A DNA stretch of 64,000 nucleotides from an uncultured bacterium. GTDB taxonomy: Bacteria; Omnitrophota; Omnitrophia; Omnitrophales; Abzuiibacteriaceae. Under the pieces are notes generated by a model. That model did not search any database and was not told where the DNA came from. It saw only the letters and a list, made by a program, of their open reading frames with translations. The position numbers and the translations under genes were made by a program. The first letter of the stretch is position 1. Each line of letters starts with the position of its first letter. Below, one piece after another: positions 1 to 64,000 of this stretch. The stretch spans positions 50,481 to 114,480 of the forward strand of contig CAYLXA010000007.1 of NCBI GenBank assembly GCA_964387845.1. The letters are read 5' to 3'.

Positions 1-223
1 TCAGATTCTTAAGATCGACGTCCGATTCATCGGTAACTTGATAAATACTTTCTGCGATATCATCAATAAAATTTTTCCCGCCTTTAGACACTTCGGTTTT
101 CATTTTTGTGGAAGCCAAAACGCGGAAATGATCATTCATTAAAGCGGTCAGCATCTTGGTGCCGCCCAAATCAATGCCGACAATATATTTTTTCTTTTTC
201 TTATTTTTTTTCTTTTTTGCCAT
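1..223 (-). CDS. ROK-family sugar kinase (glucokinase-like), N-terminal part only; gene continues beyond window start
   Basis: Reverse-strand translation from ATG at 223-221 gives MAKKKKNKKKKYIVGIDLGGTKMLTAL..., the ROK/glucokinase N-terminal ATP-binding motif (IGIDLGGTK). Confidence 0.6.
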   Translation of the reverse strand, partial: MAKKKKNKKKKKYIVGIDLGGTKMLTALMNDHFRVLASTKMKTEVSKGGKNFIDDIAESIYQVTDESDVDLKNL

Positions 224-225
224 CG

Positions 226-1170
226 CTAATTCCTTGACACTGCAAGCTCGGGAAAGTTAAGTTTTTGCCAGCCGGTCCCCTGATGACCAAAGCTGAAAAG
301 CTCCGGGTGAAAAATCTCTGCCAAAATTTCAAATGATTCCAAAAGCCTCGGGCCGGGCCGGTTAAAATATTGATTACCGTCCGCCAAAAACACCTTTCTT
401 TCGCGCACCGCTTTTAACTGGTTCCAACCGGGCTGCGCAAAAAGCGGTTCTAATTCGGTTTTGGTCCGGGCCATATCAAATCCGCACGGCACAATCATGA
501 TCACATCCGGATCTGCTTCTTTTAACTTTTCCCACTCAAGCCAGGGAGAATGTTTTCCGGCTTCGCCAAATAAATTATCAGCACCGGCTGCTTCCACGAG
601 TTCCGGAACCCAATTACCGGACGTCATTAAAGGATCGATCCATTCCAAAAGCACGGTACGCGGACGGTTATTTGCTTGGTGCGCTTTTTTGGCAATGGCT
701 GCCATTTGATTTTCCATATCCCGGACAAGTTTTTCGCCATTTTGTTTCACACCAAGCTCGCCGGCAATTTTCAAAATATCCGAGAAAACATCTGAAAGTG
801 AATTGGGTTTGAACGAAATGATTCTTGCCTTAGATCCCATCATTTCACAAACTGCTTGTTCTACATCCTTCAAACTTACCGCACAAACCTCGCACTGATC
901 CTGAGTCAGGATAAAATCGGGCGCCAGAGATTTAAGTTTTGCAGAATCGATCTCATAGATAGAGATCGCATTGTGCGCGAGCGATTTGACCGCCCGGTCG
1001 ATCTCGGAGCTTTTGGCATAAATATCAATCTTGGGCTTGCTGAGCTGCGGAAGTTCTTTAACGGATCCGGGGAAATCACACTCATGCGAGCGGCCGATTA
1101 ATTGATCTCGGAGCCCAAGTGCGCAAATAATTTCTGTTGCGCTCGACAGCAGAGATACAATTTTCGGCAT
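226..1170 (-). CDS. Periplasmic-binding-protein fold, cobalamin/siderophore ABC substrate-binding family (BtuF/FhuD-like); no obvious signal peptide
   Basis: 314 aa; N-terminus KIVSLLSSATEIICALGLRDQLIGRS matches class III PBP (BtuF-like) start; stop 2 nt from ROK start. Confidence 0.6.
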   Translation of the reverse strand: MPKIVSLLSSATEIICALGLRDQLIGRSHECDFPGSVKELPQLSKPKIDIYAKSSEIDRAVKSLAHNAISIYEIDSAKLKSLAPDFILTQDQCEVCAVSLKDVEQAVCEMMGSKARIISFKPNSLSDVFSDILKIAGELGVKQNGEKLVRDMENQMAAIAKKAHQANNRPRTVLLEWIDPLMTSGNWVPELVEAAGADNLFGEAGKHSPWLEWEKLKEADPDVIMIVPCGFDMARTKTELEPLFAQPGWNQLKAVRERKVFLADGNQYFNRPGPRLLESFEILAEIFHPELFSFGHQGTGWQKLNFPELAVSRN

Positions 1171-1199
1171 AAAACACCTTCTGTCGCATTGAACACCCT

Positions 1200-1730
1200 T
1201 TAATTGATCGCGACAATGCGAGAATCGCGCAACGCAGGATTGATACGCTCAAACGACCAACTCAACCCAAAAAGAACAACGGTAAACAGCATATCGCCGG
1301 CTAAAGTATTTCTGAAAAACGGGAGCGCCATGGCGAAACATTCCACAAGCCCAGCCATAGTCTTAGGATACAACGTGTCAATGAGCCATACGCCGAAATT
1401 AGTAATCATAAAAAACATGACGGAACTTGCAAGCGCCGCAATCAAAATATTGCCGGCGCTTTTCTTTTGCCGAAGCCAAAACCCGATGCCAATCACCAAA
1501 GCCAGGCAGCCATAAGTCGCGATTACTTGACTATGAAAACCAATTACCAGATCGCTTAACAAGAGCGCGCCGAAAGTGACCAGAAAAGCAGCACGTTTAT
1601 CGGAAAACTGTGCACCGCCAAAAAGCGCCATCGCCACAACGGGCGTTAAGTTCGGTGGATGAGGAATCAGCCGTGAAGCAGCTGCGGATAAGGTTAACGC
1701 AAGCAGCATCCAAAATCTGGGTTTTAACAT
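1200..1730 (-). CDS. Hypothetical polytopic membrane protein (small transporter-component-like)
   Basis: 176 aa, 5-6 hydrophobic helices; SD AAGGAG upstream; immediately upstream of BtuF-like gene. Confidence 0.4.
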   Translation of the reverse strand: MLKPRFWMLLALTLSAAASRLIPHPPNLTPVVAMALFGGAQFSDKRAAFLVTFGALLLSDLVIGFHSQVIATYGCLALVIGIGFWLRQKKSAGNILIAALASSVMFFMITNFGVWLIDTLYPKTMAGLVECFAMALPFFRNTLAGDMLFTVVLFGLSWSFERINPALRDSRIVAIN

Positions 1731-1813
1731 TCAGTGTCTCCTTTTCGTCAATGACGAGTTATACAATAAACTTAATTATCGTTCTGATATGTAAAATCTT
1801 GGTAAGAAAAAAC

Positions 1814-3589
1814 TTAACCAAAACGCTTTTGCGTTGAGGTAAGTTCGTCGCGAATTTTTTTCGGTAAACGGCTGCCAATCCTATCAAAATGTTCGAGCTG
1901 GCTCTTAAGCTCTTCGGCCCATTCTGCTTTATCGACCTTGAGAAGCGCTTCCATCGTTTCCTTAGAAAGATTCAAGCCTTCCAAATTAAGCGCGTCCGGA
2001 GTCGGCACATTTCCGATCGGCGTTTCCACTGCCTTTCCTTTTCCTTGGCAACGCTCTAAAATCCAGTTAATGACGCGCAAGTTTTCGCCGAATCCCGGCC
2101 ACATAAATTTGCCATTTTGATCAACCCGGAACCAGTTTACGTGGAAAATTTTGGGCGCATTCTTGATTTTCTTGCCCATATTGACCCAATGCTGAATGTA
2201 ATCTCCAACGTGATAACCCATAAATGGAAGCATTGCCATCGGATCACGGCGGACAACACCGACTGCCGATGTTGCAGCAGCAGTTGTTTCAGAGGCCATG
2301 GTGGCACCGATGTAAGTTCCGTGATTCCAGTTTTTGGATTCATATACAAGCGGCGCTACTTTCGCGCGGCGGCCGCCGAAAATAATCGCGCTCAGAGGAA
2401 CGCCCTTCGGATTTTGCCACTCGGGCGAAATGCACGGACATTGCGCGGCAGGCGCTGCAAAACGGCTGTTCGGATGCGCAGCTTTGTCTTTTGAAGCCGG
2501 CGTCCAGTGCTCGCCTTTCCAATTAATACCTTCTGCGGGAGCGGGCTCGTCGCTTCCTTCCCACCAAAGTGTTTTATCTTTTTTCACAAGCACGTTGGTG
2601 TAAACCGTGTTTTTCTGAATGGTCGCAAGCGCGTTCGGATTGGATTTGGAATTGGTTCCCGGCACAACACCAAAAAATCCGGCTTCCGGATTAATCGCCC
2701 AGAGGCGTCCGTCTTCGCCGATGCTGAGCCATGCGATATCGTCACCGACCGTCCAAACTTTGTAGCCTTGTTTACGCAACGCTTCAGGCGCGATCATCAT
2801 CGCGAGGTTTGTCTTGCCGCATTGACTTGGGAAAGCCGCCGCGATGTAATGAATTTCACCTTTTGGATTTTGAATGCCGGTAATCAGCATATGTTCCGCC
2901 ATCCAACCCTGGGTTTTACCCAAATAGCTGCCAATCCTGAGTGCCAAACACTTTTTGCCGAGAAGCGCGTTTCCGCCGTATGCGGAACCGACGGACCAAA
3001 TCGTGTTGTCTTCCGGAAAATGCGCAATGAAGCGGCGATTGATGTTGAGGTCAGCCTTACTGTGCAAACAGCGCGTAAATTCCGGAGAATTGCCGAGATG
3101 TTTCCAAGCGGCCTCGCCCATACGGGTCATGATGCCCATACTGAGCGTGACATACAAACTATCAGTTAATTGAATGCCGACTTTACTGAATTTGGAACCG
3201 GCAGGACCCATAATGAAAGGCACTACGTACATCGTACGGCCCTTCATGGAACCTTTGAAAATACCGGATAATTTTTCGTAAGCTTCTTTGGGTGCCATCC
3301 AATTATTCGTCGGGCCTGCGTCTTCTTTATTTTGTGTACAGATGAAAGTGAGATGTTCGGTGCGGGCAACATCATTGACGTCGGAGCGATGATGATAGCA
3401 ACCGGGGAGTTTTTTCTGATCCAGCTCTTCTAATTCACCTGTTTTGAGGCATTGGCCAATCAGTTCCTTTTTTTCCTGTTCGGAACCATCGCAAAAGTGA
3501 ATATGATCCGGTTGACAGAGCTTAGTCATCTCGTCAATCCATTGAAGCGCCGCTTTATTAGAGGTAAGGGTCGTTTCCAGTGTCATCAT
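1814..3589 (-). CDS. pckG: Phosphoenolpyruvate carboxykinase (GTP)
   Basis: 591 aa; typical GTP-PEPCK length and motifs (..FPSQCGKTNLAMM.., ..WMAEHMLI..). Confidence 0.9.
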   Translation of the reverse strand: MMTLETTLTSNKAALQWIDEMTKLCQPDHIHFCDGSEQEKKELIGQCLKTGELEELDQKKLPGCYHHRSDVNDVARTEHLTFICTQNKEDAGPTNNWMAPKEAYEKLSGIFKGSMKGRTMYVVPFIMGPAGSKFSKVGIQLTDSLYVTLSMGIMTRMGEAAWKHLGNSPEFTRCLHSKADLNINRRFIAHFPEDNTIWSVGSAYGGNALLGKKCLALRIGSYLGKTQGWMAEHMLITGIQNPKGEIHYIAAAFPSQCGKTNLAMMIAPEALRKQGYKVWTVGDDIAWLSIGEDGRLWAINPEAGFFGVVPGTNSKSNPNALATIQKNTVYTNVLVKKDKTLWWEGSDEPAPAEGINWKGEHWTPASKDKAAHPNSRFAAPAAQCPCISPEWQNPKGVPLSAIIFGGRRAKVAPLVYESKNWNHGTYIGATMASETTAAATSAVGVVRRDPMAMLPFMGYHVGDYIQHWVNMGKKIKNAPKIFHVNWFRVDQNGKFMWPGFGENLRVINWILERCQGKGKAVETPIGNVPTPDALNLEGLNLSKETMEALLKVDKAEWAEELKSQLEHFDRIGSRLPKKIRDELTSTQKRFG

Positions 3590-3687
3590 GGCTATTCTTA
3601 AAAATCAGATAATATAGATTACTTTTTTCGTCAACTTGCAGGCTTTTAGTCTATAAAACTGCGTGAATTTTGTCAAACTGAGAATGG

Positions 3688-4236
3688 CTATCGCCACTTA
3701 ATGGAGCAACCCATGGAGGGGACTTGATTTGCAGGAATTGGCTTACCATCAACGAGGCAGTCTATGGCCTCTTTCAACTCCTGTTTCTTCACCTTGGATT
3801 CTTCTTTCCAATTGTCATCCAAGCGGCCGTGATAGACGAGTTCGTGATTAACGTCAAACAGATAAAGGTCGGGGGTGCACTGTGCCTGGAATTTCTTGGC
3901 AATTCCCTGCGTTTCATCAACCAAATACGGAAATTGCAAATCCCATGCCTCGATATTGTCCCTCATTTTCTCAGGCGCATCTTCCGGATAACCCGGATGA
4001 ATATTGGGATTAATCGCAACCGTGTTCACATCCATTTCTTTGGCGTATTTCGCAAGCTTGATCAAGCGCGGCCAGATTGCCTGTGCGTAAGGACAATGGT
4101 TGCACGTAAAAACCACAAGCAACCCTTTCCTGCCCATGAGCTGCCGGCCCGAAAAATGTTCACCGTATGGATCCGGCAGGTCAAATGCCGGCATTTTGTT
4201 TCCGAGCGGAAGTTTTAAAGATTCGACGAGTGCCAT
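3688..4236 (-). CDS. Thioredoxin-fold protein with CxxC (CNHC) motif
   Basis: 182 aa; LLVVFTCNHCPYAQA redox motif, thioredoxin-like topology. Confidence 0.6.
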   Translation of the reverse strand: MALVESLKLPLGNKMPAFDLPDPYGEHFSGRQLMGRKGLLVVFTCNHCPYAQAIWPRLIKLAKYAKEMDVNTVAINPNIHPGYPEDAPEKMRDNIEAWDLQFPYLVDETQGIAKKFQAQCTPDLYLFDVNHELVYHGRLDDNWKEESKVKKQELKEAIDCLVDGKPIPANQVPSMGCSIKWR

Positions 4237-4243
4237 AATTTTA

Positions 4244-4272
4244 ATATCAAAATCTAAATTTCAAATATCAAA
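4244..4272. promoter_or_regulatory. AT-rich cis-element ATATCAAAATCTAAATTTCAAATATCAAAA, shared with 8733-8754; flanked by inverted GATATTTGA/TTTGAATTT words
   Basis: Near-identical 15-22 nt words recur in the two intergenic regions at 4237-4318 and 8669-8866. Confidence 0.3.
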
Positions 4273-4318
4273 ACATCTTTTGAATTTTGATATTTGATAT
4301 TTGAATTTATGTTGCTGG

Positions 4319-6199
4319 TTATTGAGGTTTGTCGGTGAAACTTTCTTTCAAGTTATTATAAATTTGCCTGGCTTTTTGATTGTTCGGATCCAAGCTCATC
4401 ACAGTTTCGAGCGATTTTCTGGCATCCACATAAAGCCCCTGCGCCAAATATGCGACCGCTAAATTTAAATGTGCTTCCGGGTCATTCCAGTTTTGATTAA
4501 GTGCAAACTGAAGCTCCATCTGAGCCGCATCAAAACGCCGGGCCCGATTATAAAGCATTCCCAGATTCTTGTGAAGCTGCGCTTCCTGCTTAGGCGTCTT
4601 TGCGTACTGTAATCCTTCACGAAATACGCCGTCCGCCATCGGATACCTTTCCAACTGCGTTAAGCAAACACCGAGAATTCCGTAAATGTCCGGATCATCT
4701 TTCTTGCTCCTCAATAGACCGGCATACTCTTGAGCGCATTGCTCCCAAAGTCCCAATTGATAATAAGATTCGCCGAGCCGCTTGTGGCATTCAATGGTCG
4801 GATTGATCTTGCAGGCATTTTCAAATCCGTCAATCGCGTCTTTTTGCCGCCCGGTTTTTAAATAAAGATTTCCAAGCCGTATGAAAATTTCTGACGGCTG
4901 ATCAGCATTCATTTCATTGATCTCGCCGCGTACGGTTTGACTGGGAGCTGCTTGAAGCGCAAGCGATAGAAAATCGTAGGCTTTCTGATAATTGCCGAGA
5001 TGAAAGTAAGACCATCCTAAATTGCTTAATACTTTCGGATTCCTGTTTTGGATGCGCAGAGCTTCCGTCAATAATTTTGCGGCTTCGTCGTATTTTGCGC
5101 GCCTCATCTGAACAGCCGCCATATTGATTTTCGCATCGTAATTTTTCGGATCCAAGACAAGCGCACGATTCCATGCGTAAAATGCCGGTTCATAATTTTC
5201 CTTGTTAAAATGAGAGATGCCAAGCCAGTTTAAGGCGTCGGCTTTCATCGGATTTTGGCTGGCGACGGTAAAAAGATCCACGGCGGTACCGAGCTCCTGA
5301 ATAGCTTCCTCATATTTGCCCAATTTTGCATATAAAATTCCCAAATCAAGCCGCGCTTGGGGATTTTGAGGATTTAATTTAATCGCCGCCTGCCAGGCCT
5401 TGACGGCTTCGTCGGTTTTGCCGAGTTTGATTTCGAAAACACCAAGCCAATAATAAAAATCGAACGATTGTTCGGTTTGGACTAACTTTTTATAAGCCGA
5501 CAGCAACTGCCCTGCATATCCTTGTTCGATAAATTCCGTTCCCTTTTTAAAATCAACTTCCCGGACAAGCCGTATAATTTCGCGGTTCACCGGGTCAAAC
5601 GCCGTCGGCGTCTGCCGATCCGCGACAGGATACATCATCGAGCGAGAATCTTTGGTGTGGATGGCACCGAAAAGATGGCCGAGTTCGTGCGCGAGCACAG
5701 TTTCCTCCTGGACTTTAAGCAAAGGCTGCGCCGGATAGCGCATGATGAGGTAGCCGGAAAAGGGCCTCGCGCGCCCAATCACATCGAGGTCGCGAAGGCT
5801 CGTTAAATTCTGATAGGACCGGAGCCGCGTGAGGCCGATGACAATATCAACCTGCGCTTTCTCAAGCGGAAAGCTATTTCTCAAATCTTCGATCAAGTAG
5901 CCGGAATCATCGATGTCGCCTCCGAGCTTCCATTCCCAAACCACCACCGGCACAAAGCGAATTTGAAATTCACGTTCAAAAATTTGGGATGCATAGGCAA
6001 GCCGCTCTTTGAATTTTTCTTTCCAGGCAGTATCCGCGCGGATATCCTGTGTTGCGGCAATGCCGACTCTGAGCTCACGCAAAGTATCCGCATTCGCCGG
6101 ATAACTCGCTAATAAAATCAAAAAGAGAAAAGACGGGAAAAATTTTCTAAGAAATGAGACGTGGTTTTGGGTTTGAGGGATAATTGGACATTCCGGCAT
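4319..6199 (-). CDS. Secreted metzincin-like zinc metalloprotease domain fused to TPR repeats
   Basis: 626 aa; hydrophobic N-terminus; HELGHLFGAIH (HExxHxxGxxH) followed by Met-turn SMMYP; C-terminal half is multiple TPR repeats. Confidence 0.6.
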   Translation of the reverse strand: MPECPIIPQTQNHVSFLRKFFPSFLFLILLASYPANADTLRELRVGIAATQDIRADTAWKEKFKERLAYASQIFEREFQIRFVPVVVWEWKLGGDIDDSGYLIEDLRNSFPLEKAQVDIVIGLTRLRSYQNLTSLRDLDVIGRARPFSGYLIMRYPAQPLLKVQEETVLAHELGHLFGAIHTKDSRSMMYPVADRQTPTAFDPVNREIIRLVREVDFKKGTEFIEQGYAGQLLSAYKKLVQTEQSFDFYYWLGVFEIKLGKTDEAVKAWQAAIKLNPQNPQARLDLGILYAKLGKYEEAIQELGTAVDLFTVASQNPMKADALNWLGISHFNKENYEPAFYAWNRALVLDPKNYDAKINMAAVQMRRAKYDEAAKLLTEALRIQNRNPKVLSNLGWSYFHLGNYQKAYDFLSLALQAAPSQTVRGEINEMNADQPSEIFIRLGNLYLKTGRQKDAIDGFENACKINPTIECHKRLGESYYQLGLWEQCAQEYAGLLRSKKDDPDIYGILGVCLTQLERYPMADGVFREGLQYAKTPKQEAQLHKNLGMLYNRARRFDAAQMELQFALNQNWNDPEAHLNLAVAYLAQGLYVDARKSLETVMSLDPNNQKARQIYNNLKESFTDKPQ

Positions 6200-8082
6200 T
6201 AGCTTGACTTGATGATTCCGTCTTCCAGCCAGCTGTAGTGGCCATCCAACACATTCATCGCGACTTTGTAGCCCATTTTATCGTCACTTTTAATCAAACC
6301 GTGGAACTGACGCTTGATGCGGCGTTCGGCTTCCCGTGAGAGCATGTTCGCCAGGTCGAGCGGGCTGCGGTCTGTCGGGTTTTTGGCGTAAAGCGCCGCC
6401 GCACGTGAGCAGCTGGTTGCAATTCCAAAGAGATCGCAGCCGATGTTGACAATCCGGAATAAAATCCGCTGTTTTTTCTCGAGTCCCGCTTGATGCTTGA
6501 CCATCACATGAAAAAGCGAGCGGGCCAGTTTTCGTGAAGTCCGGTCAACAAAATCAAAATGTTTCCTGAGTTCGCCGGGCACAGGCCCCTTCAGTGACGC
6601 ACGCTTCCAAAAAAACCACAGCTGCGGATACCAAACTACGTAAAAAAGTCCGGCTTTAATCGTAATCAGAATTTTATCTTTCAAACTGGTCTTTGGGTTC
6701 ATGAGCGGCAGGATAAATTTTAAATGCTGGTCCATCGCTTCGCGCGCGATAAAAAGGCGCATGATTTCGCTTGTGCCTTCAATAATCAAATTAATGCGCA
6801 CATCGCGCATCGCACGTTCGACGGGAATTCCGGCTTCACCGCGTTTGCGGAGCGACTCGGCCGTTTCGTAGCCGCGGCCGCCGCGGATTTGGACCGTATC
6901 ATCCACCACCCGCCAGCCACCTTCCGTACAGAACAGTTTCGCCATCGCCGCTTCCAGCCGGATGTCGCTCTTTTTCTGATCCGCCATGTGCGAACTGAGC
7001 AGCATCACACTTTCAATCGCAAACGTGGTGGCCGCCATGGACGCCAATTTATAAGCAATGGCGTCGTGCTTTCCGATGACAGATCCCCACTGCTCGCGCT
7101 CATTGGCCCAATGCCGCGAAACGTTCAAACACCATTTCGAAACACCGCTCATGGCAGCCGGTAAAGTCAGGCGGCCGGTATTAAGCGTCATCAAAGCAAG
7201 CTTTAATCCTTGCCCAATCCCCCACAAAATATTTTCCTTCGGGACTTTAACATTATTGAATCTCAACAAGCCGTTTTGAATCCCGTGAAGGCCCATGAAA
7301 CTGCACCGGTGGATCACTTCAAAGCCAGGCATACTGGTTTCAACGATAAATGCAGTTATCTTCTTCTTTTCTTTTCCGTTAACCATCACCGGCGTCTGCG
7401 CCATCACAATCAAAATATCGGCTGCCGTGCCGTTCGTGCACCAAAGTTTTTCGCCGTTCAGCACATAATATTCACCGCCTTCAACAGGCGTCGCGGTTGT
7501 TTTCATTTTGGCCGGATCAGATCCGACATCGGGTTCCGTGAGTGCAAACGCAGAAACAGCGCCCTGGGCAAATCGCGGTAAATATTTTTTCTTCTGCTCT
7601 TCCGTTCCGAATAGCATGAGCGGCTGCGGAACGCCGATTGATTGATGAGCGGAAAGCCACACGGTCGTGGATCCGCAATAACTGGAGATGAGCTGCATTG
7701 CGCGGTTGTAATTGAGCTGTGAAAGCCCGAGGCCGCCGTATTCCTTTGGAACTTTCATCGCAAAACAGCCCAACTTGGCAAGGCCTTCCAAAACTTTCTT
7801 CGGAATTTCGCCGGTTTTATCGACGGCGTCAGGATCTAAATTTTCACGCAGGAATACTTCAAGCTCTTGGCAAAACCGGTCGCCTACTTTGCGGTCTTCC
7901 GGGCTTTGCTCGGGAAACGGGAAAATCATGTCCCAACAGCATTTGCCCGCAAAAAGCTGCGCCAGGAAACTGGGCTGTTTCCACTCTTTTTCGCGGGATT
8001 CTTCCGCAACTTCAAGCGCCTGTTTCTTGCTTTCGTCGATCCCTTTAACATATTCCATGTTGGTTCCCCGGAATTGATGCAA
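6199..8082 (-). CDS. Acyl-CoA dehydrogenase family protein (long FadE-like form)
   Basis: 627 aa; ACAD N/middle/C domains (..IRGGRGYETAESL..), extra C-terminal extension. Confidence 0.8.
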   Translation of the reverse strand: MHQFRGTNMEYVKGIDESKKQALEVAEESREKEWKQPSFLAQLFAGKCCWDMIFPFPEQSPEDRKVGDRFCQELEVFLRENLDPDAVDKTGEIPKKVLEGLAKLGCFAMKVPKEYGGLGLSQLNYNRAMQLISSYCGSTTVWLSAHQSIGVPQPLMLFGTEEQKKKYLPRFAQGAVSAFALTEPDVGSDPAKMKTTATPVEGGEYYVLNGEKLWCTNGTAADILIVMAQTPVMVNGKEKKKITAFIVETSMPGFEVIHRCSFMGLHGIQNGLLRFNNVKVPKENILWGIGQGLKLALMTLNTGRLTLPAAMSGVSKWCLNVSRHWANEREQWGSVIGKHDAIAYKLASMAATTFAIESVMLLSSHMADQKKSDIRLEAAMAKLFCTEGGWRVVDDTVQIRGGRGYETAESLRKRGEAGIPVERAMRDVRINLIIEGTSEIMRLFIAREAMDQHLKFILPLMNPKTSLKDKILITIKAGLFYVVWYPQLWFFWKRASLKGPVPGELRKHFDFVDRTSRKLARSLFHVMVKHQAGLEKKQRILFRIVNIGCDLFGIATSCSRAAALYAKNPTDRSPLDLANMLSREAERRIKRQFHGLIKSDDKMGYKVAMNVLDGHYSWLEDGIIKSS

Positions 8083-8161
8083 AAGTTAGATTTAACGAGC
8101 CATTAAAAGTCTAGATGATATATCGACAGAATGGAAGAGTTGAGTGAGCTATTTTTAGGGG

Positions 8162-8668
8162 TCAAAACGGCGATGCGGCGACCAGGGCCGCCTGAATATA
8201 AACCAGCTGAATCCACACCGGAACCGCGCTTGGATCCGATACGCTCCGCTCGCCAGTGACTTTGGTCACGCCGATGGCAATCCAGACAAAACCCGTTAAA
8301 CGCTTAAAGAAATTTTGAAAAACCGGTTCCGCGACTGCATCATTCGGAATTTGGAGCAATACCCCAACCAGCACAAGCCCGAGCCAAACCGCGCCGCTCG
8401 GCCATCTGGAAAGTTTGCGGATATTGACGAAAAAAGCCTGGGCAGCGCAAATCATAAGGACGATACCCATCGCCAAAAAAGAAACGTGGCCGCGCCTTAA
8501 AAATGGTTCCAGACAAAACAAGCCGAATAAAAATGCAAACAAAGGCCATAAGAAAAGGGATTTCGGAATCAAAGAAGACGATTTTGCTTCAAGCAATGCA
8601 AAAGTAGCCATCGCGATGAGAAGCCCTGCCGCAACCCAGTGACTGATGATCGGAATATAGGGATTCAT
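8162..8668 (-). CDS. Hypothetical membrane protein
   Basis: 168 aa, 4-5 TM helices; no recognisable family. Confidence 0.45.
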   Translation of the reverse strand: MNPYIPIISHWVAAGLLIAMATFALLEAKSSSLIPKSLFLWPLFAFLFGLFCLEPFLRRGHVSFLAMGIVLMICAAQAFFVNIRKLSRWPSGAVWLGLVLVGVLLQIPNDAVAEPVFQNFFKRLTGFVWIAIGVTKVTGERSVSDPSAVPVWIQLVYIQAALVAASPF

Positions 8669-8732
8669 TCTGGTTTAAATGACGGCTCAAATTTGGCGAT
8701 TCTTTAACTCAATAGAGTATAATAAAACCCAA

Positions 8733-8754
8733 TTTCAAATATCAAAATCTAAAA
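8733..8754. promoter_or_regulatory. Second copy of AT-rich cis-element TTTCAAATATCAAAATCTAAAA plus ATTTGAAAT repeats, in divergent intergenic region
   Basis: Shares TTTCAAATATCAAAA / ATCAAAATCTAAA / GATATTTGA / TTTGAATTT words with 4237-4318. Confidence 0.3.
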
Positions 8755-8866
8755 CAAATTCTAAATTTAAATGTTTCAATAGCCGTTTTGAAATTCAATA
8801 TTTAGTAATTTGAAATTGTTTGGATATTTGAAATTTGACATTTGAATTTAAATATGAGGAGGACTC

Positions 8867-9172
8867 ATGGGAAATTTCACAAAAGCAGCATCGGCAAAAG
8901 ATATTCAAGACGGTGCTGGAGTCGCTGTAGAAGTCGGCGGAAAATCAATTGCTGTTTTTAATTGCGGCGGACAATTCTACGCCATCGATAATACTTGCAA
9001 ACATCGCGGCGGCCCGCTTGGGGAAGGCAGTTTGGACGGCAATGTGGTCACCTGCCCCTGGCACGGCTGGCAATTTGATATTACAAACGGAAATTGTGTC
9101 ACCAACCCTGCCGGTAAAGTGGAGTCTTATCCTGTCAAAGTCGAAGGCAGCGATATTTTAGTTGAGATTTAG
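8867..9172 (+). CDS. Rieske [2Fe-2S] domain protein (NirD/small Rieske ferredoxin-like)
   Basis: 101 aa; CKHRGGPL...CPWHGWQF Rieske boxes; strong SD GAGGAGG 6 nt upstream. Confidence 0.8.
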   Translation: MGNFTKAASAKDIQDGAGVAVEVGGKSIAVFNCGGQFYAIDNTCKHRGGPLGEGSLDGNVVTCPWHGWQFDITNGNCVTNPAGKVESYPVKVEGSDILVEI

Positions 9173-9184
9173 AAAAAACTTGTT

Positions 9185-9730
9185 TTATTGAACTGTCTGC
9201 TCCGTAAACGCGAGCATGCGGTCGGCCTTCTCGATCTCGCGGCGGCACTCTTCAATTTCTTCCTGGGCTTTTAGCGATTGGCGTGCGAACTTCCGGTGTT
9301 CCTCAAGCGCCTCCGCTTCAACCGCGCGCGCCGCTCTCAATTTTTCGTGGAGATCTAAAATAATATCAGCATCACGCTCATTACTGCGTTCCATGCGGCT
9401 CTGCTCGATAAAAAGCTGCCAGGCTTCCTGCTTGCGCTGTTCGTAAACTATTCTTGAATCCTCAACCCGGCTGCTTAATTTCTTGATTTTGGCATTTAAT
9501 GTTTCTATTTTATTTTCACAAAAACGCTTCATCTGTTTTGCCGACAAAATTCCCGGGCCGGATTCTATTTTGCTGCCTTTCTGATCTTTCTTGAAAATGC
9601 TTTTAATTCGATGCGCAATCGACTCCTGCTTCTCGCCTGCATTCGCCGCAAAAATAATTTGCCGGCCGGGTAAACATAGTAAAACAAAAAGAAGAATTCG
9701 AATGAAGAGCTGCGCCAACCGAAGAGACAT
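9185..9730 (-). CDS. Hypothetical secreted coiled-coil protein
   Basis: 181 aa; N-terminal signal-like hydrophobic segment, charged coiled-coil remainder. Confidence 0.45.
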   Translation of the reverse strand: MSLRLAQLFIRILLFVLLCLPGRQIIFAANAGEKQESIAHRIKSIFKKDQKGSKIESGPGILSAKQMKRFCENKIETLNAKIKKLSSRVEDSRIVYEQRKQEAWQLFIEQSRMERSNERDADIILDLHEKLRAARAVEAEALEEHRKFARQSLKAQEEIEECRREIEKADRMLAFTEQTVQ

Positions 9731-9732
9731 GA

Positions 9733-10137
9733 TTACAAGCTTTCCGAAAGTTTAATGATTTCGCCGCGAACCTGATCATTCATGGGCATCACAGACAATC
9801 TGGACATGCGGACAAGCTCCCAATTTTTCATCTTAGAATTTTGCTTGATTGCCTGCAATGAAACCGGCTGCTTCAACATTTTGTTAACCGCAATATCAAT
9901 AACGGCTAGCTTGGTGTTTTTCTGATCCGGATAAGAATCGCTCACGGCTTTTGCGATTCCGACAATCGATTTTTCATCGCCGGAGTGATAGATAAAAATT
10001 TCATCTCCCTTTTGGATGGAGCGTAAATGCTTCAAGGCGAGATTATTTGCAACACCGTCCCAGGTCGTTTGCCGGTCTTTCACAAGATCCTGCCAGGAAT
10101 AAGTCTCGGGATCCGATTTAAAAAGCCAGCTGCTCAT
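9733..10137 (-). CDS. EVE (PUA-like) domain protein
   Basis: Likely start MSSWLFKSDPETYSWQDL... (ATGA overlap with upstream gene stop at 10134-10137); EVE/DUF55 fold signature. Confidence 0.6.
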   Translation of the reverse strand: MSSWLFKSDPETYSWQDLVKDRQTTWDGVANNLALKHLRSIQKGDEIFIYHSGDEKSIVGIAKAVSDSYPDQKNTKLAVIDIAVNKMLKQPVSLQAIKQNSKMKNWELVRMSRLSVMPMNDQVRGEIIKLSESL

Positions 10138-10586
10138 GGCTTTTCTTTTTGTGCCGCCTTTGGAGTGATGCGCGGAAGGATTTCGGTAGGTTCGGCGACC
10201 GCTTCTTCCCATTTCAAAAGCCGGTCGCCTTTAAAATAAAGGCGGTAAGTTTCCTTGCCCGTATCGCTCGGCGGAAAGAAAAACGCAGCACCCAAACTTC
10301 CGATGATTCCGACTGTCCGGTCAAGCGACTTTAGAAAGCGGTCATATTGGCCTTTGTATGGAAAAAGGCGGTAATCCCAAACTTCCGTGATTTTCGAATT
10401 CGGGTCTTCTGATTCGTAATAAAGTTCGTAGGATTTACCCAGAGCCTTTAACACATCTTGCTTGGTAGAATCTTCCGGGAGGCTGTCGATTTTCCGGCTT
10501 GTTGAAACACAGCCTGCTAAAACCGAAACGCACAACACAAAACTCAAGATTCGAAATGTTGGATGCATGAGTTGCATGATAATCAA
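10134..10586 (-). CDS. Hypothetical lipoprotein
   Basis: 150 aa; signal peptide with lipobox LAGC. Confidence 0.5.
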   Translation of the reverse strand: MIIMQLMHPTFRILSFVLCVSVLAGCVSTSRKIDSLPEDSTKQDVLKALGKSYELYYESEDPNSKITEVWDYRLFPYKGQYDRFLKSLDRTVGIIGSLGAAFFFPPSDTGKETYRLYFKGDRLLKWEEAVAEPTEILPRITPKAAQKEKP

Positions 10587-10612
10587 TCCCAGCTTGAATG
10601 TCCAGAATCAGC

Positions 10613-11932
10613 TTACAGCAAAGTTCCGCGCAAAAGAAGTGCCGCAACGCTAAAGTAAATAACAATGCCGAAAACGTCTACCAGCGTCGCCACAAACGGC
10701 GCGGATGCGCTTGCGGGATCAAAATTGAGCCGTCTTAATATAAAAGGAAGCATGGAACCGACGACGGTTCCCCACATTACAACACCGATCAGGCTGATTG
10801 AAACGACAGATGCGATCAAAAGGTATTGCTCACCATAGACATGAAAAATCGCTTCCCAGGCAACGATTCTGATGAATCCAATCACCGCTAAAAGAGCACC
10901 GAGGCCGAGGCCCATGCCGAATTCACGGTAAATAATGCGCCACCAATCTTTCAAATGAACTTCGCCGAGCGCCATCGCGCGGATGATCAAAGTTGTGGCC
11001 TGTGAGCCTGAATTTCCACCGCTTGAAATAATGAGCGGAACAAACAGCATTAAAATCACAGCTTTCGCAATCTCCGCTTCATAATGCGCCATGACACTCG
11101 CCGTCAACATTTCGCCCACAAATAAAATCGCAAGCCAAACCGAACGTTTTTTGAGCATCGTAAAGAAATTGATTTGCAGGTACGGCTTTTGCAGCGCTTC
11201 CATACCGCCCAACTTTTGGATATCTTCGGTGGCTTCGGTCTGAACGGCATGCAGCACGTCATCGGCGGTGATAATGCCTTTGATCCTGCTCTCTTTATCC
11301 ACCACCGGCAGTGCCAGAAATTTATATTGCGCAAAAAGGCGGCCCACATGTTCCCGGTCTTCTTCTTCCGAAACAGTCACCATGTCTGCCTTCATGATCT
11401 CGGAAACCTTTTTGTCATGAGGTGCCCGGAAAAGATCATGAAAAGAGATAACGCCCAAAAGATGCTGTGCATCGTCACACACAAAAACGTAATAAATACC
11501 TTCCGGGCGTTCCTGGGCTTGCAGTCTGAGATAACGGATCGCTTCATCGACTGTGACTTCCGGCCGGATGCGGGCAAACCGGGGGTTCATGAGGCCGCCC
11601 GCAACATCGTGTTTATAGGAAAGTAAGGCTTTCACTTCCGTTTGCGTCCGTTCGTCTAAAAGCTCGAGCAGCATCATGTTCATCGGCTCGGGCGCTTCTT
11701 GAATCAGGTCCGCGGCATCATCCGGTGGCAGAAGACGCATCCAAAGCCTTCGTTCACCTTCTTTTAAATCCATGATAATAGCCATTCGAGCTCGGACTGA
11801 AAGTGTGAGGAAAAATTCTTGCGCTGATTCACGATCTAGCATACAGAATGCTTCTGTGCGTTCGTCACGCGAAAGCACATCCCACATTTGCCGGATTTCT
11901 TCAAGTGTCAGCAGATCTTCAGCAGTCGCCAT
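10613..11932 (-). CDS. mgtE: Magnesium transporter MgtE
   Basis: 439 aa; MgtE N domain, tandem CBS, C-terminal MgtE TM domain. Confidence 0.85.
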   Translation of the reverse strand: MATAEDLLTLEEIRQMWDVLSRDERTEAFCMLDRESAQEFFLTLSVRARMAIIMDLKEGERRLWMRLLPPDDAADLIQEAPEPMNMMLLELLDERTQTEVKALLSYKHDVAGGLMNPRFARIRPEVTVDEAIRYLRLQAQERPEGIYYVFVCDDAQHLLGVISFHDLFRAPHDKKVSEIMKADMVTVSEEEDREHVGRLFAQYKFLALPVVDKESRIKGIITADDVLHAVQTEATEDIQKLGGMEALQKPYLQINFFTMLKKRSVWLAILFVGEMLTASVMAHYEAEIAKAVILMLFVPLIISSGGNSGSQATTLIIRAMALGEVHLKDWWRIIYREFGMGLGLGALLAVIGFIRIVAWEAIFHVYGEQYLLIASVVSISLIGVVMWGTVVGSMLPFILRRLNFDPASASAPFVATLVDVFGIVIYFSVAALLLRGTLL

Positions 11933-11987
11933 TAATATTCCAATCCTTCTAATTTGCCGTAAATTCTACGGTAGATCGGTATCTTCA

Positions 11988-13088
11988 TCAACGGATTTTC
12001 ACAACCGCTTGTCCAAGTGCCGGATTTTCAATTAAGTTCTCGTAATGAAAAAAAGCACAGCCGCGGCCGCCTGCGGCGTGGCACAATTCCGTCTGCCTGG
12101 CAAAATCTTGCGGAACATTCAGAAGTTCATAAGCACCGATTCCGATATTAACCTTCCTGAAATCTGTAACGCGCAAGCGCGCATCCTCGATTTGCTTGCG
12201 GAACGCCTCCGGCTCGCGCTTGTAACTCATGATCGTCACAAAATCAATGAGCCCGCTTTCAATCCAATGCGGCCAATCCTGGAAAGCTTCATGATACGCG
12301 CGAATATAAGACATGCAACCTGTTGTGGATACTTGAATGCCCGGACGGATGGAGCGGGCTTTTTGAATTAATTCCGTAAGCAATTCCGTTACTTGTGTGC
12401 GCTTCCAGTTTTGCCAAGTCTCGCTTTTCTCCTCAATCACTTGAATGCCCGTTGCCTTCTTGAACCGTTCAACATTAACTTTTGTAAATCCATAATGCGG
12501 ATTTTGATCCGGATAGCGGATGTAATCAAATTGAATTCCGTCTAAAGCCGGATAAGTTTGAACTATCTCACCCACGATTTTCACAAGCTCTTCCCTGACT
12601 CTAGGATCGCCGGGTTCTAGAAAATATTGGTTATCGATTTTGTAATCTTGAATGGTTCTTTTGTCCTGAAGATTTTTTGTCAAGACGTCGGGGCCGTATT
12701 TCTGAAGAAGCGGCGCATTTTCATTAGCACTCAGGCTGAGCAGATTCAGCCAAGCATGGACTTCGATTCCTTTTTGATGCGCTTTTTGAATCAAAAGCCG
12801 GAACGGATCTTCGCCGACATTTTTGAAGGCTTGATGATAGAGAGCGGAATCTGCCGCTTCGAACGGAAAATAGGATTTACCCGCACGGTAGATCTGGACA
12901 AAGAGAGTTTTGATTTGTTTTTGCTCGGCAAATTCAACCAATTCGGTGATTTCCCGGGCATCGGAAAGCGGAAAAGGATCTTGGATCATGGATATAAATA
13001 AGCTGCGCTCAACTGATAATTCTGATTTTACGTCAGTGGGAAATATAGAGAGCAAGCATACCAGAATCAGCAATATCCCTTTTTTCAT
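11988..13088 (-). CDS. Secreted GHL10/COG1649-type glycoside-hydrolase-like protein
   Basis: 366 aa; signal peptide; TIM-barrel glycosylhydrolase-like family 10 (YngK-like) pattern. Confidence 0.55.
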   Translation of the reverse strand: MKKGILLILVCLLSIFPTDVKSELSVERSLFISMIQDPFPLSDAREITELVEFAEQKQIKTLFVQIYRAGKSYFPFEAADSALYHQAFKNVGEDPFRLLIQKAHQKGIEVHAWLNLLSLSANENAPLLQKYGPDVLTKNLQDKRTIQDYKIDNQYFLEPGDPRVREELVKIVGEIVQTYPALDGIQFDYIRYPDQNPHYGFTKVNVERFKKATGIQVIEEKSETWQNWKRTQVTELLTELIQKARSIRPGIQVSTTGCMSYIRAYHEAFQDWPHWIESGLIDFVTIMSYKREPEAFRKQIEDARLRVTDFRKVNIGIGAYELLNVPQDFARQTELCHAAGGRGCAFFHYENLIENPALGQAVVKIR

Positions 13089-13098
13089 AGTAATCTAA

Positions 13099-13677
13099 TT
13101 ATCGGATGGATTTTACGTCTCTGTAACGGAAGCAATCCGTTAAATGGTCGTTCACCATTCCCGCCGCTTGCATGTAAGCGTAGCAAATGGTAGAGCCCAC
13201 GAAGGTAAAGCCGCGCTTTTTGAGGTCAATGCTCATCGCGTCGGATTCTTTGGTTTTGGCAGGAACTTGCTTGAAGGATTTCCAGCGGTTTTGCAGTGTT
13301 TTGTAATTCGTAAAGCGCCAGATATATTTATCAAAAGAACCGAATTCTTTTTGGACTTCTAGAAATGCTTTGGCATTTTTAACAGAGCCCCAGATTTTCA
13401 GCCGGTTGCGGATGATTCCTTCGTTTTTCATCAAAGCTTGAAGCTTTTGATTCTTAAATTTCGCAATGGCTTGAGGATTGAAATTGCTAAACGCTTTCCT
13501 GAAATTCTCGCGCTTGTGCAAAATCGTCCGCCACGAGAGCCCCGCCTGAAACGCATCCAAAATCAGAAATTCAAAGTGTTTTCGGTCATCATGCACCTGG
13601 TTTCCCCACTCTTGGTCGTGATAGTCGATCATTAATTGATCATCTGACGGCCACGGACAACGTTGGACTGTGTTCAT
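13099..13677 (-). CDS. tag: DNA-3-methyladenine glycosylase I
   Basis: 192 aa; N-terminal CPWPSDDQLMIDYHDQEWG Tag signature. Confidence 0.85.
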   Translation of the reverse strand: MNTVQRCPWPSDDQLMIDYHDQEWGNQVHDDRKHFEFLILDAFQAGLSWRTILHKRENFRKAFSNFNPQAIAKFKNQKLQALMKNEGIIRNRLKIWGSVKNAKAFLEVQKEFGSFDKYIWRFTNYKTLQNRWKSFKQVPAKTKESDAMSIDLKKRGFTFVGSTICYAYMQAAGMVNDHLTDCFRYRDVKSIR

Positions 13678-13679
13678 TA

Positions 13680-15335
13680 TTATTTTCCTAAAATTTTCCG
13701 GCTTTTCTCAATCGCATCTTCAATTGTATCAAAGAAATTTTCCGAGCCAATCAAATTATAAAGTTCGCTGGCTTTCAAAGCCTCAAGTGGCTGCTTTTGA
13801 ATGCCGGCGATCATCAAATGAATATGGCTTGCGTGCGACTTTCTGACAAATTCTTTAAGAGCACGGACACCGGTAGAATCCATGACAGGCACATGGCGGA
13901 GTCTCAGGATTCTAACTTTCGGCGGCTTGGAAACCACGCGCGCCGCTTCTTCAAATTCATGCGCCACCCCAAAAAAGAATGGCCCGTTAATTTCATAAAC
14001 ATCCACATCTTTCGGCACTTTGACGTGGTCGATATCGCTAGCATCATCTTCCGGAATTTCTTCATCTTCATCCACCAGGCGGATTTTCGTCACTTTGCTC
14101 ATCCGGTGCATAAATAAAAATAGGGACAAAATCATGCCGACTTCAATCGCGACGGTGAGATCAAATATCACCGTGATCAAGAAGGTAATAACAAGCACGG
14201 CAGCACTGCCGCGGAGACCCTTGAGGTCCGCGCGAAAAGAGCGCCACTCGCTCATATTATAAGCCACTACCGTCAGGATCCCGGCCAAACATGCCAGCGG
14301 GATCAATTTTGCCCATTGGCCAAAGAAAAGCACGATCGCCAAAAGCGTAACGGCATGCACAATGCCGGCAACCGGCGTTCTTCCCCCATTCTTGATGTTG
14401 GTTACAGTACGTGCAATTGCGCCTGTGGCCGGAATGCCGCCAAAAAGCGCGGAACCCAAATTGGCAGTTCCCTGCGCGATTAACTCCATATTGGAACGAT
14501 GCTTTCCGCCGATCATGCCGTCTGAAACCACCGCCGAAAGAAGCGATTCGATAGCACCCAAAAGTGCAATGGTAATCGCGGGCTGAATTAAGGCCTGGAT
14601 ATTTGCAAAATGAAATTCGGGAAAAGACGGCGCAGGAAGCGAGCGCGGCAGATTGCCAAATTTGCTGCCGATGGTTTCCACCGGCCAATGAAAATACTGA
14701 ACGGCCAAAACCGACAAAATCAGCGCGATGACCGAACCTGGTACTTTGCGTGAAATTCTAGGCCAAACCGCAATTAATAAAACGGTTCCAAGTGCGATTG
14801 CGAAGGCGTAAGGATTGAAAGTGTGCAGATTTTCAAAAATGACTTTCCATTTATCCAGAAAATCCGCCGGGACTTTGTCGATTGAAAGCCCGAGAAAATC
14901 TTTCACCTCGGATGAGAAAATCACCACCGCGATTCCGCTCGTAAAACCTACAATGACAGGATGCGGGATTAGCTTGATGGCATTGCCAAGTTTCGCGATG
15001 CCCATTGCGATCAATAAAATCCCGGCCAAAAATGTTGCAATAATAAGCCCGTCAATCCCGTGCTGCTCGACAATGCCGTAAACAATCACGACAAAGGCAC
15101 CCGTCGGCCCGCCGATTTGCACGCGGCTGCCGCCCAATGCGGAAATAATGAATCCTGCCACCACTGCGGTAACAATGCCCTTCTCCGGCGAAACACCGGA
15201 CGCAATGGCAAACGCAATCGCAAGCGGCAGCGCCACAATGCCCACAATGACGCCGGCCATCAGATCTTGGCCGAATTGTCTGTGCGAATAATCTTTTAAC
15301 GTTGTAAAGAGTTTTGGGTATAGCATTAAAATCAC
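13680..15335 (-). CDS. SulP-family anion (sulfate) permease with C-terminal STAS domain
   Basis: 551 aa; Sulfate_transp TM core plus STAS. Confidence 0.85.
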   Translation of the reverse strand: MILMLYPKLFTTLKDYSHRQFGQDLMAGVIVGIVALPLAIAFAIASGVSPEKGIVTAVVAGFIISALGGSRVQIGGPTGAFVVIVYGIVEQHGIDGLIIATFLAGILLIAMGIAKLGNAIKLIPHPVIVGFTSGIAVVIFSSEVKDFLGLSIDKVPADFLDKWKVIFENLHTFNPYAFAIALGTVLLIAVWPRISRKVPGSVIALILSVLAVQYFHWPVETIGSKFGNLPRSLPAPSFPEFHFANIQALIQPAITIALLGAIESLLSAVVSDGMIGGKHRSNMELIAQGTANLGSALFGGIPATGAIARTVTNIKNGGRTPVAGIVHAVTLLAIVLFFGQWAKLIPLACLAGILTVVAYNMSEWRSFRADLKGLRGSAAVLVITFLITVIFDLTVAIEVGMILSLFLFMHRMSKVTKIRLVDEDEEIPEDDASDIDHVKVPKDVDVYEINGPFFFGVAHEFEEAARVVSKPPKVRILRLRHVPVMDSTGVRALKEFVRKSHASHIHLMIAGIQKQPLEALKASELYNLIGSENFFDTIEDAIEKSRKILGK

Positions 15336-15485
15336 TACCGATAGGGTTAGTCAGAAATTGGCAAACGCCGCTTTATTAGACCATTCGGTAGGGTGAAATG
15401 CAATAGCGGAGAATGGAGATTTGATTCAGCGCGGCACTGTCAGTAACGCCTCTGGATTATGTAATGTTTTTGTCTGCCGATTTTT

Positions 15486-16151
15486 TCATTTGAATCTTGC
15501 CTGCTTGATCCGGTCCAAACTTTCGTTTTTGTGCATGCGCTCATCCAGGCCGATATTCCGGAACAAATCGGCCAGCGAATTAAAAGAGCCGTAATCGTTT
15601 CGAAAATTGCTTTCAAACGGCTCTGTTTCAAATTGAGGACTTTGCTTCACAAATTCCATATATTCATGCTCGGCGTGGTCTTCAAAATCCGCGTTGAGCA
15701 AATAACTCCAATCTGGCTTTATCACATACAAAAGCCAGCTCACATGGTAATACAAAAATGCCACAAATTGCGGAAGGATCCGGTAGAGAAAAAAGTTTTC
15801 CTGGATTGCTTTTTTCTGTGTGAGCTCCTCTAAAATCAAAAGGTGCCATTGTTCGTTGTCTTGCTGCGCGCGCGATTCGCGCACAAATTCAAATATTCGC
15901 CGCGCGAAATGAGGTTCAGCGTAAGTGTGCGTCATCGCAATGTAGGCCACATGCTCCCACGATTGATACGGCACGCGTGCAATGACTTCGAGCACTTTGA
16001 ATTTCGAGAAGGTCCTCGACTTGCCGTAGACAAGATCCATAAAGGCAAACAGCGCTTTTCCGAACAAGCCATAGCGGCGCCTCGGAGAATTCAGGGTCTT
16101 TTGCTGTTCGGTTTTGAGGTCTGTGGAATTGACCGCGGATTTCATAGCCAT
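15486..16151 (-). CDS. Alternative oxidase (AOX/PTOX)-like di-iron carboxylate protein
   Basis: 221 aa; four-helix E / ExxH / E / ExxH pattern: LEVIARVPY, NEQWHL, EDHAEHEY, DERMH (cf. AOX LET, NERMHL, LEEEA, RADE..H). Confidence 0.6.
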   Translation of the reverse strand: MAMKSAVNSTDLKTEQQKTLNSPRRRYGLFGKALFAFMDLVYGKSRTFSKFKVLEVIARVPYQSWEHVAYIAMTHTYAEPHFARRIFEFVRESRAQQDNEQWHLLILEELTQKKAIQENFFLYRILPQFVAFLYYHVSWLLYVIKPDWSYLLNADFEDHAEHEYMEFVKQSPQFETEPFESNFRNDYGSFNSLADLFRNIGLDERMHKNESLDRIKQARFK

Positions 16152-16172
16152 TATTTTACGCTTAATGATTGA

Positions 16173-18542
16173 TTATTTCTCAGGGATTATTGAAACATTG
16201 TCATACGCCGTATTGGCACGATAACTCTTAAAACCAACACGCCCTGATTGAAATGTGTCATCCTTGACTTTAATTTTATGCCTATCGTTGAGGTAAACCT
16301 GAATTTTTCTTTCGTTGACCGCCACTCTCAATTGATACTTCCTTCCGATTTCAATCAAATTTTCACGTTCCGCCAAATCGACCACTACCCCTTGATGTTT
16401 CTTTTGCAATCGAATTTTATTCTTAGAAGCATCCAAAAGGACTGCATAATAATTATCCGGATCTTGATATCGGAAAAGCAGGCCCGCAACATTGCTTCCA
16501 ACCATAGCTTCATTGCCCAGCTGCACATCAGCTTGAAAAACGTAATTATCCCAATCTTGACGCTCCGACAACGCAATCGCATCCAAGAAATCAATATTCT
16601 TAGCCTTGTAATTAATTTTAAATTGCCTTTCCACCGGCAAGCCAAAACTATACAAGTTTGCATGATGGGCAGAATCGGCAGATCCTTGCCAATATGCGTT
16701 TCTTAAATCCCAATGATACGAATCTTTTCTGACGGCATGCACTTCCATCCGATCCTGATAAATTTCGACGTAATGGTATTCTCCCATATTATTAAAACCA
16801 GTCGTATGAACATAGTAAATGCTATCCAGCTTGCTTAAACCGCTGATATGAGAATGCCCCGCAAATTCCGCGACAACACGCCTGCTAGCCTCCAAAATAT
16901 CTTTAACATCGTTCGAATTCCCGCCTCCCCACCAATAACCATAAGCGTCCCCATCATCACGGACAGCAGCATGCCCGTAATGACAAAACAAAAACGCTTT
17001 CTTGGTTGGATGCGCTGCTAATTCATTTTTTAACCATACTAAATAATTTGAAAAGTCGGAACCGTTTTGCTTTCCCTTAAACATAGTAGCACCGTCTTCG
17101 GCAAGAAATAAAAAATCGCCGAACGTCCAACTATAGGAAAGCTTGTTAGGGCCAAATACTTCTGACCAAAAATGGCCCCTCGGGAATCCCAGCCGAAGAT
17201 CTTCTCCCCAATCGTGATTGCCTAAAACCGGATAATAAGGAACCGAGAGTTGATCCAAAACATTCTTGACGGATTCTAATTCCGACAAAGTACCGTTGTC
17301 CGTCAAATCACCGGTAATTACCACAAAACTTGGCAGCGGAAAATCCCGGCTTTGATTAATATCAGCAACAAAACTCTGAAGATCCTTCAAACTATTGTTA
17401 TCAGTATCACGAATATGGGTATCTGATATCACCGCGAATGAAAAAAGAGGTTTTCCCCGAACTTCGATAGGGATAACCGACCGGTGACTTTCTTCATCCA
17501 GCACAACCGTATAAGTTCCCGCTTCGTTCGCATTCATAGAAAAAGCATCCGGAAATAAAAGTTTACAATCTGATGATAACGAACAATCTGTCAAAGAAAT
17601 CGGCCCATGCACTTTACCCGAAGGACTAATTGCAGACACTTGGGCTTCGCTTAAATTTGCCGTCGATGAAAAATGAAGTGTCGAATGTCCGCCGACATAC
17701 AAATGCGACGGCCTTGCTTTGATTGTTGTGATTGAAAGTACGGTAACTTCATCAAACACAGAAACCCCGCCCTGAGAACCAATCCCTATCGAGCCGCTTG
17801 GGTAAGATTGATCATAAACACGTATATCAGGATCTTGATCTTCGGGCTTGTCGAACCACACTTTAATTTCAGGGCCCACCGCTGAAATCGCGACGGTCGA
17901 CAATTTGCCGTGTTCCGGTTTTGGAACTGAAATACTCGCAAGTCTCCGGTCGAATAAACCATTGGTTCGCGCATATAAATCAAGCGCTCCATCATTGCTC
18001 AGCACTAAAGCGTAAGAGTTGTCATTTTTTTTGCCGGTCATCGTTAAACGAAAATAAACAATGGAAGAATTGAATGGATTTTGGTCAATTTTGCTTCCTA
18101 ATTTTACGCGGATTAGATAATCAGATTGGCTAAACTTGCCTTTTTTGTCGGGAAGCATTAAAGCAAGATTGTGTTTTTTATCATCAAAAAAACATTGTCC
18201 GTCTTTCAGATTGAAAGCACCGCGTTTCTTGGTCCATTGTTTTTTCGTATTCTTCGGATTGCTGAAATCATCATGGAATAATTTTTGTTCATTTTCATTT
18301 TGAACATCCCCATGCCCGGCCCGTATTCCAAAGCTTTCTCCAACTTCCCGTTGCTGATACTGCCCATTAACCGCTACCCAAGCTCCGGAAACAGGGCTCC
18401 ATGCGGTTGAATGGTTGGAAAAATCATCTGAAAATGTTGCATTGACATTCGCAGTTTGTAAACAAAAAATACTTATTAACGCCAGTATCGTACGCACATT
18501 GCGCTCCGCCAAACTTTTAATTTTTTGTTTTACTTTCTTCAT
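16173..18542 (-). CDS. Secreted calcineurin-like metallophosphoesterase flanked by two ConA-like/DUF1080 jelly-roll domains (paralog 1)
   Basis: 789 aa; MPP motifs VISDTH, GDLTDNG, LGNHDW, AGHSH; N- and C-terminal LamG/DUF1080-like domains; signal peptide. Confidence 0.7.
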   Translation of the reverse strand: MKKVKQKIKSLAERNVRTILALISIFCLQTANVNATFSDDFSNHSTAWSPVSGAWVAVNGQYQQREVGESFGIRAGHGDVQNENEQKLFHDDFSNPKNTKKQWTKKRGAFNLKDGQCFFDDKKHNLALMLPDKKGKFSQSDYLIRVKLGSKIDQNPFNSSIVYFRLTMTGKKNDNSYALVLSNDGALDLYARTNGLFDRRLASISVPKPEHGKLSTVAISAVGPEIKVWFDKPEDQDPDIRVYDQSYPSGSIGIGSQGGVSVFDEVTVLSITTIKARPSHLYVGGHSTLHFSSTANLSEAQVSAISPSGKVHGPISLTDCSLSSDCKLLFPDAFSMNANEAGTYTVVLDEESHRSVIPIEVRGKPLFSFAVISDTHIRDTDNNSLKDLQSFVADINQSRDFPLPSFVVITGDLTDNGTLSELESVKNVLDQLSVPYYPVLGNHDWGEDLRLGFPRGHFWSEVFGPNKLSYSWTFGDFLFLAEDGATMFKGKQNGSDFSNYLVWLKNELAAHPTKKAFLFCHYGHAAVRDDGDAYGYWWGGGNSNDVKDILEASRRVVAEFAGHSHISGLSKLDSIYYVHTTGFNNMGEYHYVEIYQDRMEVHAVRKDSYHWDLRNAYWQGSADSAHHANLYSFGLPVERQFKINYKAKNIDFLDAIALSERQDWDNYVFQADVQLGNEAMVGSNVAGLLFRYQDPDNYYAVLLDASKNKIRLQKKHQGVVVDLAERENLIEIGRKYQLRVAVNERKIQVYLNDRHKIKVKDDTFQSGRVGFKSYRANTAYDNVSIIPEK

Positions 18543-18633
18543 AAATTTGTTGAGTGCCAGACGAAATTGCTTTGAAGTATCAAATAGAAGAATCTAAAAA
18601 CTAGAGAATGGCTCTCTGCACAGCCAATCGCTA

Positions 18634-18687
18634 CTCCTGGTCAAAATCAAAAGGCGCCACTGTTCGTTTTCCTGCTGCGCGCGCGAT
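18634..18687 (-). pseudogene. Remnant fragment of a second AOX-like gene copy
   Basis: About 50 nt with roughly 90% identity to 15825-15877 inside the AOX gene; reverse translation ..AQQENEQWRLLIL.. matches AOX ..AQQDNEQWHLLIL.. Confidence 0.45.
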
Positions 18688-18711
18688 ATGGCCGCCACCT
18701 TTTAACAGCGC

Positions 18712-21087
18712 TCACTTTTTAACTACTACATTGTCATAAAAGGTATGCGCCCGATAACTTTTAAATCCAATTTTTCCTGACGAAAAAGCTGAGTCGGTAG
18801 CTTTAATTTTTAATACATCATTGAGATAAACCTGGATTTCATTTCCTTTTGTCACAATCCGCAATTGATAAACCTTATCCTGCTGAACCAATGTTCGTTC
18901 ACTGCCTAAATCAGCCACTACCCCCTTTTGCTTCTTCTGCAGCTTAATTTCACGCCTTGATTTGTCTAATAAAACCGCATAATAATTGTTGGGGTCGTGA
19001 TAATGAAAAACAAGTCCTGCCACATTATCCCCGACCAACAACTCCTTGCCCAACTTAATATCAGCTTGAAACATATAATCACGCCAATTGCTATTTCTGG
19101 ACACCGAAATCGCATCCAGAAAATCGATGGTTTTTGCGCCGTAATCAATCTTAAATTGTCTTTCAATCGGCAAGCCAAAGCTGTAAAGTTTGGTATTGTG
19201 GGTAGAGTCTGCGGATCCTTGCCAATATGCTTCTGCTAAATCCCAGCGATATGAGCTTTTCTGCACTGCATGCACTTCCATATGATTTTTGTAAATTTCA
19301 ACATAGCGATATTCTCCCATATTATTAAAACCGGTTGTATGAACATAATAAATATTATCTGATTTTTTTAAGCCGCTGACATGAGAATGCCCTGCAAATT
19401 CAGCCACAACACGCCCGCTGGCCTCCAGAATATCCTTAACATCGTTCGAATTCCCGCCGCCCCACCAATAACTAAAAGCGTCTCCATCGTCCCTGATCCT
19501 GGTATGTCCATAATGACAAAATAAAATAACCCGTTTGTTCTTATTTGATGCCAACTGATGCCGCAGCCATTTTGTATAATTTAAAAAATCAGGATCATTC
19601 TTTTTACTACCATACGTTACACTTGAATCTTCAGTCAAAAAAAGAAAATCTCCATAACTCCAACCATAGAAACGTTTATCCGCACCAAAAACATCTGACC
19701 AGTGTTTGCCTTTTGGTGTTTTTCTTCGAAGGTCTTCGACCCAATCATGGTTTCCAAGAATGGGATAATACGGAATTAAAAGCTGATCAAAAGCATCTTT
19801 AACAATTCGCATTTCATCCGTCGTTCCACTATCAGTCAAATCTCCTGTAATTACGACAAAAGCTGGAAGCGGGAAATGCCGGCTCTTATTTGTATCGGAA
19901 ACAAAATCGCGGAGGTCCTGCAGGTCTTGATCGTGATGATCACGGTAATGAGTATCGCTGAGTACCATAAAAGAAAACAAAGGCTTTTCCCTGACTTCAA
20001 GCAATAAAATGGTAGAATTTTGTCTGTCATTGACCGTGACCTTATAAGTTCCTAGTTCATTCAGATTCATGGAAAACGCATCCGGAAACGTTGCAGAACA
20101 ACTTGATTGCCCCAAGCAGTCAGATGGATAAATCGGACCATAGATTTTCCCGGAAGGACTAACGATGGAAACCTGGATAGATTCAAAATCCAGGCTTGAG
20201 CTAAAACGAAGAGTTGTTTTACCGTCTTGATAGAAATGCGGCGGCCATGCTTCAGCTTTCAATACCGGCAGGACTTCGATGTCATCAAATTCAAACATGC
20301 CCCCATAAGCTCCTAAACCGATTGTGCCGGATGGAAACGAGCGATCATGCACAATTATATCCGGAATTTGATCTTCGGTTTTATCAAGCCAAATTTTAAT
20401 TTCAGACCCGACAACCAAAGCAATAACATTATAAGCCTCTTTGTTCTCGGGAATGGCAACGCTAGCCAGCCGGTCACCAAATTTTCCATCAATTTTTTTA
20501 TATAAATCAAGAATTCCTCTTCTCCGGAAAAGCAGAGCATAGGAATTGTCATCTTCCTTATTCGCCATCGTAAGCCGGAAATAAAGAATGGCGGCCCCAA
20601 AATCACCAGGGGCTTTCTTGCACGCAATGCTAGCTTGAATTCGATAGTCAGACCACTGCATAAATTTTTTGTCAGAAGGAATGCTTAAGGCAATGTCGGA
20701 ACCTTTCGTTATATACCGATCATTTTCAATGATAAAAACTCCCCGTTTATTAGCCCACAATTGATTGCTAGTAGTATTACTATTAAAATTATCAAAAAAT
20801 AATGTTTGCGAATCTTTTGGTTCAAATCCTGCGCTTGGATTATCCGGGACTATTTCATAACTGTCGCCCACGGTTCTCTGCTGATATTCTCCATTGATCT
20901 GGACCCAGGCGCCGGACACAGCCTGCCAATGAGCAGGATTTACGGCTGAGAAATCGTCTGAAAAGACAACTGATGTTTGTTCAATATTTTGAGAGCAACC
21001 GGCCGCTAGAGCAAGAATAATCCATACGGCTTGGGTTAATAAATGGTGGGTCACTTTTCCAGAAATTCCCTGAGAGAGTAATTTCAT
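18712..21087 (-). CDS. Secreted lipoprotein: metallophosphoesterase flanked by two ConA-like/DUF1080 domains (paralog 2)
   Basis: 791 aa; same architecture and long identical stretches as 16173..18542 (e.g. YVHTTGFNNMGEY.YVEIY); lipobox LAAGCS. Confidence 0.7.
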   Translation of the reverse strand: MKLLSQGISGKVTHHLLTQAVWIILALAAGCSQNIEQTSVVFSDDFSAVNPAHWQAVSGAWVQINGEYQQRTVGDSYEIVPDNPSAGFEPKDSQTLFFDNFNSNTTSNQLWANKRGVFIIENDRYITKGSDIALSIPSDKKFMQWSDYRIQASIACKKAPGDFGAAILYFRLTMANKEDDNSYALLFRRRGILDLYKKIDGKFGDRLASVAIPENKEAYNVIALVVGSEIKIWLDKTEDQIPDIIVHDRSFPSGTIGLGAYGGMFEFDDIEVLPVLKAEAWPPHFYQDGKTTLRFSSSLDFESIQVSIVSPSGKIYGPIYPSDCLGQSSCSATFPDAFSMNLNELGTYKVTVNDRQNSTILLLEVREKPLFSFMVLSDTHYRDHHDQDLQDLRDFVSDTNKSRHFPLPAFVVITGDLTDSGTTDEMRIVKDAFDQLLIPYYPILGNHDWVEDLRRKTPKGKHWSDVFGADKRFYGWSYGDFLFLTEDSSVTYGSKKNDPDFLNYTKWLRHQLASNKNKRVILFCHYGHTRIRDDGDAFSYWWGGGNSNDVKDILEASGRVVAEFAGHSHVSGLKKSDNIYYVHTTGFNNMGEYRYVEIYKNHMEVHAVQKSSYRWDLAEAYWQGSADSTHNTKLYSFGLPIERQFKIDYGAKTIDFLDAISVSRNSNWRDYMFQADIKLGKELLVGDNVAGLVFHYHDPNNYYAVLLDKSRREIKLQKKQKGVVADLGSERTLVQQDKVYQLRIVTKGNEIQVYLNDVLKIKATDSAFSSGKIGFKSYRAHTFYDNVVVKK

Positions 21088-21308
21088 TGCAATCGCCTAC
21101 CGCACTGTGCCATCGAAAATGGTCGGAGCGAGAGGGGTCATGCGGTACGAGGCATTCCTTGTGCCGCGACAGCACGCACTCACGCATCGGCGTGAGTGTC
21201 ACGTTCTCGCCCACGATTTCGGTAGCTCCACGTCGCAGCTTCGCTGCTCCTGGAGCGATACTCGCCTATCATTGCTATTCACCTAGAACTATCTACTGTA
21301 GGCGAGTA

Positions 21309-21382
21309 TCGGGGCGAGAGGAGTTGAACCTCCGACCTCACGGTCCCGAACCGTGCGCTCTACCAAGCTAAGCTACGCCCCG
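21309..21382 (-). tRNA. tRNA-Pro (anticodon CGG)
   Basis: Cloverleaf folds by hand: acceptor CGGGGCG/CGCCCCG, D-arm GCTT..GAGC, anticodon arm CACGG-TTCGGGA-CCGTG, T-arm GGAGG-TTCAACT-CCTCT, discriminator A; CCA not encoded. Confidence 0.85.
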
Positions 21383-21527
21383 ATGTTTGCCTACTTTAGA
21401 ACTTCCCAGATGTTTATTCATTAAAGGCAAACATCGCCCTGATGCGGCTTGTGCTGAATCAGGGCTTCGCCAATTCGAATAAGTCCAGATATGGTCTAAA
21501 AAGAAGATTGATAATATACCAAGGAGG

Positions 21528-22895
21528 TTAGATTTTCAAATACTGAATCAACGCCTTTCGGCTCTTGCCGAACGAACCCTTCCAAAGCGAAACCAATTGA
21601 TCCGCTTGGGTTTTCCCGGTTTTTAGAACTTCATGCTTCAAAGGCTCCAGGAAAATCCGCTCATCCTGCTCCGCCGCGTTGAAAGACGGATGCTTCTCGA
21701 GGCCTTTTTCGCTTAACTTCACAAGCTGCTTGGCAATATCCAAAATGGGTTTGCCTTTTACTTTTGCCTTCAGGCCTTGAGTTTCGACATCTTGATGAAG
21801 TTTGAGGAAATCTTTCTCGGTCCACTTTTTGATTAATGCGCAGGCTTCAAGCCGCGCTTCATCGTCATACAAAATTCCCTTCCAGAACGCCGCAACCGCC
21901 GGAATCATATGCGAACGCTGGCCGTCAGCGCCGCGGATTTCCAAATACTGCTTGAAACGCGCTTCCGGAAATACGGTGCTTAAATGAAGCGCGAAATCTT
22001 CCTCGGTGGCATGTTCGCCGCGAAAACCTTTTTCGATGAATTTCCGGAATGTTAAATTCGGAATATTAATCCATTTCCCTTTTCGAACAATGAACATCAT
22101 CGGAAGGTCTAATAAATAATTTAAATATGCATCGAATGAAGCTTGCGGGCACAGAAGCTTTTCCAAGAGGCCGGAGCGCTGGGGATCCGTGTAACGCCAA
22201 ATATGGAGCCGTTCGGTCGCAAATCCGCTCGGGCGGCCCTTCGAGAATGAGGAATTGGCAAACATTGCCGATACGATGGACGCGAGGCGCATCGCGATGC
22301 ACATTTTTTCAAACGCGTCATGTTCGCTCGAATAATCAAACGAGACTTGATTGGAAGCCGTCCGCTTCATCATGTCGTGCGCCAGGCGGCCGCGCTTTCC
22401 CAAATATTTTGACATAATGCCGTAACGAAACTTCGGGACCCACTCGATTTTTGCAGTCTGGCTAAAAGGCTGGATTCCGTAAGCCAAAAATTCAATGTGG
22501 CCGATAAACTGCGCGACGGTTTTTAATTGAAAGAAAAAATCATCCAGTTGGGCGCGGATTTGATGAACGCTTTTAACGGGCTCAGCGCTCAGTTCGATTT
22601 GACCTCCGGGTTCCAATGCAACAAAATTAGAACCCTTCTTCAAACCGATCGTATGATCATTTTCGATGATTTTTTCGTAGCCGAATTCATACGCCAGTTC
22701 ATTCAATACTGCTTCAATACCCCGCATTCCCGAATATGGGAGCGCTTCACCGGTTTTATCGTCAACGGCCAACAGTTCGCACTCAACGCCCACCAGCCGC
22801 TCGGAAGTCGGCTTGGCAAAACGGTGAAAATATTGCTGTAAAACATTAACTGATTTAAGGCGCTTTTGATGGTCTGACTGAAGAAATGTGCTCAT
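21528..22895 (-). CDS. gshA: Glutamate--cysteine ligase, plant/proteobacterial GCS2 type
   Basis: 455 aa; VALEPGGQIELSAEP, VPKFRYGIMSKY, HDMMKRTASNQVSFDYSSE, MFANSSF match plant-type gamma-GCS blocks. Confidence 0.75.
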   Translation of the reverse strand: MSTFLQSDHQKRLKSVNVLQQYFHRFAKPTSERLVGVECELLAVDDKTGEALPYSGMRGIEAVLNELAYEFGYEKIIENDHTIGLKKGSNFVALEPGGQIELSAEPVKSVHQIRAQLDDFFFQLKTVAQFIGHIEFLAYGIQPFSQTAKIEWVPKFRYGIMSKYLGKRGRLAHDMMKRTASNQVSFDYSSEHDAFEKMCIAMRLASIVSAMFANSSFSKGRPSGFATERLHIWRYTDPQRSGLLEKLLCPQASFDAYLNYLLDLPMMFIVRKGKWINIPNLTFRKFIEKGFRGEHATEEDFALHLSTVFPEARFKQYLEIRGADGQRSHMIPAVAAFWKGILYDDEARLEACALIKKWTEKDFLKLHQDVETQGLKAKVKGKPILDIAKQLVKLSEKGLEKHPSFNAAEQDERIFLEPLKHEVLKTGKTQADQLVSLWKGSFGKSRKALIQYLKI

Positions 22896-22940
22896 AGATT
22901 TGCTTGTCTGTTCCCTTAATCTCCGCTAAGATTTTACACT

Positions 22941-23900
22941 ATGAAACACTCGAACCGGAAAAATATTTTGTTCGTGATGGACCCGCCGGAGAAAATCCTG
23001 CTTGAATTTGACACCTCTCTGGCCATCATGATGGAAGCGATGGGCCGCAGCCACCGGGTTTTTTACACGGAACCGCATGAATTATCACTGGCCAATGGTG
23101 CATTGAACGGAATGGCGCGTGAGGTCGAGTCTGCCGGCCGAGAATCGGGATTTCGATTTAAGGCAGCACGCCTTTCTTCAATCAGTGAATTTGATGCGGT
23201 TTTGATACGCAAAGACCCGCCCGTTGATATTCACTATTTCAATATGCTTTACTTGCTGGATTATGCCGTGAAAAAAACTTTGGTCATTAATTCCCCTTCC
23301 GGCATCCGCCAAGCCAATGAAAAACTTTTTCCGTTTTACTTCAAAGATTTGATGCCGCCTTCCGTCGCCACATCACAAGAATCTGAGATTCTAAAATTTC
23401 AGGAGCACGTCAATTCCGATGTCATTTTAAAACCGCTCAACCGAAAAGGCGGTGAAGGAATTTTGCTTTTAAAAAAATCGGCTTCGGCAAAATCAAAATC
23501 TGAAAAGATCAAGAAAGTCACACGCGGCGGTTTGGAAACCATTTTGGCCCAGAAATTTATCAAAGCAGGAATCACGGAAGGCGACCGGCGGATTTTATTG
23601 TGGGACGGTGAAATCCTGGGCGCTTTCGGCCGTGTGCCGAAATTCGGCGAATATCGCTCCAATCTGTCGCTTGGCGGATCGATGAAGAAAATCGAAGCAA
23701 CCAAGCAAGAACAAAGAATGGTTCAGAAATTGAGACCGACTTTAAAAAAGCTGGGCCTTATTTTTGTCGGAATCGATATGATTGACGGCTGGATGACCGA
23801 AATCAATGTCACAAGTCCTGCCGGCATTACGGAAATTGACGAACTTTATAATGCACATGTTGAATCCCGCGTTTTAGATTCGTTGGAAAAATGGATGTAG
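22941..23900 (+). CDS. gshB: Glutathione synthetase (prokaryotic ATP-grasp type)
   Basis: 319 aa; blocks ILFVMDP, VLIRKDPP, VINSPSGIRQANEKLF, VILKPL, GEYRSNLSLGG, EINVTSP match E. coli GshB. Confidence 0.8.
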   Translation: MKHSNRKNILFVMDPPEKILLEFDTSLAIMMEAMGRSHRVFYTEPHELSLANGALNGMAREVESAGRESGFRFKAARLSSISEFDAVLIRKDPPVDIHYFNMLYLLDYAVKKTLVINSPSGIRQANEKLFPFYFKDLMPPSVATSQESEILKFQEHVNSDVILKPLNRKGGEGILLLKKSASAKSKSEKIKKVTRGGLETILAQKFIKAGITEGDRRILLWDGEILGAFGRVPKFGEYRSNLSLGGSMKKIEATKQEQRMVQKLRPTLKKLGLIFVGIDMIDGWMTEINVTSPAGITEIDELYNAHVESRVLDSLEKWM

Positions 23901-23917
23901 CCGCAATAAGCCGGAAT

Positions 23918-25735
23918 TTATCTGGCGGCAGTAACGGGAATGGAAGGATTTGCGGGCGAACTAACAACTTTCTTTGCGGCGGTTTCTTTTTGCTGGTTAA
24001 TTTTGTCCGTCTTTAATTTACTCTCCGGCTCTTCATTCGGAAAATAACCCAAGTAACGCAAGCTGTCTTCAATCACCTCCTGAAAAACCGGTGCAGCCAC
24101 GACACCGCCGTAATAAGCGCCGCGCGGCTCATCAATCACAACGAGCATCGCCAACATGGGGTTATCGGCCGGTGCATAGCCCACGAATGAGCCCACATGC
24201 TTAGAATGTGAGTAAGTGCCATTCTCCAGTTTTTGTGATGTGCCGGTTTTCCCCGCAACTTTAATTCCTTTGATGGCGGCAGCTTTTCCGGTTCCGCCCT
24301 CACCCACTACGAGTTGAAGCATTTCATTAATCACTTCTGCTGTTTCCGGCTCCACCACCATTTGCCGGACCATCGGCTCCGTTTGTTTTAAAACAACACC
24401 TTCGTTATCTTTAATTTCACGAATCATAAACGGCCGCACAAGCCGGCCGCCGTTTGCGATCACAGAAACCGCGTTCAACATCTGCATACCGGTCGCCGCA
24501 ACTTCTTGGCCGTACGGAACCGATGTAATAGAAATCTTGGACCATTTATTCAAAGGATGCACAATGCCGTTTACTTCGCCGGGCAAATCAATACCGGTTT
24601 GCTGTCCAAAGCCGAACTTACGGATATATTCATAAAGTCCTTTTTCACCAAGCCGCATCGCGATTTTGACCGTACCGATGTTGCTTGATTTTTGCATGAC
24701 TTGGGGAAATGTGAGCATGCCGTAAGGATGGACGTCGTGGATCACGCGGGATCTTGTGATTTGCCAAGTCCCTTTTTCGCAGTTAAATTGATCCGCAATC
24801 GACACTTTTCCGGCATCAAACGCCGCAGCGGCTGTCACAATTTTAAAAACAGAGCCGGGTTCATAAATATCCGTGATTGCGCGATTACGCCGCTCAGCCG
24901 GGTCGCCCGCGCTGATGCTTTCGTTTGGATTAAACGTGGGCCGGTTCGCCATGGCCAAAATTTCACCCGTATTCGGATTCATCACAACCGCTGAAGCGCC
25001 CTTGGCTTTCCATTTTTTGAAAGCTTCATCGAGGCTTCGCTCTGTCAGATATTGGATATATTGATCGATCGTGAGCGTGATGTTGGCTCCGTCCACCGGC
25101 GGCACCAACTTTTCTTCAAACGCGACGACTTCGCGGCCCAACGCATCCCGCTTCGTGAACCGGTAACCGGTCCGGCCCTTCAGAAATTTATCGTGGATCA
25201 TTTCGATGCCTTCAATGCCCTGATTGTCGATATCACAGAATCCGATGATGTTGGCAAACAACTCGCCGTTCGGATAAAGCCGTTTATTCTCATAAACAAT
25301 CCCGAGCTTCTGGCTCTTCATATCGCGGATGGCGTCGGCTTCTTTTTGGCTTGCGTGGCGCTTGAGCCACACAAACGCTTTGTCGCGTTCGATCCGTGAC
25401 ATGATAAACGCCTTGTCCTTGTCCAGGATTTTTGAGAGTGTGCGCGCCATTTCTTCTTTGTCGCGAATTATACGCGGCACCGCGTAAATCGAAGGAACTT
25501 TGATGTTCATCGCCAGCTCTTTCATGTTCCGGTCGAGGATCCGGCCGCGGTTTTGTTTGATTTCAACCACGAGGCTGTGCTGGCGGTCAACAAGCTGAAG
25601 GAGGGCGTCGCGTTCAATAAAGCTGAGGCGGATAAGCTGGCCCGTAATGAGCAGGAAAATGGCGATGACGCCTATGTGGATAACCCAAAACCTTCTTTCA
25701 GAAATTCGGGCTAGCATATGGGATGCCGGTGTCAA
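23918..25735 (-). CDS. ftsI: Peptidoglycan D,D-transpeptidase (PBP2/FtsI class B PBP)
   Basis: 605 aa; N-terminal TM, PBP dimerisation and transpeptidase domains; position after ftsL in dcw cluster. Confidence 0.85.
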   Translation of the reverse strand: MTPASHMLARISERRFWVIHIGVIAIFLLITGQLIRLSFIERDALLQLVDRQHSLVVEIKQNRGRILDRNMKELAMNIKVPSIYAVPRIIRDKEEMARTLSKILDKDKAFIMSRIERDKAFVWLKRHASQKEADAIRDMKSQKLGIVYENKRLYPNGELFANIIGFCDIDNQGIEGIEMIHDKFLKGRTGYRFTKRDALGREVVAFEEKLVPPVDGANITLTIDQYIQYLTERSLDEAFKKWKAKGASAVVMNPNTGEILAMANRPTFNPNESISAGDPAERRNRAITDIYEPGSVFKIVTAAAAFDAGKVSIADQFNCEKGTWQITRSRVIHDVHPYGMLTFPQVMQKSSNIGTVKIAMRLGEKGLYEYIRKFGFGQQTGIDLPGEVNGIVHPLNKWSKISITSVPYGQEVAATGMQMLNAVSVIANGGRLVRPFMIREIKDNEGVVLKQTEPMVRQMVVEPETAEVINEMLQLVVGEGGTGKAAAIKGIKVAGKTGTSQKLENGTYSHSKHVGSFVGYAPADNPMLAMLVVIDEPRGAYYGGVVAAPVFQEVIEDSLRYLGYFPNEEPESKLKTDKINQQKETAAKKVVSSPANPSIPVTAAR

Positions 25736-25738
25736 TCG

Positions 25739-26122
25739 CTAACGCGACATTTTGGCCTGGGCTTCTTTAATAAACCCAACCACCGACGTAAGGCTCTTTT
25801 TCAGGAGCGGTGAATATTCCGAGTTCGGAACGGGCTCTTCCATGATTCTGGAAGAAGGCACCGGCACCCGGATGGTTTTTACTTTTTCCGGAGCCACCAG
25901 GCCGACGTCTTTTTCGCGGCGCTTTTTGTCTAAGTAATTGAGTGATTTTAAATGGGAAACTTCAAACTTGAGTTCGCGGTATTGGTCGGAAAGTTTCGAA
26001 AGTTTTTTTTCCTTTTCCGCGATGCTGTAGGAAACACGGAACACTTCCGTCTGAAGATGCACATAGCACAGCATCACAAACGTAACCGAAATAATGAGTG
26101 AAATCATGTTTTTGAATAACAT
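25739..26122 (-). CDS. ftsL: Cell division protein FtsL-like
   Basis: 127 aa bitopic protein with TM and coiled coil, between rsmH and ftsI. Confidence 0.5.
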   Translation of the reverse strand: MLFKNMISLIISVTFVMLCYVHLQTEVFRVSYSIAEKEKKLSKLSDQYRELKFEVSHLKSLNYLDKKRREKDVGLVAPEKVKTIRVPVPSSRIMEEPVPNSEYSPLLKKSLTSVVGFIKEAQAKMSR

Positions 26123-27052
26123 TTAATTTTCCGTCTTCCTTTTTTCCGCAATTCTTAATTTTGCACTGCGTGCACGGTCGTTGGCTTCGATTTCTTGCTC
26201 GCCCGGCACGATCGGTTTTTTGTTAATCAAGAGCAAATTGCCTTTTTCTTTCTCGGCCCGGAAGAAATTCTTAACGATCCTGTCTTCGAGCGAATGAAAC
26301 GTGATGACCGCAACCCGCCCGCCGGGCTTCAAAACCTTTAACGCTTGAGCGATGCCTTCTTCCAGCACTTCCAACTCCCCGTTCACCGCAATCCGGAGCG
26401 CTTGAAATACGCGCGTGGCCGGATGCAGCCTGCCGTACCTAACTTTGGCCGGAACCCGGCTTTCAATTAATTCCGCAAGCTCTCGGGTGGTCCGGATCGG
26501 TTTTGCTTGCCGCGCTTCCACAATCCATCTTGCAATCGTGCGCGATTTTCTTTCTTCGCCGAAGTGAAAGAACAAATCTGCCAACTCTTTTTCGGATAAG
26601 CCCGCCACCAAATCTGCGGCGGTCACTCCGCCCGATTGATCCATCCGCATATCAAGCGAGCCGTCAAAACGAAAACTAAAACCGCGTTCCGGCGTATCGA
26701 ATTGATAGGATGAGACGCCGATATCTAGTAAAACGGCATCTACAGATAAAACCTTAGATTGCGCTAGGATTTCACCCAGATTTCTGAAGTTGCTTTTAGC
26801 TAAAATAAGCTGATGCGAAAACGCTTGGAGCCGCTTGCGGCACCGGTTGATCGCTTCTTCATCTTGATCAAGGCCGATGAGAATTCCTTTTGGACCGATT
26901 TTTTTCAGAATTTCTTCCGCGTGGCCGCCGCCGCCCAGAGTGCCGTCAAGGACAACGGAACCTGCTTTTAAGCAAAGTCCTTCGAGGGTTTCTTGCAGCA
27001 AAACCGGGATATGGACGGATGATCGGGCCGCATTAGACACGGGACGCTTCAT
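26123..27052 (-). CDS. rsmH: 16S rRNA (cytosine1402-N4)-methyltransferase RsmH/MraW
   Basis: 309 aa; SAM-MTase with RsmH motifs (..VLDGTLGGGGHAEEIL.., ..DLGVSSYQ..). Confidence 0.9.
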   Translation of the reverse strand: MKRPVSNAARSSVHIPVLLQETLEGLCLKAGSVVLDGTLGGGGHAEEILKKIGPKGILIGLDQDEEAINRCRKRLQAFSHQLILAKSNFRNLGEILAQSKVLSVDAVLLDIGVSSYQFDTPERGFSFRFDGSLDMRMDQSGGVTAADLVAGLSEKELADLFFHFGEERKSRTIARWIVEARQAKPIRTTRELAELIESRVPAKVRYGRLHPATRVFQALRIAVNGELEVLEEGIAQALKVLKPGGRVAVITFHSLEDRIVKNFFRAEKEKGNLLLINKKPIVPGEQEIEANDRARSAKLRIAEKRKTEN

Positions 27053-27075
27053 GCGCGCTGAAAGCGCCCTTGGGT

Positions 27076-27420
27076 TTAATGAGCTGATCCGAAACTCTGG
27101 ATCGCTTCCGTTTTGGAGGCAAATGTAATAATGAAGCGCTCAAGGCCCAGCCGGTTAAACGTTTCCGAAATTTCAGGACGCGCAATCACGCGCAGCTCTT
27201 CGCCGCGTTTGGCGTGAATTTTCTGAAGCCGTTCGATGAGGATGCCGATCCCCGCAAAATCAAAACGTTTTGCTTTTGCGAGATCAAGAATGAAGCGCCG
27301 GTTGCGCTGATTAAGATAACGCGAAATGCGGCTTTTCATGTTCACCATCGTCGCTGCATTCAAGTCGCCGTTGCATGTGAGAACGCTGATATTCGATTTA
27401 TGATTTCCGTTTGCGCGCAT
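27076..27420 (-). CDS. STAS-domain protein (anti-sigma-factor antagonist-like) inserted between mraZ and rsmH
   Basis: Start chosen at MRANGNH.. (SD-like AAGGGGG upstream, avoids overlap with mraZ); SpoIIAA-like STAS pattern FILDLAKAKRFDFAGIGIL. Confidence 0.6.
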   Translation of the reverse strand: MRANGNHKSNISVLTCNGDLNAATMVNMKSRISRYLNQRNRRFILDLAKAKRFDFAGIGILIERLQKIHAKRGEELRVIARPEISETFNRLGLERFIITFASKTEAIQSFGSAH

Positions 27421-27424
27421 GATA

Positions 27425-27880
27425 TTAATCCCCCTTTTGTTTTGGCCGTTCAATCAGTTGTTCCGCAAGTTCTTCAAATGAGTTCAGGTTGCCTTTAAAA
27501 AATTCGTCCCACTTCTCTTTCGCCCAAATTTCGATACGGTCCGAGACGCCGATGATGACGACATCCGTCTTAATGTCTCCGTATTCCTTTAAATAAACCG
27601 GAAGTAAAATTCTGCCCTGCTTGTCGCACACCACTTCCACTGCCCCTGAAAAATAAAGCCTGTTGAATTTCCTGGATTCCTGGCGTGTAAACGGGACTTC
27701 GCGGAATTTCTTTTCCTGGTTTTTCCATTCTTCTTCGGTAAACACAAACAAGCAGCGATCGAGGCCGCGCGTCACGAAAAACTTTTCGACGTAGTTCTCT
27801 TTGAAAATTTCCCGGAATTTCGCGGGAATAATCACGCGATCTTTTGCATCTAACGAATGTCTGTATTCACCGTAAAACAT
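27425..27880 (-). CDS. mraZ: Transcriptional regulator MraZ
   Basis: Start at MFYGEYRHSLDAKDRVIIPAKFRE (canonical MraZ N-terminus); the track's longer ORF begins at an upstream GTG. Confidence 0.85.
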   Translation of the reverse strand: MFYGEYRHSLDAKDRVIIPAKFREIFKENYVEKFFVTRGLDRCLFVFTEEEWKNQEKKFREVPFTRQESRKFNRLYFSGAVEVVCDKQGRILLPVYLKEYGDIKTDVVIIGVSDRIEIWAKEKWDEFFKGNLNSFEELAEQLIERPKQKGD

Positions 27881-27944
27881 CCACAATCTCCCACTTTGTA
27901 CCACTTAATAGTCAAAGTATAAGCAGTTTTAGGAATAGCGTCAA
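27881..27944 (-). promoter_or_regulatory. sigma70-like promoter (TTGACG-17-TATACT) plus three GTGG direct repeats at 10-nt spacing (MraZ-box-like operator) abutting mraZ start
   Basis: Minus-strand reading: TTGACGctattcctaaaactgctTATACTttgactattaaGTGGtacaaaGTGGgagattGTGGatg; plus-strand CCAC at 27881, 27891, 27901. Confidence 0.5.
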
Positions 27945-28080
27945 CAACAATTTTTCACTTTTTTAAGGGCTGATAACAGATAAAAATGGGTCCCGGTGGG
28001 AGGAAAATAAACACAAAAATCCCCTGGAGAGATATGAGTCCTATTCGGAAAAACTTAGATTGAAGTGAGGAAAGAAACGC

Positions 28081-28785
28081 TTATGCTGCAGCGTAGAGAA
28101 TGCGCGAACATTGTTCGCAGATTACGACTTTATCGCGCATTTTGATTTCGTTGAGGAGTTGAGGACGTAACTGCATTTGGCATGCGGGGCAAACTTCGCC
28201 TTCGACTTTCACGAGCGCGACGCCCTGCTTCTTGCTGACAATCTTTTCATAAAGCGACGCGATATCGGGATTCACCTGCTTCATCAATTCTTTTTTCTGT
28301 GCGCTTAATTCTTCGATTTTCTTTTTCGCGTCGTTCATTTGCGATTCGACCACCGCTTTTTTGGTCTGCACTTGCTTTTCAATTTCTTTCAGCCGTTCCT
28401 GCTCGACTTTGATCCTTTGCTGACATTCAGTCACCTGATCCATCAGCTTGATAATTTCCTCTTCGAGCATGGAGTTGTCCGCTTTGATTGCAGAAATTTC
28501 GGTTTGCAGTGAAGAATATTCTTTGTTGGTTTTGACTTGCGTCAACTGGACTTCATATTTTTGGATTGAACTTTCTTTTGTGGCCAAATCGCCTTCTTTT
28601 TGCTTCTGCTTCAGCTGCGCGTTTTTAAACTCAAGTTCAAGCGCCTTCAAATGCGCCTTCTCGGCATCCAGGCCTGCTTCCAGAACCTGGATTTGTTGCG
28701 GCGATTCAAAGAGAACGGACCGGTGGGTATAAATCTGCAAATCAATGGCCTGAACTTGCTCAAGTGTCGGAATATCGTTAATCAT
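28081..28785 (-). CDS. Coiled-coil protein with C-terminal C4 zinc ribbon (COG1579/DUF164-like)
   Basis: 234 aa; long coiled coil then CPACQMQ...CEQCSRILY. Confidence 0.6.
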   Translation of the reverse strand: MINDIPTLEQVQAIDLQIYTHRSVLFESPQQIQVLEAGLDAEKAHLKALELEFKNAQLKQKQKEGDLATKESSIQKYEVQLTQVKTNKEYSSLQTEISAIKADNSMLEEEIIKLMDQVTECQQRIKVEQERLKEIEKQVQTKKAVVESQMNDAKKKIEELSAQKKELMKQVNPDIASLYEKIVSKKQGVALVKVEGEVCPACQMQLRPQLLNEIKMRDKVVICEQCSRILYAAA

Positions 28786-28897
28786 GGGTTGTATAAGACT
28801 TTTTAACTGTCAGTCTTAGCGGATAGTATAAAGGAGCGGGCAGGATAACGACAAGGAATTTTTAGACATGCGGAAAAGCGGTATTAAGAGATAGAGC

Positions 28898-29482
28898 CTA
28901 GTTTGATTCGCGCAATTTGCGCAGCTCTGCCCCGAATTGTGTGAATTCCGAGATTTCCTTGGGGCTGAGAGGGTTAATGGACGGCGCGGACCGCTCGCGA
29001 TCTTGCGATCCGGACACTTCCTGGGCCGATATTGACGGATTTGAGTGTTTGTGAAAGTCCCGCACCAAAATAATATCCCGGTCGGCACTTCTCGAAATTG
29101 AAACATGATAAAGCTTGCAATCGAGCTTTAAGAAGCCGAGTTTGGAAGTAAAAGATTCATGAAACTGGGCACCAAATAAATGAACGCCGATTTCTGAATG
29201 TCCTCCGTTGTGGCCGTTGCCGGATTTCGAAGCTCCGAGCCCGGAAAGGGTTTGCAAAAGATCGAGAATAAAATTTTGGTCAATCATTTGATGACTTAGC
29301 GCAAAGACTGACTGTGCCTTGCCGCAAGTATGGAGCTGGGCTGCGATATTCTGAGCCGGGAACGGAAGGTATGCAATAAACCGGCTCTCGGGAAGAACGA
29401 ATTGAACAAGCTGACTTAGAATGCCGTGCGCTTGAGATTCGCTCTCGGAGCGCGGCTGCCAATGCGTGTTGATTGGATTCAT
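28898..29482 (-). CDS. Hypothetical protein, third gene of the ParA-CBM48 operon
   Basis: 194 aa; ATGA start/stop overlap with upstream gene at 29479-29482 supports this frame over the overlapping 28816..29106 ORF. Confidence 0.45.
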   Translation of the reverse strand: MNPINTHWQPRSESESQAHGILSQLVQFVLPESRFIAYLPFPAQNIAAQLHTCGKAQSVFALSHQMIDQNFILDLLQTLSGLGASKSGNGHNGGHSEIGVHLFGAQFHESFTSKLGFLKLDCKLYHVSISRSADRDIILVRDFHKHSNPSISAQEVSGSQDRERSAPSINPLSPKEISEFTQFGAELRKLRESN

Positions 29483-30300
29483 AGCGAATGATGCAGTGAG
29501 TCTTGGCGCAACATTCGCGCCAATATCTTTTTCGACGGCTCCCAGAGTGACACGGTTTCCGGCCCGCCCAGAAAAAGATCCTCGTTAATACGGAGGTCGC
29601 TTCCCTCCATCCAGCCCATGAAACTAATTTCATGCGACATAAATTTGGAAGCGATCCGCGTGAATTTTTCGTATACCAGTTCAGAAATTTTTTCCGATGC
29701 CTTGCCGTCAACCAAAAGCAGAAAATGAAGCGACGGATTCCACTCCAGGCAAGCGCGAAAACTTTGATAGGCCGATACGAGACTGTCGGCTGAATCGGTT
29801 TTCACATGCAAAATGACATAATCCAAAATTTGAAGCAAATTTTTCTCATATTCGAACATGGAGATAGGATCTATAAAAATTCCCATACTGCCTAAACGTT
29901 CGGTGTTTTGTCCCGCCTCGTGCCGATCAACCGGCTGAAGATGCAGTGCTTCCTGAATCTGAGCATCCGATAGAAACGCCTGCCGCACATTTGGGTGCTG
30001 AATACGCGTAATCGATGGCGAATATTGACCGATGGTCGCTAAATAGAGATCGCCAAATAATTGCCGAAACTTGGTCACAAATAAATGATGCGATAAAAGC
30101 TCTTCTTGGGATCCAAATGGCAGGATGCTCATACATCGAACCATATTTTCACCAGCTGCTCGCGGTGTCAGCAGTGCAGACGAGATCATGGCCGGAATAT
30201 GCTGCGCAGGCGCGTGCGCAGAAGCTTCATGAGCCGAAAAAAGAGCCGGCGAAACGTCGTTGAGGCCTCTTTTTAACCTTTTTTCATCTGACATAAACAA
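29479..30300 (-). CDS. Degenerate ParA/MinD-like protein lacking Walker A
   Basis: 273 aa; C-terminal two thirds align in pattern with MinD/ParA (..FIDPIS.., ..LHFLLLVDGKASEKI.., ..FMGWMEGSDLRINEDL..), but N-terminus has no KGGxGKT P-loop. Confidence 0.4.
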   Translation of the reverse strand: MFMSDEKRLKRGLNDVSPALFSAHEASAHAPAQHIPAMISSALLTPRAAGENMVRCMSILPFGSQEELLSHHLFVTKFRQLFGDLYLATIGQYSPSITRIQHPNVRQAFLSDAQIQEALHLQPVDRHEAGQNTERLGSMGIFIDPISMFEYEKNLLQILDYVILHVKTDSADSLVSAYQSFRACLEWNPSLHFLLLVDGKASEKISELVYEKFTRIASKFMSHEISFMGWMEGSDLRINEDLFLGGPETVSLWEPSKKILARMLRQDSLHHSL

Positions 30301-30321
30301 TCAGCTCCTGTTACTTAAGAT

Positions 30322-31566
30322 TTATAAAACACGGAGGACAGAATTTACGCCGCCGTAACGATTTTCTTCAAGCTCAGAATGAGTGGGATCCGTCTTCCAT
30401 TCCCCGTCCACCAAAAATTTATACCGGTAGGTGCCGGACGGCATCGAAATCACTTTCTGCCATGAATCCGGCATTCCTTCCGCCTTTGCCATGGCCTCGG
30501 GAACCCAGTGATTAAAATCGCCGGCAATTAATACTTCGCGCGCTTCTTTACTTTCATAGGAAAATAAAATACCGCCCAAAACGGGGCAAGGCGAGCCGGC
30601 ATTTTGCGTTAATGTTTCAGTCTCGGATGCCTGTGTTTGCAACGCGGCCTGGCCTTCCGGAGCGCTCGATTCCCCTGCAGCCGGCTCAAGAACAGGCTCC
30701 GGCTCAGCCTTCGATAACTCTGAAAATGTTTCCCGAACCGCTTCGCCGTTGGCAGGTGCGCCCGGCTTTTCTCCGTTCACTTCCTCCGGCGCAATGGCAA
30801 TGCGGATTCCGCGCTCAATGACTTCAATCGCCAAATTCATATAATCCTGAAAACCGGTTGCTTTGCGGTCATAATCCACGATACTTTTTCCGGCAGCAGC
30901 CGCTTCTCTGAGCTTAATATTTTCGCGGATATGATTCGTGAAGGTTTTTTCCTTGAAATGATGTTTCACCTCACCGAGAACTTCCTGAGCCAGCTTGATT
31001 CTCGATTCATAGCGTGTCACCAGTGCATGAACTTCGACACTTTTTCCCGTAATTTGGCGGAGTGATTCAATCGTTTCGAATATCTTTGCCAGGCCATGCA
31101 ATGAAAAAAATGAAGGTTCGATCGGAATAATGACTTCGCCGGATGCGCGGAGGGCATTAAAAGTTAAAATGCCCAAATTCGGCGGGCAATCGATAATGAC
31201 AAACTCGTAATTGGAAGTAATCTGATTGAGTTGATTGAGCAGCTTATTTTCTCTGCCCGGCACACCGGCCAGCTCCTGCTCGATAACGCTCAAAACCACA
31301 TGGGAAGGAACTAGATGAAGGAAAGTGCTCACGTTTACCAGCGCTTCGGAAATACCGGACGCTTGGTCGGATGATTTCAACAAATCATACGCCGTTCTGC
31401 TCAAGGATTCGGCCTTCACGCCAAGCCCGCAGGTAGCATGGCCTTGCGGATCCAAATCGATCAGCAGAACGCGCTTCTGTACAAATGCCAATGCAGCCGC
31501 CAAATTAATCGCGGTGGTGGTCTTACCGCAGCCACCCTTCTGATTGGCGATGGCGATTACTCTCAT
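30322..31566 (-). CDS. ParA/Soj-family ATPase fused to C-terminal AMPK-beta/CBM48-like glycogen-binding domain
   Basis: 414 aa; deviant Walker A NQKGGCGKTTTAINLAAAL; Pro/Ala/Glu-rich linker; C-terminus VLIAGDFNHW...SGTYRYKFLVDGEWKTDP...GGVNSVLRVL matches the AMPK beta GBD/CBM48 pattern (SGSFNNW...YKFFVDGQW..DP...GTVNNIIQV). Confidence 0.75.
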   Translation of the reverse strand: MRVIAIANQKGGCGKTTTAINLAAALAFVQKRVLLIDLDPQGHATCGLGVKAESLSRTAYDLLKSSDQASGISEALVNVSTFLHLVPSHVVLSVIEQELAGVPGRENKLLNQLNQITSNYEFVIIDCPPNLGILTFNALRASGEVIIPIEPSFFSLHGLAKIFETIESLRQITGKSVEVHALVTRYESRIKLAQEVLGEVKHHFKEKTFTNHIRENIKLREAAAAGKSIVDYDRKATGFQDYMNLAIEVIERGIRIAIAPEEVNGEKPGAPANGEAVRETFSELSKAEPEPVLEPAAGESSAPEGQAALQTQASETETLTQNAGSPCPVLGGILFSYESKEAREVLIAGDFNHWVPEAMAKAEGMPDSWQKVISMPSGTYRYKFLVDGEWKTDPTHSELEENRYGGVNSVLRVL

Positions 31567-31691
31567 TCCAGCAACTCCCCAAAATAGATTTGATATGAAT
31601 CTTATAATGATTCCAAAAGGAGCTCTTTGCTAAGATGAGACTGCACTTAATTATCGGTGAATCAGATGGGAAACTTTAAGGAGGAAAACAG

Positions 31692-32645
31692 CTAAAAACG
31701 GATGAGATTATCAATACTGACAACACCAATCACTTCAAACTCCGAGTTAGTCACGGCCGCATAGGAGCTGTGTTTAGACTGGAGGAGCAGGATGGTTTTC
31801 TCGACTGACTGGTCTTCGGGAATAAAAAGAGGCGGCCTGAGGTAATTCTTAAGGCCTTCCTCCCCGTTTTCTTCAAACAGAACATCGAACACATGAATGA
31901 TTCCGACCACGATCGCCGGAATTTCTTCATACACCAACACCACTTGTTTCTTAGAGTTTCGCGCCAGCTCTTTAACATCTTTGACTTTTTTGATCAATTC
32001 CAAAGTCGGAAATTCCCGAAGCGGCGTCATCACTTCACCGACACTGACGTTATCCAGGCTCAAAATCGTGTGTACGAGCCGTTTTTCATATTCTTTTAGA
32101 ACACCTTTTTGCGCACTCTCTTCAACGACATAGCGAAATTCGTCTTTGGTTACCAGCGGATTGCGCTTCACTTTAGAAAAAGTCATTAAATTCAAGACAT
32201 CCATCAGCCATAAAATTGAGAATGAGAGCGGCGCAAGAACACCTTCAAGCCAGCGCAACACAAATGCAAAGCGGTAAATATAAATGTCCGCTTTAATCCG
32301 GCACAGATCCTTCGGAATAATTTCACAAAAAATAATAAGCAATGGCGCCAGAATCAGCGTGATCACCAGCTCCGAACGGATATTGAAATGATAACTCAAC
32401 AAATACGTCAAGATCGAGGTAATGGCAACATTCGTCAAATTATTGCCGATGAGGACGGTTGCCAAAAGCCGCTTCGGATCTTTCCGGTAGCGGTGAATAA
32501 TTTTTGCCGCCGGATCGCCTGAATCGATCCGGTGCCGGAGTTTTAATTTGTTGCACGACAGAAAAGCCATTTCCGAACCGCTAAAAAAAGCGGACAAGAT
32601 GAATAGAATCAAGAACAGGATTAGAATGCTAACGGCTGTGATCAT
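31692..32645 (-). CDS. CNNM/DUF21 transmembrane domain plus CBS-pair protein
   Basis: 317 aa; DUF21 TM region and CBS pair; no clear CorC_HlyC C-terminus. Confidence 0.75.
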   Translation of the reverse strand: MITAVSILILFLILFILSAFFSGSEMAFLSCNKLKLRHRIDSGDPAAKIIHRYRKDPKRLLATVLIGNNLTNVAITSILTYLLSYHFNIRSELVITLILAPLLIIFCEIIPKDLCRIKADIYIYRFAFVLRWLEGVLAPLSFSILWLMDVLNLMTFSKVKRNPLVTKDEFRYVVEESAQKGVLKEYEKRLVHTILSLDNVSVGEVMTPLREFPTLELIKKVKDVKELARNSKKQVVLVYEEIPAIVVGIIHVFDVLFEENGEEGLKNYLRPPLFIPEDQSVEKTILLLQSKHSSYAAVTNSEFEVIGVVSIDNLIRF

Positions 32646-33880
32646 CAGTTTTTCTTTCGAATCAGGACGCGTAAAATCCGCTGTTTTGTCACTTCTGTGA
32701 TTTGAAATTCAAAACCTTCGAATGTAAACGATTCATGAGTTCTCGGAATCCGGCCGAGCCGTTCAAGAACCCAGCCGCCCAGCGTTTCGGAAACCTCCGA
32801 TTTCAGGTGCAAACCAAGTTTTTCATTGAGATCGTGCAGGCTGACAAGCGCCTGAACCAAATGACCGCTCTCCAGTTTTTTAACAGAAGGCTCGGTTTTT
32901 GCGTATTCATCATAAAATTCGCCGAAAATTTCTTCCAAGATGTCCTCAACCGTGACAAGCCCCGCCGTTCCGCCATATTCATCCACGCAAATCGCAAATT
33001 CCTTCTTTGTGGAGCGAAACTCTTCCAGCGCTTCATCGATCAGTTTTGTTTCCGGAATAAAAACAGGCTGCTGAATAAGCTCGCGGAGCCGGCCTGTGGT
33101 ATCCAGCATGAATTCCTGAACAGCAATGACACCGGTCACATGATCTAAATTACCTTCATAAACCGGAATATAGGTGTGGTGATACTTTTTGATTAACTCG
33201 ACCAACGCCTCCCGGCCGTCTTCGATATTGAATGCAACCAAATCGGGCCTTGGGACCATGATTTGTTTAACGTGACGCTTTCCCAAATCAATCAAATGAC
33301 GGATCATTTTTTCTTCCTCTCTCCGCAGAGCCCCTTCTTCCTCGCTGATTCTGACGAGTGCTTTTAGTTCATCTTCCGAAATTAAATCCGTTTGAGTTTT
33401 GTCCTTAATTAGAAAAGAAAGCACATAATTAGAAATCGTTCGAAAAACAATACGGAGCGGCAAAAATATTCTTGCGATAATATCCAGAGGGATAGCGCAA
33501 ACCAGCGAAAACAACATGTCATGCCGCGCTGCAAATACTTTCGGAATAATTTCGCCGAATATAATCAAGGTCAGTGAAAATAGAGCGATCGTCATGCCGA
33601 CACCCTCTTCTCCAAATTGCGAAATCGCCAAAAGGGTTACAACTGATGCGGCGGCAACATTGACCAAATTGTTGCTGATTAAAATCGTAATCAACGTCCG
33701 GCGCGGTTCAGAAAGCAGCCTCTCGACCACTTTCCCGACTTTGGGATGCTGCTGCACGAGCCTGCGCCGCTCGATTTGACTGAGTGAAAAAAGTGCGGTT
33801 TCGGCACTTGAGAAAAATGCGGAAAGTAGGAATAGCGCTATGAGAATTGCGGAATGAGAAATAAGATCCAGGAAAGCCAT
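32645..33880 (-). CDS. HlyC/CorC-family transporter (DUF21-CBS-CorC_HlyC)
   Basis: 411 aa; paralog of the downstream gene with added CorC_HlyC domain. Confidence 0.8.
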   Translation of the reverse strand: MAFLDLISHSAILIALFLLSAFFSSAETALFSLSQIERRRLVQQHPKVGKVVERLLSEPRRTLITILISNNLVNVAAASVVTLLAISQFGEEGVGMTIALFSLTLIIFGEIIPKVFAARHDMLFSLVCAIPLDIIARIFLPLRIVFRTISNYVLSFLIKDKTQTDLISEDELKALVRISEEEGALRREEEKMIRHLIDLGKRHVKQIMVPRPDLVAFNIEDGREALVELIKKYHHTYIPVYEGNLDHVTGVIAVQEFMLDTTGRLRELIQQPVFIPETKLIDEALEEFRSTKKEFAICVDEYGGTAGLVTVEDILEEIFGEFYDEYAKTEPSVKKLESGHLVQALVSLHDLNEKLGLHLKSEVSETLGGWVLERLGRIPRTHESFTFEGFEFQITEVTKQRILRVLIRKKN

Positions 33881-34488
33881 TATCGGTACAATCGGCGGCG
33901 CTCGATGATTTCAAGCGCGGGTTTTGGAATCAATGATTGAACAGGTTTGTTTTGCTTTATCATCTCGCGGATCCGGGTAGATGAAATATCAAGCGGTTGA
34001 AAATCCAAGAACTTAACTTCGGGCGGCAAGTTCATTTTTTCATAGCCCGGCCTTTTCGCGACCACAAAAGTGCATAATGAAAAAATAGTCTGTATTTCTT
34101 TCCATTGATCCAAACTTTTTCCCCAGTCGCCGCCCGTGATAAAGAAAAGCTCGTGCGGTTCGGGGTGAATCCTGCGCAATTCGCGAATCGTATCCACAGT
34201 ATAGGAAACACCTTCCCGCTTGATCTCAATGTCGCTTACATCATACCCTAAATTCCGGACAGCGGCTTGGGTCATTTCCAAGCGTGCCGGCGCAGGCGTA
34301 ATTTGGTTGGCTTTTAAACCGAGTGGCGGAATAAACGCGGGAACGAAAATGATTTTTTCAAGTTTTAATTGCGAGCGTGCAGCGCCCGCAAGAGCCAGAT
34401 GGCCGCTGTGGATCGGATCGAATGTTCCGCCGAGAATGCCGATGCGCATGAAAAATTTATTTTCGTATTTGGCCGTTTCCTTGGACAA
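33880..34488 (-). CDS. nadD: Nicotinate-nucleotide adenylyltransferase
   Basis: 202 aa; GILGGTFDPIHSGHL nucleotidyltransferase motif. Confidence 0.85.
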   Translation of the reverse strand: MSKETAKYENKFFMRIGILGGTFDPIHSGHLALAGAARSQLKLEKIIFVPAFIPPLGLKANQITPAPARLEMTQAAVRNLGYDVSDIEIKREGVSYTVDTIRELRRIHPEPHELFFITGGDWGKSLDQWKEIQTIFSLCTFVVAKRPGYEKMNLPPEVKFLDFQPLDISSTRIREMIKQNKPVQSLIPKPALEIIERRRLYR

Positions 34489-35716
34489 TATATTTGTAAG
34501 ACGTTAAACCTTCAAGGCCCATAGGCCCGCGTGCGTGAATTTTTTCTGTTGAGATGCCGATTTCGGCGCCGAACCCGAATTCGTTTCCGTCTGAGAACCG
34601 CGTAGACGCATTCACCATCACGGATGACGAATCCACAAGCGACACAAACTCACGCGCTGCTTTCTTATCTTTGGTGATAATCGCATCCGTGTGCGCAGAA
34701 CCATATTGTTGAATATGCCGAATGGCTTCGCCCGTGTTTTTCACAACCCGAATCGCAAGAATCTTATCCAAATATTCCGCATACCAATCGGATTCAACCG
34801 CCCTTTTGGCATCCGGAACCAGCCGGCGCACGGCTTGATCGCCCCGGATTTCACAGCCCGCTTTACGGAGCATTGCGGCATAGGATGGTAAAAACTTTTT
34901 CGCGACTGCCTGGTGAACCAAAAGCGTCTCCATCGCATTACAGACGCCTGTCCGCTGTAATTTGGCATTGAATGCAATCGTCAGTGCTTTCTTCAAGTCG
35001 GCGGCTTTGTCCACATACACATGACAAACGCCTTTATCGTGCTTTACGACCGGAATTCTCGATTTAGACGCTACGCGCTTGATGAGCGACTCGCCGCCGC
35101 GCGGAATGACCAAATTGATAGACGTATTCAATTTTAAAAGAATATCGATGGCTTTCCGGTCCACAGTTTGTACAAACACGACACAATCCTGTGAAAGCCC
35201 GGCACGTTTAAGGGCGGCTTGATAAATCCGTACGATGGCTTGATTCGAATGAAACGCTTCCCGGCCTCCGCGCAAGATGACGGCATTGTTGCTTTTCAGG
35301 CAAAGTGACGCACATTCGGATGTGACGTTGGGCCGTGATTCATAAATAATCAGAATAACGCCAAGCGGAACGCTGACTTTTGAGATCCGGAGCCCGTTCG
35401 GGCGCGACCAGCTTGAAAGCGTGCGGTTAATTGGATCCGGAAGTTTTGCAACTTCGCTAACGGCATCGGCCATTTTAAAAATCCGGCCGCGATTGAGCAT
35501 GAGCCGGTCGATCATGGCACCCGAAAGCTGATTGGCGCGTGCAAAGGCAAGGTCTTTTTGATTGGCGGCCTGGATTTGCTTCCAATTTTTCTTGAGCTGC
35601 TTGGCAATACCAATTAAAACCCGGTTTTTAGTCTTTGTGTCTACCGTCGCCAAACTTTGGGAAGCATGTTTTGCTTTTTCAGCCAGCTGCTTCATTTGTG
35701 ATTCTAATGTTTTCAT
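34457..35716 (-). CDS. proA: Gamma-glutamyl phosphate reductase
   Basis: 419 aa; ALDH-fold ProA, follows proB. Confidence 0.9.
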   Translation of the reverse strand: MKTLESQMKQLAEKAKHASQSLATVDTKTKNRVLIGIAKQLKKNWKQIQAANQKDLAFARANQLSGAMIDRLMLNRGRIFKMADAVSEVAKLPDPINRTLSSWSRPNGLRISKVSVPLGVILIIYESRPNVTSECASLCLKSNNAVILRGGREAFHSNQAIVRIYQAALKRAGLSQDCVVFVQTVDRKAIDILLKLNTSINLVIPRGGESLIKRVASKSRIPVVKHDKGVCHVYVDKAADLKKALTIAFNAKLQRTGVCNAMETLLVHQAVAKKFLPSYAAMLRKAGCEIRGDQAVRRLVPDAKRAVESDWYAEYLDKILAIRVVKNTGEAIRHIQQYGSAHTDAIITKDKKAAREFVSLVDSSSVMVNASTRFSDGNEFGFGAEIGISTEKIHARGPMGLEGLTSYKYIVQGNGQIRK

Positions 35717-35723
35717 AAAAAAA

Positions 35724-36845
35724 TCAGGTAATGACTAAATTATCGCGGTGGATGACTTCATCCGCGTGTTTATAACCTAAAATTGAAACAATCTCGGTTG
35801 TTTTTTTTCCGGCAATTTTCTTCAATTCTTCACTCGAATAATTCACAATGCCCCGCGCAAAAACCTTGCCGTCTCCTGACGAAACTTTGACCGAATCACC
35901 GGCTTTGAAATGGCCTGTTACTTCACGGATGCCGCTTGCGAGCAGGCTTTTGCCGCCGTCTTTCAGAGCCGTATGAGCACCGGAATCAACCGAGAGATTT
36001 CCGTGCGCTTCCGTCAAATTGGTAACCCAATTTTTTTTGAAACCTTTCTTAGTGCCGGATGCCAGAAACAAAGTGCCGATCTCTTCTCCGTTCGTTAATT
36101 GCTCGATCGATCCTTTCACTTTGCCGTTCAAAACAGCGACTGCTATACCGTTTTTCATCGCTCGTTTTGCGACTTCCAATTTAGATTCCATGCCGCCGCG
36201 TGTGATGATTTTTTTCTCGTGCGAAAATACGTGCTGAAATAAAACATCCACCGCATCGGCCGTCAGGACTTCCGAAATAATTTTTTTACGGTCGCCGTCC
36301 ATGTACAATCCGTCGACATCCGTCAGCAAGACCAGCATGTCGGCTTCGATTAATTCGGCTACGGAAACTGAAAGCGCGTCATTATCGCCAAACCGGATTT
36401 CTTCAGTGCTGACCGTATCGTTCTCGTTGACAACCGGAATCACGCCAAGGCGCAGCAGCGATTCAAATGTGTTCTTCATATTAAAGCAGCGTACGCGGTC
36501 CTGGAATCCATCACGCGTAACCAGCACCTGCGCGGCATGATGGCCGAAAGAAGAAAACAATTCCTCGTAGCGCTTCATCAATTTGCCTTGGCCGGTTGCG
36601 GCATAGGCCTGAAGGAGCGGCAGCTCTTTTGGTTTGCGCTTCATTCTAAGAACGCTCATTCCGCAGCCGATGGCGCCGGAACTGACAATCACCAGTTCGT
36701 ATCCTAATTTCACCAAACCCCTTAATTGATCCACGATCGCATCGAGCGGCGCAAGCGTGAAATTACCGTCGGAATCGGTCAAAACACTCGTTCCGATCTT
36801 GATTACAATCCGTTTTACTTTATCAAAATTAAAATCTTTCCGCAT
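35724..36845 (-). CDS. proB: Glutamate 5-kinase with PUA domain
   Basis: 373 aa; amino-acid kinase fold plus C-terminal PUA. Confidence 0.9.
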   Translation of the reverse strand: MRKDFNFDKVKRIVIKIGTSVLTDSDGNFTLAPLDAIVDQLRGLVKLGYELVIVSSGAIGCGMSVLRMKRKPKELPLLQAYAATGQGKLMKRYEELFSSFGHHAAQVLVTRDGFQDRVRCFNMKNTFESLLRLGVIPVVNENDTVSTEEIRFGDNDALSVSVAELIEADMLVLLTDVDGLYMDGDRKKIISEVLTADAVDVLFQHVFSHEKKIITRGGMESKLEVAKRAMKNGIAVAVLNGKVKGSIEQLTNGEEIGTLFLASGTKKGFKKNWVTNLTEAHGNLSVDSGAHTALKDGGKSLLASGIREVTGHFKAGDSVKVSSGDGKVFARGIVNYSSEELKKIAGKKTTEIVSILGYKHADEVIHRDNLVIT

Positions 36846-36848
36846 ATT

Positions 36849-37844
36849 TTAGGATTTCTGGCTTTCTAATATTTGAACTGCTTTCTTCATAAGCTTCCCG
36901 ACGCCATCACCCGTTCGGGCCGAAATTTCAAACACAGGATCTTTTAATTTTATTTTTTTCTTCAAAAGTTTCTTGGCATCCGGCAAATCGCATTTATTGA
37001 TAACAACCAGCCTCGAAATTTTTAAGAACTGGTGGTCAAATTGTTCGATTTGCTTGAGCAAAATATCATAACCTGCTTTAATGCCGTCCGCAAAAGAATT
37101 TGCGGGATCGATGATCAGAAAAATCAGTTTGGCACGCTTCAAATGCTTCAAAAATACGGTTCCAAGGCCGCGGCCGTCGGAGGAGCGGCCGTAAAGAGCC
37201 GGCAGCTCACAAATCCTCAGGCTTGCGGAGCCGTCATGATAAGTGCCGAGAAGCGGCGTGTTGGTCGCAAACGGATATTCGGTCGGCTCGATATGAGCGC
37301 CTGTCAAACGCCTGAGGAGCTCCGTTTTGCCGCTGTTCGGAAGCCCGATAAGAAAAATATCGGCAATAATTGAAAATGACAAAGTCAGTTCCAGCCGAAC
37401 GCCATCTTCGGCTTGGGTCGACGGGCGCCTGGCATGATTACCGTAACCACCGCGGCCGCCTCTTGCGACAATCACTTCATCGCCGCTTTCCACCAGATCC
37501 CGCAGCAAGAGATTATGATGCTGATCGTATACCGTGGTCCCGCAAGGAACATGAATTACGTAAGGCTTGGCGTTCTTCCCATAGCGGTTGTTTCCGGATC
37601 CCGCGCCGCCTGATTCCGCCTCAAAAATCCGCTTGGCCTTCAGCGACACAAGACTGCGCGTTTCCGAATCGGCGCGCAAAATCACATCACCGCCCCGGCC
37701 GCCGTCACCGCCGTCGGGGACAAACTTTCGGTCCGTACGGCCCTGGTAACTTTCGCAGCCCCGGCCGCCGCGCCCCGATTGAACGGTAATACTGATTTCA
37801 TCTAAAAAATGTTTCATGGCTCTAAAAAGAAAAAAGCTAAGCAA
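36849..37844 (-). CDS. obg: GTPase Obg/CgtA
   Basis: 331 aa; Gly-rich Obg fold (GGDGGRGGDV) and G domain (GLPNSGKTELL). Confidence 0.9.
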   Translation of the reverse strand: MLSFFLFRAMKHFLDEISITVQSGRGGRGCESYQGRTDRKFVPDGGDGGRGGDVILRADSETRSLVSLKAKRIFEAESGGAGSGNNRYGKNAKPYVIHVPCGTTVYDQHHNLLLRDLVESGDEVIVARGGRGGYGNHARRPSTQAEDGVRLELTLSFSIIADIFLIGLPNSGKTELLRRLTGAHIEPTEYPFATNTPLLGTYHDGSASLRICELPALYGRSSDGRGLGTVFLKHLKRAKLIFLIIDPANSFADGIKAGYDILLKQIEQFDHQFLKISRLVVINKCDLPDAKKLLKKKIKLKDPVFEISARTGDGVGKLMKKAVQILESQKS

Positions 37845-37877
37845 GATTCTAAATTCACGATTCCTGCTTAGCTTTTA
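37823..37877 (-). terminator. Intrinsic terminator/attenuator hairpin between rpmA and obg
   Basis: Minus strand: AGCTAAGCAgg-loop-ttGCTTAGCT followed by TTTTTTCTTTTT. Confidence 0.4.
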
Positions 37878-37891
37878 CGTTAATTGAAAAC

Positions 37892-38134
37892 TTAATTGGG
37901 AATGACGTCAACCAGCCGGTTTTCTCTGAAATGTACCACGCCGCTACGCATCGCGAAAAGAGAATCGTCTTTCGCACGTTTCACAAAGCGCCCCGGGCGA
38001 AACCGTGTTCCGCGCTGACGGATAATAATGCCGCCCTCACGAACCAGCTGCCCGCCGTACACTTTCACGCCCAGAAACTGCGGACATGAGTCGCGGCCGT
38101 TTGTACTACTTCCCTGACTTTTTGTATGTGCCAT
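37892..38134 (-). CDS. rpmA: 50S ribosomal protein L27
   Basis: Start at MAHTKSQGSSTNGRDS (canonical L27 N-terminus); the track's ORF is extended upstream. Confidence 0.85.
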   Translation of the reverse strand: MAHTKSQGSSTNGRDSCPQFLGVKVYGGQLVREGGIIIRQRGTRFRPGRFVKRAKDDSLFAMRSGVVHFRENRLVDVIPN

Positions 38135-38139
38135 ATCGT

Positions 38140-38460
38140 TTAACCTTGAATTGCCTTCACTTGAAGCCGTGTCAATGTCTGCCGATGACCCTTTTTGCGG
38201 CGCGAATTTTTCCGGCGGCGATACTTGAAACTGATCACTTTCGGCTGGCGCTCTTCTGCTTCCAAAACCTGACAAAGCACCTTGGCGCCGTTCACATAAG
38301 GCGTCCCGAAACTAGCCTTGTCACTCGATTTGATCATCAAAACATGATCCAGCGACACTTCACCGTCTTTAATCGCTTGCGGTTTTTCGACCAGGATAAC
38401 GTCATCCTGCTTCACCAAATATTGTTTATTGCCTGTTTCGACCACTGCAAAGGTTGACAT
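38140..38460 (-). CDS. rplU: 50S ribosomal protein L21
   Basis: 106 aa; MSTFAVVETGNKQYLV.. typical L21. Confidence 0.9.
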   Translation of the reverse strand: MSTFAVVETGNKQYLVKQDDVILVEKPQAIKDGEVSLDHVLMIKSSDKASFGTPYVNGAKVLCQVLEAEERQPKVISFKYRRRKNSRRKKGHRQTLTRLQVKAIQG

Positions 38461-38543
38461 CTGAATCCCCTGAACTTTCGTAAGTGATTTATATACAATA
38501 GGTTACGTATAGACGCAACCCGATATTTCAAAAGCGAACCCAA

Positions 38544-38572
38544 ATTGTATTCGAGAAGCTCTCATCTGTCAA
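38544..38572 (-). promoter_or_regulatory. sigma70 consensus-like promoter for rplU operon (TTGACA-17-TACAAT)
   Basis: Minus strand TTGACAgatgagagcttctcgaaTACAAT about 80 nt upstream of the rplU start. Confidence 0.45.
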
Positions 38573-38577
38573 CTGAT

Positions 38578-39390
38578 TTAATTCTTTAACTTCAGATGGG
38601 ACATGACGGGAAACTCACGGCGGAGGCGCTGGACGCGGGCCGTATCAATTTCGGCAACTACAACCTCGGGCTTCCCCTCAGACCCCTCAGCCAATACCTT
38701 TCCCCAGGGATCAACCACGAGGCTATGGCCGTAACTTTTAACACGCGTGGAAGGATTTCTGCCGACTTGGGCGGGAGCCACGATAAACATTTGATTTTCA
38801 ATCGCTCGCGAGCGCAGCAGCACATGCCAATGCACCCTGCCGGTTTCGTGGACAAAATTGGCCGGCACAAAAACAACCTCAGCGCCTCCCAACGCAAGCT
38901 TCCTGAAAAGTTCGGGAAACCGGAGATCATAACAGATCGAAAAACCAAACCGGATACCGAACAACGACGCGGATTCTACGGAAGAACCGGAATCAATTTT
39001 CTCAGATTCCCGGAAGTTCAAACGGCCGGGCGTTTTCACATCAAACAAGTGAATCTTCCGGTATTTGGCAATGATGTGGCCCTTATCCGAAATCAAAAGT
39101 GAGGCGGAAAAATAACGGCCCGGCTTTTTTGACTTCTCCAGAATGCTGCCCAATAAAATCGGAACGCGGCTCATGCAGGCCATGTGCTGGAATTTATGGA
39201 TAACATGTTCGGTTTTTTCAGCGATGTCCCGGTAGCTCGAGGATTTTCCGCGGTGGAGAAACGTTTCCGGATACGCAATCATTTGCGCGCCTTTGTGAAC
39301 GGCCAAGTGCGCCATTTTGAATGACTGCTTTAAATTTTGATTGAAATCACTGCCCGCCCCTATTTGGATGCAGGCGATTTTAATTTTCAT
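38578..39390 (-). CDS. Carbon-nitrogen hydrolase family protein (nitrilase/amidase superfamily)
   Basis: 270 aa; CN_hydrolase fold, IACIQ start, catalytic E-K-C pattern. Confidence 0.8.
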   Translation of the reverse strand: MKIKIACIQIGAGSDFNQNLKQSFKMAHLAVHKGAQMIAYPETFLHRGKSSSYRDIAEKTEHVIHKFQHMACMSRVPILLGSILEKSKKPGRYFSASLLISDKGHIIAKYRKIHLFDVKTPGRLNFRESEKIDSGSSVESASLFGIRFGFSICYDLRFPELFRKLALGGAEVVFVPANFVHETGRVHWHVLLRSRAIENQMFIVAPAQVGRNPSTRVKSYGHSLVVDPWGKVLAEGSEGKPEVVVAEIDTARVQRLRREFPVMSHLKLKN

Positions 39391-40219
39391 TTTCTTTTTT
39401 CTCTAGAAATTGGGTGTCATTAAGGCGCTCGTCCTTCTTTAGATACGACACTTTGTATTTAGACTGAACTATCCAATCCTGGATTTTCGGGTCTTTGAGA
39501 TGAATTTTGACAAAATTAAGGACCGCAAATTCTTCCGCAGAAAACTTGCCCACACCTTCTGAACGCCCATACCCCAAGAGAAAATCACCCGCAAATTCCT
39601 TCAAAAGCGGCGAAAGACGAAGCTTCTTTTTTCCTTCGACCAGCTTGTTATAACGCACATGCGTCAGGAAAAAATTCATCTGATCCGAAAACTGCTCGGC
39701 AAGGCGGCTGCCTTCATATGCTTCGCTCCGAAGCGGCGGAGAACTCATCTCGCCGGCTGACAAAGCCAGGAGCGCGCGCTCGTCCCGGAAAGTGTTACGC
39801 AAAATTTCATCCCGGATTTCCTTGAAGTTATAAACCAGACCCGAAACAACAGGTCTCTTCTCTTCCCAGAAATTTTCAATTTGGCTGACGGAATCAACCG
39901 GATAATGACGCAGGACTTCTTGAATCACCAGCGCATTGAACGCATTCACCCAAAGCGCGATCCTGCCTTCCCGTGTTTCTTCGGCAAGCATGGCAAGCGG
40001 ATATTCCGACAAACTTTTCAGATACTGATCGAGCTTGTCCGAATCATTCTGGAATGAAGCGTAGTCAACCAGGCCGTCTTCTGTGTGGGTTTTTAATAAT
40101 TCATCCCAGACTTGATGATCAAATGCGCGGCCAGATGCTGGAAGTAGGATAAAAACGGTGAGAAAAATGAGAGAAATTCGGAGAAAAAAACAGCCGTGAA
40201 AATTAAAACGACATGCCAT
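39380..40219 (-). CDS. DUF547-domain secreted protein
   Basis: 279 aa; signal peptide; ALWVNAFNALVIQEVL DUF547 core. Confidence 0.55.
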   Translation of the reverse strand: MACRFNFHGCFFLRISLIFLTVFILLPASGRAFDHQVWDELLKTHTEDGLVDYASFQNDSDKLDQYLKSLSEYPLAMLAEETREGRIALWVNAFNALVIQEVLRHYPVDSVSQIENFWEEKRPVVSGLVYNFKEIRDEILRNTFRDERALLALSAGEMSSPPLRSEAYEGSRLAEQFSDQMNFFLTHVRYNKLVEGKKKLRLSPLLKEFAGDFLLGYGRSEGVGKFSAEEFAVLNFVKIHLKDPKIQDWIVQSKYKVSYLKKDERLNDTQFLEKKENEN

Positions 40220-40535
40220 GACGTTTCAGGAATTCAACGTCACTTTTGGTCCACTTGAAATCCGAAAAGAAATCGCCCTCTTCTCCGTTTGTTTCGTGAG
40301 AATCGGCGATATCTCCGTACAAATCTTCAAACTCTTCCATCTCTTCGGGCGTTACGGGTATAAAATTGAAGAAGCAAAAATTGACGGTCATTTTGTCACC
40401 CGGCTTGCCTTCGAACAAATTCATGAATTGAGACTCTGCATTCGGCGAATGTTTCATGATGCTCTTGAGAAGTTCAAGCAGTTGGGTCATTTTCTTTTCA
40501 AATTCATCACGCTGTAAAAAATCATCGTATCTCAT
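40203..40535 (-). CDS. Hypothetical small acidic protein
   Basis: 110 aa, no recognisable domain. Confidence 0.35.
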   Translation of the reverse strand: MRYDDFLQRDEFEKKMTQLLELLKSIMKHSPNAESQFMNLFEGKPGDKMTVNFCFFNFIPVTPEEMEEFEDLYGDIADSHETNGEEGDFFSDFKWTKSDVEFLKRHGMSF

Positions 40536-40538
40536 GAA

Positions 40539-41462
40539 TTATTTGGCCTCCACATAGGCCTGCGCGGCCAATGCTGCTTCACAACCCTCGCCGCATGCCG
40601 AAACGAGCTGCTTAACGGCGCCCGCGCGCACCTCCCCGCAGGCAAAAACACCGGGAACCGATGTTTCCAGGCCGTTCTTTGTCACCACATAACCAAGCTT
40701 ATCGAGCTCTACAAACCCTTGTAAAAATTTAGTCGCGGGATCCTGGCCGATAAAAACAAACAAGCCGTCGGTTTTAAAATCCTGAGCCTGATTGGTTTTT
40801 AAATTCTTGATTTGGACACCGTCGACTTTGCCGGAGCCGTTCACTTTTTCAACCACGCTGTCCCAAATAAATTTAATTTTCGGATTTTGTTTCGCGCGGT
40901 CCTGCAGGATGGCGCTTGCACGCAAACTATCGCGCCGATGAACAACGGTTAACTTGTTGACAAAACGTGTGAGGAACAAACCTTCCTGCATCGCCGAATC
41001 GCCGCCGCCAACCACCACGATTTCTTTATTTTTGAAAAATGCGCCGTCACAGACCGCACAATAGGAAACGCCTTTGCCGATCAATTCTTTTTCGCCCGGC
41101 ACGCCGATTTGGCGGTAAAAAGCACCCGTCGCAATAATGATGGCTCCGGCTTCAATGGTTGCCTTAGATGTTTGAACTTTAAATCCGCTGCCGTTCTTTG
41201 AAATGGATTTGGCTTCGTCATACTGGACCACGGCACCGTAACGCTTGGCCTGCTCTTCCATCTTCATGGAAATCTCGCCGCCCGTGACACCTTCCGGAAA
41301 ACCCGGATAATTTTCAACGATATCGGTGAGCGCGATTTGACCGCCCGGCGTGAGTTTTTCAAGAACGATGGTGGAAAGATTGGCGCGCGAGGCATAAAGC
41401 GCAGCCGTGAGGCCTGCTCCGCCGGCACCAATGATGAGGATATCGCAACGGTTGTTGGACAT
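40539..41462 (-). CDS. trxB: Thioredoxin-disulfide reductase
   Basis: 307 aa; FAD motif IIGAGGAG, redox-active CAVCDG. Confidence 0.9.
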   Translation of the reverse strand: MSNNRCDILIIGAGGAGLTAALYASRANLSTIVLEKLTPGGQIALTDIVENYPGFPEGVTGGEISMKMEEQAKRYGAVVQYDEAKSISKNGSGFKVQTSKATIEAGAIIIATGAFYRQIGVPGEKELIGKGVSYCAVCDGAFFKNKEIVVVGGGDSAMQEGLFLTRFVNKLTVVHRRDSLRASAILQDRAKQNPKIKFIWDSVVEKVNGSGKVDGVQIKNLKTNQAQDFKTDGLFVFIGQDPATKFLQGFVELDKLGYVVTKNGLETSVPGVFACGEVRAGAVKQLVSACGEGCEAALAAQAYVEAK

Positions 41463-41522
41463 GGAGTAATCTGCGTCAGTTACAAAACGTGGATATGCTG
41501 ATTTTCTAAAAAACGCTAAGTC

Positions 41523-42380
41523 TTATTCAAACTCAGCAACGAGCTCACGCTGTTCTTCCGGTTTCAAACCAAGCTTATGTTTGTAAACAGGAATTTCGAG
41601 CGTTTCTCTTTCGGATTCTTCATACTGCGGCCGTACTTCTTTATAGAAAATACCGGTCGCGATATACTCGGTTTCCTGAGCTTCACGAAAAGCCGCCACC
41701 AAATCACTGGTGTTATGGCCTTTTTCGTTGATGTCTTTGCATCTTTCTTTGTAGAACTGAGCCGTGTTGATTTCGTTAAATGTCACGCATGGGCTAAACG
41801 TATCAACCAATGCAAAACCGGGATGATCGATTGCAGCCTTAATGATATCGGAAAGCTGCTTTTGATTTCCGGTAAAGGCGCGCGCCACAAAGCCACAGCC
41901 CGAAGCAAGCGCCAAAGCGATTGGATTAATCGGAAGCTCCGCGTTTCCGAATGGCGTTGACTTGGTTTTCATACTGATGCCGCTCGTGGGAGATGTCTGC
42001 CCCGTGGTTAAACCATAAATCGAATTGTTCATGACGATATAAGTCATGTCAACGTTGCGGCGCATCGCGTGGATCAAGTGGCCGACGCCAATACCATAAC
42101 CATCGCCGTCACCACCCACCGCCACCACTTTCATTTCGTGATTGCAAAGCTTAAAGCCCTGCGCAATCGGAAGCGAGCGGCCGTGCAAAGTGTGCATGCC
42201 GTAAGTATTGATAAAGCCGGGCAAATTGGAAGAACAGCCGATGCCGGAGACCGTCATCATATGATGCGGCTCAATTCCCATGCCGACATAGGTTTTCTTC
42301 ATCGCTGCCAACAAGCCGAAATCGCCGCAGCCTGGGCACCAATCTGGATGTACGCTGTCAAAATCTTTCATCGTTGCCAT
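41523..42380 (-). CDS. korB: 2-oxoacid:ferredoxin oxidoreductase beta (TPP-binding) subunit
   Basis: 285 aa; WCPGCGDFG and TPP-binding GDG pattern. Confidence 0.85.
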   Translation of the reverse strand: MATMKDFDSVHPDWCPGCGDFGLLAAMKKTYVGMGIEPHHMMTVSGIGCSSNLPGFINTYGMHTLHGRSLPIAQGFKLCNHEMKVVAVGGDGDGYGIGVGHLIHAMRRNVDMTYIVMNNSIYGLTTGQTSPTSGISMKTKSTPFGNAELPINPIALALASGCGFVARAFTGNQKQLSDIIKAAIDHPGFALVDTFSPCVTFNEINTAQFYKERCKDINEKGHNTSDLVAAFREAQETEYIATGIFYKEVRPQYEESERETLEIPVYKHKLGLKPEEQRELVAEFE

Positions 42381-42413
42381 TGGTTTGTTCCTCTCTTGAA
42401 GTCAAAAATTAAA

Positions 42414-44177
42414 TTATGCGAGAATCAATTCGTTTTTTTTTAATCTTTCGACAATGTCTTCGCCCGTAAACGGTTCACCGTCGTAGCGCGTGACTTGCCG
42501 CTTAATCTGGAATCCGGTTTCTGCCAAAATCAAACGCGACATTTGGCAGGAATAATTATTTTCAACGGCAATGACTTCATTGCAGCCGTTTAAAATATCC
42601 AATGTAGCCTGCACCGGCAGCGGATAAAGATCGGTAAAATGTAAATGATTGACTGACAACCCATCTTTATTGAGAAGCTTGACGGCTTCTTCAATAGCAT
42701 CATAGGTGGAACCCCAGCCCATCAAAGTCAATTTCGCATCTTTGGGGCCTGTCAAAACCGGCGGTTTCATATCATGCTCGCGCATGCCATCGAGCTTGCG
42801 CATCCGCTTTTCGTGCATTTTGTTGCGGATATCCAGCGATGACGGAAGCCCAGCCAAAACGTCGCTGATCACTTCACCGCGCTCATCGTGCTCGTCGCTG
42901 GCGGACACATACATACCCTTTTCCACACCCGGAAGTAGTCGGGGCGAAATGCCGTCATCGGTAATTAAGAAGCGCTTGTAAACATCGCCGCTAAATTTGT
43001 CGACGAGTTTGCCGCGTTCAATTGCCATGTTGAATTTAAATTCGGTAACGGTCTGGAAATGTTCTGAGAGATATAAATCAGAGAGGATTAAAACCGGCGT
43101 CTGATATTTCTCCGCCAAGTTAAGCGCGCGGCCCGCGGTGTAAAACGCATCCTCCGTATCTTTCGGTGCGAGAATGATTTTCGGCGCATCGCCTTGCGCA
43201 GCTCCGAGCAGCAAATTCAAATCGGCCTGCTCTTGCTTCGTCGGAATACCGGTCGAAGGACTGCCGCGCTGCACATTAATCACCACAATCGGCTCTTCCA
43301 GCATCGTGGCCAAACCGACGCCTTCTACCATTAATGAAAAACCGCCTCCCGAAGTTGCGGTTGCCGTACGCACGCCTGCATGCGCAGCACCGATAATAAA
43401 ATTCACGGCTGCGATTTCGTCTTCGGTTTGCTTAACGACAATTTTATATTTTTTTGCTTTTTTGGCGAGGTAGTGAAGAATTCCGGTGGAAGGCGACATC
43501 GGGTAAGCCGCGTAGAATTTGCAGCCATGCGCCAAAAGGCCAAGCCCGAACGCTTCGTTTCCGGTCATGAACATGCGGCGCTTGCCGTCGCCTTTTAATT
43601 TCAAATTAAGCGGCTTGGCGTTTTTCTTCGTCCAATCAGCACCGATTTGGAAAATCTTTTTGTTGATATCAATGACTTCCTTGCTCTTTTTCTTGAATCG
43701 GTCCGCAATAAAATCGATGCCGACGCTGGTTTCAAGGCCCAACAGTTGAATCGTGGCGCCCATCAACATCACGTTCGCCATAACAGCTTTAATATTGGGG
43801 TCGTTGGCAAGTTCTCTGAAATTGAGGCCATAATAATGAATGTCGTCGCGTTCTTTGGTGAGGTCTTGCGTAATTTGGGAGGAATTATAAATCACTGCAC
43901 CGCCTGGTTTCACTTGCGGTACATGGAGCCCGATGCTCGAAGGATTGAGCAATACCAATACGTCCGGTGCTTCGCCATGCGAAAGGGTTTTTTCCGAACC
44001 TACGTTCAGCTGCAGCCATACGAAACCGCCGCGAATAGCGGATTGATAAGCATTGTAAGCCATGACATGCAACCCCAAGCGGGAGCACGTTTTACCAAAA
44101 ATTTCTCCGGTCGACGCAATACCATCACCGGCCGCTCCGGCAATTCTAACAATCACACTATTCTTAGTTTCTGACAT
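42414..44177 (-). CDS. korA: 2-oxoacid:ferredoxin oxidoreductase alpha subunit (fused gamma-alpha)
   Basis: Start chosen at MSETKNSVIVRIAGAAGDGIAS; POR gamma-like N-terminus plus alpha domains. Confidence 0.85.
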   Translation of the reverse strand: MSETKNSVIVRIAGAAGDGIASTGEIFGKTCSRLGLHVMAYNAYQSAIRGGFVWLQLNVGSEKTLSHGEAPDVLVLLNPSSIGLHVPQVKPGGAVIYNSSQITQDLTKERDDIHYYGLNFRELANDPNIKAVMANVMLMGATIQLLGLETSVGIDFIADRFKKKSKEVIDINKKIFQIGADWTKKNAKPLNLKLKGDGKRRMFMTGNEAFGLGLLAHGCKFYAAYPMSPSTGILHYLAKKAKKYKIVVKQTEDEIAAVNFIIGAAHAGVRTATATSGGGFSLMVEGVGLATMLEEPIVVINVQRGSPSTGIPTKQEQADLNLLLGAAQGDAPKIILAPKDTEDAFYTAGRALNLAEKYQTPVLILSDLYLSEHFQTVTEFKFNMAIERGKLVDKFSGDVYKRFLITDDGISPRLLPGVEKGMYVSASDEHDERGEVISDVLAGLPSSLDIRNKMHEKRMRKLDGMREHDMKPPVLTGPKDAKLTLMGWGSTYDAIEEAVKLLNKDGLSVNHLHFTDLYPLPVQATLDILNGCNEVIAVENNYSCQMSRLILAETGFQIKRQVTRYDGEPFTGEDIVERLKKNELILA

Positions 44178-44306
44178 CTGAATGTTCCCTTTCGTTAGCC
44201 CGATTTTAAGTGACAAGAAATGATAATAATGACTGATTGCACAACGGAGCGAGATATTACCATAAAGCCGTTTAAATAACAACAAAAGTATTTATCTGTA
44301 ATTTAC

Positions 44307-44732
44307 CTATATCTCGCTAACACCAGCTTCATTTATCACATCTTCGTTCGCATATATCGGAATACCGGCCCGGAGCGCCACAGCGATACTATCGGAAGGC
44401 CGCGCATCAATTTCGACTTCTTCGTTTCCGCCTCCGGAACGCGCAATGATTAACTTCGCGTAAAACGTATTGTTCTCGAGTCTATCGATCAAAATGTTTT
44501 TGAGCTGCGCGCCCAGGCCTTCCACGATTTTACACAAAAGGTCATGCGTCAGCGGCCTTGGCGGCTCGACCCCGCTTAATTTCAATTTAATGGAATTAAC
44601 CTCGGCGATACCGATAACAACGGGAAGGAATCTGGAGCCTTCTTTTTCTTTCAGGATGATGATCTGTTCGCTTCGATTTTCATCAACCTTGATTTTACTT
44701 AAAACAAGCTCGATCGGCTTTCCATCGGTCAT
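44307..44732 (-). CDS. Bifunctional nuclease (BFN/DUF151) family protein
   Basis: 141 aa; DUF151 pattern (..FLPVVIGIAEV.., ..RPLTHDLL..). Confidence 0.7.
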   Translation of the reverse strand: MTDGKPIELVLSKIKVDENRSEQIIILKEKEGSRFLPVVIGIAEVNSIKLKLSGVEPPRPLTHDLLCKIVEGLGAQLKNILIDRLENNTFYAKLIIARSGGGNEEVEIDARPSDSIAVALRAGIPIYANEDVINEAGVSEI

Positions 44733-46303
44733 GGATGCTTCAAGCCGTTTTCACCGGGCTTCGAAATCTCAACGCCGCTGCGGCGGCTTGAAAAACGTTC
44801 CTGCGATTTTATTTTTTCTTTTTCCCTGAGCTTGAGCTGCTCCAGCAAATATTTATCGGCCTGACGGTCTTTCTGGATTTCTTTCTCGACTTGTTCGCGT
44901 TTGTTTAAAATTTCCCGGACTTCGCCTTCTCGGTCTTTTAACTCACTGTTCAAAATTTCATGACGAACGCCAAGCTCCCTCAAGAGCGACTCTTTCTCAA
45001 GCAGCTGCGCAGCAAGCCGGTTCCGTTTTTCGATTAACTCTTGCTGTTCGGCGATGGCGGCATAATCGCGCAGCTGTTTTTGGGCAGCTTCATTTTGGGT
45101 TTGCAATTCCTGATTACGGGCCGTGAGAGTCTCAATGTCGGATGCGTGTTTGCGGCGGAGCTCTTCGAACTCACGCATCAATGCAGTATGAGAAACGGAC
45201 CAATCTTCCGATTTCTGGCGCAAACCAGCGATTTCCTTGTCTTTGGCTTGAATCTTTTCGTCGTATGCTTTTTTGGCTGCTTCAAGCACCTGCTCCAATC
45301 CCGACACTTTTGACTTCAAACTCTCAAGCGCTTGCTCGGTTTGGACTTTTTGATTCTGGATCGCGATAATTTCCGCTTCATGCGCCTTAGTATCCGTTGC
45401 CTTTTCAAGCGCCTGCTTGGTTTCTCGTAATTCGGCCAGTTGCTTTTCAACGGTTGATTTTAAATTCGAAAGCTGCTCTTCATATTCAAAGCGCTTTTCT
45501 TCGGATTTCTGCAAATCAGCGTCGGCCCGCTTCTGCCAATCCGAAAACTCATTCTCGAGTTTCTGAATCTGCCCTTTCAGCTGATTTTTCGCATCTTCCG
45601 AAGTCTTGAGTGATCCTTTTAATTTCGAAATTTCATCCTGCGCGCTTTCATTTTTATCTTCTTGGCGACGGTCTTTTTCGGCAACAACTGTCCGAAGATG
45701 ATCATTCTCGCGCTGCAAATTTGAAGCCAGCTGCTCGAGTTTGCTTTTTTCCTTGGAAAGTTGGTCGATTTTTTCGTTGCGGATCGCCTGCTCCGTCAGC
45801 ATTTCAACTTCGCGCAGTTTCTCTTTACGCCAGGAATCAGAATGGTCAGACTCTTGCGGAGGCAAATCCAGGGAAAACGGGTCAGCTGCCGGCTTCTGGA
45901 TTGTCTCCGGCAATGGTTGACGCAATGCATCCAATTCTTCGCGGTCAGAAACCGGCTTTTTGACTTCTGATACAGTATTGGTCTGCAAAAAACTCAGATT
46001 AGGCGGCGTCGGCCAAATCGCGCGGAAACATTTGCGGCGAAACGACTGGTCGTCCGTCAAAATAACATCCGCATTCGTTTCGGCCATGTATTTCCGAAGC
46101 TGTTCGCCGACTTCCTGTCCCAGGCCTTCCAATAATATAATCGGCGTGTTCTCAACCAAATCGCCGGCTTCTTCGAGAGTCAGCGGAAAAATTTCAGCCA
46201 TCCGCTCGATCGCGCGGCTTTTGGCGAGCTCGTCACGCACGGGATTCAGGATGAGGGCAAAATCTTCTTTTGTTTCCTGCTTGAGTTTTTTGGCGAACAG
46301 CAT
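44729..46303 (-). CDS. Long coiled-coil protein with N-terminal ribosomal L7/L12 C-terminal-domain-like module
   Basis: 524 aa; N-terminus LTLEEAGDLVENTPIILLEGLGQEVGEQLRKYMAETNADVIL resembles the L7/L12 CTD (LGLKEAKDLVESAP...AEALKKALEEAGAEVEV); remainder is heptad-rich; ATGA-coupled to BFN gene. Confidence 0.5.
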   Translation of the reverse strand: MLFAKKLKQETKEDFALILNPVRDELAKSRAIERMAEIFPLTLEEAGDLVENTPIILLEGLGQEVGEQLRKYMAETNADVILTDDQSFRRKCFRAIWPTPPNLSFLQTNTVSEVKKPVSDREELDALRQPLPETIQKPAADPFSLDLPPQESDHSDSWRKEKLREVEMLTEQAIRNEKIDQLSKEKSKLEQLASNLQRENDHLRTVVAEKDRRQEDKNESAQDEISKLKGSLKTSEDAKNQLKGQIQKLENEFSDWQKRADADLQKSEEKRFEYEEQLSNLKSTVEKQLAELRETKQALEKATDTKAHEAEIIAIQNQKVQTEQALESLKSKVSGLEQVLEAAKKAYDEKIQAKDKEIAGLRQKSEDWSVSHTALMREFEELRRKHASDIETLTARNQELQTQNEAAQKQLRDYAAIAEQQELIEKRNRLAAQLLEKESLLRELGVRHEILNSELKDREGEVREILNKREQVEKEIQKDRQADKYLLEQLKLREKEKIKSQERFSSRRSGVEISKPGENGLKHP

Positions 46304-46330
46304 AACGGATGCCTCCTGCGTGAAACTGAT

Positions 46331-46669
46331 TTACAGCGTCATTTTTTTGGCAATATCATAAACGACCGGCATTTCCCAATACTCATTCATCATCACACGG
46401 ACAACACCGGCCAGTGACGCAATGGCCAGGACGACAAACGCAAAGGAAAAGACGACATCCCCGACAACGGGAATGGCCTTCAGAATTCCGGCGGCAAGTT
46501 CAAAGATGAATAAAACCAGGCCTTGGCGGCCATGAAACTCGGCGAACTTATTGCCCCGTTTCAGGACAAGCGGTACAAAACAAAGCAGGAATAAATATCC
46601 GGTCGCGGCAAAAAACTTGCCTTCTTGGATAACGGGATCTGTGGCTTGATTTTGTGATGAGTCAGTCAT
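46331..46669 (-). CDS. DUF4870/TM2-like small membrane protein
   Basis: 112 aa; FHGRQGL motif and 2-3 TM helices. Confidence 0.55.
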   Translation of the reverse strand: MTDSSQNQATDPVIQEGKFFAATGYLFLLCFVPLVLKRGNKFAEFHGRQGLVLFIFELAAGILKAIPVVGDVVFSFAFVVLAIASLAGVVRVMMNEYWEMPVVYDIAKKMTL

Positions 46670-46694
46670 AATACGATGAATGCGATTTTTTTGA

Positions 46695-46722
46695 AAACAA
46701 CCGTATTATAGCGTCCTCATCT
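46695..46722 (-). promoter_or_regulatory. sigma70-like promoter TTGACT-16-TATAAT upstream of DUF4870 gene
   Basis: Minus strand TTGACTtgagagatgaggacgcTATAAT in the 70-nt spacer after the receptor stop. Confidence 0.45.
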
Positions 46723-46739
46723 CTCAAGTCAAGAAATCA

Positions 46740-49010
46740 TCAACCAAATTCGTAACGGCAGCCCAGCACAAATTCACGCGGTGCGGCAGGCGTGACAAAT
46801 AAATAATTGCCCGCCGGCGTGGTGGCAGTTCCGAAAGATTCTGCAATCACGCCTCTCGAGAAATAGCGGTTATCGAGCAGGTTGTTCACCTTGAGAAACA
46901 CCTCAAATTGCTTCCATTCCTGGGAAACCTTTAAATCCCAGACTTGATAAGCTTTAATCCAAGAACCCGTGCTGTTAAGCAGGCTTTGGCTTGCAGTCTC
47001 AAAATTTTGCGGATGCTGGCGGCCGACAAAGATTCCGGTCAACAAAACTTTAAAACCATCGTAGGGCGCCCCTAAACGTTTGAGCGGCTGCGATTCTAAA
47101 CCGAATGTCCATTTATTTTCCGGAACTTGCCCTAAAAATCGATGCGTAAACGGCGAAAATGAGGTTGCGGGATCGTCAACGCCTTTTCGGATAATGGCTC
47201 TTGTGAGCGTATAAGTCACACGGATCAAGACCTCCCGAATCGCCTGCCATTCGCCGCTCAATTCAATTCCGTTCCGGCGCGTTTTCCCGATATTGACGTT
47301 CCGGCCGAATTGATTGATTTGAGACACCGCGCTGCTGTCAAACGCAATTTCATTTTCGGTCGTGATGTCGAAATAAGAAAATTTGACTCTGGCAATATCT
47401 TGATAGCTCAAGCGCGTCCCGGCTTCAAAGCTTTGCGCGGTTTCCGGCATCAAATTTGCCGCACTATCGCCACCGAAGGAATTAAGGTCGCTCAATGCCG
47501 GTGCGCGGAAAGCTTGTGAATAATTCCAAAAAATCTGCCCCCATTTCACCGGGCCCCAGACCGTGCCTGTGGTAATACTCAAATCGCGCCAATGACGGTT
47601 CAGATCATTGCTATGCCTTAAATAATCCTGAATCGCGGTCCAATGAAAACTGCCGCGCAGCCCGAATTCGGCAATGAGCTGGTCAAATAGAGTGACCTTT
47701 TCATGCCCAAAGATTCCGAACGCGGTTGTTTCGCCGCTCCGTAAATTTTCAATCGCAGTACGCTCAACCACCTTGCCGCCGAACGCATCCTGCCGCTTAT
47801 CGTGGGCATGGCCGCGCGTAATTTCTGCGCCGGCCAGAGAATTGGTTTGGATCCAACCAAATTCATCCTGATAAGCCAGCTGCCCGATCAGGTTGTATTC
47901 CTTAGAACGTGTTGTGACGAGATTGGTATCGGGATTAAACCCGTCGGTAAAATCAGTAAAAGTCCGAAATGTGCTCAAGAAACGGATGGTGTTCCTGCGG
48001 GCAGACGCTTGGAGAGATGCATCCAGCCGTTTATCGAGAAATTTTTTGTTGGCATTAATATAAAGAATTTTTTGCTGGGCTTTTCGGCCATCCAGCGGCT
48101 TGATGGTCTGATGATCATCTTTCTTGTACTCTTCAAGCGTTAATTCGCCGGGACTTGAAAGTGCATTCTGAACCGTTCTTAATCCGAACCGGATGCCGCC
48201 ATGCCCGTCTGCAAGTTCGTAACCAGTTTTAAAATCCATCGACGTATCGCGCCACTCGCCGTTTGCACGGAAACCGTCATTCAAATCGCGGCCCATGTTG
48301 AAATAATAATTCCAGGCACCGCCAAGGCCTGTTAATTTGTCTTGGATGGTTCCGCTAACACCATCAAAAAAATGAACGCCGCCGAAACTGGACCAATCAG
48401 CGCCGCCAAAAAATGTAAACGGCTTTTCGCTGGGTTTTCGGGTTGTGATATTGACAACGCCGCTGAAAGCGCCGCTCCCGTAAATCGCAGATGATGAGCC
48501 GCGCGCTACTTCAATAGATTCGATATTGTCCATCCTGAGAAGCGGCAAAAGCATGGAGGTCGACGAATCCACTTCGTTCATACGGACGCCATCGACAAGA
48601 AAAATCGCTTCGTTGCCTTCCGGAAATCCGCGAATCGCGAAAGTCTCATCCAAACCGTTTCCGATTTGATCAAACACATGAACGCCTTCCAGGTCCTTCA
48701 CGGCTTCCTGAAAACTGCGCGGACGGCGGGCTGTTAAGTCGCTTTCGGACCGGACAGAAACATTTGAGGTGAATTCTTTTTGATCATTTTTGAAAACCGG
48801 CAGGCGCGAGGCAGTCACTAAGACCGTATCGCTATCGGTTTTGAGTTGACTAACATCACGGCTTGTCCCGAGAAAATTACCAAAAGCTTCGGAAAGCCAT
48901 GATTTTTTGGAAGATGCTTCGGCTGTAACTTTTGAATCCGCCGAAAAACCTGAGGAACTTAAACTAAAGACAAGCAGAAAACTAGAGACAACAAGGGTAT
49001 GCCTTTTCAT
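46740..49010 (-). CDS. btuB: TonB-dependent outer-membrane receptor, probably corrinoid/BtuB-type
   Basis: 756 aa; signal peptide, plug and beta-barrel, C-terminal aromatic; immediately downstream of a cobalamin riboswitch. Confidence 0.6.
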   Translation of the reverse strand: MKRHTLVVSSFLLVFSLSSSGFSADSKVTAEASSKKSWLSEAFGNFLGTSRDVSQLKTDSDTVLVTASRLPVFKNDQKEFTSNVSVRSESDLTARRPRSFQEAVKDLEGVHVFDQIGNGLDETFAIRGFPEGNEAIFLVDGVRMNEVDSSTSMLLPLLRMDNIESIEVARGSSSAIYGSGAFSGVVNITTRKPSEKPFTFFGGADWSSFGGVHFFDGVSGTIQDKLTGLGGAWNYYFNMGRDLNDGFRANGEWRDTSMDFKTGYELADGHGGIRFGLRTVQNALSSPGELTLEEYKKDDHQTIKPLDGRKAQQKILYINANKKFLDKRLDASLQASARRNTIRFLSTFRTFTDFTDGFNPDTNLVTTRSKEYNLIGQLAYQDEFGWIQTNSLAGAEITRGHAHDKRQDAFGGKVVERTAIENLRSGETTAFGIFGHEKVTLFDQLIAEFGLRGSFHWTAIQDYLRHSNDLNRHWRDLSITTGTVWGPVKWGQIFWNYSQAFRAPALSDLNSFGGDSAANLMPETAQSFEAGTRLSYQDIARVKFSYFDITTENEIAFDSSAVSQINQFGRNVNIGKTRRNGIELSGEWQAIREVLIRVTYTLTRAIIRKGVDDPATSFSPFTHRFLGQVPENKWTFGLESQPLKRLGAPYDGFKVLLTGIFVGRQHPQNFETASQSLLNSTGSWIKAYQVWDLKVSQEWKQFEVFLKVNNLLDNRYFSRGVIAESFGTATTPAGNYLFVTPAAPREFVLGCRYEFG

Positions 49011-49091
49011 TTTTCTCTCCTTTACCCGCGTAAAGAAATCAAGAAATCGTCGCGCTCAATTATCTTGGGATGATTGAGTGCCTTCGTTAGG

Positions 49092-49330
49092 GCCGAGGTC
49101 TCCGGACTTGTGCCTATGCCAACTGAACTGTCATCCTGAGGCGTTAGCCGAAGGATCTAAACTTAGATTCTTCGCTTCGCTCAGAATGACAATATTGGTT
49201 CCTACTCACTGCGTCTTCCCGCTGATTTTCATCAGCAGTGACACTAATGCAGCTTTCGTTGCACTTACCGTTGCGGGGCAGCCATGGATTTGCACCATGT
49301 TCCCTCACTTGCCTAAAACGGTTTTCTCGC
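49092..49330 (-). ncRNA. Cobalamin (B12) riboswitch
   Basis: Minus strand has core GGGAAcatGGTGcAAATCCatgGCTGCCCCGCAACGGTAAG and 3' B12 box AAGTCCGGAGACCTCGGCC; SD AAAGGAG of the receptor lies just downstream. Confidence 0.8.
49130..49190. repeat. Palindromic MITE/REP-like element (GTCATCCTGAG...CTCAGAATGAC), copy inside riboswitch
   Basis: About 61-nt imperfect inverted repeat; related copies at 52291-52344 and 62654-62680. Confidence 0.6.
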
Positions 49331-49362
49331 TTTCAAAGATCTTGTTAAATTAAAGCGAAGGA

Positions 49363-49391
49363 AGTTTATAAAATTAAAAAAGCAAGGTCAA
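49363..49391 (-). promoter_or_regulatory. Promoter TTGACC-17-TAAACT driving riboswitch-btuB transcript
   Basis: Minus strand TTGACCttgcttttttaattttaTAAACT about 30 nt upstream of the riboswitch 5' end. Confidence 0.45.
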
Positions 49392-49404
49392 CAACTTTTT
49401 TGAT

Positions 49405-49977
49405 TTAAAAATCAATTCCGAGCTGTGCGGGTAAGTTTTGGTCTTTGAAAGGATGCTTCACTTCGCGCATTTCGGTCACAAGATCTGCGGCTTCTATTAA
49501 TTCCGGCTTGGCGTTGCGCCCCGTCAGAATCACGTGAATATCCGGAGATTTCTTGCGGAGAACTTCAAGCACTTCTTGGATATTTAAATAGTCGTAATCG
49601 ACAACATAATTGATTTCATCAAATATAAGAAGCTGATACTTGCCGCTTGCAAGCTTGTCTTTACAGAGCTGCCAGGCTTCCTGGACTAATTTTTGATCAC
49701 GCGCACGGTCTTTGGTATCCCAGGTGAATCCCTCGCCTTTTTTGTGGATTTCGAAGTCGGCCCCAAGTTTTTCTGCGATTTTATGCTCGCCGCTCGTCCA
49801 GTTTCCTTTGATGAATTGAATCATGCAGACTTTCATGCCGGTGCCGAGCGCACGCAAAGCAACACCGAGCGCAGCCGTGGTTTTCCCTTTGCCGTCGCCG
49901 GTGTTAACAATAATCAAACCTTTTTTCTTTTTGAGAAGAGAGGGGTCTATCTGGGGTTTTGACTGCGGAGATTCCAT
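49405..49977 (-). CDS. cobO: Cob(I)yrinic acid a,c-diamide / corrinoid adenosyltransferase (CobO/BtuR type)
   Basis: 190 aa; P-loop GDGKGKTTAALG and CobA/CobO family pattern. Confidence 0.85.
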   Translation of the reverse strand: MESPQSKPQIDPSLLKKKKGLIIVNTGDGKGKTTAALGVALRALGTGMKVCMIQFIKGNWTSGEHKIAEKLGADFEIHKKGEGFTWDTKDRARDQKLVQEAWQLCKDKLASGKYQLLIFDEINYVVDYDYLNIQEVLEVLRKKSPDIHVILTGRNAKPELIEAADLVTEMREVKHPFKDQNLPAQLGIDF

Positions 49978-49997
49978 ATAAACAAATACAACATCAA

Positions 49998-50459
49998 TCA
50001 GGCATTAAACCAACCGGTATCAATATCGCGGATAAGCGGGTCCATCGGGATAAAGAAAGTGGCAGCTTCAATGGCGCCGGCCGCTGCCCGCATAGCAAAC
50101 CACGCAACCCCTTTAATTGAACCTGCCGTAACAGCCGCAACCGGATGCGTTTTCTCAATTTCTCTTCCTGTTTGGTAAAAAAGCTCCAACGGGCTCAAAG
50201 CAACGTTGCCGATGCCATGCCCAAAGCGATCAACAGAACGCGTCAAATAATTGCCTTCAATGCTTTTAACTTCGACCTGCGGCGGCTTGGGCGCTTCCGG
50301 AGCCGGCTTTTCCATTTCCGTAGGTGCTGTTTGTGCTTCAACGGCAGCGGACGTTTCAGAGGGTTGCGTTTCCGGAGAAGGCGCTCCGGCTTCTTCCGCA
50401 GTGAGTGTGCTCATCGAAATGAAAAGTGCGAGAATTAAAAATGCCAATAACTTTTTCAT
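49998..50459 (-). CDS. Hypothetical exported protein (Pro/Glu/Ala-rich linker plus small C-terminal domain)
   Basis: 153 aa; signal peptide MKKLLAFLILALFISMSTLTA. Confidence 0.4.
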   Translation of the reverse strand: MKKLLAFLILALFISMSTLTAEEAGAPSPETQPSETSAAVEAQTAPTEMEKPAPEAPKPPQVEVKSIEGNYLTRSVDRFGHGIGNVALSPLELFYQTGREIEKTHPVAAVTAGSIKGVAWFAMRAAAGAIEAATFFIPMDPLIRDIDTGWFNA

Positions 50460-50502
50460 GATATCTCCTTGTCGTTTTAAAAAATCGATGAATTCGTCCG
50501 GG

Positions 50503-51111
50503 CTACTTCTTATGACCGGCTTTCCAATTCTCCAGAAAATGATAAACGCCTTTGGCCATCATATCAATTTCTAAATTCACGGGATCACCCCGCTTTTTTG
50601 ATCCGATGGTCGTCGCCCGGATGGTTTCCGGGATAATGGCCGCTTCGACTGAATCCGGGTTCAGCTTTTGGATGGTCAAACTGATGCCATCCACCGCAAT
50701 AGAACCTTTCGGCACAAAATAGCGAATTATTGAGGGCGGAATGGCAATCGCAAGAAGCAAATTCCCGCCGCGTACGGTTTTTCTCCTAATTTTTCCGACG
50801 CCGTCCACATGCCCCGAAACAAAATGCCCGCCCAGCCGGTCCATCGCCCTCAGCGACCTTTCCAAATTGACCCGGCTTCCCTTTTTCCATTTTCCGGCCG
50901 TCGTATCCCGTAAAGTTTCGGGCACCACATCTACCGAAAACGAATCATCATGTATCTCGATCACGGTCAGGCAAATTCCGCTCACGGAAATACTTTCGCC
51001 CAGTTCCAGCGAATCCGGCCACGGCTCCGATTCAATCGTGAGGCGGATCCCGCTCCGTTTTTTTTCCTTTTTAATAATAACGCCCGTTTTTTCAATGATG
51101 CCGCTGAACAT
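50503..51111 (-). CDS. ribE: Riboflavin synthase
   Basis: 202 aa; MFSGIIE.. start, two lumazine-binding repeats. Confidence 0.85.
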   Translation of the reverse strand: MFSGIIEKTGVIIKKEKKRSGIRLTIESEPWPDSLELGESISVSGICLTVIEIHDDSFSVDVVPETLRDTTAGKWKKGSRVNLERSLRAMDRLGGHFVSGHVDGVGKIRRKTVRGGNLLLAIAIPPSIIRYFVPKGSIAVDGISLTIQKLNPDSVEAAIIPETIRATTIGSKKRGDPVNLEIDMMAKGVYHFLENWKAGHKK

Positions 51112-52280
51112 TATGAAAGTTCTCCCGAAATCACCATATCTTCACCGATTTGCTGCATTTTTTGATTTCGAAGGCGGACGGCTTGGCCGATTTTCGAAAT
51201 TCCACTTCCCTCGATTGAGGTTTTTGCATTTCTACCGCCGATAATTTTCGGCGCAATCACAAAATAAATTTCATCCGCCAGCTTTTGTTCCAGGAAGCTT
51301 GCCGCCACTTCACCGCCGCCTTCAACCAAAATCGACGTGACACCGAGCTTTCCCAATTTTTCTAAAACGGAATTTAAATTGAGCCGCTGATGCCCATTCA
51401 TGGAAACGGGCAGAATCGAAACGGAATTTTTCGAGAATTTTTTAACCGCTTGTTTTAAATGAGAATCGGCACAAACCAGAATCGCGGTTGAATCATTGCG
51501 GAAAATAGCCGCCGATTTTGAAATTTCGGCTTTCGTATCCAGCACGATTTTCCACGGCTGAAACCCCCTCACCCTTCCCTCTCCCTGAGGGAGAGGGGAA
51601 CCTTTTTTTATTTTTATTCCCTCTCCCGCTTGCGGGAGAGGGGTGGGGGTGAGGGATCGAACCGTTAATTTCGGATTATCGCGCAGCACCGTATTTTTGC
51701 CGACCAAAACCGCATCGACCTGAGACCGCAGCCGGTGCGCAAAGGTTCTGGCTGCTTCGCTCGAAATCCATTTAGAATCGCCCGTGTGTGTTGCGATTTT
51801 GCCATCGATGCTTTGCGCCAGTTTCAAAATAACGTACGGCTTACGCTTGAGAATCCACTTCCGAAAAGCGCGCGTCTGGCTTTCGGCTTCCTCCCGCAGC
51901 ACGCCGGTTTTCACTCGGATCCCGGCTTTTTTTAAAATCCGGATTCCATTTCCGTTATGCTTGGGATTAGGATCGGGCGCCGCGATGACGACTGTTTTGA
52001 TGCCGCTCCGGATGATGGATTGGACGCACGGCGGTGTTTTTCCCCAGCTCGAACAAGGTTCTAACGTCACATAAAGCGTTGCGCCGCGCGCACGCGTGCC
52101 GGCTTTTTTGAGTGCGCCCAATTCAGCATGTGCGCCGCCGTAAAATTGATGAAAGCCTTCGGAAATGATTTTCTGATTTTTAACAACGCAGGCGCCCACA
52201 ACGGGATTGGGGCTCGTAAATCCTCGGCCGCGTTCGGCCAGCGCCAAAGCGCGCTTCATGAATGTATCGTGATTTTTCAT
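51111..52280 (-). CDS. ribD: Bifunctional riboflavin biosynthesis deaminase/reductase RibD, carrying an in-frame ~30-aa insert
   Basis: 389 aa; CMP/dCMP deaminase zinc motif plus RibD_C reductase; insert SLTPTPLPQAGEGIKIKKGSPLPQGEGRVRGF lies in a variable loop. Confidence 0.9.
   Translation of the reverse strand: MKNHDTFMKRALALAERGRGFTSPNPVVGACVVKNQKIISEGFHQFYGGAHAELGALKKAGTRARGATLYVTLEPCSSWGKTPPCVQSIIRSGIKTVVIAAPDPNPKHNGNGIRILKKAGIRVKTGVLREEAESQTRAFRKWILKRKPYVILKLAQSIDGKIATHTGDSKWISSEAARTFAHRLRSQVDAVLVGKNTVLRDNPKLTVRSLTPTPLPQAGEGIKIKKGSPLPQGEGRVRGFQPWKIVLDTKAEISKSAAIFRNDSTAILVCADSHLKQAVKKFSKNSVSILPVSMNGHQRLNLNSVLEKLGKLGVTSILVEGGGEVAASFLEQKLADEIYFVIAPKIIGGRNAKTSIEGSGISKIGQAVRLRNQKMQQIGEDMVISGELS
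51564..51655. repeat. Nested palindromic element inside ribD coding sequence
   Basis: Outer inverted repeat CCCCCTCACCC...GGGTGGGGGTGAGGG enclosing hairpins CCCTCTCCC-tga-GGGAGAGGG and CCCTCTCCCgcttgcGGGAGAGGG; length keeps the ribD frame. Confidence 0.6.
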
Positions 52281-52290
52281 GGTTCAATTC

Positions 52291-52344
52291 GTCATTCTGA
52301 GGCGAAGCCGAAGAATCTAGATCCTTCGCTTCGCTCAGGATGAC
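52291..52344. repeat. Palindromic MITE/REP-like element filling the nusB-ribD spacer
   Basis: GTCATTCTGAGGCGAAGCCGAAGAATCTAG / ATCCTTCGCTTCGCTCAGGATGAC inverted arms; same family as 49130-49190. Confidence 0.6.
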
Positions 52345-52350
52345 GGTTTT

Positions 52351-52773
52351 TTATGTTTGTTTCGATTTCGCGGATTCCGTGTGACAAATTTTATCGAGCA
52401 CGCCGTTGACAAACTTGCCGGATTCTTCCTGCGAATATTTTTTTGCTAAATTGACGGCTTCATTGATTGAAACTTTGGGCGGGATGTCATCCATAAACAA
52501 AAGTTCATAGGTAGAATAACGAAGAATATTGCGGTCGACGATGGCCATACGGTCCAAATTCCAATTTTCCGCGTAACGCGCCAGGACCTCGTCGATTTGA
52601 GAGCGTTTTTCGATCGTACCTTTGACGATTTTTTCCGTAAATCCCTTCACTTCGTCCGAAGCATCGTTGGTTTTCCAAAATTCCTGCAGGACCTGATCCG
52701 CAGAATATTGGGTCATTTCGATTTCATACAAAAGCTGGATAACGTATTCACGTGATTGTGTGCGTTTGCGCAT
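52351..52773 (-). CDS. nusB: Transcription antitermination factor NusB
   Basis: 140 aa; NusB fold, embedded in the rib operon. Confidence 0.85.
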
Positions 52774-52796
52774 AAATGTAACAAAGAGCGTTGAGA

Positions 52797-53369
52797 CTAA
52801 ACCAAAAAGTTTGATTTTAAATGTTTGGCGCTTTCCTCTAATTTTTGTCTTAACTCGGAATCGGAAATTAAATTCGCCATTTCAAGCGCCGACGTTGCGG
52901 CCTCGCGGCCTTTATTCCCCATTTTGCCGCCTGCGCGCGCGACGGCTTGTTCGTAATTGTTGACGGTCAGAAGGCCGAAACCGACCGGAATTTGATAATC
53001 CATCATGACGCGCACGATGGCATCCGTCGTGGACTGCGCAATGTGTTTGTAATTGGAAGTTTCGCCGCGGACAATGCAGCCGAGCGCCAAAAGCGCGTGA
53101 AAACTGACGATCCCGAACGGCGACAATTCTTTTTTATGCGTCCGCTCACCGCCGCGGCCACGCTTGGCAAGCGCCTGCAGTGCCAGCGGAATTTCAAAAG
53201 CACCGGGCACCCACAAGACTTCAATTTCGACGTCCGAAACGCCCGAACGCCTCAATTGATTGAGTGCGCCATCCAAAAGCTGTTTGGTCACCGTTTCGTT
53301 AAAGCGCGACACGGCGATCCCGAAGCGCTTTCCTTTTCCGATTAAATTACCTTCTCTCACGGTTGACAT
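52797..53369 (-). CDS. ribH: 6,7-dimethyl-8-ribityllumazine synthase
   Basis: 190 aa; [14 protein letters not shown] start motif; about 20-aa insertion relative to typical 155-aa forms. Confidence 0.85.
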
Positions 53370-54571
53370 CAGACACCATCCAACAAATGATCGAGTTTGT
53401 TTTTCTTGGCCTGCAAATATTTCTTGTTGTGCTCATTCACCGGAAGTTCCAAATGAACTCTCTCAGCCACATGCAATCCATGGCCTTCTAAACCCACAAT
53501 TTTGCGCGGATTGTTCGTCAAAAGGCGGATTTTCGAAAGCCCGAGGTCTTTCAAAATTTGCGCGCCGGTTCCGTAATCGCGAAGATCCGGTTTGAAGCCG
53601 AGTTTTTCATTGGCTTCGACCGTATCGAGCCCCTCGTCCTGAAGCTGGTAAGCTTTTAATTTATTCGCAAGCCCTATGCCGCGGCCTTCCTGGCGGATAT
53701 AAAGCAGGACGCCCTTGCCTTCTTTTTCAATCGCTGCCATCGCCGCATCGAGCTGCTCGCGGCAATCACAGCGCAAAGAACCGAGCACTTCGCTCGTGAA
53801 ACATTCCGAATGGACGCGCACAAGCGTCGGATTTTCATTCACTTCGCCTTTCACAAGCGCCACATGTTCAAAACCATCCACGAGCGATTTGTACAACTTG
53901 ATCGTCCAATTTCCGAATTGGGTCGGAATGTTGGCTTCAGAAATTTTTTCGATTAATTTTTCAGAGCGCCTGCGGTATTCAATCAGCGATTGAATCGAAC
54001 TGATTTTCAGGTCATGCTTCTTTGCAAAATCCAAAAGTTCCTGCTTGCGCGCCATCGTTCCGTCGTCGTTGACGATTTCGCAAATCACGGCCGCCGGATG
54101 TAGCCCCGCAAGCTTTGCTAAATCAACGGAAGCTTCGGTGTGTCCCGCGCGAATCAAAACACCGCCCGGCTTTGCACGCAGCGGGAAAATATGGCCCGGA
54201 GAAACCAGGTCCGAAGGTTTTGATTTGGGATCTGCCAAAAGTTCAACGGTACGAGCGCGGTCAAACGCTGAAATACCGGTCGTCACACCAAGTTTTGCAT
54301 CCACCGAAACGGTGAACGCGGTTTTCATCGGATCTTCCATCTTGGCAACCATGTCGCGAAGCCCGAGCGTTTCAAGCCGCTCATCCGAAAGCGGCGTGCA
54401 AATCAGCCCGCGCGCATGCTTCATCATAAAATTGATTTTCTCAGGGCTGACAAACTGCGCCGCAAAAACAAGGTCGCCTTCGTTTTCGCGCGATTCGTCA
54501 TCCGTCATGATGACCATTTTGCCGGCTTGAATATCAGCGATGATTTCTTCTATAGAATTGAACGGGTGCAT
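53369..54571 (-). CDS. ribBA: Bifunctional DHBP synthase / GTP cyclohydrolase II
   Basis: 400 aa; RibB N-half and RibA C-half with zinc Cys motif CDCREQL. Confidence 0.9.
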
Positions 54572-54660
54572 GGGTTTTCCTTAAGCGAAAATTTTAACAC
54601 ACCTCGGGCTTTAAGTGTAATTTGTGTTGAAATTATCATAACCTTTTTACTGATAATGGT

Positions 54661-55566
54661 TTATGATAATTTTTTTAGGAGAGAATCAAAATCCTGAGGG
54701 ATTTCGGAGTCAAACGAAAGCTTTTTTTTCGTCACAGGATGCAGGAAACCGAGGGATTTGGCATGCAGCGCCTGGCGCTTGATGAGTGGCGACGCCGTCC
54801 CGTAAACCGTATCGCCCAAGACCGGAAGGTGTAAATGATGCAAATGCACACGGATTTGATGCGTCCGTCCGGTTTCGGGGCGCGCCTCCAGGAGCGTCGC
54901 GGTCTTAAACCGCTTGAGGACTTTAAAATTCGTCGCCGATTCCCGTCCGCCCTCAGTCTGCACCACAACTTTCTTTCGGTTTGCCGGCGAACGCCCGAGC
55001 GGCGCTTCGCAGCGCATTTCATCGTGCTCGGCCGCGCCTTTCACGACCACCCAATAAATTTTTTCGATTTTATGCTGCTTAAACTGCCGCGCGAGCACTG
55101 CGTGCGCTTCGTCATTTTTCGCAATCACCATCAAACCCGACGTATCTTTATCAAGCCGGTGGACGATTCCGGCCCGGATATCGCCGCCTGATTTGGATAA
55201 ATGTTTGGTGTGATGAAGAAGCGCATTCACGAGCGTGCCCGACTCGTTTCCGCACGCCGGATGCACGACCAGTCCCGCCGGCTTGTTGACAACCAAAATG
55301 TCTTTGTCTTCAAACACAACTTCAATCGGAATTTCTTCGGCGCGTGTTTCGGCCTGTTTTACGTCTTCGTGCACAATTTCAATCGATTGATCCGGATAGA
55401 GAAGAAAATTCGGCTTCACCGGCTGGCCGTTCACCGTGACGGCGCCTTTCAGGATTAACTCTTTGACTTTGGTCCGCGAATACCGGTCGGCGAAAACGGC
55501 GGCCAGATACGCATCCACCCGCTTTTCCCGGACCGATTCGGGAACTTGAATCGTTTCAACGGCCAT
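54661..55566 (-). CDS. rluD: 23S rRNA pseudouridine synthase, RluA family with S4 domain (RluD-like)
   Basis: 301 aa; S4 domain then HRLDKDTSGLMV catalytic motif. Confidence 0.8.
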   Translation of the reverse strand: MAVETIQVPESVREKRVDAYLAAVFADRYSRTKVKELILKGAVTVNGQPVKPNFLLYPDQSIEIVHEDVKQAETRAEEIPIEVVFEDKDILVVNKPAGLVVHPACGNESGTLVNALLHHTKHLSKSGGDIRAGIVHRLDKDTSGLMVIAKNDEAHAVLARQFKQHKIEKIYWVVVKGAAEHDEMRCEAPLGRSPANRKKVVVQTEGGRESATNFKVLKRFKTATLLEARPETGRTHQIRVHLHHLHLPVLGDTVYGTASPLIKRQALHAKSLGFLHPVTKKKLSFDSEIPQDFDSLLKKLS

Positions 55567-56302
55567 GAGTCTGAGAAGCGACTTTGGGAACCAGAAAAAG
55601 CGCGCAAAGCAGAGCGCCGGCGCTCATCCACTGCCCCAGCGTGAGCCCGAGAGCAAAAGCCGGCATATCGCTGCGGAAAAATTCAAGCGCAAAACGGCCC
55701 GCCGGATAAATGAGGAAATAAAGAAGTGCTGTGAAACCCGGCCGGTTTTGAATGCGCGGGTAGATTTTCGATAAAAAGAAGAACAAAGCAAAACAAAACG
55801 CCGCTTCATACAGCTGAACGGGATGCAGCATATTTTCAGAAAACGGAAACACGACGCCGAGCGGACAAGTGGTTTCGCTCCCGTAGCAGCAGCCGTTAAA
55901 AAAACAGCCGATACGGCCAAAGCCCTGAGCCAGTGCCGTCGCGGGCACAAACAAATCGAGCGTTTCCCTTCTCGGAAAATCGATGCGGTGCGTGTAATAC
56001 AAAAATCCCAACACGCCGCCGATCAGCCCGCCGTAAAAAATGATGCCGCCGCGCCAAATCGCAAACACATCCAGCGGATTCTCGAGAAAATAATCCAGTT
56101 CGTAAGCGATATAAAGAAGCCGCGCGCCGACAAACCCCGAAATCACGGTCCGCAAAATCAAATCCATCGCTTTTTCTTCCGGAAGCCCGAGTTTGTGGCA
56201 TTGACGCGAAATATAAAGCGAGCCCAGGATGACGCCGATTGCCAGGCAAAATCCGTAGGTATGAACGGCAATGGGGCCGAATGAAAAAAGTTCAGGATGC
56301 AT
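55556..56302 (-). CDS. lgt: Prolipoprotein diacylglyceryl transferase
   Basis: 248 aa; Lgt signature region GRIGCFFNGCCYG. Confidence 0.85.
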   Translation of the reverse strand: MHPELFSFGPIAVHTYGFCLAIGVILGSLYISRQCHKLGLPEEKAMDLILRTVISGFVGARLLYIAYELDYFLENPLDVFAIWRGGIIFYGGLIGGVLGFLYYTHRIDFPRRETLDLFVPATALAQGFGRIGCFFNGCCYGSETTCPLGVVFPFSENMLHPVQLYEAAFCFALFFFLSKIYPRIQNRPGFTALLYFLIYPAGRFALEFFRSDMPAFALGLTLGQWMSAGALLCALFLVPKVASQTHGR

Positions 56303-56741
56303 GATGTTTGGCTTGCGGTTTTAAATTAATCCAGATGAATATGCAAATACCGACCGTGATGCAGGAATCCGCTACATTAAATACCGGCCACACGCGAAAA
56401 TCAAGAAAATCGATCACGTACCCGACGCGGACCCGGTCGAGCCAGTTTCCGAGCGCTCCGCCGATGATCAGTCCGAAAGCAGCCCGCTGAATGAGCGGCG
56501 CTTTCAAAAAAGAACGCGACACGGCAAGCAGCACAATCAAACAAATCGAAATCAGCCACAAAAGCGCCTGGCCGTAGTCATTGAAAATGCCGAACGCGAC
56601 GCCCGTATTTTCAACAAGCGTTAAATGAAAAATATCCGGAACGACGGGCGTTGTGTCATGATGCGGTAAATAGCGGACGGCGGCAAACTTCGTGATTTGA
56701 TCGAGCAGGAAACTTAAAACTGCGGTTCCGTAGAGCCACAT
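56292..56741 (-). CDS. lspA: Lipoprotein signal peptidase II
   Basis: 149 aa; NTGVAFG and VIDFLDF...FNVAD motifs. Confidence 0.85.
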   Translation of the reverse strand: MWLYGTAVLSFLLDQITKFAAVRYLPHHDTTPVVPDIFHLTLVENTGVAFGIFNDYGQALLWLISICLIVLLAVSRSFLKAPLIQRAAFGLIIGGALGNWLDRVRVGYVIDFLDFRVWPVFNVADSCITVGICIFIWINLKPQAKHHAS

Positions 56742-56796
56742 GATTGGTTGTTTGGTTGGTTGGTCAGAGAATCTGAAGCGGCGCAGGACTAGACCG

Positions 56797-57180
56797 TTAC
56801 TGCTCGCGCTCGCGCTTTTCGATGACTTCCTGGCATTTGATGCAATAACGGGCAGCCGGCATGGCCTTCAGGCGCTTCATCGGAATCACTTTCTTGCATT
56901 CCTCGCAAGTCCCAAAAACGCCTTCTTCGATGCGCTTTAAAGCATCATCGATTTCATTGAGCCGCTGCTGTTCATTGGAAGCAACGCCAAAACTAAATTC
57001 GGTATCAAAATTGTCGGTGGCCTGGTCCGCCATGTGGAAAGAATAGCCTGAAAGGTCGCCGGATGCGTCCCGCTGGCTTTTGTTGAGCATGTCTTTTTCA
57101 AGATGGTTAAGCCCGCCCATGAGCCTTTGCCGCTCGACGTCCAGCTGTGATTTTAACTTTGCGATATCTTGTTTATCCAT
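56797..57180 (-). CDS. DksA/TraR-family C4 zinc-finger protein
   Basis: Start chosen at MDKQDIAKLKS (response-regulator gene ends at 57317, so the longer track ORF is unlikely); C-terminal CEECKKVI...CIKCQ zinc finger. Confidence 0.6.
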   Translation of the reverse strand: MDKQDIAKLKSQLDVERQRLMGGLNHLEKDMLNKSQRDASGDLSGYSFHMADQATDNFDTEFSFGVASNEQQRLNEIDDALKRIEEGVFGTCEECKKVIPMKRLKAMPAARYCIKCQEVIEKREREQ

Positions 57181-57316
57181 TTTGCTCACCGATGAAGGGC
57201 GCATTATAGCATCTATGCTAAATGAGTCAACCCTTAACCAATTAATGATACACGACGTTTCGGGAAAATGCGAATCCGGGGAAAGCTGAGCAGAATCCGG
57301 GGAAAAAGCGCTTGGA

Positions 57317-57691
57317 TTACTTGGCTTTTGCAATGCTCTCGATTTTCTCGCGCACGTCTGTTTCGAGATATTCGAGACTCAAAGGCTTCGTAATATAATT
57401 GTCGGCACCGAGGCGCAGGCATTCCTCGATTTTATCGCGCGTTTCGATGGCCGTTACCATGATAACTTTTACACGCGGATACTGCGCCTTGATTTCTTTC
57501 AAGGCTTGAACACCGTCCATGTCGGGCATTTTGATATCGAGCAGGACGATCTGCGGGCCGGTTTTTTTCAGCTCTTCGAGTGCTTGTTTGCCGGAATGCG
57601 CGACGAAAACCGTGTAATCGCGTTCTTCAAAAAAACTGCGCAGAAACTCACAAATTTCGCTTTCATCATCCACCACGAGAAGCTTTACCAT
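57317..57691 (-). CDS. Single-domain response regulator (CheY-like receiver)
   Basis: 124 aa; VDDE...D...K receiver residues. Confidence 0.8.
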   Translation of the reverse strand: MVKLLVVDDESEICEFLRSFFEERDYTVFVAHSGKQALEELKKTGPQIVLLDIKMPDMDGVQALKEIKAQYPRVKVIMVTAIETRDKIEECLRLGADNYITKPLSLEYLETDVREKIESIAKAK

Positions 57692-57734
57692 GACATTTCC
57701 TCCTCCGACTCCCTAGATTTTTAAGCGCCTTATT

Positions 57735-59309
57735 TTACTCGAACTGCTTAATCTTGCCAAGCTGAGGATTATCCTCAAAAACTTCTTCCGTTTTTCCGGG
57801 CGCTAACGGCTTGCCGGCCGAGATCGGCAGCTGGATAATCACCACCGTCCCCTGCGCCTCTTTGCTCTCGATTCTGATGGAGCCCTGATATCGGTGCACA
57901 ATCTGCTGGGTCACGAACAACCCGAGGCCGGTGCCTTCCGGCCGTGTCGTAAAGAACGGATTGAAAATTTGGTCCACATGCTCTTCTGGGATTCCCGGTC
58001 CCGAATCGGCGACGATGATTTCAATCACCTGTTCGGGTTTTTTATGCCGGACAGAGATCTGGATGATGCCCGATTTTTCGACGGCCTGGACCGCATTCAA
58101 AAACAAATTCAAAAAAATCTCGCGGAACGCGCTCGGATTCCCGTAAAAAGGCGGCAGATTGCGGTCAACCTGCTTCGTCACCCGGATATCATCCAGCGCA
58201 GTTTGATACGACACAAGTGCCACGGTGTCGCTCACGATCGTTTCAAACGGAATCGGCTCATGCAAGAGGCCGCGCCCCTGCGTAAACATGAGCAGCTTCC
58301 TTGTAATATCGGCCGCCCGCTTGGTTTGCTTCACTATCGTTTTCAGCACTTCTTCAACCTTCTCGTCGTAGGATTTTTTGTCTTTCTTGAGCAACAAGAC
58401 CTGCGCTTTTCCGGAAATAATCGTGAGCGGATTGTGAATTTCATGCGCAAGGCCCGTCGCAAGCTGTTCAATCGCCGAAAGCTTGGTCGTCTGAATCAAT
58501 TCCGTCTGGACTTGCTTTAATTCTTCGTTCGCGGTTTTGAGTTCCTCGACCATGATCGCGTTCCGGATCACGGGCGCGATTTCGTTCGCAAATTCGTGGA
58601 AAAACTTGAGGTCGCTTTCCTGAAATGATTTCGCAGCCGAGCGGGCGCCCAAGTTGAGCGAGCCGATCAGATGCTCCTCGCAAATAATCGGAATGATGCA
58701 CGATGCCTGAAGCGATTCAAATTCGTTCGTCAGCTGATTGGCTTCCTGCCACGGCAGAAGTTTGCGGAGTTGATCGCGGAGAAGCGGCAAGTTGTAAGTC
58801 CGCATCGCATCGATGATCGGCCGGTCGACCGTAAATTGGATTTTCTTATAAGTGGTCGGATGAATGCCATAAGCCGACACGACTTGATAGGTTTGGTCAT
58901 TCTTTTGAAAGACCATGAGCGACACCGTCCGCACATGCACAACTTCGCCGAACGTGTTGACGATCAAATTCCCAAGTTCCTGCAAGTCCATCACGTTCAC
59001 CAGCTCGCGCGCCAGTTTCGACAACACCATGAAATGCTGGTCGTGACGGCCGACAAAAATGCCTTTGAATAAAAGAAAAACGAGATGATCGACGGGCTTG
59101 AATAAAAGGCCGGCTACCACAACCGCGAAAGTGAGCTGAAACCATTCCGCACGGAACCATGCCCAGCCGAAAACGGAAACGGCGAGTCCGTCAATCAGAA
59201 AATAAAGAAGCGCGGCCGAAACGGCCAGAAAAATCAGGACGAGGATCCGCTTTAAAATTCGCTTTTGGGTTCGGACGTGATGGCTGTTCATAAGCAAATG
59301 AATGCCCAC
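57735..59309 (-). CDS. Sensor histidine kinase with N-terminal TM segments and GAF domain
   Basis: 524 aa; HisKA H-box [12 protein letters not shown], HATPase_c N/G boxes. Confidence 0.8.
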
Positions 59310-59836
59310 ACTTTACACCAAACTCCGCAAAATCTCAAATTCCAAAATAGGCGCCTCACCCGTCAAGCTTGCAACATTCAACCTGCCGGCTAGGGGTGTC
59401 TTCCGGCACCGGTAGTTCGCAAGCTCCTGTCCCAATTATCAATAAAGCGTCTTGGGCGTATATTCATTTGAGAATTGGGGCCGCCCTCACCTTCAATGAA
59501 AAATTCAATGGAGGTGACGGGCGGCGGCGGCCGAGTGCCTTGGCTCTCGCCATTTGGACCTGCAGACATAATAACGCTGCAGGACCAAGCTCCAAATGGC
59601 TCCGAGACATGCCGTTTGAGAACCTTTTTGGGCGAGTAAATTATTCTGCGGCATTTTAACTGCGAAGACCTTGGCGAAGGCGCGTGCGGAGACCGACCGA
59701 GCATGGTGGCACTCAATAGGAAAATCATTTCCTATTGAGTGCCGAGGGAGGTCGGAGCCCGAGCGAGATTTACCTCGCTGGGGTAAATCGAGCGTCGACT
59801 GAGCCAAGGGTCTGAGCGTAGTTAAAATGCGCAGGA

Positions 59837-62638
59837 TTAATTTGTGAAGGATTTTACGGAGTCGGCGCAGCGCTCGCAGAGGTCGGGGTCATCTGCAAAT
59901 TGGCCGACTTGCGTCGAATAATTCCAGCAACGCACGCATTTGGTGCCCTCGGCCTTTGTGACTTCGGCATCAAAAGCATCCGTCTGGCCTGGATTTTGCG
60001 TAAGCGCAAGCTGCGAAACAATCAAATAGAAACGCAGATTGGACTCATATTTCTTCAGGATTTCGAACGTCTGGCTGTCCTTGACGATGACTTTCACTTT
60101 TGCATCGAGAGACGCCGCGATTTCGCCTTTTGCGCGCTTCTCTTCTAATTTAAGGAGCACTTTCTCGCGCAGCGCAAAAATCACCGCCCAATCATCGAGA
60201 ACTGCGCGCGACACATCGGCAAATTTCGGCCACTCGGTTTCGTGCACATTGGTTTTCGCCTCATTCGGGACCATCTGCCACGCCTGCTCGCTCGTAAAAG
60301 ACAAAATGGGCGCCATGAGGCGCAAGAGATCGTTTAAAATCTGCCAAATCGCCGATTGCGCAGAGCGCCGGCCGACGGACTTCGGCGCGGCCGTGTAAAG
60401 CCGGTCTTTCACGACGTCTAAATAAAACGAGCTCAAATGAAAATTGCAGAGTTCGTAAGAAAGCTGAAACACTTTCAGAAAATCAAAATGGTCGTAGCTT
60501 TTCTGGATCGCGATAAAAATCTCTTTTGATTTCTCGGAAATATATTGATCGACCGGATCCATGTTGCCGGGATTCACAAAATCCGCTTTCGGGTCAAAAT
60601 CATACAAGTTGGCGATCAAATACCGGAATGTGTTCCGGATTTTGCGGTAAGCGTCTGCGATGCGCTCGAGGATTTCTTTCGAGAGCCGCACGTCCTGCGA
60701 ATAATCGACGGACGCGACCCAAAGGCGGAGGATGTCCGCGCCATATTGCTTCATCACATCCTGCGGCGCCACCACGTTTCCGGCCGACTTCGACATTTTC
60801 TTGCCTTCCCCGTCCATCACGAAGCCGTGCGTGAGAATAGAATCAAAGGGCGACTTGCCTTCGAGCGCCATCGACGCGATCAAAGAACTCTGGAACCAGC
60901 CGCGATGCTGATCGGATCCTTCCAAATAAAGGTCGGCCGGATATTTGAGGTCCGAGAAATCCTTTTCATTTTTCAAAACCGCTTGATGGCTCACGCCCGA
61001 ATCAAACCACACGTCGATAATGTCTTCTTCTTTTCTAATTTCAGGAGCCGCACAGCATTTCGGCAATTTTCCGCCCTCAAAAAATTCCGAGACGTCTTTT
61101 TCAAACCACGTATCGGCGCCTTTCTCCGAGAAAAACTTTTCGATCTGTTTCTCGGTCTCGAGATTAAAGATCTTCGAACATTTGCGGCAGCGAATAATCG
61201 GAATCGGCACTCCCCAAAGCCGCTGGCGCGAGAGGCACCAATCGGGCCTTGTCTCGACCATCGAGCCGATCCGGTTTTTGCCCCACGCCGGAAAAAACTG
61301 GACTTGCTTGTTGATGGCGTTTGTCAGATTCGCGCGCAAATCCTTGTGATCAACTTTGAGGAACCATTGATTGGTCGCGCGGAAGATGATCGGATTCTTG
61401 CAGCGCCAGCAATGCGGATACGAGTGTGTGAAATTTTCCTGGAACAAAAGTGCATTCTTTTCGCGCAAGAGTTCGATGATTTTGGCGTTCGCTTTAAATA
61501 CAAAAGCACCTTCCAAGAGTTTAAAGTCGGATGTGAATTTTCCGCGGCTATCGACGGGTGACAAAATCGGAAGTTTATACTCAAGCCCCGCCGCGTAATC
61601 TTCTTCGCCGTGTCCGGGTGCGATGTGAACAATTCCCGTGCCGTCTGTGGCGGATACGTAATCCGCGAGAATTGCGACAGAAGCTTCCGATGAGAAGGGC
61701 CGACGTGCTTTGAGGCCTTTTAACTCACTGCCCTTGAATTTCTCGAGCGTTTTGACTTCGTTAAGTCCAAATTTCGCGCGCAGACTTTCGACGAGAGACT
61801 CGGCTGCGATAAAAATTTTGCCGCCGACTTCGAAAACGGAATATGTGAGGCCCGCATTAAACGCCATGGCAACGTTTGCCGGAAGTGTCCACGGCGTGGT
61901 GGTCCAAATGATCACAGACGCGGGTTTGCCTTTCGCGAGGTTCATGATCTTGAGATTGACGGGCTCTGTGGTGTTCAAAATTTCAAACGCCACAAAGATC
62001 GCCGTGTCGCCCTTGTCTTCGTATTCAAGCTCCGCGTCTGCGAGTGCGGTTTCGCAATCAAAACACCACGGAACAGGTTTCAAGCGGCGCTCGATAAAAT
62101 CATCTTTGAGGAGTCTCAAGAAGCTTTTCGCGATCGCAGCTTGATAGTAAGGCGCCATCGTGAGGTACGGTTTTTCCCAATCACCGAAAATGCCGAGGCG
62201 CTTAAACTCCTCGCGCTGCTTCTCCATGAATTTCGACGCGTAATTCCTGGCTTTCTTGCGGAACTCAAGTTGATTCACATCTTCTTTGCGTTTGCCGAGT
62301 TCTTTGAAGATCGCGTGCTCAATCGGCATGCCGTGGCAATCCCAGCCCGGAACGTAATGCGCGTCAAAGCCCGCCATCGCCTTTGATTTCACGATGATGT
62401 CTTTGAGGATTTTATTGAGCGCGTGTCCGATATGAATCACGCCATTCGCGTACGGCGGCCCGTCATGCAGAATGTATTTCGGTTTGCCCTCGGACTTCGC
62501 GCGGATTCTGGAGTAAAGGCCGTCCGATTCCCATTCCTTCAGCTTCTTCGGCTCAAGTTCCGGCAATCCCGCCTTCATCGGAAAGTCGGTTTTCGGTAAA
62601 TTAACTGTCTTCTTGTAGTCTTTCTTCTCAATAGTCAT
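59837..62638 (-). CDS. ileS: Isoleucine--tRNA ligase
   Basis: 933 aa; [16 protein letters not shown] (HIGH), KMSKS, C-terminal zinc finger CVRCWNY...CERC. Confidence 0.9.
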
Positions 62639-62653
62639 ATTTTCTCTTTTACT

Positions 62654-62680
62654 GTCATCCTGAGCGCAGCGAAGGATCTA
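62654..62680. repeat. Half-copy (left arm) of the GTCATCCTGAGCG palindromic element in the ileS leader
   Basis: GTCATCCTGAGCGCAGCGAAGGATCTA matches the left arm of 49130-49190 and 52291-52344; a degenerate CGTCATCCTGGCACC lies about 200 nt further on. Confidence 0.4.
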
Positions 62681-62776
62681 CGTTTTACAATCTCATCTCA
62701 ATTTATTTCTCTCCGCTTCCCTGCGCGCGCCAATTTCTAGGCGCCATGCCTAAACAGAAATTGTCGTGCTCAGCCT

Positions 62777-62811
62777 ACGTCAAAAATTTGAGCCGTTCAA
62801 ATTTTTGACGT
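62777..62811. repeat. Perfect 15-bp-stem palindrome ACGTCAAAAATTTGA-gccg-TCAAATTTTTGACGT
   Basis: Exact inverted repeat; no flanking U-tract on either strand. Confidence 0.5.
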
Positions 62812-62931
62812 AATGGCGCTCCGAGAAACAAATTGATCTTTGATTGCGTCATCCTGGCACCTTTTTTATTTTTATTTCGAGTCAGAAGATGCCTAGCACC
62901 TTTGTTGCGATTATATCTTTGTAAATGGCAC

Positions 62932-63927
62932 TTACAAGTTTGGATGACTACTTGTAGCCGTACTTGTGTATTTAATTGTTGGTTTAAACGCAGTTTTTCT
63001 GATTAACAGATCAATCCCTGCTCCATTTTCGTCAACAAACTTCACGCCTTCAAGGCCACCTGCAAAATTCAACAAGAAAGCACGTTTGATATCCGGAAAA
63101 TTTGAAGAAATTATTCGATAGGTCAATTTATACTCGCCTGGTCCTAGCACAGCGGGATTAAATTCTGTTGATGTTGAAAATGAGGGTACAATTAATTGCT
63201 GATCGTTATTTTCATAAATACAAAACGCATCAAGTGGTCTATCTGATTTAGGTAGTACTATAATACTAGGCAAATTACAACCTGCCCAATGAAGCTCAAC
63301 GGTTTTTGGCCGAGTTTCCTGACCATTACTTAAATCTATCCAAGATTCAAGATACGCGGCACAATTCTGAGCATGTTTGGATTTATGATTATTATGGATC
63401 AACAAATGATACCATGCGGATTTTAATTTCTGGTTATTTGTCCAATTGGGAATGGATGGTGTCTTCGGATCAATGGTTAAGCTTAATGCGTTTTTCCATT
63501 CATGGTTCCATTTTTTTAAGCAAATCTTAATTTTTTCATACAACTCTGATTCTGCTCTGAATCCAATTGAATTACTTTGGACATACTTGCCAAGCCCCTC
63601 TCTTATAAGTCCATACTCGTGAAAAAAAGCGGATTCTAATTCTAAAAAAGATGCGACTGCCAATTCTTGATGACAAAAAAGCGATCCTCTTCTTTGAAAT
63701 GGCCAACGAAAAATTTGCTCACGCTTTAGATCAATGAATAAGAAATACTCGCTTTGATTCAGTTCTTTGAAAATATTTTCTCGGAAACTCTTTCCATCCT
63801 GAGTCTTAATGGCTAAATAGGGTTCAAAGCCTGCGCCCGCAACAAGCTTACTAACAGTTTCTGCAATCCTGATTTCCCTCGGATCACTTTCGTTCTGCCC
63901 ACAACTTATAAAAATTTTTGCGCTCAT
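62932..63927 (-). CDS. TIR-like domain protein with uncharacterised beta-rich C-terminal domain; AT-rich gene
   Basis: 331 aa; N-terminus KIFISCGQNESD...FEPYLA...SEYFLFIDL...SLFCHQELAVA resembles the TIR betaA/alphaA/betaB core and SxxCxxEL catalytic-Glu region; visibly lower GC than neighbours. Confidence 0.45.
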   Translation of the reverse strand: MSAKIFISCGQNESDPREIRIAETVSKLVAGAGFEPYLAIKTQDGKSFRENIFKELNQSEYFLFIDLKREQIFRWPFQRRGSLFCHQELAVASFLELESAFFHEYGLIREGLGKYVQSNSIGFRAESELYEKIKICLKKWNHEWKNALSLTIDPKTPSIPNWTNNQKLKSAWYHLLIHNNHKSKHAQNCAAYLESWIDLSNGQETRPKTVELHWAGCNLPSIIVLPKSDRPLDAFCIYENNDQQLIVPSFSTSTEFNPAVLGPGEYKLTYRIISSNFPDIKRAFLLNFAGGLEGVKFVDENGAGIDLLIRKTAFKPTIKYTSTATSSHPNL

Positions 63928-64000
63928 CCACTCTCCGATATACTTTTCGGTACCTGCTTGAGTTCAAGTTACTAGTGCAACACCTGATATCCTGATGTTA

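Follow-up and report, generated by a model that had tools for sequence, protein, structure and literature searches.

A ParA ATPase fused to an AMPK-beta-type CBM48 domain (ParA-CBM) and the two proteins encoded behind it, ORF2 and ORF3, may constitute a ParA/MinD-type spatial-organisation module in which the ATPase itself is hooked to an alpha-glucan, glycogen. We advance this reading tentatively, with a confidence a little short of even; the function that we infer with most support for the module is to position glycogen or tether it to the nucleoid. ParA/MinD ATPases are a general bacterial solution for placing plasmids, chromosomes, carboxysomes, chemoreceptor arrays and division sites, and glycogen is the most widespread carbon store. 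We know of no positioning or inheritance machinery for bacterial glycogen. Our argument is built from domain identities, the conservation of residues and motifs, synteny and glucan-related neighbours, all of them directly established. The window, by which we mean the whole 64-kb stretch of DNA that was analysed, holds the following features.

30322..31566, minus strand: ParA-CBM gene, 414 aa plus stop, with a GGGGAG Shine-Dalgarno-like sequence ahead of the start
30802..31566, minus strand: ParA ATPase domain of the Soj type (aa 1-255); its deviant Walker A reads NQKGGCGKT, Walker A' comprises D37/D39, and Walker B has D126
30592..30801, minus strand: Pro/Ala/Glu-rich linker, aa 256-325, gapped in the family alignment
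30325..30591, minus strand: AMPK-beta-type CBM48 glucan-binding domain, aa 326-414, from AMPK1_CBM and 1Z0N matches
29479..30294, minus strand: ORF2, proposed ATPase-activating partner, 271 aa, with an N-terminal peptide, a disordered linker and a P-loop-less MinD/FlhG-fold domain
30238..30282, minus strand: ParB-like ParA-binding peptide KRLKRGLNDVSPALF in the disordered N-terminus of ORF2, from the motif table of 82 representatives
29485..30141, minus strand: degenerate MinD/FlhG-like domain of ORF2 (SIMIBI P-loop NTPase fold), Walker A absent, Asp at the Walker B position kept
28898..29482, minus strand: ORF3, 194 aa, overlapping ORF2 at an ATGA and translationally coupled to it, with an alpha/beta domain, a disordered linker and a C-terminal helix
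28910..28969, minus strand: helix conserved at the C-terminus of ORF3 (LSPKEISEFTQFGAELRKLR), a candidate peptide for interaction; its motif recurs across loci
28081..28785, minus strand: CT398/CdsZ-like coiled-coil zinc-ribbon gene, between the module and mraZ

The three minus-strand reading frames lie where the first-pass annotation had put them, and the ORF2-ORF3 overlap that it reported is confirmed. None of the three refuting outcomes that it had named was observed. Its start for ORF2, a TTG at 30300 giving 273 aa, had to be moved to the ATG at 30294, which has AGGAG 10 nt upstream; the resulting 271-aa product is identical to a database protein (P0121).

The 414-aa protein had been described as a complete deviant-Walker-A ParA joined through a linker to an AMPK-beta domain, and matches in Pfam and the PDB bear this out. 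Residues 1-177 match Pfam AAA_31 (E=1.5e-54), and CbiA is matched as well (E=1.8e-19). Structure matches to the ParA/Soj span, aa 2-252, include M. xanthus ParA (8RAY, phmmer, E=6e-54), T. thermophilus Soj (1WCV, phmmer, E=2e-47) and HpSoj (E=1e-41); McdA structures are only distant (E about 1e-15). Against the NCBIfam ParA_partition equivalog the protein scores 127.7 bits, under the 180-bit cut-off. By its sequence it belongs to the ParA/Soj subfamily of deviant Walker A ATPases.

The catalytic residues are nearly invariant in the family alignment, with the signature lysine K10 kept in 119 of 121 sequences, K15 in 120 of 121, and D37, D39 and D126 each in all 121. The position equivalent to Arg189, the non-specific DNA (nsDNA)-binding arginine (R189 in B. 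subtilis Soj, R182 in Thermus), is Arg in 104/121, and by analogy with Soj would contact DNA. Most of the pocket for the ParB peptide is also kept (Y60, D61, E96, L131, G132 and I133): six of the eight peptide-contacting ParA residues are conserved across the family, Y60 in 118/121 and both E96 and G132 in 121/121. The roles of these residues in nsDNA binding and in the peptide pocket come from earlier work on ParA (PMC5393062, PMC12462528). Linker length is bimodal in the family, either 25 aa or 48-150 aa, and the linker would act as a flexible tether joining the ATPase to the CBM.

A missing CBM at residues ~330-414 had been named beforehand as grounds for refutation; AMPK1_CBM (PF16561) matches aa 340-413 with E=3.2e-14 and 53.3 bits, above its gathering score of 26.8. 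The CBM_48 model (PF02922) gives a weak match under its threshold (E=0.002; 18.8 bits, threshold 22.4), and the AMPK beta1 CBM structure 1Z0N is found by phmmer at E=9e-10. In AMPK beta1, mutation of W100, K126, W133 or G147 abolishes or weakens glycogen binding (PMC6274970). The equivalents of all four, W354 (121/121), K383 (118/121), W390 (119/121) and G405 (120/121), are at least 98% conserved among 121 sequences that reach down to about 43% identity. The equivalent of AMPK N150 is Asn in the window protein and Asp in 107/121, which speaks against glycogen binding. The C-terminal domain is thus placed, by its sequence matches, among the CBM48/AMPK1_CBM modules, and would be expected to bind glucan.

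ORF2 had been proposed to be a P-loop-less neighbour with the ParA/MinD fold. The protein has no match in Pfam or NCBIfam, including none to ParB, and a profile built from 83 sequences of its family matches FlhG (4RZ2, E=5e-10) and FleN (E=6.5e-4), in agreement with that proposal. A real P-loop occurs in 0 of about 100 representatives of the family, which numbers 101 at E<=1e-3; a regex match at residue 228 of P0188 proved spurious. Because it lacks a real P-loop, ORF2 is a pseudo-ATPase outside the active MinD/FlhG family. It had been likened to the C-terminal two thirds of a MinD/ParA protein, but the MinD-like fold takes up all of the folded part, aa 54-272, and its P-loop position is degenerate. 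In the predicted model the gap between strand 1 and helix 1 spans only about 3 residues, and the C-terminal helix (aa 251-272) is confidently predicted; aa 1-50 have a pLDDT of about 50, and AF2 predicts them to be disordered. An origin of ORF2 by recent duplication of the neighbouring ParA was rejected, as the family-to-family hhalign comparison was not significant and ORF2 lies nearer to FlhG/FleN.

The disordered start of ORF2 carries a near-invariant peptide with the consensus KLKRGLxD[ILV]SPLF. Among 82 representatives, the L, R, G and L of its core are kept in 82, 80, 82 and 81, and the [ILV], S and F positions in 82, 81 and 77, respectively. The first-pass annotation did not mention this peptide. 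In the sister loci it reads KLGRGLxD[IV]S, that is, with a literal LGRGL, and the identical LGRGL is found at the N-terminus of Thermus Spo0J (1VZ0), MSRKPSGLGRGLEALL. ParB's motif for binding ParA is LxRxLxxLI (PMC12462528), and its positions L11, R13, L15 and L18 have in-register matches in the ORF2 peptide. A phmmer search of the PDB with the 21-aa peptide, too short a query, returned no match. In its strict form the motif was matched by 27 of 3,748 ORFs and by no shuffled sequence; 26 of the 27 directly follow ParA-CBM. All 20 loci retrieved in a metagenome scan by the motif alone adjoin ParA-CBM.

Since the peptide matches the ParB motif and the ParA pocket is mostly kept, ORF2 is probably an activator of the ParA-CBM ATPase. 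Judged from these motifs, it resembles the N-terminus of ParB in its presumed action but is not ParB: the ParB/Srx CTPase, HTH and dimerisation domains are absent, and the folded part is MinD-like. Of the earlier suggestion of a pseudo-ATPase partner, the P-loop-less MinD fold stands. The nucleotide-sandwich heterodimer of ParA and pseudo-ParA is less likely than peptide-based activation, and ORF2 most likely works through its N-terminal ParB-like activating peptide.

ORF3 evolves fast. Its family was found by jackhmmer in 18 loci, and the second gene downstream in LGRGL-type loci is an ORF3 homologue (hhalign 96.4%, E=1.2e-9); at one locus (L028) an ORF3-type domain is fused behind a LARGL peptide. 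An ORF3-type gene is present in 21/31 and 13/13 partner-positive loci, and its helix motif, L[ST]xxE[LI]xx[FL]xxLxxEL[RK], recurs across loci. The AF2 model, from a 4-sequence alignment, was unusable (pLDDT 40), and a 24-sequence ORF3 profile had no match in the PDB. Assignment of ORF3 to the NucS-like PD-(D/E)xK domains was rejected, NucS_C being matched in 1 of 24 members (E=0.002). No DNA-binding domain, whether ParB/Srx, HTH or another, is recognisable in ORF2 or ORF3. The CT398-like gene (Pfam CT398_CC E=1.4e-13, Zn_ribbon_9 E=2e-11) follows ORF3 only in the clade linked to the dcw genes and is absent from LGRGL-type loci. Being found in one clade only, it was rejected as a core part and is probably a clade-specific neighbour outside the core module.

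At least 575 species representatives carry the ParA-CBM fusion. Most of them are Omnitrophota, and the MAG labels also include Planctomycetota, Desulfobacterota and others; the fusion comprises more than 120 full-length homologue clusters. When related loci were compared, the three-gene co-occurrence proposed in the first-pass annotation extended far beyond the source genome. Among 70 ParA-anchored loci, 36 have ORF2 as the next gene directly after ParA-CBM; about half of the ParA-CBM loci have no ORF2-type neighbour, which counts against glycogen positioning. Loci of the window's clade share one fixed gene order (ParA-CBM, ORF2, ORF3, CT398-like gene, mraZ, STAS, rsmH, ftsL, ftsI), which holds even where the upstream genes differ. 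This dcw linkage belongs to one clade; the LGRGL-type three-gene loci and other ParA-CBM loci lie away from dcw.

Alpha-glucan genes recur around ParA-CBM in other subfamilies. At least 9 loci have a same-strand GH57 gene upstream, and stand-alone AMPK1_CBM proteins are encoded nearby in three (L043, L055, L056). At four loci (L034, L091, L096, L109) a DUF4912 plus glucodextranase-B-like protein bears the ORF2-type peptide motif, and the adjoining GH57 gene matches branching-enzyme models over its full length (E=8e-99); the ParA proteins of these four are 88-92% identical to each other. Most Omnitrophota genera covered by PMC8542988 encode glycogen synthesis. Glycogen positioning, as the first-pass annotation had proposed it, is thus favoured by the glucan-contact residues and by the GH57, CBM48 and DUF4912 links. 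Against it count the origin of the GH57 and DUF4912 links in other subfamilies and few independent lineages, the module's being locked in the window's clade to dcw and not to glycogen genes, and a 64-kb window in which no GH57, DUF4912 or other glycogen gene was found. Two further candidates were dropped. A plasmid partition protein was rejected because plasmid matches were confined to the ATPase domain and none of 72,556 plasmids encoded the fusion, and a defence system because PADLOC returned only P-loop and coiled-coil noise.

From Soj, the ParA domain is expected to dimerise on ATP via its signature lysine and to bind nucleoid DNA non-specifically through conserved residues of the Arg189/Lys220 type, while the CBM48, on its flexible tether of 25-150 aa, would bind glycogen. 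If the CBM does so, each dimer would link the nucleoid to a glycogen particle or to enzymes bound to glycogen. ORF2 would act as the ATPase-activating protein, its peptide arginine placed against the Tyr60/Glu96 site and provoking ATP hydrolysis and release from DNA. The MinD/FlhG-fold body of ORF2 together with ORF3 is probably a scaffold or dimeriser that presents paired peptides; alternatively, or in addition, the two may bind cargo or a cellular landmark. Repeated cycles of binding and release would spread glycogen across the nucleoid, such that both daughters inherit it. In all this we infer that the ATPase binds DNA and glucan and that it is stimulated, as well as the module's cellular role. 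To our knowledge, in every characterised ParA ratchet the cargo-binding module is not on the ATPase. Because it is on the ATPase here and not on the partner, tethering rather than directed transport may apply.

The order of genes in the window's clade bears on a different reading, in which the module is a spatial regulator of division or the cell cycle, analogous to MipZ, PomXYZ or MinD, and the CBM serves as a sensor or sink of nutrient reserves that couples division to glycogen status. The invariant run from ParA-CBM to ftsI fits such a role, as do the nearest folds of ORF2, the site-determining MinD-family proteins FlhG and FleN, and the conservation of dcw genes including ftsZ across Omnitrophota (PMC12283558). 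However, the linkage is that of a single clade, LGRGL-type and other loci being away from dcw; no FtsZ-interacting feature could be identified in the module, and outside the dcw clade the neighbourhoods revolve around alpha-glucan genes, not division. We regard this reading as unlikely. Somewhat more unlikely still is a non-canonical partition of chromosome or other DNA, with ParA-CBM as the Soj of the lineage, ORF2 and ORF3 in place of ParB as the adaptor to centromere or cargo, and the CBM in an accessory part. Chromosomal ParAs (8RAY, as above) are about as close to the ATPase as they are to each other, the partner peptide is of the ParB type, gidA/mnmG lies just downstream in 6 loci, an oriC-type neighbourhood, and neither the window nor loci L001-L088, the first 88 retrieved, yielded a ParB-like gene. 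A partition system would nevertheless have to do with an ORF2 and ORF3 that have no recognisable DNA-binding domain and with a window in which parS-like sites do not rise above chance. The weak NucS_C-like match of one ORF3-type member fails in the other 23 of 24, and the near-complete conservation of the CBM sugar contacts would be left unexplained.

The CBM48-like domain might also not bind glycogen at all, serving instead in protein-protein contact, with ORF2/ORF3 or with an enzyme, or binding another glycan, while the module localises some other machine, much as BcsQ localises cellulose synthase. The Asp usual at the N150 position favours this reading, and the ATPase has BcsQ-family similarity (E=1.3e-13), although that match reflects the generic resemblance of the ATPase domain in all ParA/MinD members. 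The ParA-ORF2 pair can moreover work without a CBM, since at one locus (L068) an ORF2-type partner stands beside a CBM-less ParA. On the other side, the mutagenesis-defined glycogen residues of AMPK beta1 are almost invariant, and the genes that recur nearby encode alpha-glucan enzymes and further CBM48 proteins. Of the readings considered we hold this one the least probable.

Our analysis, with glycogen positioning as its preferred reading, suggests that some bacteria place or pass on glycogen as they do plasmids and carboxysomes. A literature search found no ParA that carries a CBM or has glycogen as its cargo, nothing relevant on DUF4912 and, in keeping with the first-pass annotation, no characterised system with the ParA-CBM/ORF2/ORF3 layout. 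A Soj-type motor joined to a glycogen-binding module in at least 575 species representatives would add a new class of cargo and, if true, a new design, in which the motor itself binds the cargo and a dead MinD fold underlies the activator. In its fullest form, which we think possible and put forward with slightly less assurance, the module would be the first ParA/MinD system with a storage polysaccharide as cargo: the ATPase would grip, tether and distribute glycogen on the nucleoid via its fused CBM48, the activator would be of a new class, a MinD/FlhG-derived pseudo-ATPase that had gained the ParB activating peptide, and the DUF4912 proteins would be clients that join by the same peptide. 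In an even bolder variant the ATPase would pattern itself on the glucan surface, which would take the place of DNA as its matrix. Whatever the cargo, the comparison of motifs shows what appears to be a ParB-type activation motif transplanted onto unrelated scaffolds, and such a peptide is therefore a useful search handle for clients of orphan ParAs. Although most hosts are uncultured, the predicted pairing of peptide and pocket, together with the CBM and the site for DNA binding, makes a portable test case.

Among known systems, chromosomal ParABS (Soj/Spo0J, M. xanthus ParA-ParB 8RAY) shares with the module the deviant Walker A, the nsDNA arginine, the peptide pocket and a partner encoded immediately downstream that has a disordered L[G/K]RGLxx[ILV] start. 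The module differs in that ORF2 has a MinD/FlhG-fold body and no ParB CTPase or HTH, ParA-CBM carries a C-terminal CBM48, a third coupled gene, ORF3, is present, and no parS was found in the window. FlhG and FleN (4RZ2, 5J1J) resemble ORF2 in fold; unlike them, ORF2 has a ParB-like peptide and no flagellar context, and it cannot be an ATPase of their type because the deviant Walker A is wholly absent.

McdAB, ParC/ParP and PpfA are alike in concept, as a nucleoid-bound ParA-type ATPase there distributes a cytoplasmic cargo other than DNA. In McdAB the disordered N-terminal region of the adaptor is needed for interaction with the ATPase (PMC6582323). The McdA of that study lacks the signature lysine, whereas ParA-CBM has a canonical one; McdB and not McdA binds the cargo, whereas here the cargo-binding module is on the ATPase; and ORF2 and ORF3 have no sequence relation to McdB, including any solved McdB. 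PomXYZ, MipZ and MinCDE similarly combine a ParA/MinD ATPase with activators that act through short N-terminal peptides, two of them in PomXYZ, and share the link to division genes, in the window's clade only; PomX, PomY, MinE and MinC have no homology to ORF2 or ORF3, and those systems are without a CBM. Unlike the AMPK beta CBM, SEX4 and LSF1, where the domain accompanies a kinase scaffold or a phosphatase, the CBM48 described here is fused to a bacterial ParA and mostly has Asp in place of N150. It belongs with them to the CBM48 family and would by the same logic anchor a regulatory or enzymatic protein on glycogen.

Three open reading frames, arranged in tandem on the window's minus strand amid housekeeping genes, make up the module:

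Upstream of the module: obg, proB, proA, nadD and two CNNM/CBS genes
30322..31566, minus strand, ParA-CBM, the ParA ATPase with a C-terminal AMPK-beta-type domain, with GGGGAG 5' of its ATG
29479..30294, minus strand, ORF2, the P-loop-less MinD/FlhG-fold protein
28898..29482, minus strand, ORF3, a 194-aa protein
Downstream of the module: a CT398/CdsZ-like zinc-ribbon gene, mraZ, a STAS gene, rsmH, ftsL and ftsI

ORF2 starts at ATG 30294, 10 nt beyond an AGGAG that follows the TAA stop of ParA-CBM, and its 271-aa product is identical to database protein P0121; the TTG at 30300 called by the ORF finder was ruled out. An ATGA overlap joins ORF2 to ORF3. In public records the module proteins go by generic names ('AAA family ATPase', 'hypothetical protein', 'chromosome partitioning protein'), and every one of the closest named homologues comes from Candidatus Omnitrophica/Omnitrophota. 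The STAS-domain (anti-sigma-antagonist-like) gene, at 27076..27453 between mraZ and rsmH, keeps its position in all related Omnitrophota loci and is an unusual insertion at the head of a dcw cluster. This cluster ends after ftsI with no mur genes next (21528..25735), giving way to a divergent gshB (22941..23900, plus strand) and a gene for a GCS2-type glutamate-cysteine ligase (21528..22895). A tandem pair of paralogues of ~790 aa each (16173..18542 and 18712..21087) have a calcineurin-like metallophosphoesterase domain and, at the C-terminus, a domain resembling 3-keto-disaccharide hydrolases.

The fusion of a ParA ATPase to an AMPK-beta-type carbohydrate-binding module (CBM), proposed in the first-pass annotation, was borne out by Pfam searches: ParA-CBM matched AAA_31 (E=1.5e-54), CbiA and, at aa 340-413, AMPK1_CBM (E=3.2e-14; score 53 bits, cut-off 26.8). 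By sequence the ATPase is of the chromosomal Soj type, and its matches include Myxococcus xanthus ParA (8RAY, E=6e-54) and, at E=2e-47, the Soj protein of Thermus. The signature lysine, the P-loop lysine and all three catalytic aspartates hardly vary across 121 family members. The arginine required for non-specific DNA binding by Soj (R189 in Bacillus subtilis, R182 in Thermus; PMC5393062) aligns to R189 of ParA-CBM and is Arg in 104/121 members. The deviant Walker A motif reads KGGCGKT (31519..31545), with Cys in 120/121 members at a position usually taken by Val or Ile in ParA/MinD proteins; redox sensitivity is one possibility.

The CBM aligns to that of AMPK beta1 (1Z0N, E=9e-10). Read by 1Z0N chain numbering, AMPK W100, K126, W133 and G147 correspond to W354, K383, W390 and G405, each at least 98% conserved among the 121 members. 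In AMPK, glycogen binding is lost with W100G or K126Q and reduced with W133L or G147R (PMC6274970). The AMPK N150 position is Asn in the window protein and Asp in most members. The linker between ATPase and CBM measures 25 aa or 48-150 aa across the family, lengths that would fit a flexible tether. One family ParA of 321 aa (L068:5001-6900) has an unrelated C-terminal tail in place of the CBM, and the gene after it is of the ORF2 type, with the sequence KLGRGLAEVS; thus the ParA-ORF2 pair can exist without the glucan module.

ORF2 matched nothing in Pfam or NCBIfam. An exhaustive profile search placed it in a family of 101 representative clusters, all of about 250-315 aa, and a profile of 83 sequences matched FlhG by way of the Walker-B strand (4RZ2, E=5e-10), as well as FleN (E=6.5e-4). 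A confident AF2 model (pLDDT 85, pTM 0.81) shows an alpha/beta domain at aa 54-272 behind a disordered aa 1-50, and every family member checked lacks a real P-loop. We therefore class ORF2 as a pseudo-ATPase derived from MinD/FlhG, in line with what the first-pass annotation had supposed. Origin as a recent copy of the neighbouring ParA was rejected, since hhalign of the two families was not significant.

What the first-pass annotation overlooked is the ORF2 N-terminus, which in nearly all representatives reads [KR][KR]-L-K-R-G-L-x-D-[ILV]-S-P-L-F. No stretch of the protein is better conserved than this peptide, which lies within the disordered region (L 82/82, R 80/82, G 82/82, L 81/82, [ILV] 82/82 and S 81/82 representatives). 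In other lineages the gene after ParA-CBM begins K(K/R)LGRGLxD[IV]SH[IL]FLS, and the N-terminus of Thermus Spo0J (1VZ0) reads MSRKPSGLGRGLEALL. For ParB, a 20-mer peptide suffices to stimulate ParA when DNA is present, two juxtaposed peptides stimulate more strongly, and the receiving residues of ParA have been identified (PMC12462528). We transferred these residues through the 8RAY alignment (offset +19) to the 121 members:

Y60 of ParA-CBM (8RAY Y81), 118/121
E96 (E117), 121/121
D61 (E82), acidic in 105/121
L131, G132 and I133 (L150, G151 and L152), aliphatic, Gly in 121/121, and aliphatic

Only the equivalents of D110 and L192 are not conserved. Together, the conserved peptide and pocket indicate that both sides of a predicted ParA-activator interface are present.

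Among 3,748 ORFs of the retrieved loci, a strict pattern for the motif matched 27, against none in shuffled sets, and 26 of the 27 lie immediately downstream of ParA-CBM. When a metagenome collection was scanned with the back-translated motif alone, 20 loci were returned; in all 20 ParA-CBM directly preceded a motif-bearing ORF2-type gene, and an ORF3-type gene came next in 13/13 loci whose downstream sequence reached at least 1.7 kb. In Desulfobacterales-labelled MAGs (L035:6082-6645, L037:6082-6645, L046:4970-5524, L053:6091-6639) the partner after ParA-CBM has just 182-187 aa, begins MAKKSLGRGLD[DE]ISDIFLS and has a body that the ORF2 and ORF3 profiles both fail to match. It is a third type of scaffold bearing the same peptide.

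ORF3 evolves fast and was recovered in 18 loci by iterative search; its C-terminal helix, L[ST]xxE[LI]xx[FL]xxLxxEL[RK], is conserved. A hint of relatedness to NucS_C did not hold on further searching. Homology of ORF3 to the second gene after ParA-CBM in the LGRGL-type sister loci (hhalign 96.4%, E=1.2e-9, 185 columns) extends the three-gene module beyond the window's clade, and the three-gene co-occurrence that the first-pass annotation proposed to survey was confirmed. Among ParA-anchored loci, an ORF3-type gene was detectable in 21/31 partner-positive ones with at least 1.7 kb downstream. In a MAG labelled Acidobacteria UBA6911 (L028:6084-6734), a LARGL peptide is fused straight onto an ORF3-type domain, with the MinD-like domain absent. 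This Rosetta-stone-type fusion suggests that peptide and ORF3 act in one complex.

ParA-CBM fusions occur in at least 575 species representatives. Among the best 80 of these matches most titles are Omnitrophota; the other MAG titles name Phycisphaerae/Planctomycetota, Desulfobacterales/Thermodesulfobacteriota, Acidobacteria, Zixibacteria, Eisenbacteria, Glassbacteria and Auribacter. Where downstream sequence sufficed, 36/70 ParA-anchored loci had an ORF2-type or motif-bearing partner. The loci fall into three contexts: the dcw-linked loci of the window's clade, the LGRGL-type three-gene modules away from dcw genes, and loci whose ParA-CBM lacks an ORF2-type neighbour. The last of these show two arrangements:

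Porin, GH57, ~190-aa TM protein, ParA-CBM, DUF4870, Lys-rich protein: L063:2769-6815, L052:2804-6894, L048:2780-6861, L065:2190-5376 and about 10 more loci, a tight cluster on one strand
ParA-CBM, then a LOG/lysine-decarboxylase-like gene and gidA/mnmG: L042 (5001-8787), L051, L064, L076, L079 and L087

The first arrangement, free of ORF2-type genes, comprises an Alginate_exp-type porin, a GH57 protein of ~512 aa, the small membrane protein DUF4870 and a Lys-rich protein of ~135 aa; its ~190-aa protein has MDKKEIYEHLAKIYLDAS at the N-terminus, followed by a segment rich in Lys and by a TM helix. Either this protein or the ~135-aa one might be an alternative activator.

Alpha-glucan genes recur near the fusion. 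At least nine loci without an ORF2-type neighbour have a GH57 gene (PF03065, E=2e-70) upstream of ParA-CBM and in the same orientation. In L043, L055 and L056, stand-alone AMPK1_CBM proteins (E=1e-13 to 1e-16) are encoded no more than about 2.5 kb from ParA-CBM. A single lineage (ParA identity 88-92%) encodes a further protein of 623-627 aa:

L096:5480-7351, L034:8725-10608, L091:4587-5642 and L109:2-460, Lys-rich N-terminal region, DUF4912 and a glucodextranase-B-like domain

It has about 330 aa of histone-H1-like repeats rich in Lys, Ala and Val, and it contains the ParA-binding peptide (RKKLGKGLEDISTLFLS) about 2.7 kb beyond the ORF2-type copy; the motif is letter-perfect within the lineage while its flanks drift. 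In L034 and L096, whose sequence extends far enough, this gene lies directly upstream of a GH57 gene, and the complete L096 GH57 aligns end-to-end with both models of GH57 1,4-alpha-glucan branching enzymes (E=8e-99 and 2.5e-90, below the equivalog cut-offs). The DUF4912 protein may be a second client that the ATPase serves; a literature search on DUF4912 yielded nothing relevant.

We regard it as very likely that the module has the anatomy of a ParA-activator pair, and probable that the ATPase also bears an alpha-glucan-binding module. The most economical function would be that glycogen or glycogen-bound proteins are tethered to or distributed on the nucleoid, and we give the mechanism as a whole somewhat under even chances. 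Most of the Omnitrophota genera that PMC8542988 describes are reported to synthesise glycogen; the window holds no GH57, DUF4912 or second motif-bearing gene, which counts against a glycogen cargo. One main rival is a division regulator informed by glycogen. In its favour, the CT398-like and mraZ-dcw genes stay downstream in the window's clade even where upstream genes vary; against it, the LGRGL-type three-gene modules stand where dcw genes are absent.

The other main rival is a non-canonical DNA partition system. The origin-proximal gidA/mnmG setting of the second arrangement is usual for canonical parA. As controls, no ParB-like ORF was found in the window or in loci L001-L088, parS-like sites are not enriched in the window, and no ParA-CBM fusion was found among plasmids. 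Nor did the module give any meaningful match to defence systems.

In the literature searched we found no description of a ParA/MinD ATPase that carries a CBM or has glycogen as its cargo. The module would work similarly to ParABS and to McdAB, yet tests for McdAB membership place it outside that group. ORF2 differs from ParB in having neither CTPase nor HTH, and from active MinD/FlhG in having no P-loop. The module is best filed among the ParA/MinD positioning systems.

Follow-up and report, generated by a model that had tools for sequence, protein, structure and literature searches.

A FlhG-like pseudo-ATPase with a ParB-like peptide, candidate partner of a ParA that carries a CBM48 module

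ATPases of the ParA/MinD family bring order to chromosomes, plasmids, carboxysomes, chemoreceptor arrays, flagella and the divisome. A good many of them count as 'orphans', since the diversity of their partner proteins prevents recognition. The N-terminal DQAxxLR helix of FlhG, a member of the family, activates FlhF. FlhG (YlxH) and FleN (PDB 4rz2, 4rz3, 5j1j and 8pb9) are MinD-like ATPases of flagellar number control. A Walker A motif of deviant form, KGGxxK[ST], is the hallmark of ParA/MinD family ATPases (PMC11407121). Their known partners work by way of an N-terminus that is disordered and positively charged (PMC10241942), and the motif with which ParB binds ParA reads L11-x-R13-x-L15-x-x-L18 (PMC12462528). 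Orphan systems that position cargo, such as McdAB for carboxysomes, ParC/PpfA for chemoreceptor arrays and PomXYZ, are modules of two or three genes, a ParA-type ATPase with one or more lineage-specific partners (PMC10241942, PMC11407121).

We analysed a window of 64,000 nucleotides from an uncultured member of the Omnitrophota, to which all coordinates refer. On its reverse strand, a gene for a 271-amino-acid protein follows directly on the gene of a ParA ATPase that ends in a CBM48 module (ParA–CBM48; 30322–31566), and 27 nt separate the two. The unit is again a module of two or three genes built on a ParA-type ATPase, but here the ATPase bears a cargo-type CBM48 and a Motif-2 His, and the candidate partner has the superfamily fold of the ATPase. 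We know of no earlier ParA partner that is built in this way. The unit contains the following elements.

28898–29482, (−): third gene, 194 amino acids, of no known family, with a start that overlaps the pseudo-ATPase gene's stop
29479–30294, (−): gene of the 271-amino-acid pseudo-ATPase partner, placed by ORF, homologues and start context
30305–30309, (−): AGGAG ribosome-binding site read from the sequence, upstream of the ATG (30294) by 10 nt
30328–30549, (−): glycogen-binding CBM48 module of the AMPK-beta type at the ParA C-terminus (Pfam AMPK1_CBM, 3.2e-14)
30811–31566, (−): ParA ATPase domain (KGGCGKT; DPQGH; EPSFFSLHG; Pfam AAA_31, 1.5e-54)

The gene and its ParA neighbour

An earlier note on this DNA had described the downstream gene as an ORF of 273 amino acids. 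This ORF (29479–30300) exists, and its translation contains all of the blocks quoted at the time (MVRCMSILPFGSQEE, FIDPIS, LHFLLLVDGKASEKISELV and FMGWMEGSDLRINEDLFLG), but it begins mechanically at a TTG at 30300. Translation probably begins instead at the ATG at 30294, for a product of 271 amino acids; we prefer this start because the AGGAG precedes it by 10 nt and because the public copy (P0001), like the homologues, begins there. At the other end, the TGA stop (29479–29481) shares bases with the ATG that opens the next gene. Judged by four close homologues with 54–63% identity and by a family of 101 clusters (at 50% identity) among the 1.84 billion proteins searched, the ORF is a genuine, conserved gene. 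Word-indexed searches for homologues returned 4, then 8 proteins. All matches of the family in named genomes belong to the Omnitrophota, as do the five with a phylum label among eight true matches to a degenerate DNA pattern. The family has no model in Pfam or NCBIfam, neither of which gave a match for the protein or 98 relatives, and PADLOC found no link to defence.

The upstream gene, which the earlier note had called an active ParA, encodes an ATPase with an intact P-loop. The best solved relative of its ATPase domain is the ParA of Myxococcus xanthus (8ray, E = 1.9e-54). The CBM48 module matches the glycogen-binding domain of AMPK beta1 (1z0n, E = 9e-10) and retains the sugar-binding positions FNxW, YKF..DG.W and GxVN; a word-indexed search with this module alone returned one protein. 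His takes the place of the Motif 2 Asn in every one of the 92 ParA ORFs where this motif was located, a clade-specific active-site variant (DPQxH). We counted more than 560 metagenomic loci of the ParA–CBM48 subfamily, and the system ranges across Omnitrophota and diverse other metagenomic lineages.

A SIMIBI-class fold that has lost Walker A

The 271-amino-acid protein combines an N-terminal peptide, a linker and a globular domain.

30238–30282, (−): N-terminal conserved peptide, amino acids 5–19 (KRLKRGLNDVSPALF), a putative ParA-binding and ATPase-activating motif, from family conservation
30148–30237, (−): disordered low-complexity linker, amino acids 20–49, about 30 residues that vary in length and sequence (pLDDT about 52)
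29482–30147, (−): FlhG/MinD-like pseudo-ATPase domain, amino acids 50–271, with alternating beta-alpha topology, from profile, AF2 model and fold comparison
30097–30120, (−): site of the lost P-loop, amino acids 59–66 (PFGSQEEL), between strand beta1 (52–58) and helix alpha1, from alignment
29869–29883, (−): Walker B-like strand GIFID, amino acids 138–142, from a HMMER alignment to LIFD of FlhG

The AF2 model of the protein has a pLDDT of 85 and shows a SIMIBI-class P-loop NTPase fold. In structure comparisons its closest matches among P-loop NTPases were FlhG and FleN; the unrelated fold that would have spoken against a MinD/ParA origin was not seen. Sequence profiles agree. The family profile matched FlhG (4rz2/4rz3) with E = 1.5e-10 over profile positions 133–232, which is the C-terminal half only, and FleN with E about 8e-4 over the same half, in keeping with the proposal that the quoted blocks align with the post-P-loop regions of MinD/ParA. 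With only four sequences the match stood at E = 2. On this comparison, FlhG and FleN are the closest relatives of the domain. They differ from the 271-amino-acid protein in their deviant Walker A, DQAxxLR helix and flagellar context, and its neighbouring NTPase is a ParA and not FlhF. At the N-terminus, where the helix is absent, the protein reads MSDEKRLKRGLNDVSPALF. One outlier (P0101) has MDQATKLRQ and, unlike the 271-amino-acid protein, adjoins a sigma-70-family gene.

Loss of Walker A, which had been read from this one sequence, extends to the family: neither GxxxxGK[ST] nor KGGxGK occurs in the protein or in any of the 98 full-length relatives. The family shows no conservation in the loop behind strand beta1, and the site of the P-loop has neither a Gly-rich loop nor a Lys nor a Ser/Thr. 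Many distant clusters (P0049–P0104) carry a relic, SPDxxGDSLFLN..A, in which Asp replaces the Walker A Lys, and an exact G[DE]S stands at this position in 12 of 98 relatives. As for Switch I/Motif 2 (DxD...N), no DxD follows strand beta2 in this protein; one relative (L023) retains SGSDVIGRA...VVDAD, including the DAD, and gives a sub-threshold Pfam ParA match on that stretch. D142 of the Walker B-like strand is Asp in 80% and Glu in 10% of the family. Further conserved residues in the domain are D158 and E209, together with K255 and L258 in a predicted C-terminal helix (252–270); FlhG and FleN have at their C-terminus an amphipathic helix that targets the membrane. We infer that the globular domain descends from an ATPase of the FlhG/FleN/MinD type and neither binds nor hydrolyses ATP.

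The earlier note had also called the protein a paralogue of the adjacent ParA. The two share a superfamily fold, but a recent duplication was rejected: hhalign gave no significant match to the neighbouring ParA, whether this was entered alone or as an alignment of its clade.

A ParB-like peptide on different protein bodies

The most conserved segment of the family lies ahead of the fold, in the N-terminal peptide, which went unnoticed in the earlier note. It is found in nearly all of the 101 clusters with the consensus [KR]K-L-K-R-G-L-x-D-[ILV]-S-P-L-F, in which G10 is invariant (100%) and L7, L11 and S15 (98% each), R9 (95%) and F18 (94%) nearly so. Variants in partner proteins include KRGLKDISPLF, GRGLEDISHLFLS and RSLSEISHLFLS. 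The peptide is modelled at a pLDDT of about 52, like the linker behind it, and the protein thus has the positively charged, disordered N-terminus of ParA/MinD partners. As in the peptide of ParB and the analogous ones of MinE, McdB, PomX and ParG, the motif in this N-terminus is basic-hydrophobic and has an Arg at its centre. The likeness to ParB goes further, as L7-x-R9-x-L11-x-x-V14 has the spacing of the ParB motif and R-x-L-x-x-[ILV] is common to both. ParB-type partners are likewise encoded immediately downstream of their ATPase, and the remainder of the protein varies by lineage. In contrast to ParB, the motif here extends as D-I-S-P-L-F and the body is a pseudo-ATPase, not a ParB/Srx CTPase-HTH protein. 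Searched against PDB sequences, the peptide profile retrieved no ParB; the likeness is therefore one of motif spacing, and we claim no demonstrable homology.

The receiving surface can be compared as well. Ten residues of the M. xanthus ParA contact the ParB peptide; their equivalents in ParA–CBM48 are kept or conservatively replaced at six positions (Y60, D61, E98, L131, I133 and F136) and differ at four (V91, Q97, S168 and T173).

Pairing with ParA is obligate in the loci collected: the partner gene stands immediately after ParA–CBM48 in all 17 loci that were retrieved through family members or the motif pattern, a set that spans 20–63% identity. Overlaps are frequent, with a third ORF coupled on the downstream side. 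At least 39 of the 83 loci in a broader metagenome sample have the motif at the start of the ORF after ParA(–CBM48), as against 12 of 1,173 background ORFs (Fisher p = 4e-40), and about half of the ParA–CBM48 loci sampled have no motif-bearing downstream ORF. Behind the motif we found three kinds of body: the pseudo-ATPase, the pseudo-ATPase with an additional C-terminal domain, and unrelated domains of about 180–215 amino acids. Walker A was absent from all 23 downstream ORFs inspected. Since the peptide also sits on proteins that lack the pseudo-ATPase domain, the common function would reside in the peptide. Further partners can be sought by a simple N-terminal signature, R-x-L-x-[DE]-[IV]-S-x-[LI]-F.

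Proposed role and other readings

We propose, with a probability of roughly 0.6, that the adjacent ParA–CBM48, an ATPase of the Soj type, has in the 271-amino-acid protein its cognate ATPase-activating partner or adaptor. The earlier note had offered an adaptor as one of two possibilities, and the ParB-like peptide now lends it strong comparative support. By analogy with the N-terminal motif of ParB, the peptide would dock at the ParA dimer and stimulate ATP hydrolysis and release by ParA. The pseudo-ATPase body may act as a nucleotide-independent scaffold, which would either dimerise, and so present two peptides, or bind cargo or a third component. The translationally coupled 194-amino-acid protein probably joins the same complex. 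Binding, stimulation and the scaffold role are what we infer from these comparisons, as is the identity of the cargo. By analogy only, an NTPase fold is likewise used as a bridge between motor or ATPase and cargo in the Ras-like dynein light intermediate chain, a eukaryotic pseudo-NTPase adaptor of unrelated lineage and system (PMC4359372).

Alpha-glucan or glycogen is hinted at as cargo by the CBM48 on the ATPase and by operons of another lineage in which a GH57 glycoside hydrolase joins ParA–CBM48 (15 of 80 loci). Among the window ORFs scanned there were no glycogen genes, and a GH57 query likewise had no match in the window. A wider picture, which we offer tentatively, is that ParA–CBM48 and a ParB-like peptide on interchangeable adaptor bodies might form an undescribed system that positions or partitions alpha-glucan storage granules, or tethers them to the nucleoid; the body in Omnitrophota would be the FlhG-derived pseudo-ATPase. 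The literature searched for ParA with CBM48, ParA on glycogen granules, a pseudo-ATPase with ParA and a degenerate Walker A in MinD describes no such system, nor any ParA-type positioning of glycogen or alpha-glucan granules, and a survey paper on the Omnitrophota contains none of these ParA, CBM48, glycogen or pseudo-ATPase terms. Under the proposal, a large unstudied ParA subfamily would gain an assigned partner, and a catalytically dead member of the superfamily would appear to have been recruited as its body.

The other possibility raised earlier was a regulatory heterodimer, in which the pseudo-ATPase faces a ParA monomer, mimics its partner in the ATP sandwich and caps or inhibits the ATPase, with no role as cargo adaptor. 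The shared superfamily fold, the retained Walker B-like Asp and the tight coupling of the two genes would all suit such a pair. We nevertheless regard it as unlikely: the domain has no detectable similarity to the neighbouring ParA clade, the signature-lysine/P-loop surface that builds the sandwich interface has been lost and is unconserved, and the proteins that bear the same peptide in other lineages lack a pseudo-ATPase domain altogether.

It also seems improbable that the ParA is a chromosomal Soj for which the 271-amino-acid protein and the third gene provide a non-canonical centromere- or nucleoid-binding partner in place of ParB, segregating DNA and not glycogen. The match to the chromosomal M. 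xanthus ParA and the ParB-like peptide fit this replacement, no ParB-like motif was present among the window ORFs examined, and the position of the DNA-binding R238 is occupied by a Lys (K218). However, a basic residue at that position is unconserved in the Omnitrophota clade; the 271-amino-acid protein has neither a ParB/Srx nor an HTH domain and no Pfam match, and the conserved CBM48 and the GH57 operons favour glucan.

A function apart from ParA, as a FlhG/FleN-like regulator or division-site factor that acts in division or in regulation of the sigma-54/flagellar type, is very unlikely. FlhG and FleN are the closest solved relatives, and the pair has CNNM genes, a CdsZ-like gene and mraZ-rsmH-ftsL-ftsI as neighbours. 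Its syntenic position beside the dcw cluster and the CdsZ-like gene, which on this reading would reflect such a role, is conserved in Omnitrophota. Yet the DQAxxLR helix is missing, no flagellar gene (flhF, fliA or others) was found among the neighbouring genes examined, and outside Omnitrophota the pair persists away from dcw and CdsZ, so that the conserved unit is the ParA–partner pair. That the protein continues to bind nucleotide, as an enzyme whose site is non-canonical, is scarcely credible: it keeps the Walker B-like D142 as well as the conserved D158 and E209, but no member has Lys, Ser/Thr or a Gly-rich loop where the P-loop would be, and in many members Asp stands in for the Walker A Lys.

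The 194-amino-acid product of the third gene matched nothing in Pfam or the PDB. Compared by hhalign with the extra C-terminal domain that the long forms of the partner carry, it gave E = 0.016 at a probability of 2.8%, which is only suggestive of a relationship. It evolves fast, and its conserved element is a C-terminal helix, LSxxE[IL]xx[LF]xxLxxxLR, at amino acids 172–190 (window 28913–28969).

The putative partner gene and its setting in Omnitrophota

The earlier note described a ParA/MinD-like protein beside an active ParA, and all four sequence blocks that it quoted are present in the translation of the open reading frame (ORF) at 29479-30300 (-). The mechanical ORF starts at a TTG (30300). 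We take the gene to be 29479-30294 (-), because an AGGAG at 30305-30309 lies 10 nt before an ATG at 30294 and because all homologues, and the 271-aa public copy P0001, begin at this Met. The ATG lies 27 nt downstream of the end (30322) of the gene for ParA-CBM48, a ParA with a glycogen-binding module, and the TGA stop of the target shares bases with the ATG that opens a third ORF (28898-29482). Four close homologues (54-63% identity) have identical synteny, and searching 1.84 billion representative proteins with a profile of the target family returned 101 clusters, 46 of them with E < 1e-10; judged from such comparisons, this is a real gene. The protein has no name in the source records, and no Pfam, NCBIfam or PADLOC model matched it or any of its 98 relatives.

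Gene order was the same in 17 of 17 loci fetched through family members or the motif pattern, over an identity span of 20-63%: CNNM, CNNM, (small ORF), ParA::CBM48, family member, third ORF, CdsZ-like zinc-ribbon, MraZ, STAS, RsmH, FtsL, FtsI. Pairing with ParA-CBM48 is obligate, and the two genes frequently overlap or abut. Every genome record among these loci that names a phylum in its title is a Candidatus Omnitrophota MAG. The third ORF usually encodes 175-211 aa (50 aa in locus L006; not called in L017) and evolves very fast, with a C-terminal helix, LSxxE[IL]xx[LF]xxLxxxLR, kept. In the window it is translationally coupled to the target gene, and its 194-aa product matches nothing in Pfam or the PDB; a correspondence with the C-terminal domain found in the approximately 500-aa partner forms of other lineages is possible, with an hhalign score that does not reach significance (E = 0.016). 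Two genes lie further downstream:

28081-28785 (-), CdsZ/CT398/HP0958-type coiled-coil zinc-ribbon protein, directly between the ParA unit and mraZ, with mraZ on its downstream side
27076-27453 (-), STAS-domain, anti-sigma-antagonist-like gene, between mraZ and rsmH

Both occupy the same place in every fetched Omnitrophota locus that extends that far; for a dcw cluster, the inserted STAS gene is unusual.

A MinD-type fold with a conserved N-terminal peptide

With four input sequences, the sole hint of kinship was FleN (E = 2) and AF2 gave a pLDDT of 40. With a 98-sequence profile, the E values were 1.5e-10 for FlhG (4rz2/4rz3) and about 8e-4 for FleN; the FlhG match pairs profile positions 133-232 with FlhG 139-244, beginning at the Walker B strand. 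Using the 98-sequence alignment, AF2 reached a pLDDT of 85 and a pTM of 0.80, with residues 50-270 forming an alternating beta-alpha domain and residues 1-48 modelled at low confidence. The top ranks of a Foldseek search of the PDB with this model were FlhG, FleN, TP228 ParA, MinD, MipZ, Get3 and ParF. An unrelated fold, which would have refuted the earlier note, was therefore not the outcome.

The Walker A motif is lost, again as proposed: GxxxxGK[ST] or KGGxGK occurs in 0 of 98 full-length relatives. The LIFD of the FlhG Walker B strand is matched by the strand GIFID (aa 138-142), at whose Asp position 80% of family members have D and 10% have E. A P-loop would be expected in the loop that follows strand beta1 (aa 59-66); that loop is not conserved and contains no Gly-rich motif, no Lys and no Ser/Thr. 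Many distant clusters (P0049-P0104) carry a relic, hhShhSPDxxGDSLFLNxxxAxxLA, in which Asp stands at the Walker A Lys position and the Asn-Leu-Ala-type helix is retained; the relic stretch of a relative adjoining another ParA-CBM48 (L023), VTSGSDVIGRAVVACNVALELARRGHATAVVDAD, gives a sub-threshold Pfam ParA match (E = 7.7e-5). On the basis of the fold, the unconserved P-loop position and these relics, the family is assigned to MinD/FlhG-type ATPases that have lost the nucleotide site. Of the claim of a dead paralogue beside ParA, the dead ParA/MinD fold therefore stands; an origin by recent duplication of the neighbouring ParA is rejected, because profile-profile comparison with the clade of that ParA was not significant.

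The strongest conservation in the family, overlooked in the earlier note, lies in a peptide at the extreme N-terminus and outside the fold, [KR]-K-L-K-R-G-L-x-D-[ILV]-S-P-L-F (L7 98%, R9 95%, G10 100%, L11 98%, S15 98%, F18 94%). A low-complexity linker of variable length, modelled at low confidence, follows. In ParA/MinD partners (ParB, MinE, McdB and others), a positively charged disordered N-terminus acts on the ATPase and the remainder binds cargo (PMC10241942). Residues 11-19 of Myxococcus xanthus ParB are a ParA-binding motif, in which binding requires L11, L15, L18 and I19, and ATPase stimulation requires the central R13 (PMC12462528). The target spacing L7-x-R9-x-L11-x-x-V14 is that of L11-x-R13-x-L15-x-x-L18 in this ParB. 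We regard the likeness as a pattern match for which homology is not demonstrable, because a peptide profile failed to recover ParB when run against PDB sequences.

ParA-CBM48 and its putative partners across metagenomes

The N-domain of the window ParA (30322-31566, -) is a Soj-type ParA (M. xanthus ParA 8ray, E = 1.9e-54). Ten residues of M. xanthus ParA contact the ParB peptide; in the 8ray alignment, six of them are unchanged or have a conservative substitution here (Y81 to Y60, E82 to D61, E117 to E98, L150 to L131, L152 to I133, L155 to F136) and four are not kept (D110 to V91, V116 to Q97, L187 to S168, L192 to T173). DNA-binding R238 corresponds to K218, a position that is non-basic in most Omnitrophota orthologues. 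At its C-terminus the protein carries a module that aligns with the glycogen-binding domain of AMPK beta1 (E = 9e-10) and retains the FNxW, YKF..DG.W and GxVN positions, which we take to be the sugar-binding residues W100, K126, W133 and N150 of AMPK beta1. DPQ[GAS]H, an active-site signature particular to the clade, was present in 92 of 92 clade ParA ORFs where the motif was found (loci L001-L097), alongside KGGCGKT and EPSFFSLHG. The His of DPQ[GAS]H replaces the Motif-2 Asn, which in M. xanthus ParA (N64) helps to coordinate Mg2+ and water (PMC12462528).

A metagenome scan with two clade-typical ParA peptides (KGGCGKTT and EPSFFSLH) yielded at least 560 loci; the 80 best were retained, and about 65 of these carry CBM48. 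Among 83 non-redundant ParA loci with sufficient downstream sequence, at least 39 have a related motif at the start of the following ORF, against 12 of 1,173 background ORFs (Fisher p = 4e-40), the former being a lower bound since the regex missed the window's own variant, ..VSPALF. Examples are ..KSLGRGLEDISDIFLS, ..KRLGKGIEDISHLFLS, ..KRSLSEISHLFLS and ..KKLKRGLKDISPLF. This peptide is reused in modular fashion: the body that follows is a pseudo-ATPase of 250-330 aa, a pseudo-ATPase with a C-terminal domain (about 500 aa) or unrelated domains (180-215 aa). Walker A was found in 0 of 23 downstream ORFs inspected, and motif-bearing partners also occur beside some ParAs without CBM48. ParA/MinD partner proteins are characterised by just this combination: a constant peptide, a varying body and a position always next to the ATPase.

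A second ParA-CBM48 lineage, found in at least 15 of the best 80 loci (L054 1729-5961, L057, L081, L090 and about 11 more), has a different operon, in the order glycoside hydrolase of family GH57 (E about 1e-60 in Pfam), 190-aa protein, ParA-CBM48, small membrane protein, Lys-rich protein. The 190-aa protein begins with MDKKDIYEHLAKIYLDASSKKKK, followed by a hydrophobic stretch; the Lys-rich protein is histone-like. This operon suggests that the ParA-CBM48 family is linked to alpha-glucan metabolism.

Proposed role and alternatives

Mainly because the peptide is constant, the body variable and the ATPase adjacent, we propose that the target is a partner or adaptor of ParA, with a probability of about 0.6. 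The peptide would bind the ATP-bound ParA dimer and trigger hydrolysis; the pseudo-ATPase body would be a nucleotide-independent scaffold or a cargo-binding module, perhaps together with the third gene product; and CBM48 may connect the ATPase to alpha-glucan. Our confidence in the identity of the cargo is much lower. The dead fold might instead cap ParA in a heterodimer, which we think unlikely; the motif also precedes unrelated domains. Replacement of ParB in chromosome segregation is similarly improbable: the ParB spacing of the peptide speaks for it, and the DNA-binding position of ParA, non-basic in most Omnitrophota orthologues, speaks against it. A FleN-like or division-related role independent of ParA would suit the fold and the dcw neighbours and sits poorly with the obligate pairing; we give it little credence. 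Residual nucleotide binding, with the Walker B-like Asp largely kept and the P-loop gone, is very improbable.

The proposed mode of working is like that of ParB/McdB/MinE-type partners, and in looks the target resembles FlhG. It is not FlhG, because DQAxxLR, the FlhF-activating N-terminus of FlhG, is absent and the neighbouring genes examined give no flagellar context; nor is it ParB, since a ParB/Srx domain and an HTH domain are both lacking. Our literature search found no description of a ParA with CBM48, of a ParA system for glycogen granules or of a ParA partner that is a dead MinD/ParA-fold protein.

A separate FlhG-like protein (P0101; L016 343-990) has the FlhF-activating N-terminus MDQATKLRQ and a degenerate P-loop, SGRERDNF, and appears to be another, independent dead FlhG; its gene immediately precedes one of the sigma-70 family, possibly fliA. 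Elsewhere in the window are:

44729-46303 (-), 524-aa ORF with zero Pfam families at E <= 1e-5, upstream of a TonB-dependent receptor gene
16173-18542 and 18712-21087 (-), tandem pair of paralogues of about 790 aa, each with a calcineurin-like phosphoesterase and a 3-keto-disaccharide-hydrolase-like domain

Follow-up and report, generated by a model that had tools for sequence, protein, structure and literature searches.

The leader of a TonB-dependent receptor gene in this genome is a cobalamin riboswitch; one of its peripheral hairpins, a dispensable one, has a 61-nt copy of a dispersed, REP-like repeat in its loop. We consider it probable, at roughly 70%, that the leader still works as a translational B12 switch and tolerates its cargo. 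All coordinates below are positions in the window, the whole 64,000-nt stretch of DNA that was analysed, and minus-strand parts are given as read on the minus strand.

The Cobalamin Riboswitch and Its Expression Platform

Comparison of the whole window with Rfam 15 at gathering thresholds (cmscan) returned two matches, a tRNA at 21309-21382 and the family RF00174 (Cobalamin) at 49096-49305 on the minus strand. The latter reached 68.0 bits against a gathering score of 31.5, more than twice the threshold (E = 1.2e-14, model positions 45-169). The core blocks aligned to the consensus are AGGGAA, GGUGCAAAUCC, GCUGCCCCGCAACGGUAA, CACUG...CGGGAAG and AAGUCCGGAGACCU; all modelled helices were unsplit and no non-standard pair was flagged. 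The parts of the aptamer are as follows.

49087..49316, minus strand: cobalamin riboswitch aptamer including P2 (RF00174 match together with RNAalifold P2/P3 pairs in five orthologs)
49270..49282, minus strand: P5/L5 segment GCUGCCCCGCAAC, whose CCCGC is complementary to the L13 loop (five-ortholog alignment)
49091..49109, minus strand: B12 box AAGUCCGGAGACCUCGGCC (sequence and RF00174 alignment)

Specifically, helix P2 pairs UUAGG (49316-49312) with CCUAA (49091-49087), and 11 of the 13 positions of the P5/L5 segment are identical in five orthologs, both differences falling in L007. RNAalifold was run on the five closest leaders with the 61-nt element removed from the window sequence, and it returned 44 pairs that make up P2, P3, P4, P5, P6 and the extension helices. 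Compensatory changes, on both sides and keeping the pair, were found in 18 of them, a moderate support given five sequences; all 44 pairs are kept in the window leader, for example as GUGC/GCAC where L002 has GCAC/GUGC. By its sequence and alignment, the leader is a class-I-type cobalamin riboswitch, with the long P6 extension of that type. An earlier reading made from the sequence only had proposed a B12 riboswitch on the minus strand ahead of a TonB-dependent receptor, and the score and the compensatory pairs both agree with it. Every string that it quoted is present on the minus strand where it had been placed (window 49330-49090), and the genes that it named (NusB, RibD, IleRS and the TonB-dependent receptor) were, like CobA/BtuR, borne out by domain and family profiles.

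The elements downstream and upstream of the aptamer, with the neighbouring genes, are the following.

49020..49035, minus strand: P13 hairpin CUUUAC-GCGG-GUAAAG, loop region GCGGG complementary to CCCGC of L5 (ortholog alignment, pair probability 0.94-0.99)
49015..49023, minus strand: Shine-Dalgarno region AAAGGAGAG, overlapping the 3' strand of P13 (sequence)
49363..49391, minus strand: promoter-like TTGACC-17-TAAACT upstream of the riboswitch (consensus match only, 9/12)
46740..49010, minus strand: TonB-dependent receptor gene, putatively riboswitch-controlled (plug and beta-barrel domains)
49405..49977, minus strand: cobA/btuR corrinoid adenosyltransferase gene, directly upstream of the leader (PF02572; TIGR00708, 219 against a cut-off of 167.75)

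P13 is a 6-bp hairpin formed by an 18-nt block, CUUUACGCGGGUAAAGGAG, that does not vary among five orthologs. The 3' strand of the hairpin continues into the Shine-Dalgarno sequence AAAGGAG, and the start codon of the receptor lies at 49008-49010. A sequence scan of the leader found no terminator-like site, and control of the receptor appears to be translational. The L5-L13 kissing loop is a regulatory contact common to Cbl-I and Cbl-II switches (PMC7367189). By analogy, ligand binding would let L5 (CCCGC) kiss the P13 loop (GCGGG), and this contact would hold P13 closed over the Shine-Dalgarno sequence, sequestering the ribosome-binding site. The TTGAC block of the putative promoter is conserved in four of the five orthologous leaders. 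On the minus strand the gene order is nusB, ribD, ribE, a TIGR04073-family gene, cobA/btuR, the leader and the receptor gene. The receptor, of 756 aa, reached the cut-off of no NCBIfam family (BtuB TIGR01779, 104 against 599.7), and its closest named homolog belongs to a Candidatus Omnitrophica MAG; the riboswitch and the neighbouring genes suggest B12 as its substrate.

Homologous Leaders and the Site of Insertion

The RF00174 alignment assigns 83 nt of the leader to an insert state, which separates model positions 151 and 152 immediately 5' of the B12 box. The insert is preceded by the 3' strand of the long P6-extension arm and followed by the helix strand running to the B12 box, and the element, lying within it, crosses no modelled helix. 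The outcomes that the earlier reading had named as refuting it, a region that the model fails to score or an element set across essential helices, were thus not observed. Seven homologous leaders were compared at this position. All of them match RF00174, at 72-85.5 bits, and the window is the lowest of the eight with 68. Relatives with receptor identities from 81% down to 53% share the order of cobA, leader and receptor, and in the most distant case, L154, the leader stands in a btuF/btuC-like context. Receptor identity and the length of the insert at 151/152 are:

Window leader: receptor 100%, insert 83 nt
L002 leader: receptor 81%, insert 18 nt
L005 leader: receptor 61%, insert 15 nt
L003 leader: receptor 61%, insert 0 nt
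L007 leader: receptor 53%, insert 0 nt
L152 leader: receptor 58%, insert 6 nt
L151 leader: receptor 62%, insert 42 nt
L154 leader: receptor 45%, insert 31 nt

The palindromic element was absent from all DNA retrieved for the seven relatives, the closest, L002, included; what they have at the site is 0-42 nt of unrelated sequence. These lengths accord with the earlier placement of the element between core and B12 box in a peripheral variable region. The strands that flank the element in the window form a small hairpin of their own.

49194..49198, minus strand: 5' strand CCAAU of the host hairpin, P6 extension (aligned with UCAAC in L002 and CCA in L005; pair probability ~0.9)
49119..49123, minus strand: 3' strand GUUGG of the host hairpin (alignment, pair probability)

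Once the 61 nt are removed, the window leader can be aligned to L002 without difficulty. The site reads UCAAC-GAAA-GUUGA in L002, CCA-GCAA-UGG in L005 and CCAAU-AUU[element]AGUUCA-GUUGG in the window; between window and L002 the host stem shows a compensatory change from C-G to U-A, and the host hairpins of these two closest relatives are capped by GNRA loops (GAAA and GCAA). Because the excised window leader aligns with the stems of L002 and L005, the element can be placed in the apical loop of a hairpin that has homologous counterparts in other lineages. This hairpin is dispensable, since three of the seven relatives lack it. Judged by these alignments, the insertion site is a naturally variable hairpin site.

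The low score raises the question of whether the riboswitch was knocked out by the insertion and is decaying, with the receptor unregulated or silent. The covariance-model score is indeed the lowest of the eight leaders and the insert the largest seen at the site, but the drop in score is that expected from the insert-state penalty. Moreover, the core motifs are all intact, as are the helices, while the P13/Shine-Dalgarno block is the same as in the orthologs and L5 nearly so. We therefore regard a knock-out as improbable.

The same locus is present in an independent Logan contig (L001), which starts at base 1 of the element, continues across the 3' half of the riboswitch and extends into the receptor gene. 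A contig break is expected at a repeat, and the end of L001 at the element fits this; the break hints at further copies of the element in the genome. Assemblies do break at the repeat, and an assembler might have placed it in the locus or misjoined the locus there. However, L001 joins the whole element to the riboswitch 3' half and the receptor gene, and the riboswitch halves on the two sides of the element are parts of one whole, in agreement with the synteny seen in all relatives, which makes an artefact most improbable.

The Inserted Element and Its Copies in the Window

The element and its further copies in the window were located as follows.

49130..49190, minus strand: 61-nt palindromic repeat within the host-hairpin loop, its two inverted arms separated by an 8-nt spacer (sequence search, folding)
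49166..49190, minus strand: arm A GTCATTCTGAGCGAAGCGAAGAATC, containing GCGAAGC (instance of the cross-phylum arm pattern)
49130..49157, plus strand: arm B GTCATCCTGAGGCGTTAGCCGAAGGATC, with the variant tip GCGTTAGC (sequence and fuzzy arm search)
52291..52344, minus strand: second full copy, 54 nt with a 2-nt spacer, in the nusB-ribD spacer (pattern and fuzzy arm search)
62654..62678, plus strand: solo arm GTCATCCTGAGCGCAGCGAAGGATC, upstream of ileS at 15 nt from the start codon (pattern and fuzzy arm search)

The 61-nt element reads GTCATTCTGAGCGAAGCGAAGAATC-TAAGTTTA-GATCCTTCGGCTAACGCCTCAGGATGAC, and its hairpin alone has a computed folding energy of -32.5 kcal/mol. The second copy lies in the 70-nt spacer between nusB (52351-52773) and ribD (51111-52280), a spacer that measures 46, 1 and 8 nt in L002, L003 and L007, respectively. 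No partner of the ileS solo arm was found within 100 nt. Together the two full copies and the solo arm span 13.6 kb and provide five good arms, two in the riboswitch copy, two in the nusB-ribD copy and one in the ileS leader. A 13-mer of the arm head finds these five at 0-1 mismatch; when up to two mismatches are allowed it has 14 matches in the window, whereas 100 shuffles gave 3.6 on average and 8 at most. The two-mismatch matches near 35100 and 35270 were rejected as arms, having no arm sequence past the head, and look like chance. Both full copies combine unlike arms, one with ATTCT/AGAAT and the other with ATCCT/AGGAT. The tag is TGTC in three of the five arms and CGTC in two, and all five contain GCGNAGC or GCGNNAGC, the mini-hairpin DNA motif. 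Tips of the form GGC...GCC, like that of arm B, also occur in other genomes, for example at L058 and L068. A spurious ORF of 91 aa (49078-49353, plus strand) overlies the element.

The sequence-only reading had described a mobile-like palindrome of about 61 nt that recurs in the nusB-ribD spacer and in the ileS leader. The palindrome is there, at 49130-49190, and the nusB-ribD spacer holds a full copy, but the ileS leader has one 25-nt arm only. The hairpin's absence from the seven homologous leaders, the further copies in the window and the occurrence of its arms across phyla support the view that a copy of a dispersed repeat was inserted here. A native, lineage-specific expansion of the peripheral stem, with no repeat insertion at all, might be imagined at a site so variable that relatives have hairpins of other sequence there. 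Such an origin is nevertheless hardly credible when the same arms stand in the nusB-ribD spacer and the ileS leader and, among the matches listed, as exact 25-mers in about 20 phylum-level groups, and when the host stem is still recognisable around the element.

Distribution and Structure of the Arm Family

The arms follow the pattern (T)GTC-ATYCT-GA-GCGNAGC-GA-AGRAT-C and are 25-28 nt long, the tip GCGN(N)AGC allowing for the form of arm B. An exact-pattern scan with GTCATYCTGAGCGNAGCGAAGRATC, taking one genome per species, found exact 25-mer arms, single or in inverted pairs, in at least 120 genomic stretches, which represent about 20 phylum-level groups. The groups include Nitrospirota, Chloroflexota, Acidobacteriota, Saccharibacteria, Gracilibacteria, Bacteroidota and Firmicutes, together with Planctomycetota, Verrucomicrobiota, Gemmatimonadota, Proteobacteria, Fibrobacterota and Omnitrophota; isolate genomes among the matches listed were two, Mucilaginibacter and Hymenobacter. 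An inverted partner accompanies 91 of 143 arms (64%) among the matches listed, in elements of 61-183 nt, and the remaining 36% are solo; the window copies (54 and 61 nt) belong to the short end. The base before GTC, a trinucleotide fixed by the search pattern, is T in 122 of the 149 arms listed (82%) and C in 17 (11%). The tail of the arm is C-T-C (T in 118 and C in 84 of 149 among the matches listed), and the middle loop base is free (among the matches listed C 61, A 50, T 25, G 13).

The stem of the arm has nine positions, AT...AT, of which positions 6-7 form a tandem G.A, leaving 5 + 2 Watson-Crick pairs. The arm thus folds as a 5-bp stem, the tandem G.A, a G-C and a C-G pair and a GNA loop; the loop of arm B is GTTA, of 4 nt. 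Although the search pattern let Y and R vary independently, these stem positions are Watson-Crick paired within the arm in 146 of 151 matches listed. At the same loci other self-complementary arm stems occur (ATTCC/GGAAT, ATTTC/GAAAT, ATGTT/AACAT, ATGCT/AGCAT and ACCCT/AGGGT), and arms with unlike stems are joined in 41 of 76 dimers among the matches listed. Because of this covariation within arms and of the unlike-arm dimers, the unit under selection would be the 25-nt arm and not the long palindrome on which the first description had centred.

Mini-hairpin DNA of the kind found at the arm tips has a much higher stability in its DNA form than in its RNA form, and SSB binds it poorly (PMC13037366); the motif may have a role in the arms. 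With respect to co-directional neighbouring genes, 33 arms are in sense and 26 in antisense orientation, that is, without bias on crude ORF calls. Taken together, the covariation of the arms, their mini-hairpin-DNA tips and the lack of strand bias suggest that the repeat is maintained as a single-stranded-DNA-level entity. In addition, the flanks of dimers in other genomes are complementary at 3.70 of 10 positions, somewhat above the 3.04 +/- 0.16 expected from shuffled partners. Some copies are nested in long host palindromes, for example at L132, which echoes the riboswitch case.

A source of mobility was sought among the same loci. At L070, considered as an autonomous parent, two inverted arms stand 2.3 kb apart, and the genes within and next to this stretch are groEL paralogs and rsmB, with no transposase. 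No parent insertion sequence with the same ends was noticed in a non-systematic reading of at least 120 loci of up to 8 kb, and a plasmid collection gave two short matches only, both on Calothrix plasmids. We know of no dedicated transposase for the TGTC-tagged arm family. A bolder and rather doubtful proposal is that all these arms form one pan-bacterial family of tagged DNA mini-hairpins, which would spread through a conserved single-stranded-DNA process of the host and prefer existing hairpin loops. So conceived, the family would be defined by (T)GTC, a covarying 5-bp stem, the tandem G.A and GCGNAGC, and it would extend from CPR bacteria to Firmicutes and Acidobacteriota. If this were true, the riboswitch copy would be the first case of structured-RNA hairpin loops as targets.

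Effect of the Insertion on the Switch

We favor the following account. In this lineage, a 61-nt copy of the dispersed REP-like repeat would have landed in the apical loop of the small, dispensable P6-extension hairpin. Its two arms would zip into one very stable long hairpin that continues the host stem, and the flanking riboswitch strands would be brought together as before. The insertion would then be structurally insulated, most likely tolerated and close to neutral, and the presence of the repeat in a transcribed leader would be incidental. In a partition-function fold of the whole leader the element stem is paired with a probability of ~1.0, the host stem with ~0.9 and P13 with 0.94-0.99, which argues that the element is a self-contained extension of the host hairpin. 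The sequence-only reading had left two alternatives, an insertion tolerated as an extended peripheral stem or one that alters regulation of the receptor. The former seems to have more in its favor, since relatives differ at this site by holding 0-42 nt of unrelated sequence.

Altered regulation deserves to be weighed all the same. The insertion could act on folding kinetics, ligand affinity or corrinoid selectivity, or could provide a second input by way of a hairpin-recognising protein or RNase. In class-I switches the P7-P11 extension takes part in building the adenosyl pocket, and selectivity for the ligand can shift with small changes at the periphery (PMC7367189). As the peripheral extension of class-I switches helps to shape this pocket (PMC7367189), an 83-nt insertion in the P6 extension need not be neutral. 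The insert is twice as long as the largest natural insert at the site (42 nt). The GNRA loop of L002 and L005 has been replaced in the window, and a tertiary contact present in relatives could have gone with it. In addition, about 65 extra nucleotides are transcribed ahead of the B12 box, and the 5' arm is able to fold alone before the 3' arm is made. Against these points, the seven relatives carry unrelated sequence of varying length at the site, three of them without the hairpin, and the element hairpin is self-contained. Timing matters less under the apparently translational control, with no terminator-like sites, and in other genomes the repeat lies in either orientation to its neighbouring genes without bias. 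On balance, altered regulation, though the main rival, seems unlikely, and a tolerated insertion in a switch that has probably retained its regulation is the reading that we prefer.

Recurrence of the Arrangement and Implications

A metagenome collection was scanned for CTCAGRATGAC followed, after 3-33 nt, by a B12 box. The scan returned 21 loci, and RF00174 matched none of the 20 that were scanned with it; L150, which was left out, is identical to five scanned loci in the matched region. Several of these loci are repeat copies nested in other palindromes. By this one exact pattern in one collection, the riboswitch insertion looks like a single lineage-specific event. In the literature searched, REP-type repeats were not found linked with riboswitch aptamers, and a search by element sequence or peptide translation returned primers and unrelated text only.

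These findings matter in several respects. First, for riboswitch biology the leader is a natural experiment in insertion tolerance, with a 61-nt perfect hairpin in the P6 extension and a close relative that preserves the 'before' state. Large cargo can probably be grafted at the P6-extension site without breaking the aptamer, and the window leader and that of its relative form a pair for probing the share of the peripheral extension in ligand choice. Second, for annotation, repeats of this arm family break assemblies, as in L001, and underlie spurious ORFs. Third, among the matches listed the arm, with its mini-hairpin-DNA tip, is the same base for base in about 20 phylum-level groups, a side result that may outweigh the riboswitch in importance.

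Comparison With Known Systems

The class-I (Cbl-I) architecture of RF00174 is exemplified by the E. coli btuB leader and by T. tengcongensis 4GMA. The window leader shares with it GGGAA, the GGUGNAAAUCC L4 hairpin, L5, the B12 box, the long P6 extension, the L5-L13 complementarity and a P13 over the ribosome-binding site, and it likewise precedes a TonB-dependent receptor and adjoins cobA. It differs in its 83-nt insert, 61 nt of which are a dispersed repeat, in a facultative P6-extension hairpin; in a controlled receptor that is not a BtuB equivalog by NCBIfam; and in its host, an Omnitrophota-like MAG lineage.

Several identities for the repeat were set aside. For the nusB-ribD copy, cmscan at E up to 10 gave only generic microRNA and snoRNA hairpin matches far below threshold, which speaks against a curated RNA family. 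A hammerhead-like ribozyme, suggested by GUC and then CUGA, was rejected since the core needs CUGANGA after stem I, whereas the sequence is CUGAGCG within the stem. Like a MITE, the element is small and non-coding, with terminal inverted repeats of about 25 nt, a variable centre and dispersed copies; unlike one, each of its arms is itself a conserved hairpin, and solo arms are common (36% among the matches listed). No target-site duplication was found at either full copy (plus-strand flanks GAACT/AATAT at copy 1 and AATTC/GGTTT at copy 2), and this absence rules out a textbook MITE.

GTAG-headed REP and REPIN sequences bear a GT[AG]G tag and are mobilised by RAYT (TnpA-REP) transposases, and their families are usually species-specific. 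The arms resemble them as short hairpins with an unpaired 5' tag, whose inverted pairs fold as one long hairpin, and in their intergenic and transcribed sites and presumed action as single-stranded DNA. In contrast, the window-arm type is identical across phyla, and its head is (T/C)GTC and not GT[AG]G, on which ground a GTAG/RAYT REP identity was rejected; a non-systematic look at the genes also showed no RAYT gene.

The mini-hairpin DNA motif is reportedly the work of Hirao and co-workers. It is d(GCGNAGC) or d(GCGNNAGC), with a free middle loop base (PMC13037366). All arm tips in the window match it exactly, and the middle loop base is free in the arms as well. The motif, however, is no repeat family but a physico-chemical structure, described at phage origins and at initiation sites on single strands.

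The closest relatives that we found are the CGTC-tagged REP sequences, a superfamily that includes dRS3 of Neisseria and RPE-4 and RPE-6 of Rickettsia (Di Nocera, De Gregorio and Rocco, 2013; PMC3733652). In that source, the repeats are described as having an unpaired CGTC/TGTC tag, a stem of 8-9 bp that starts with A-T pairs, a loop of 4-5 nt and a short unpaired tail, mostly CCA; they occur mostly as inverted dimers with variable spacers, frequently of unlike arms and sometimes inside host palindromes, five phyla are listed, and no transposase is known for them (PMC3733652). Measured against this general description of the superfamily, which comprises four families, the arm differs in a stem interrupted by the tandem G.A, which leaves 5 + 2 Watson-Crick pairs, in a canonical GNA loop of 3 nt instead of 4-5 nt (4 nt in arm B), in the tail CTC instead of CCA, and in its presence, among the matches listed, in about 20 phylum-level groups as opposed to five phyla. 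Should the full CGTC-REP description not already cover them, the arm and its mini-hairpin-DNA tip would merit a study of their own. The likenesses are the CGTC/TGTC tag, the occurrence as single units or inverted dimers with variable spacers and commonly unlike arms, a site in a host palindrome and, in part, the nine-position stem starting with A-T and T-A and the tail starting with C. Accordingly, the arm most resembles the CGTC/TGTC-tagged REP repeats; what the window presents is a known riboswitch class with an unusual cargo, and that cargo is a repeat of a known general type.

Arrangements of the arms in other genomes

In other genomes, arms of the element occur in several larger arrangements. 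Among the matches listed, 18 of 143 arms were preceded, within 40 nt and in the same orientation, by a truncated head, GTCATCCTGAGC. The resulting arrangement of a half head plus a full arm recurred at loci L039, L040, L042, L055, L076, L077, L091, L097, L101, L109 and L117. Six loci from Acidobacteriota (L016, L023, L028, L079, L106 and L120) carried an additional outer inverted repeat, GGCTGCGGAAAAA, approximately 10 nt outside each arm, the arms and the outer repeat together forming a longer composite element of ∼140 nt. Furthermore, six loci of one metagenomic lineage (L132, L139, L142, L144, L145 and L150) carried an 18-bp host palindrome, ATAGGCGTGAACTTCAGC ... GCTGAAGTTCACGCCTAT, with the element nested in its loop; the cobalamin riboswitch in the window is a similar case, the element there occupying the loop of its host hairpin.

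The riboswitch leader and the receptor locus

An independent Logan contig of this locus (SRR15237813_2146; L001) was identical over its positions 1-61 to the window from 49190 downwards, and the first base of this short-read contig was exactly base 1 of the element. The contig start is an assembly break induced by the repeat, and a break at this point hints at further copies of the element elsewhere in the genome.

Besides the site of the element, the riboswitch leader has a second variable site, the linker that joins the aptamer to P13, the hairpin overlapping the ribosome-binding site. Stretches matching window 49036-49090 were ∼10 nt long in the relatives L003 and L005 and ∼110 nt long in L002 and L007, and the linker of L007 contained perfect palindromes, such as AAAATTGGCA-AC-TGCCAATTTT. 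On the opposite strand, a 91-aa ORF (49078-49353, plus strand) crosses both riboswitch and element. This ORF, almost certainly spurious, has the potential to mislead automated annotation.

The receptor gene under riboswitch control and a further stretch noted with it are:
46740-49010, minus strand: receptor gene
46331-46669, minus strand: region downstream of the receptor

The receptor scored below every NCBIfam cut-off, that of BtuB among them. The genes that come after it in relatives are a conserved one of ∼112 aa, matching MamF_MmsF weakly, then one of ∼520 aa with no strong family match and a BFN-domain gene; receptor and downstream genes may form a so far uncharacterised set for corrinoid uptake in Omnitrophota.

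Other repeats in the window

The repeat search also returned:
16567-16866 and 19100-19399: direct repeats
15832-15876 and 18643-18687: direct repeats
4240-4309, 8817-8852 and 9480-9511: AT-rich repeats (families D3, I1 and I11) with the form TTTGATATTTGA...

The direct repeats (77-91% identity, spacing 2533-2811 nt) probably mark tandem paralogous genes, and the AT-rich repeats were present as both direct and inverted copies.

The nusB-ribD spacer

The element copy in this spacer forms a strong hairpin on the plus strand, followed by GGTTTTTTA (52345-52353), and would look like an intrinsic terminator of antisense transcription. It was absent from the terminator scan of the window because its loop and stem lie outside the limits of the scan.

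The spacer seems to be a collecting site for hairpin repeats. In L003 and L007 its length was only 1 and 8 nt, respectively, and in L002, the closest relative, it contained the palindrome ATGTAGGGGC-tattgcaata-CGCCCCCTACAT (positions 765-810), unlike the element at the equivalent spacer in the window. The head of the L002 palindrome is GTAG, which is shared with classical REPs, whereas that of the window element is of the TGTC type.

Follow-up and report, generated by a model that had tools for sequence, protein, structure and literature searches.

The 64,000-nt stretch of DNA analysed here, called the window below, carries an intact ribD gene, and all the genes neighbouring ribD lie on the same strand. 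The encoded protein matched solved RibD structures in the PDB at 1e-78 and keeps all 54 columns that are invariant among 25 aligned RibDs. Within the gene lies a composite palindrome of about 92 nt (51564-51655), whose sequence is as the initial annotation described it. The features of the locus are the following:

51111..52280, minus strand: ribD, an intact open reading frame of 389 aa for a bifunctional deaminase/reductase (Pfam PF00383, dCMP_cyt_deam_1, and PF01872, RibD_C).
51561..51656, minus strand: in-frame insert of 32 codons, SLTPTPLPQAGEGIKIKKGSPLPQGEGRVRGF, replacing the usual loop of about six residues between ...LTVR and QPW...
51566..51597, minus strand: triplex-motif unit A, CCCTCTCCC TCA GGGAGAGGG AA GGGTGAGGG, with its hairpin at 51577-51597 and its third block at 51566-51574 (regex scan and sequence).
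51598..51618: A/T-rich spacer of 21 nt, GAACCTTTTTTTATTTTTATT on the plus strand; the coding strand encodes IKIKKG.
51619..51655, plus strand: triplex-motif unit B, CCCTCTCCC GCTTGC GGGAGAGGG GTGG GGGTGAGGG, with its hairpin at 51619-51642 and its third block at 51647-51655 (regex scan and sequence).
51575..51609, plus strand, antisense to ribD: intrinsic-terminator-like site, formed by the hairpin of unit A followed by a T-run (consensus scan).

Read along the plus strand, the element consists, in order, of CCCCCTCACCC TT CCCTCTCCC TGA GGGAGAGGG GAACCTTTTTTTATTTTTATT CCCTCTCCC GCTTGC GGGAGAGGG GTGG GGGTGAGGG. Both internal hairpins claimed in the initial annotation, CCCTCTCCC-TGA-GGGAGAGGG and CCCTCTCCCGC-TT-GCGGGAGAGGG, are perfect, their stems measuring 10 and 11 bp; the outer arms, CCCCCTCACCC (51564-51574) and GGGTGAGGG (51647-51655), are complementary. 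The predicted RNA fold of the 111-nt region has an energy of -63.6 kcal/mol (z = -6.2), and none of 200 shuffled sequences folded as well. The block CCCTCTCCC occurs four times in the 64 kb, each time within the element, where 0.24 occurrences would be expected, and a count of four was reached in none of 100 shuffles. The GC content of the element is 59.8%, compared with 49.3% for the remainder of ribD, indicating that the element is foreign to the gene.

In Rfam only generic hairpins were matched, all of them below threshold, the best scoring 25 bits where the gathering score is 40. Readings of the feature as an intron, a riboswitch or a recoding element were rejected, and that of an intein was rejected on size. 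The adjacent RibH also contains an insert, which is without structure (z = 0.35).

The codons 51656..51561 encode 32 residues, close to the 30 or so that had been proposed, and the net gain in length is 78 nt, or about 26 codons. The two nearest relatives of the window RibD, about 70% identical to it and encoded on syntenic contigs (L003 and L004), are 364 aa, without the insert, and 374 aa long, in agreement with the earlier remark that the reading frame is longer than usual. One relative of about 70% identity (P0002) has the short loop RHVKARKQPW at the position of the insert. The other RibDs were said to have a short, variable loop here; among 98 relatives with a parsable loop its modal length is 10 aa, as compared with 36 in the window RibD, and about 14 of the 98 have an extended loop at this spot. 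The closest RibD homologues are metagenome proteins without a name, and the first that bear one come from Omnitrophica (51-52% identity), on which the placement of the host in Omnitrophota is based; a RibD query of genome contigs returned only RibDs of other phyla, with at most 46% identity. The alignment with orthologues that had been suggested shows that the insert is lineage-specific and in frame and that the gene is intact. The converse situation, in which orthologues would share the insert with no palindrome underlying it, does not hold, since the DNA itself is palindromic and the nearest orthologues lack the insert.

G/C palindromes of low complexity are liable to misassembly, and the sequence comes from a metagenome-assembled genome; an artefact of assembly, or a chimeric junction in ribD, therefore had to be considered, as the initial annotation had also advised. 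However, the ribD DNA of the NCBI contig is identical to that of a 3.2-kb contig in the independent Logan assembly of run SRR15237813, which reproduces the insert. Moreover, the reading frame is kept, the flanks of the insert are collinear with the orthologues, and comparable elements are found at this loop in further RibD genes that were assembled independently. With this evidence, we regard an artefact as extremely improbable.

The element belongs to a repeat family, BoxC/PIT/TMECO, that has been known for about 30 years, and for which we know of no established function or way of spreading; Bachellier et al. in 1999 and Hoyne and Maher in 2000 and 2002 are said to have studied it earlier. 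The lead to this identity came from a full-text literature search with the two 9-mers, which returned the paper of Holder et al. (2015, PMC4666352), where the successive names of the repeat, BoxC, PIT (potential intrastrand triplex) and TMECO, are given. The published motif is 5'-CCCTCNCCC N3-6 GGGNGAGGG N3 GGGNGAGGG; E. coli K-12 has 23 copies, stated to be always intergenic, with five in inverted pairs, and the survey counted 3610 copies in 262 proteobacterial genomes (PMC4666352). According to the same paper, no transposase, promoter role or terminator role is known for the repeat, which has been linked to local genomic instability.

Comparison with the published copies showed that the feature in ribD consists of two inverted BoxC/PIT/TMECO-type units, CCCTCTCCC-loop-GGGAGAGGG-n-GGGTGAGGG, with a spacer between them. 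All six 9-nt blocks are those of perfect E. coli copies (nos. 1, 2, 4, 12, 17 and 20 in Table 1 of PMC4666352), and the 21-nt hairpin of unit A, CCCTCTCCCTCAGGGAGAGGG, is identical to that of TMECO no. 17 of E. coli K-12, which we read directly in the lldD-trmL spacer. In both units the C-block CCCTCNCCC and the G-block GGGNGAGGG form a 9-bp stem closed by a loop of 3 nt (TCA) or 6 nt (GCTTGC), the two extremes of the published N3-6, and both loops differ between the units. The third block GGGTGAGGG is perfect in both units. It is separated from the hairpin by 2 nt (AA) and 4 nt (GTGG), which departs from the spacing of exactly 3 nt in the strict consensus and agrees with the general triplex definition, where loops of 1-6 nt are allowed (PMC4666352). 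In composition the blocks suit an intrastrand triplex of the purine-motif type (G·G:C, A·A:T and T·A:T triads), which the units may form. The lldD-trmL spacer of E. coli K-12 also carries a tails-out pair (nos. 17 and 18), whereas the four other E. coli pairs are tails-in. The initial annotation had interpreted the feature as a nested palindrome with an outer inverted repeat. The arms of this repeat do exist, but, given that the two-unit layout is the same as in the E. coli tails-out pair, they are the third (triplex) blocks of two inverted units.

The distribution of the family was then considered. The canonical query matched 5419 of 5426 complete E. coli genomes, and a relaxed pattern identified at least 193 units in viral contigs. 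Among the viral-contig matches listed, 150 of 193 units are solo and single-tailed; the pairs comprise 8 tails-in, 6 direct and, not counting the one in the window, 5 tails-out two-hairpin arrangements, and 6 single hairpins are double-tailed. Two of the loci listed (L124 and L125) carry tails-out pairs of about 98 nt, resembling the 90 nt of the pair in the window, and the hairpin of unit B, loop included, is present in L124. In the same set of matches listed, 52 of 193 units lie in open reading frames of at least 200 codons, and in a viral portal-protein gene the reading frame runs on through the units, past the Pfam domain. These 52 units suggest that in-frame copies are probably not restricted to RibD. 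The contig of the closest relative (L004) carries a canonical intergenic tails-in pair (2530-2614), between ileS and a histidine-kinase gene, which shows that this lineage has the family in its customary setting too. A search for other copies of the element had been suggested. Neither a second copy nor another triplex-motif unit was found elsewhere in the 64-kb window (about 55 genes), and a scan of JGI metagenome contigs for a doublet of hairpin, spacer and hairpin (GGGAGAGGGGAACCTTTTN{5,22}CCCTCTCCC) gave no matches. The matches in E. coli genomes and viral contigs show a family spread much more widely than the published survey indicated.

These data bear on another reading of the feature, as a genuine miniature transposable element like those of Rickettsia or the MITEs, which would be bounded by terminal inverted repeats, depend on a transposase and have spread into many genes of the genome. 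In favour of it, the arms CCCTCACCC/GGGTGAGGG at the outer ends resemble terminal inverted repeats, the in-frame behaviour is like that of the Rickettsia palindromic elements (PMC10969869), and the similar tails-out pairs of about 98 nt occur in environmental contigs, some of them within long open reading frames. However, most members of the family are solo and single-tailed, therefore the putative terminal repeats are better read as the third blocks of two units. The element also lacks a MITE-type boundary: it has outer arms, but neither a flanking direct repeat nor a definable target-site duplication or clean empty site, and the original loop codons were replaced and not just interrupted. 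In addition, the 64 kb contain a single copy, BoxC/PIT has no known transposase (PMC4666352), and the sequence is unrelated to that of the Rickettsia elements, which their description sets apart as Rickettsia-specific and about 150 bp long (PMC10969869). Taken together, we find it very unlikely that the element in ribD is of this kind.

On the coding strand, the element has two stop-free reading frames out of three, and the product in the frame of ribD is rich in Pro, Gly and Lys. The insert is located in the reductase domain, where the LTVR strand leads into the QPW...LD strand. In B. subtilis RibG the loop at this site has 5-6 residues, and in the E. coli-type enzymes it is much longer; in the structure of an E. 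coli-type RibD (8dq9) the aligned stretch spans 21 of the 32 insert positions. In the AlphaFold2 model of the window RibD (mean pLDDT 81.7), residues 211-237 of the insert have pLDDT values below 50 and no secondary structure, while blocks of 10 residues average 77-90 just ahead of the insert and 90-97 past it (241-320). The model thus predicts that the insert forms a disordered surface loop. A phmmer search with the 32-aa insert against 1.84 billion proteins found no match at E <= 0.001, the query being short, of low complexity and of little power, and a word-indexed protein search with the insert and 4-residue flanks yielded one candidate, with none scored.

An insert of this kind could be functional and under selection, either at the protein level, as a longer loop involved in oligomerisation or substrate access, or at the level of nucleic acid. 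In the latter case it could act through mRNA structure (ribosome pausing or transcript stability), as an antisense terminator, or as a triplex or hairpin that raises mutability. In agreement with a function, neither the two hairpins nor any of the six 9-nt blocks has a mismatch, the antisense strand carries a hairpin with a T-run, about 14 of 98 related RibDs have an extended loop, a long loop is found in the E. coli-type RibDs, and local instability has been reported for triplex-motif loci (PMC4666352). The perfect blocks and hairpins fit a recent arrival, although selection on structure would fit them too. On the other hand, the inserts differ in sequence and length between lineages and the closest relatives do not have them, which argues against a conserved requirement, and the insert itself is predicted to be disordered. 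The terminator-like site on the antisense strand is probably incidental, because the neighbouring genes are all co-oriented with ribD and there is no obvious transcript to stop; on the sense strand the consensus scan detected no such site at the element. PIT sequences had neither promoter nor terminator activity in E. coli, according to work as cited in PMC4666352, and nothing in Rfam comes near threshold. We therefore consider a selected function rather unlikely.

The loop between LTVR and QPW has received inserts in other RibDs as well. One relative (P0008) carries a single, double-tailed triplex-motif hairpin, CCCCTCACCC CAA CCCTCTCCCC TCA GGGGAGAGGG TT GGGTGAGGGG, in a different frame and with a different junction codon from the element in the window, and another (P0012), likewise differing in junction and frame, carries the element of P0008 with a second, unrelated hairpin nested within it. 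Further loops contain an unrelated perfect palindrome (GGGGACAGTCCCC..., P0003), a tandem pair of another repeat (P0112), a 57-nt insert that lies between 11-nt direct repeats and includes the repeat once more in inverted form (P0071), or an insert with inverted copies of the flanking ACGGTTCGT (P0016), and in RibDs of Bacteroidales heptamer runs and a palindrome are found at the same place. P0012 and P0029 share 91.7% nucleotide identity and nothing in the loop; the unlike loops of such near-identical genes indicate that the loop is hypervariable. The RibDs of the window (P0001), P0008 and P0012 are mutually only 52-56% identical, P0008 and P0012 belong to different subclades, and short-loop sequences separate the three in the tree. 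On the basis of these relationships, independent events are the simplest explanation for their triplex-motif inserts.

The inserts of P0071 and P0016, with their repeats and inverted copies of neighbouring sequence, look as if produced on the spot, as by fold-back or template-switch errors of replication, and the palindrome in the window could likewise have arisen locally and not from a dispersed repeat. In contrast to those inserts, the element in the window has no similarity to the flanking ribD, and its 2 x 27 nt of blocks match the E. coli and environmental family base for base, including the 21-mer hairpin. A local origin is accordingly hard to credit, and we give it only a very small probability.

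Triplex-motif inserts were present in 3 of the 120 closest RibDs, two of them having been found after the element in the window was flagged, whereas about 160 ribD loci of other phyla had none. In ribD-flanking DNA of diverse phyla, 8 units were found in 2.0 Mb outside the ribD loops, and in the probable Omnitrophota relatives there was one site in about 120 kb. With uniform placement at the density observed, roughly one site in every 120-250 kb, a 30-nt loop would be occupied in about 1-3 of 10,000 genomes, which by rough inference corresponds to about 0.03 occurrences among 120 RibDs. Being permissive does not by itself make a site more often occupied than the uniform rate predicts, so it is likely that a preference for the site or its structure, or an element load well above the estimate from this small sample, lies behind the recurrence. 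We infer that the recurrence at the loop reflects permissiveness together with some site or structure preference. A stronger form of this proposal, in which BoxC/PIT motifs are a cross-phylum mobile element with site- or structure-directed insertion and the LTVR-QPW loop of RibD is an integration hot spot, is tentative and on balance doubtful. If true, it would mean that repeats and template-switch palindromes are a general source of new enzyme surface loops in streamlined uncultivated bacteria.

The explanation that we prefer, with a probability of roughly three in four, is that the element in ribD is a tails-out BoxC/PIT/TMECO pair, a selfish or passively acquired repeat that is tolerated in a permissive loop, a passenger and not an adaptation. 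Each unit would consist of a 9-bp C/G hairpin and a third, G-rich block that, from its sequence, may form a purine-motif intrastrand triplex. The pair would have become embedded in the loop between the LTVR and QPW strands, displacing the original six codons or so, and would have arrived as DNA from another copy. Transposition of a single-stranded DNA hairpin and template switching or recombination at a structure-prone site are candidate routes; since codons were replaced and no target-site duplication is present, recombination, template switching and hairpin-directed events on single-stranded DNA fit better than cut-and-paste transposition. As the element is poor in stop codons, it would be transcribed and translated together with ribD, and its product would be a disordered surface loop that the enzyme tolerates. 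On this view the insert would be neutral.

The novelty of the element is contextual, residing in its intragenic location, a new phylum and a recurrently occupied loop, and not categorical, because the family is known and in-frame units probably occur beyond RibD; it is an instructive oddity and not a new kind of system. The motif, though described as essentially proteobacterial, is found base for base in what is probably an Omnitrophota genome, as well as in many viral contigs from the environment. Peptides such as PLPxGEG, SPLRGEG and LTLSPKRGEG in metagenome proteins are to be read as translations of the repeat and not as protein motifs. The near-identical genes P0012 and P0029, with their unlike loops, provide natural before-and-after material on the movement of such elements.

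Compared with the published BoxC/PIT/TMECO copies, the element in ribD has the same three 9-nt blocks, the same inverted pairing, hairpin loops within the published range and one identical hairpin 21-mer, and it shares the tails-out arrangement with pair 17+18 of E. coli K-12. Its association with a locally hypervariable site in RibD also agrees with the instability reported for those loci. It differs in its second loops (2 and 4 nt here, 3 nt there), in its spacer (21 nt and A/T-rich here, 59 nt in pair 17+18) and in its host, which is probably a member of Omnitrophota, outside the 262 proteobacterial genomes of the published survey. It differs also in location: the E. coli copies are 'always intergenic', whereas this pair lies in frame in an enzyme gene, so that BoxC/PIT/TMECO can ride inside a conserved enzyme, against the strictly intergenic description.

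REP/REPIN elements are said to be mobilised by RAYT transposases, as reportedly described by Nunvar et al. in 2010 and by Bertels and Rainey in 2011; we know of no RAYT association, known or shown, for BoxC/PIT. Both are short G/C-rich hairpins with a conserved unpaired flank, which occur as inverted doublets forming a longer hairpin and are dispersed and mostly intergenic, but their sequences are unrelated and REPs are extragenic by definition. The small intergenic repeats ERIC/RU, NEMIS (Correia) and RUP are likewise sometimes fused in frame to open reading frames (Delihas 2007, PMC2759123). They are, however, other families, of 100-170 bp, and are found mostly at gene ends or in hypothetical genes and not within a conserved enzyme fold.

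The initial annotation had likened the element to the palindromic elements of Rickettsia, on which Ogata et al. reportedly published in 2000. The likeness in behaviour stands: in both cases a palindromic repeat is inserted in frame at a permissive site of a conserved housekeeping enzyme and is translated with the host protein, leaving the gene intact (PMC10969869). The Rickettsia elements are, however, about 150 bp long and form ten families with dozens of copies per genome, many of them genic (PMC10969869), whereas the element in ribD measures 92 nt, is rich in G/C, pairs two units of a motif that crosses phyla, and has one copy in 64 kb and about 55 genes. Size, composition and host differ, as judged from the published description (PMC10969869), and no relationship in sequence or family is seen. 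The resemblance is therefore one of behaviour, and it widens the notion of 'selfish DNA in coding regions' beyond Rickettsia.

The contig of the closest relative (L004) carries triplex-motif units, arranged as a canonical tails-in pair, in the 169-nt spacer between ileS and a histidine-kinase gene:

L004 2530-2614: tails-in triplex-motif pair

The pair is absent from the syntenic spacer of the window (59310-59836, about 530 nt), which contains only short remnants resembling GGTGAGG, one at 59353 and another at 59484. Each of the two spacers flanking a 933-aa ORF (59837..62638), presumably ileS as judged from synteny with L003 and L004, the contigs of the two nearest relatives, contains one perfect palindrome with a 16-bp stem:

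59708-59743: GGCACTCAATAGGAAA-ATCA-TTTCCTATTGAGTGCC
62776-62812: TACGTCAAAAATTTGA-GCCGT-TCAAATTTTTGACGTA

These palindromes bear no relation to the triplex motif and are candidates for an operator, a terminator or another repeat.

Triplex-motif units located within ORFs were observed in the IMG/VR viral contig L049, where four tandem direct copies of the unit, with a period of 39 nt, lie within a 474-codon ORF, and a phage portal-protein ORF of 696 codons contains additional units downstream of its Pfam portal domain. The regions with these units are:

L049 1942-2113
L049 5292-5544

A protein insert is also found two positions upstream of ribD, with nusB in between:

52797-53369, minus strand: RibH (lumazine synthase), 190 aa

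The length of this protein is accounted for by a 17-residue insert at residues ~72-88, which is common to L003 and L004 and is missing from more distant relatives. When the DNA encoding it was tested for secondary structure, none was significant (z = 0.35). Since the insert is shared by the two closest relatives and its DNA has no significant structure, it represents a fixed loop insertion of older date.

In the RibD loop itself, some inserts are composed of copies, both inverted and direct, of the ribD sequence right next to them, as seen when L007 (protein P0071) was compared with L291 (P0080), and also in L209 (P0016). Such a composition is the hallmark of replication errors by template switching or fold-back rather than of imported repeats. 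Runs of a 7-nt repeat, GACAACR, encoding the peptide QQTTDNGQQ, occupy the same loop in Bacteroidales/Lentimicrobiaceae metagenome genomes (L139, L142, L144, L156 and L158), and L139 and L142 contain a strong palindrome, AGAGACACACGGACGTGTGTCT, besides these runs. As repeat-derived inserts are thus present in Bacteroidales too, the tolerance of the RibD loop for them crosses phyla.
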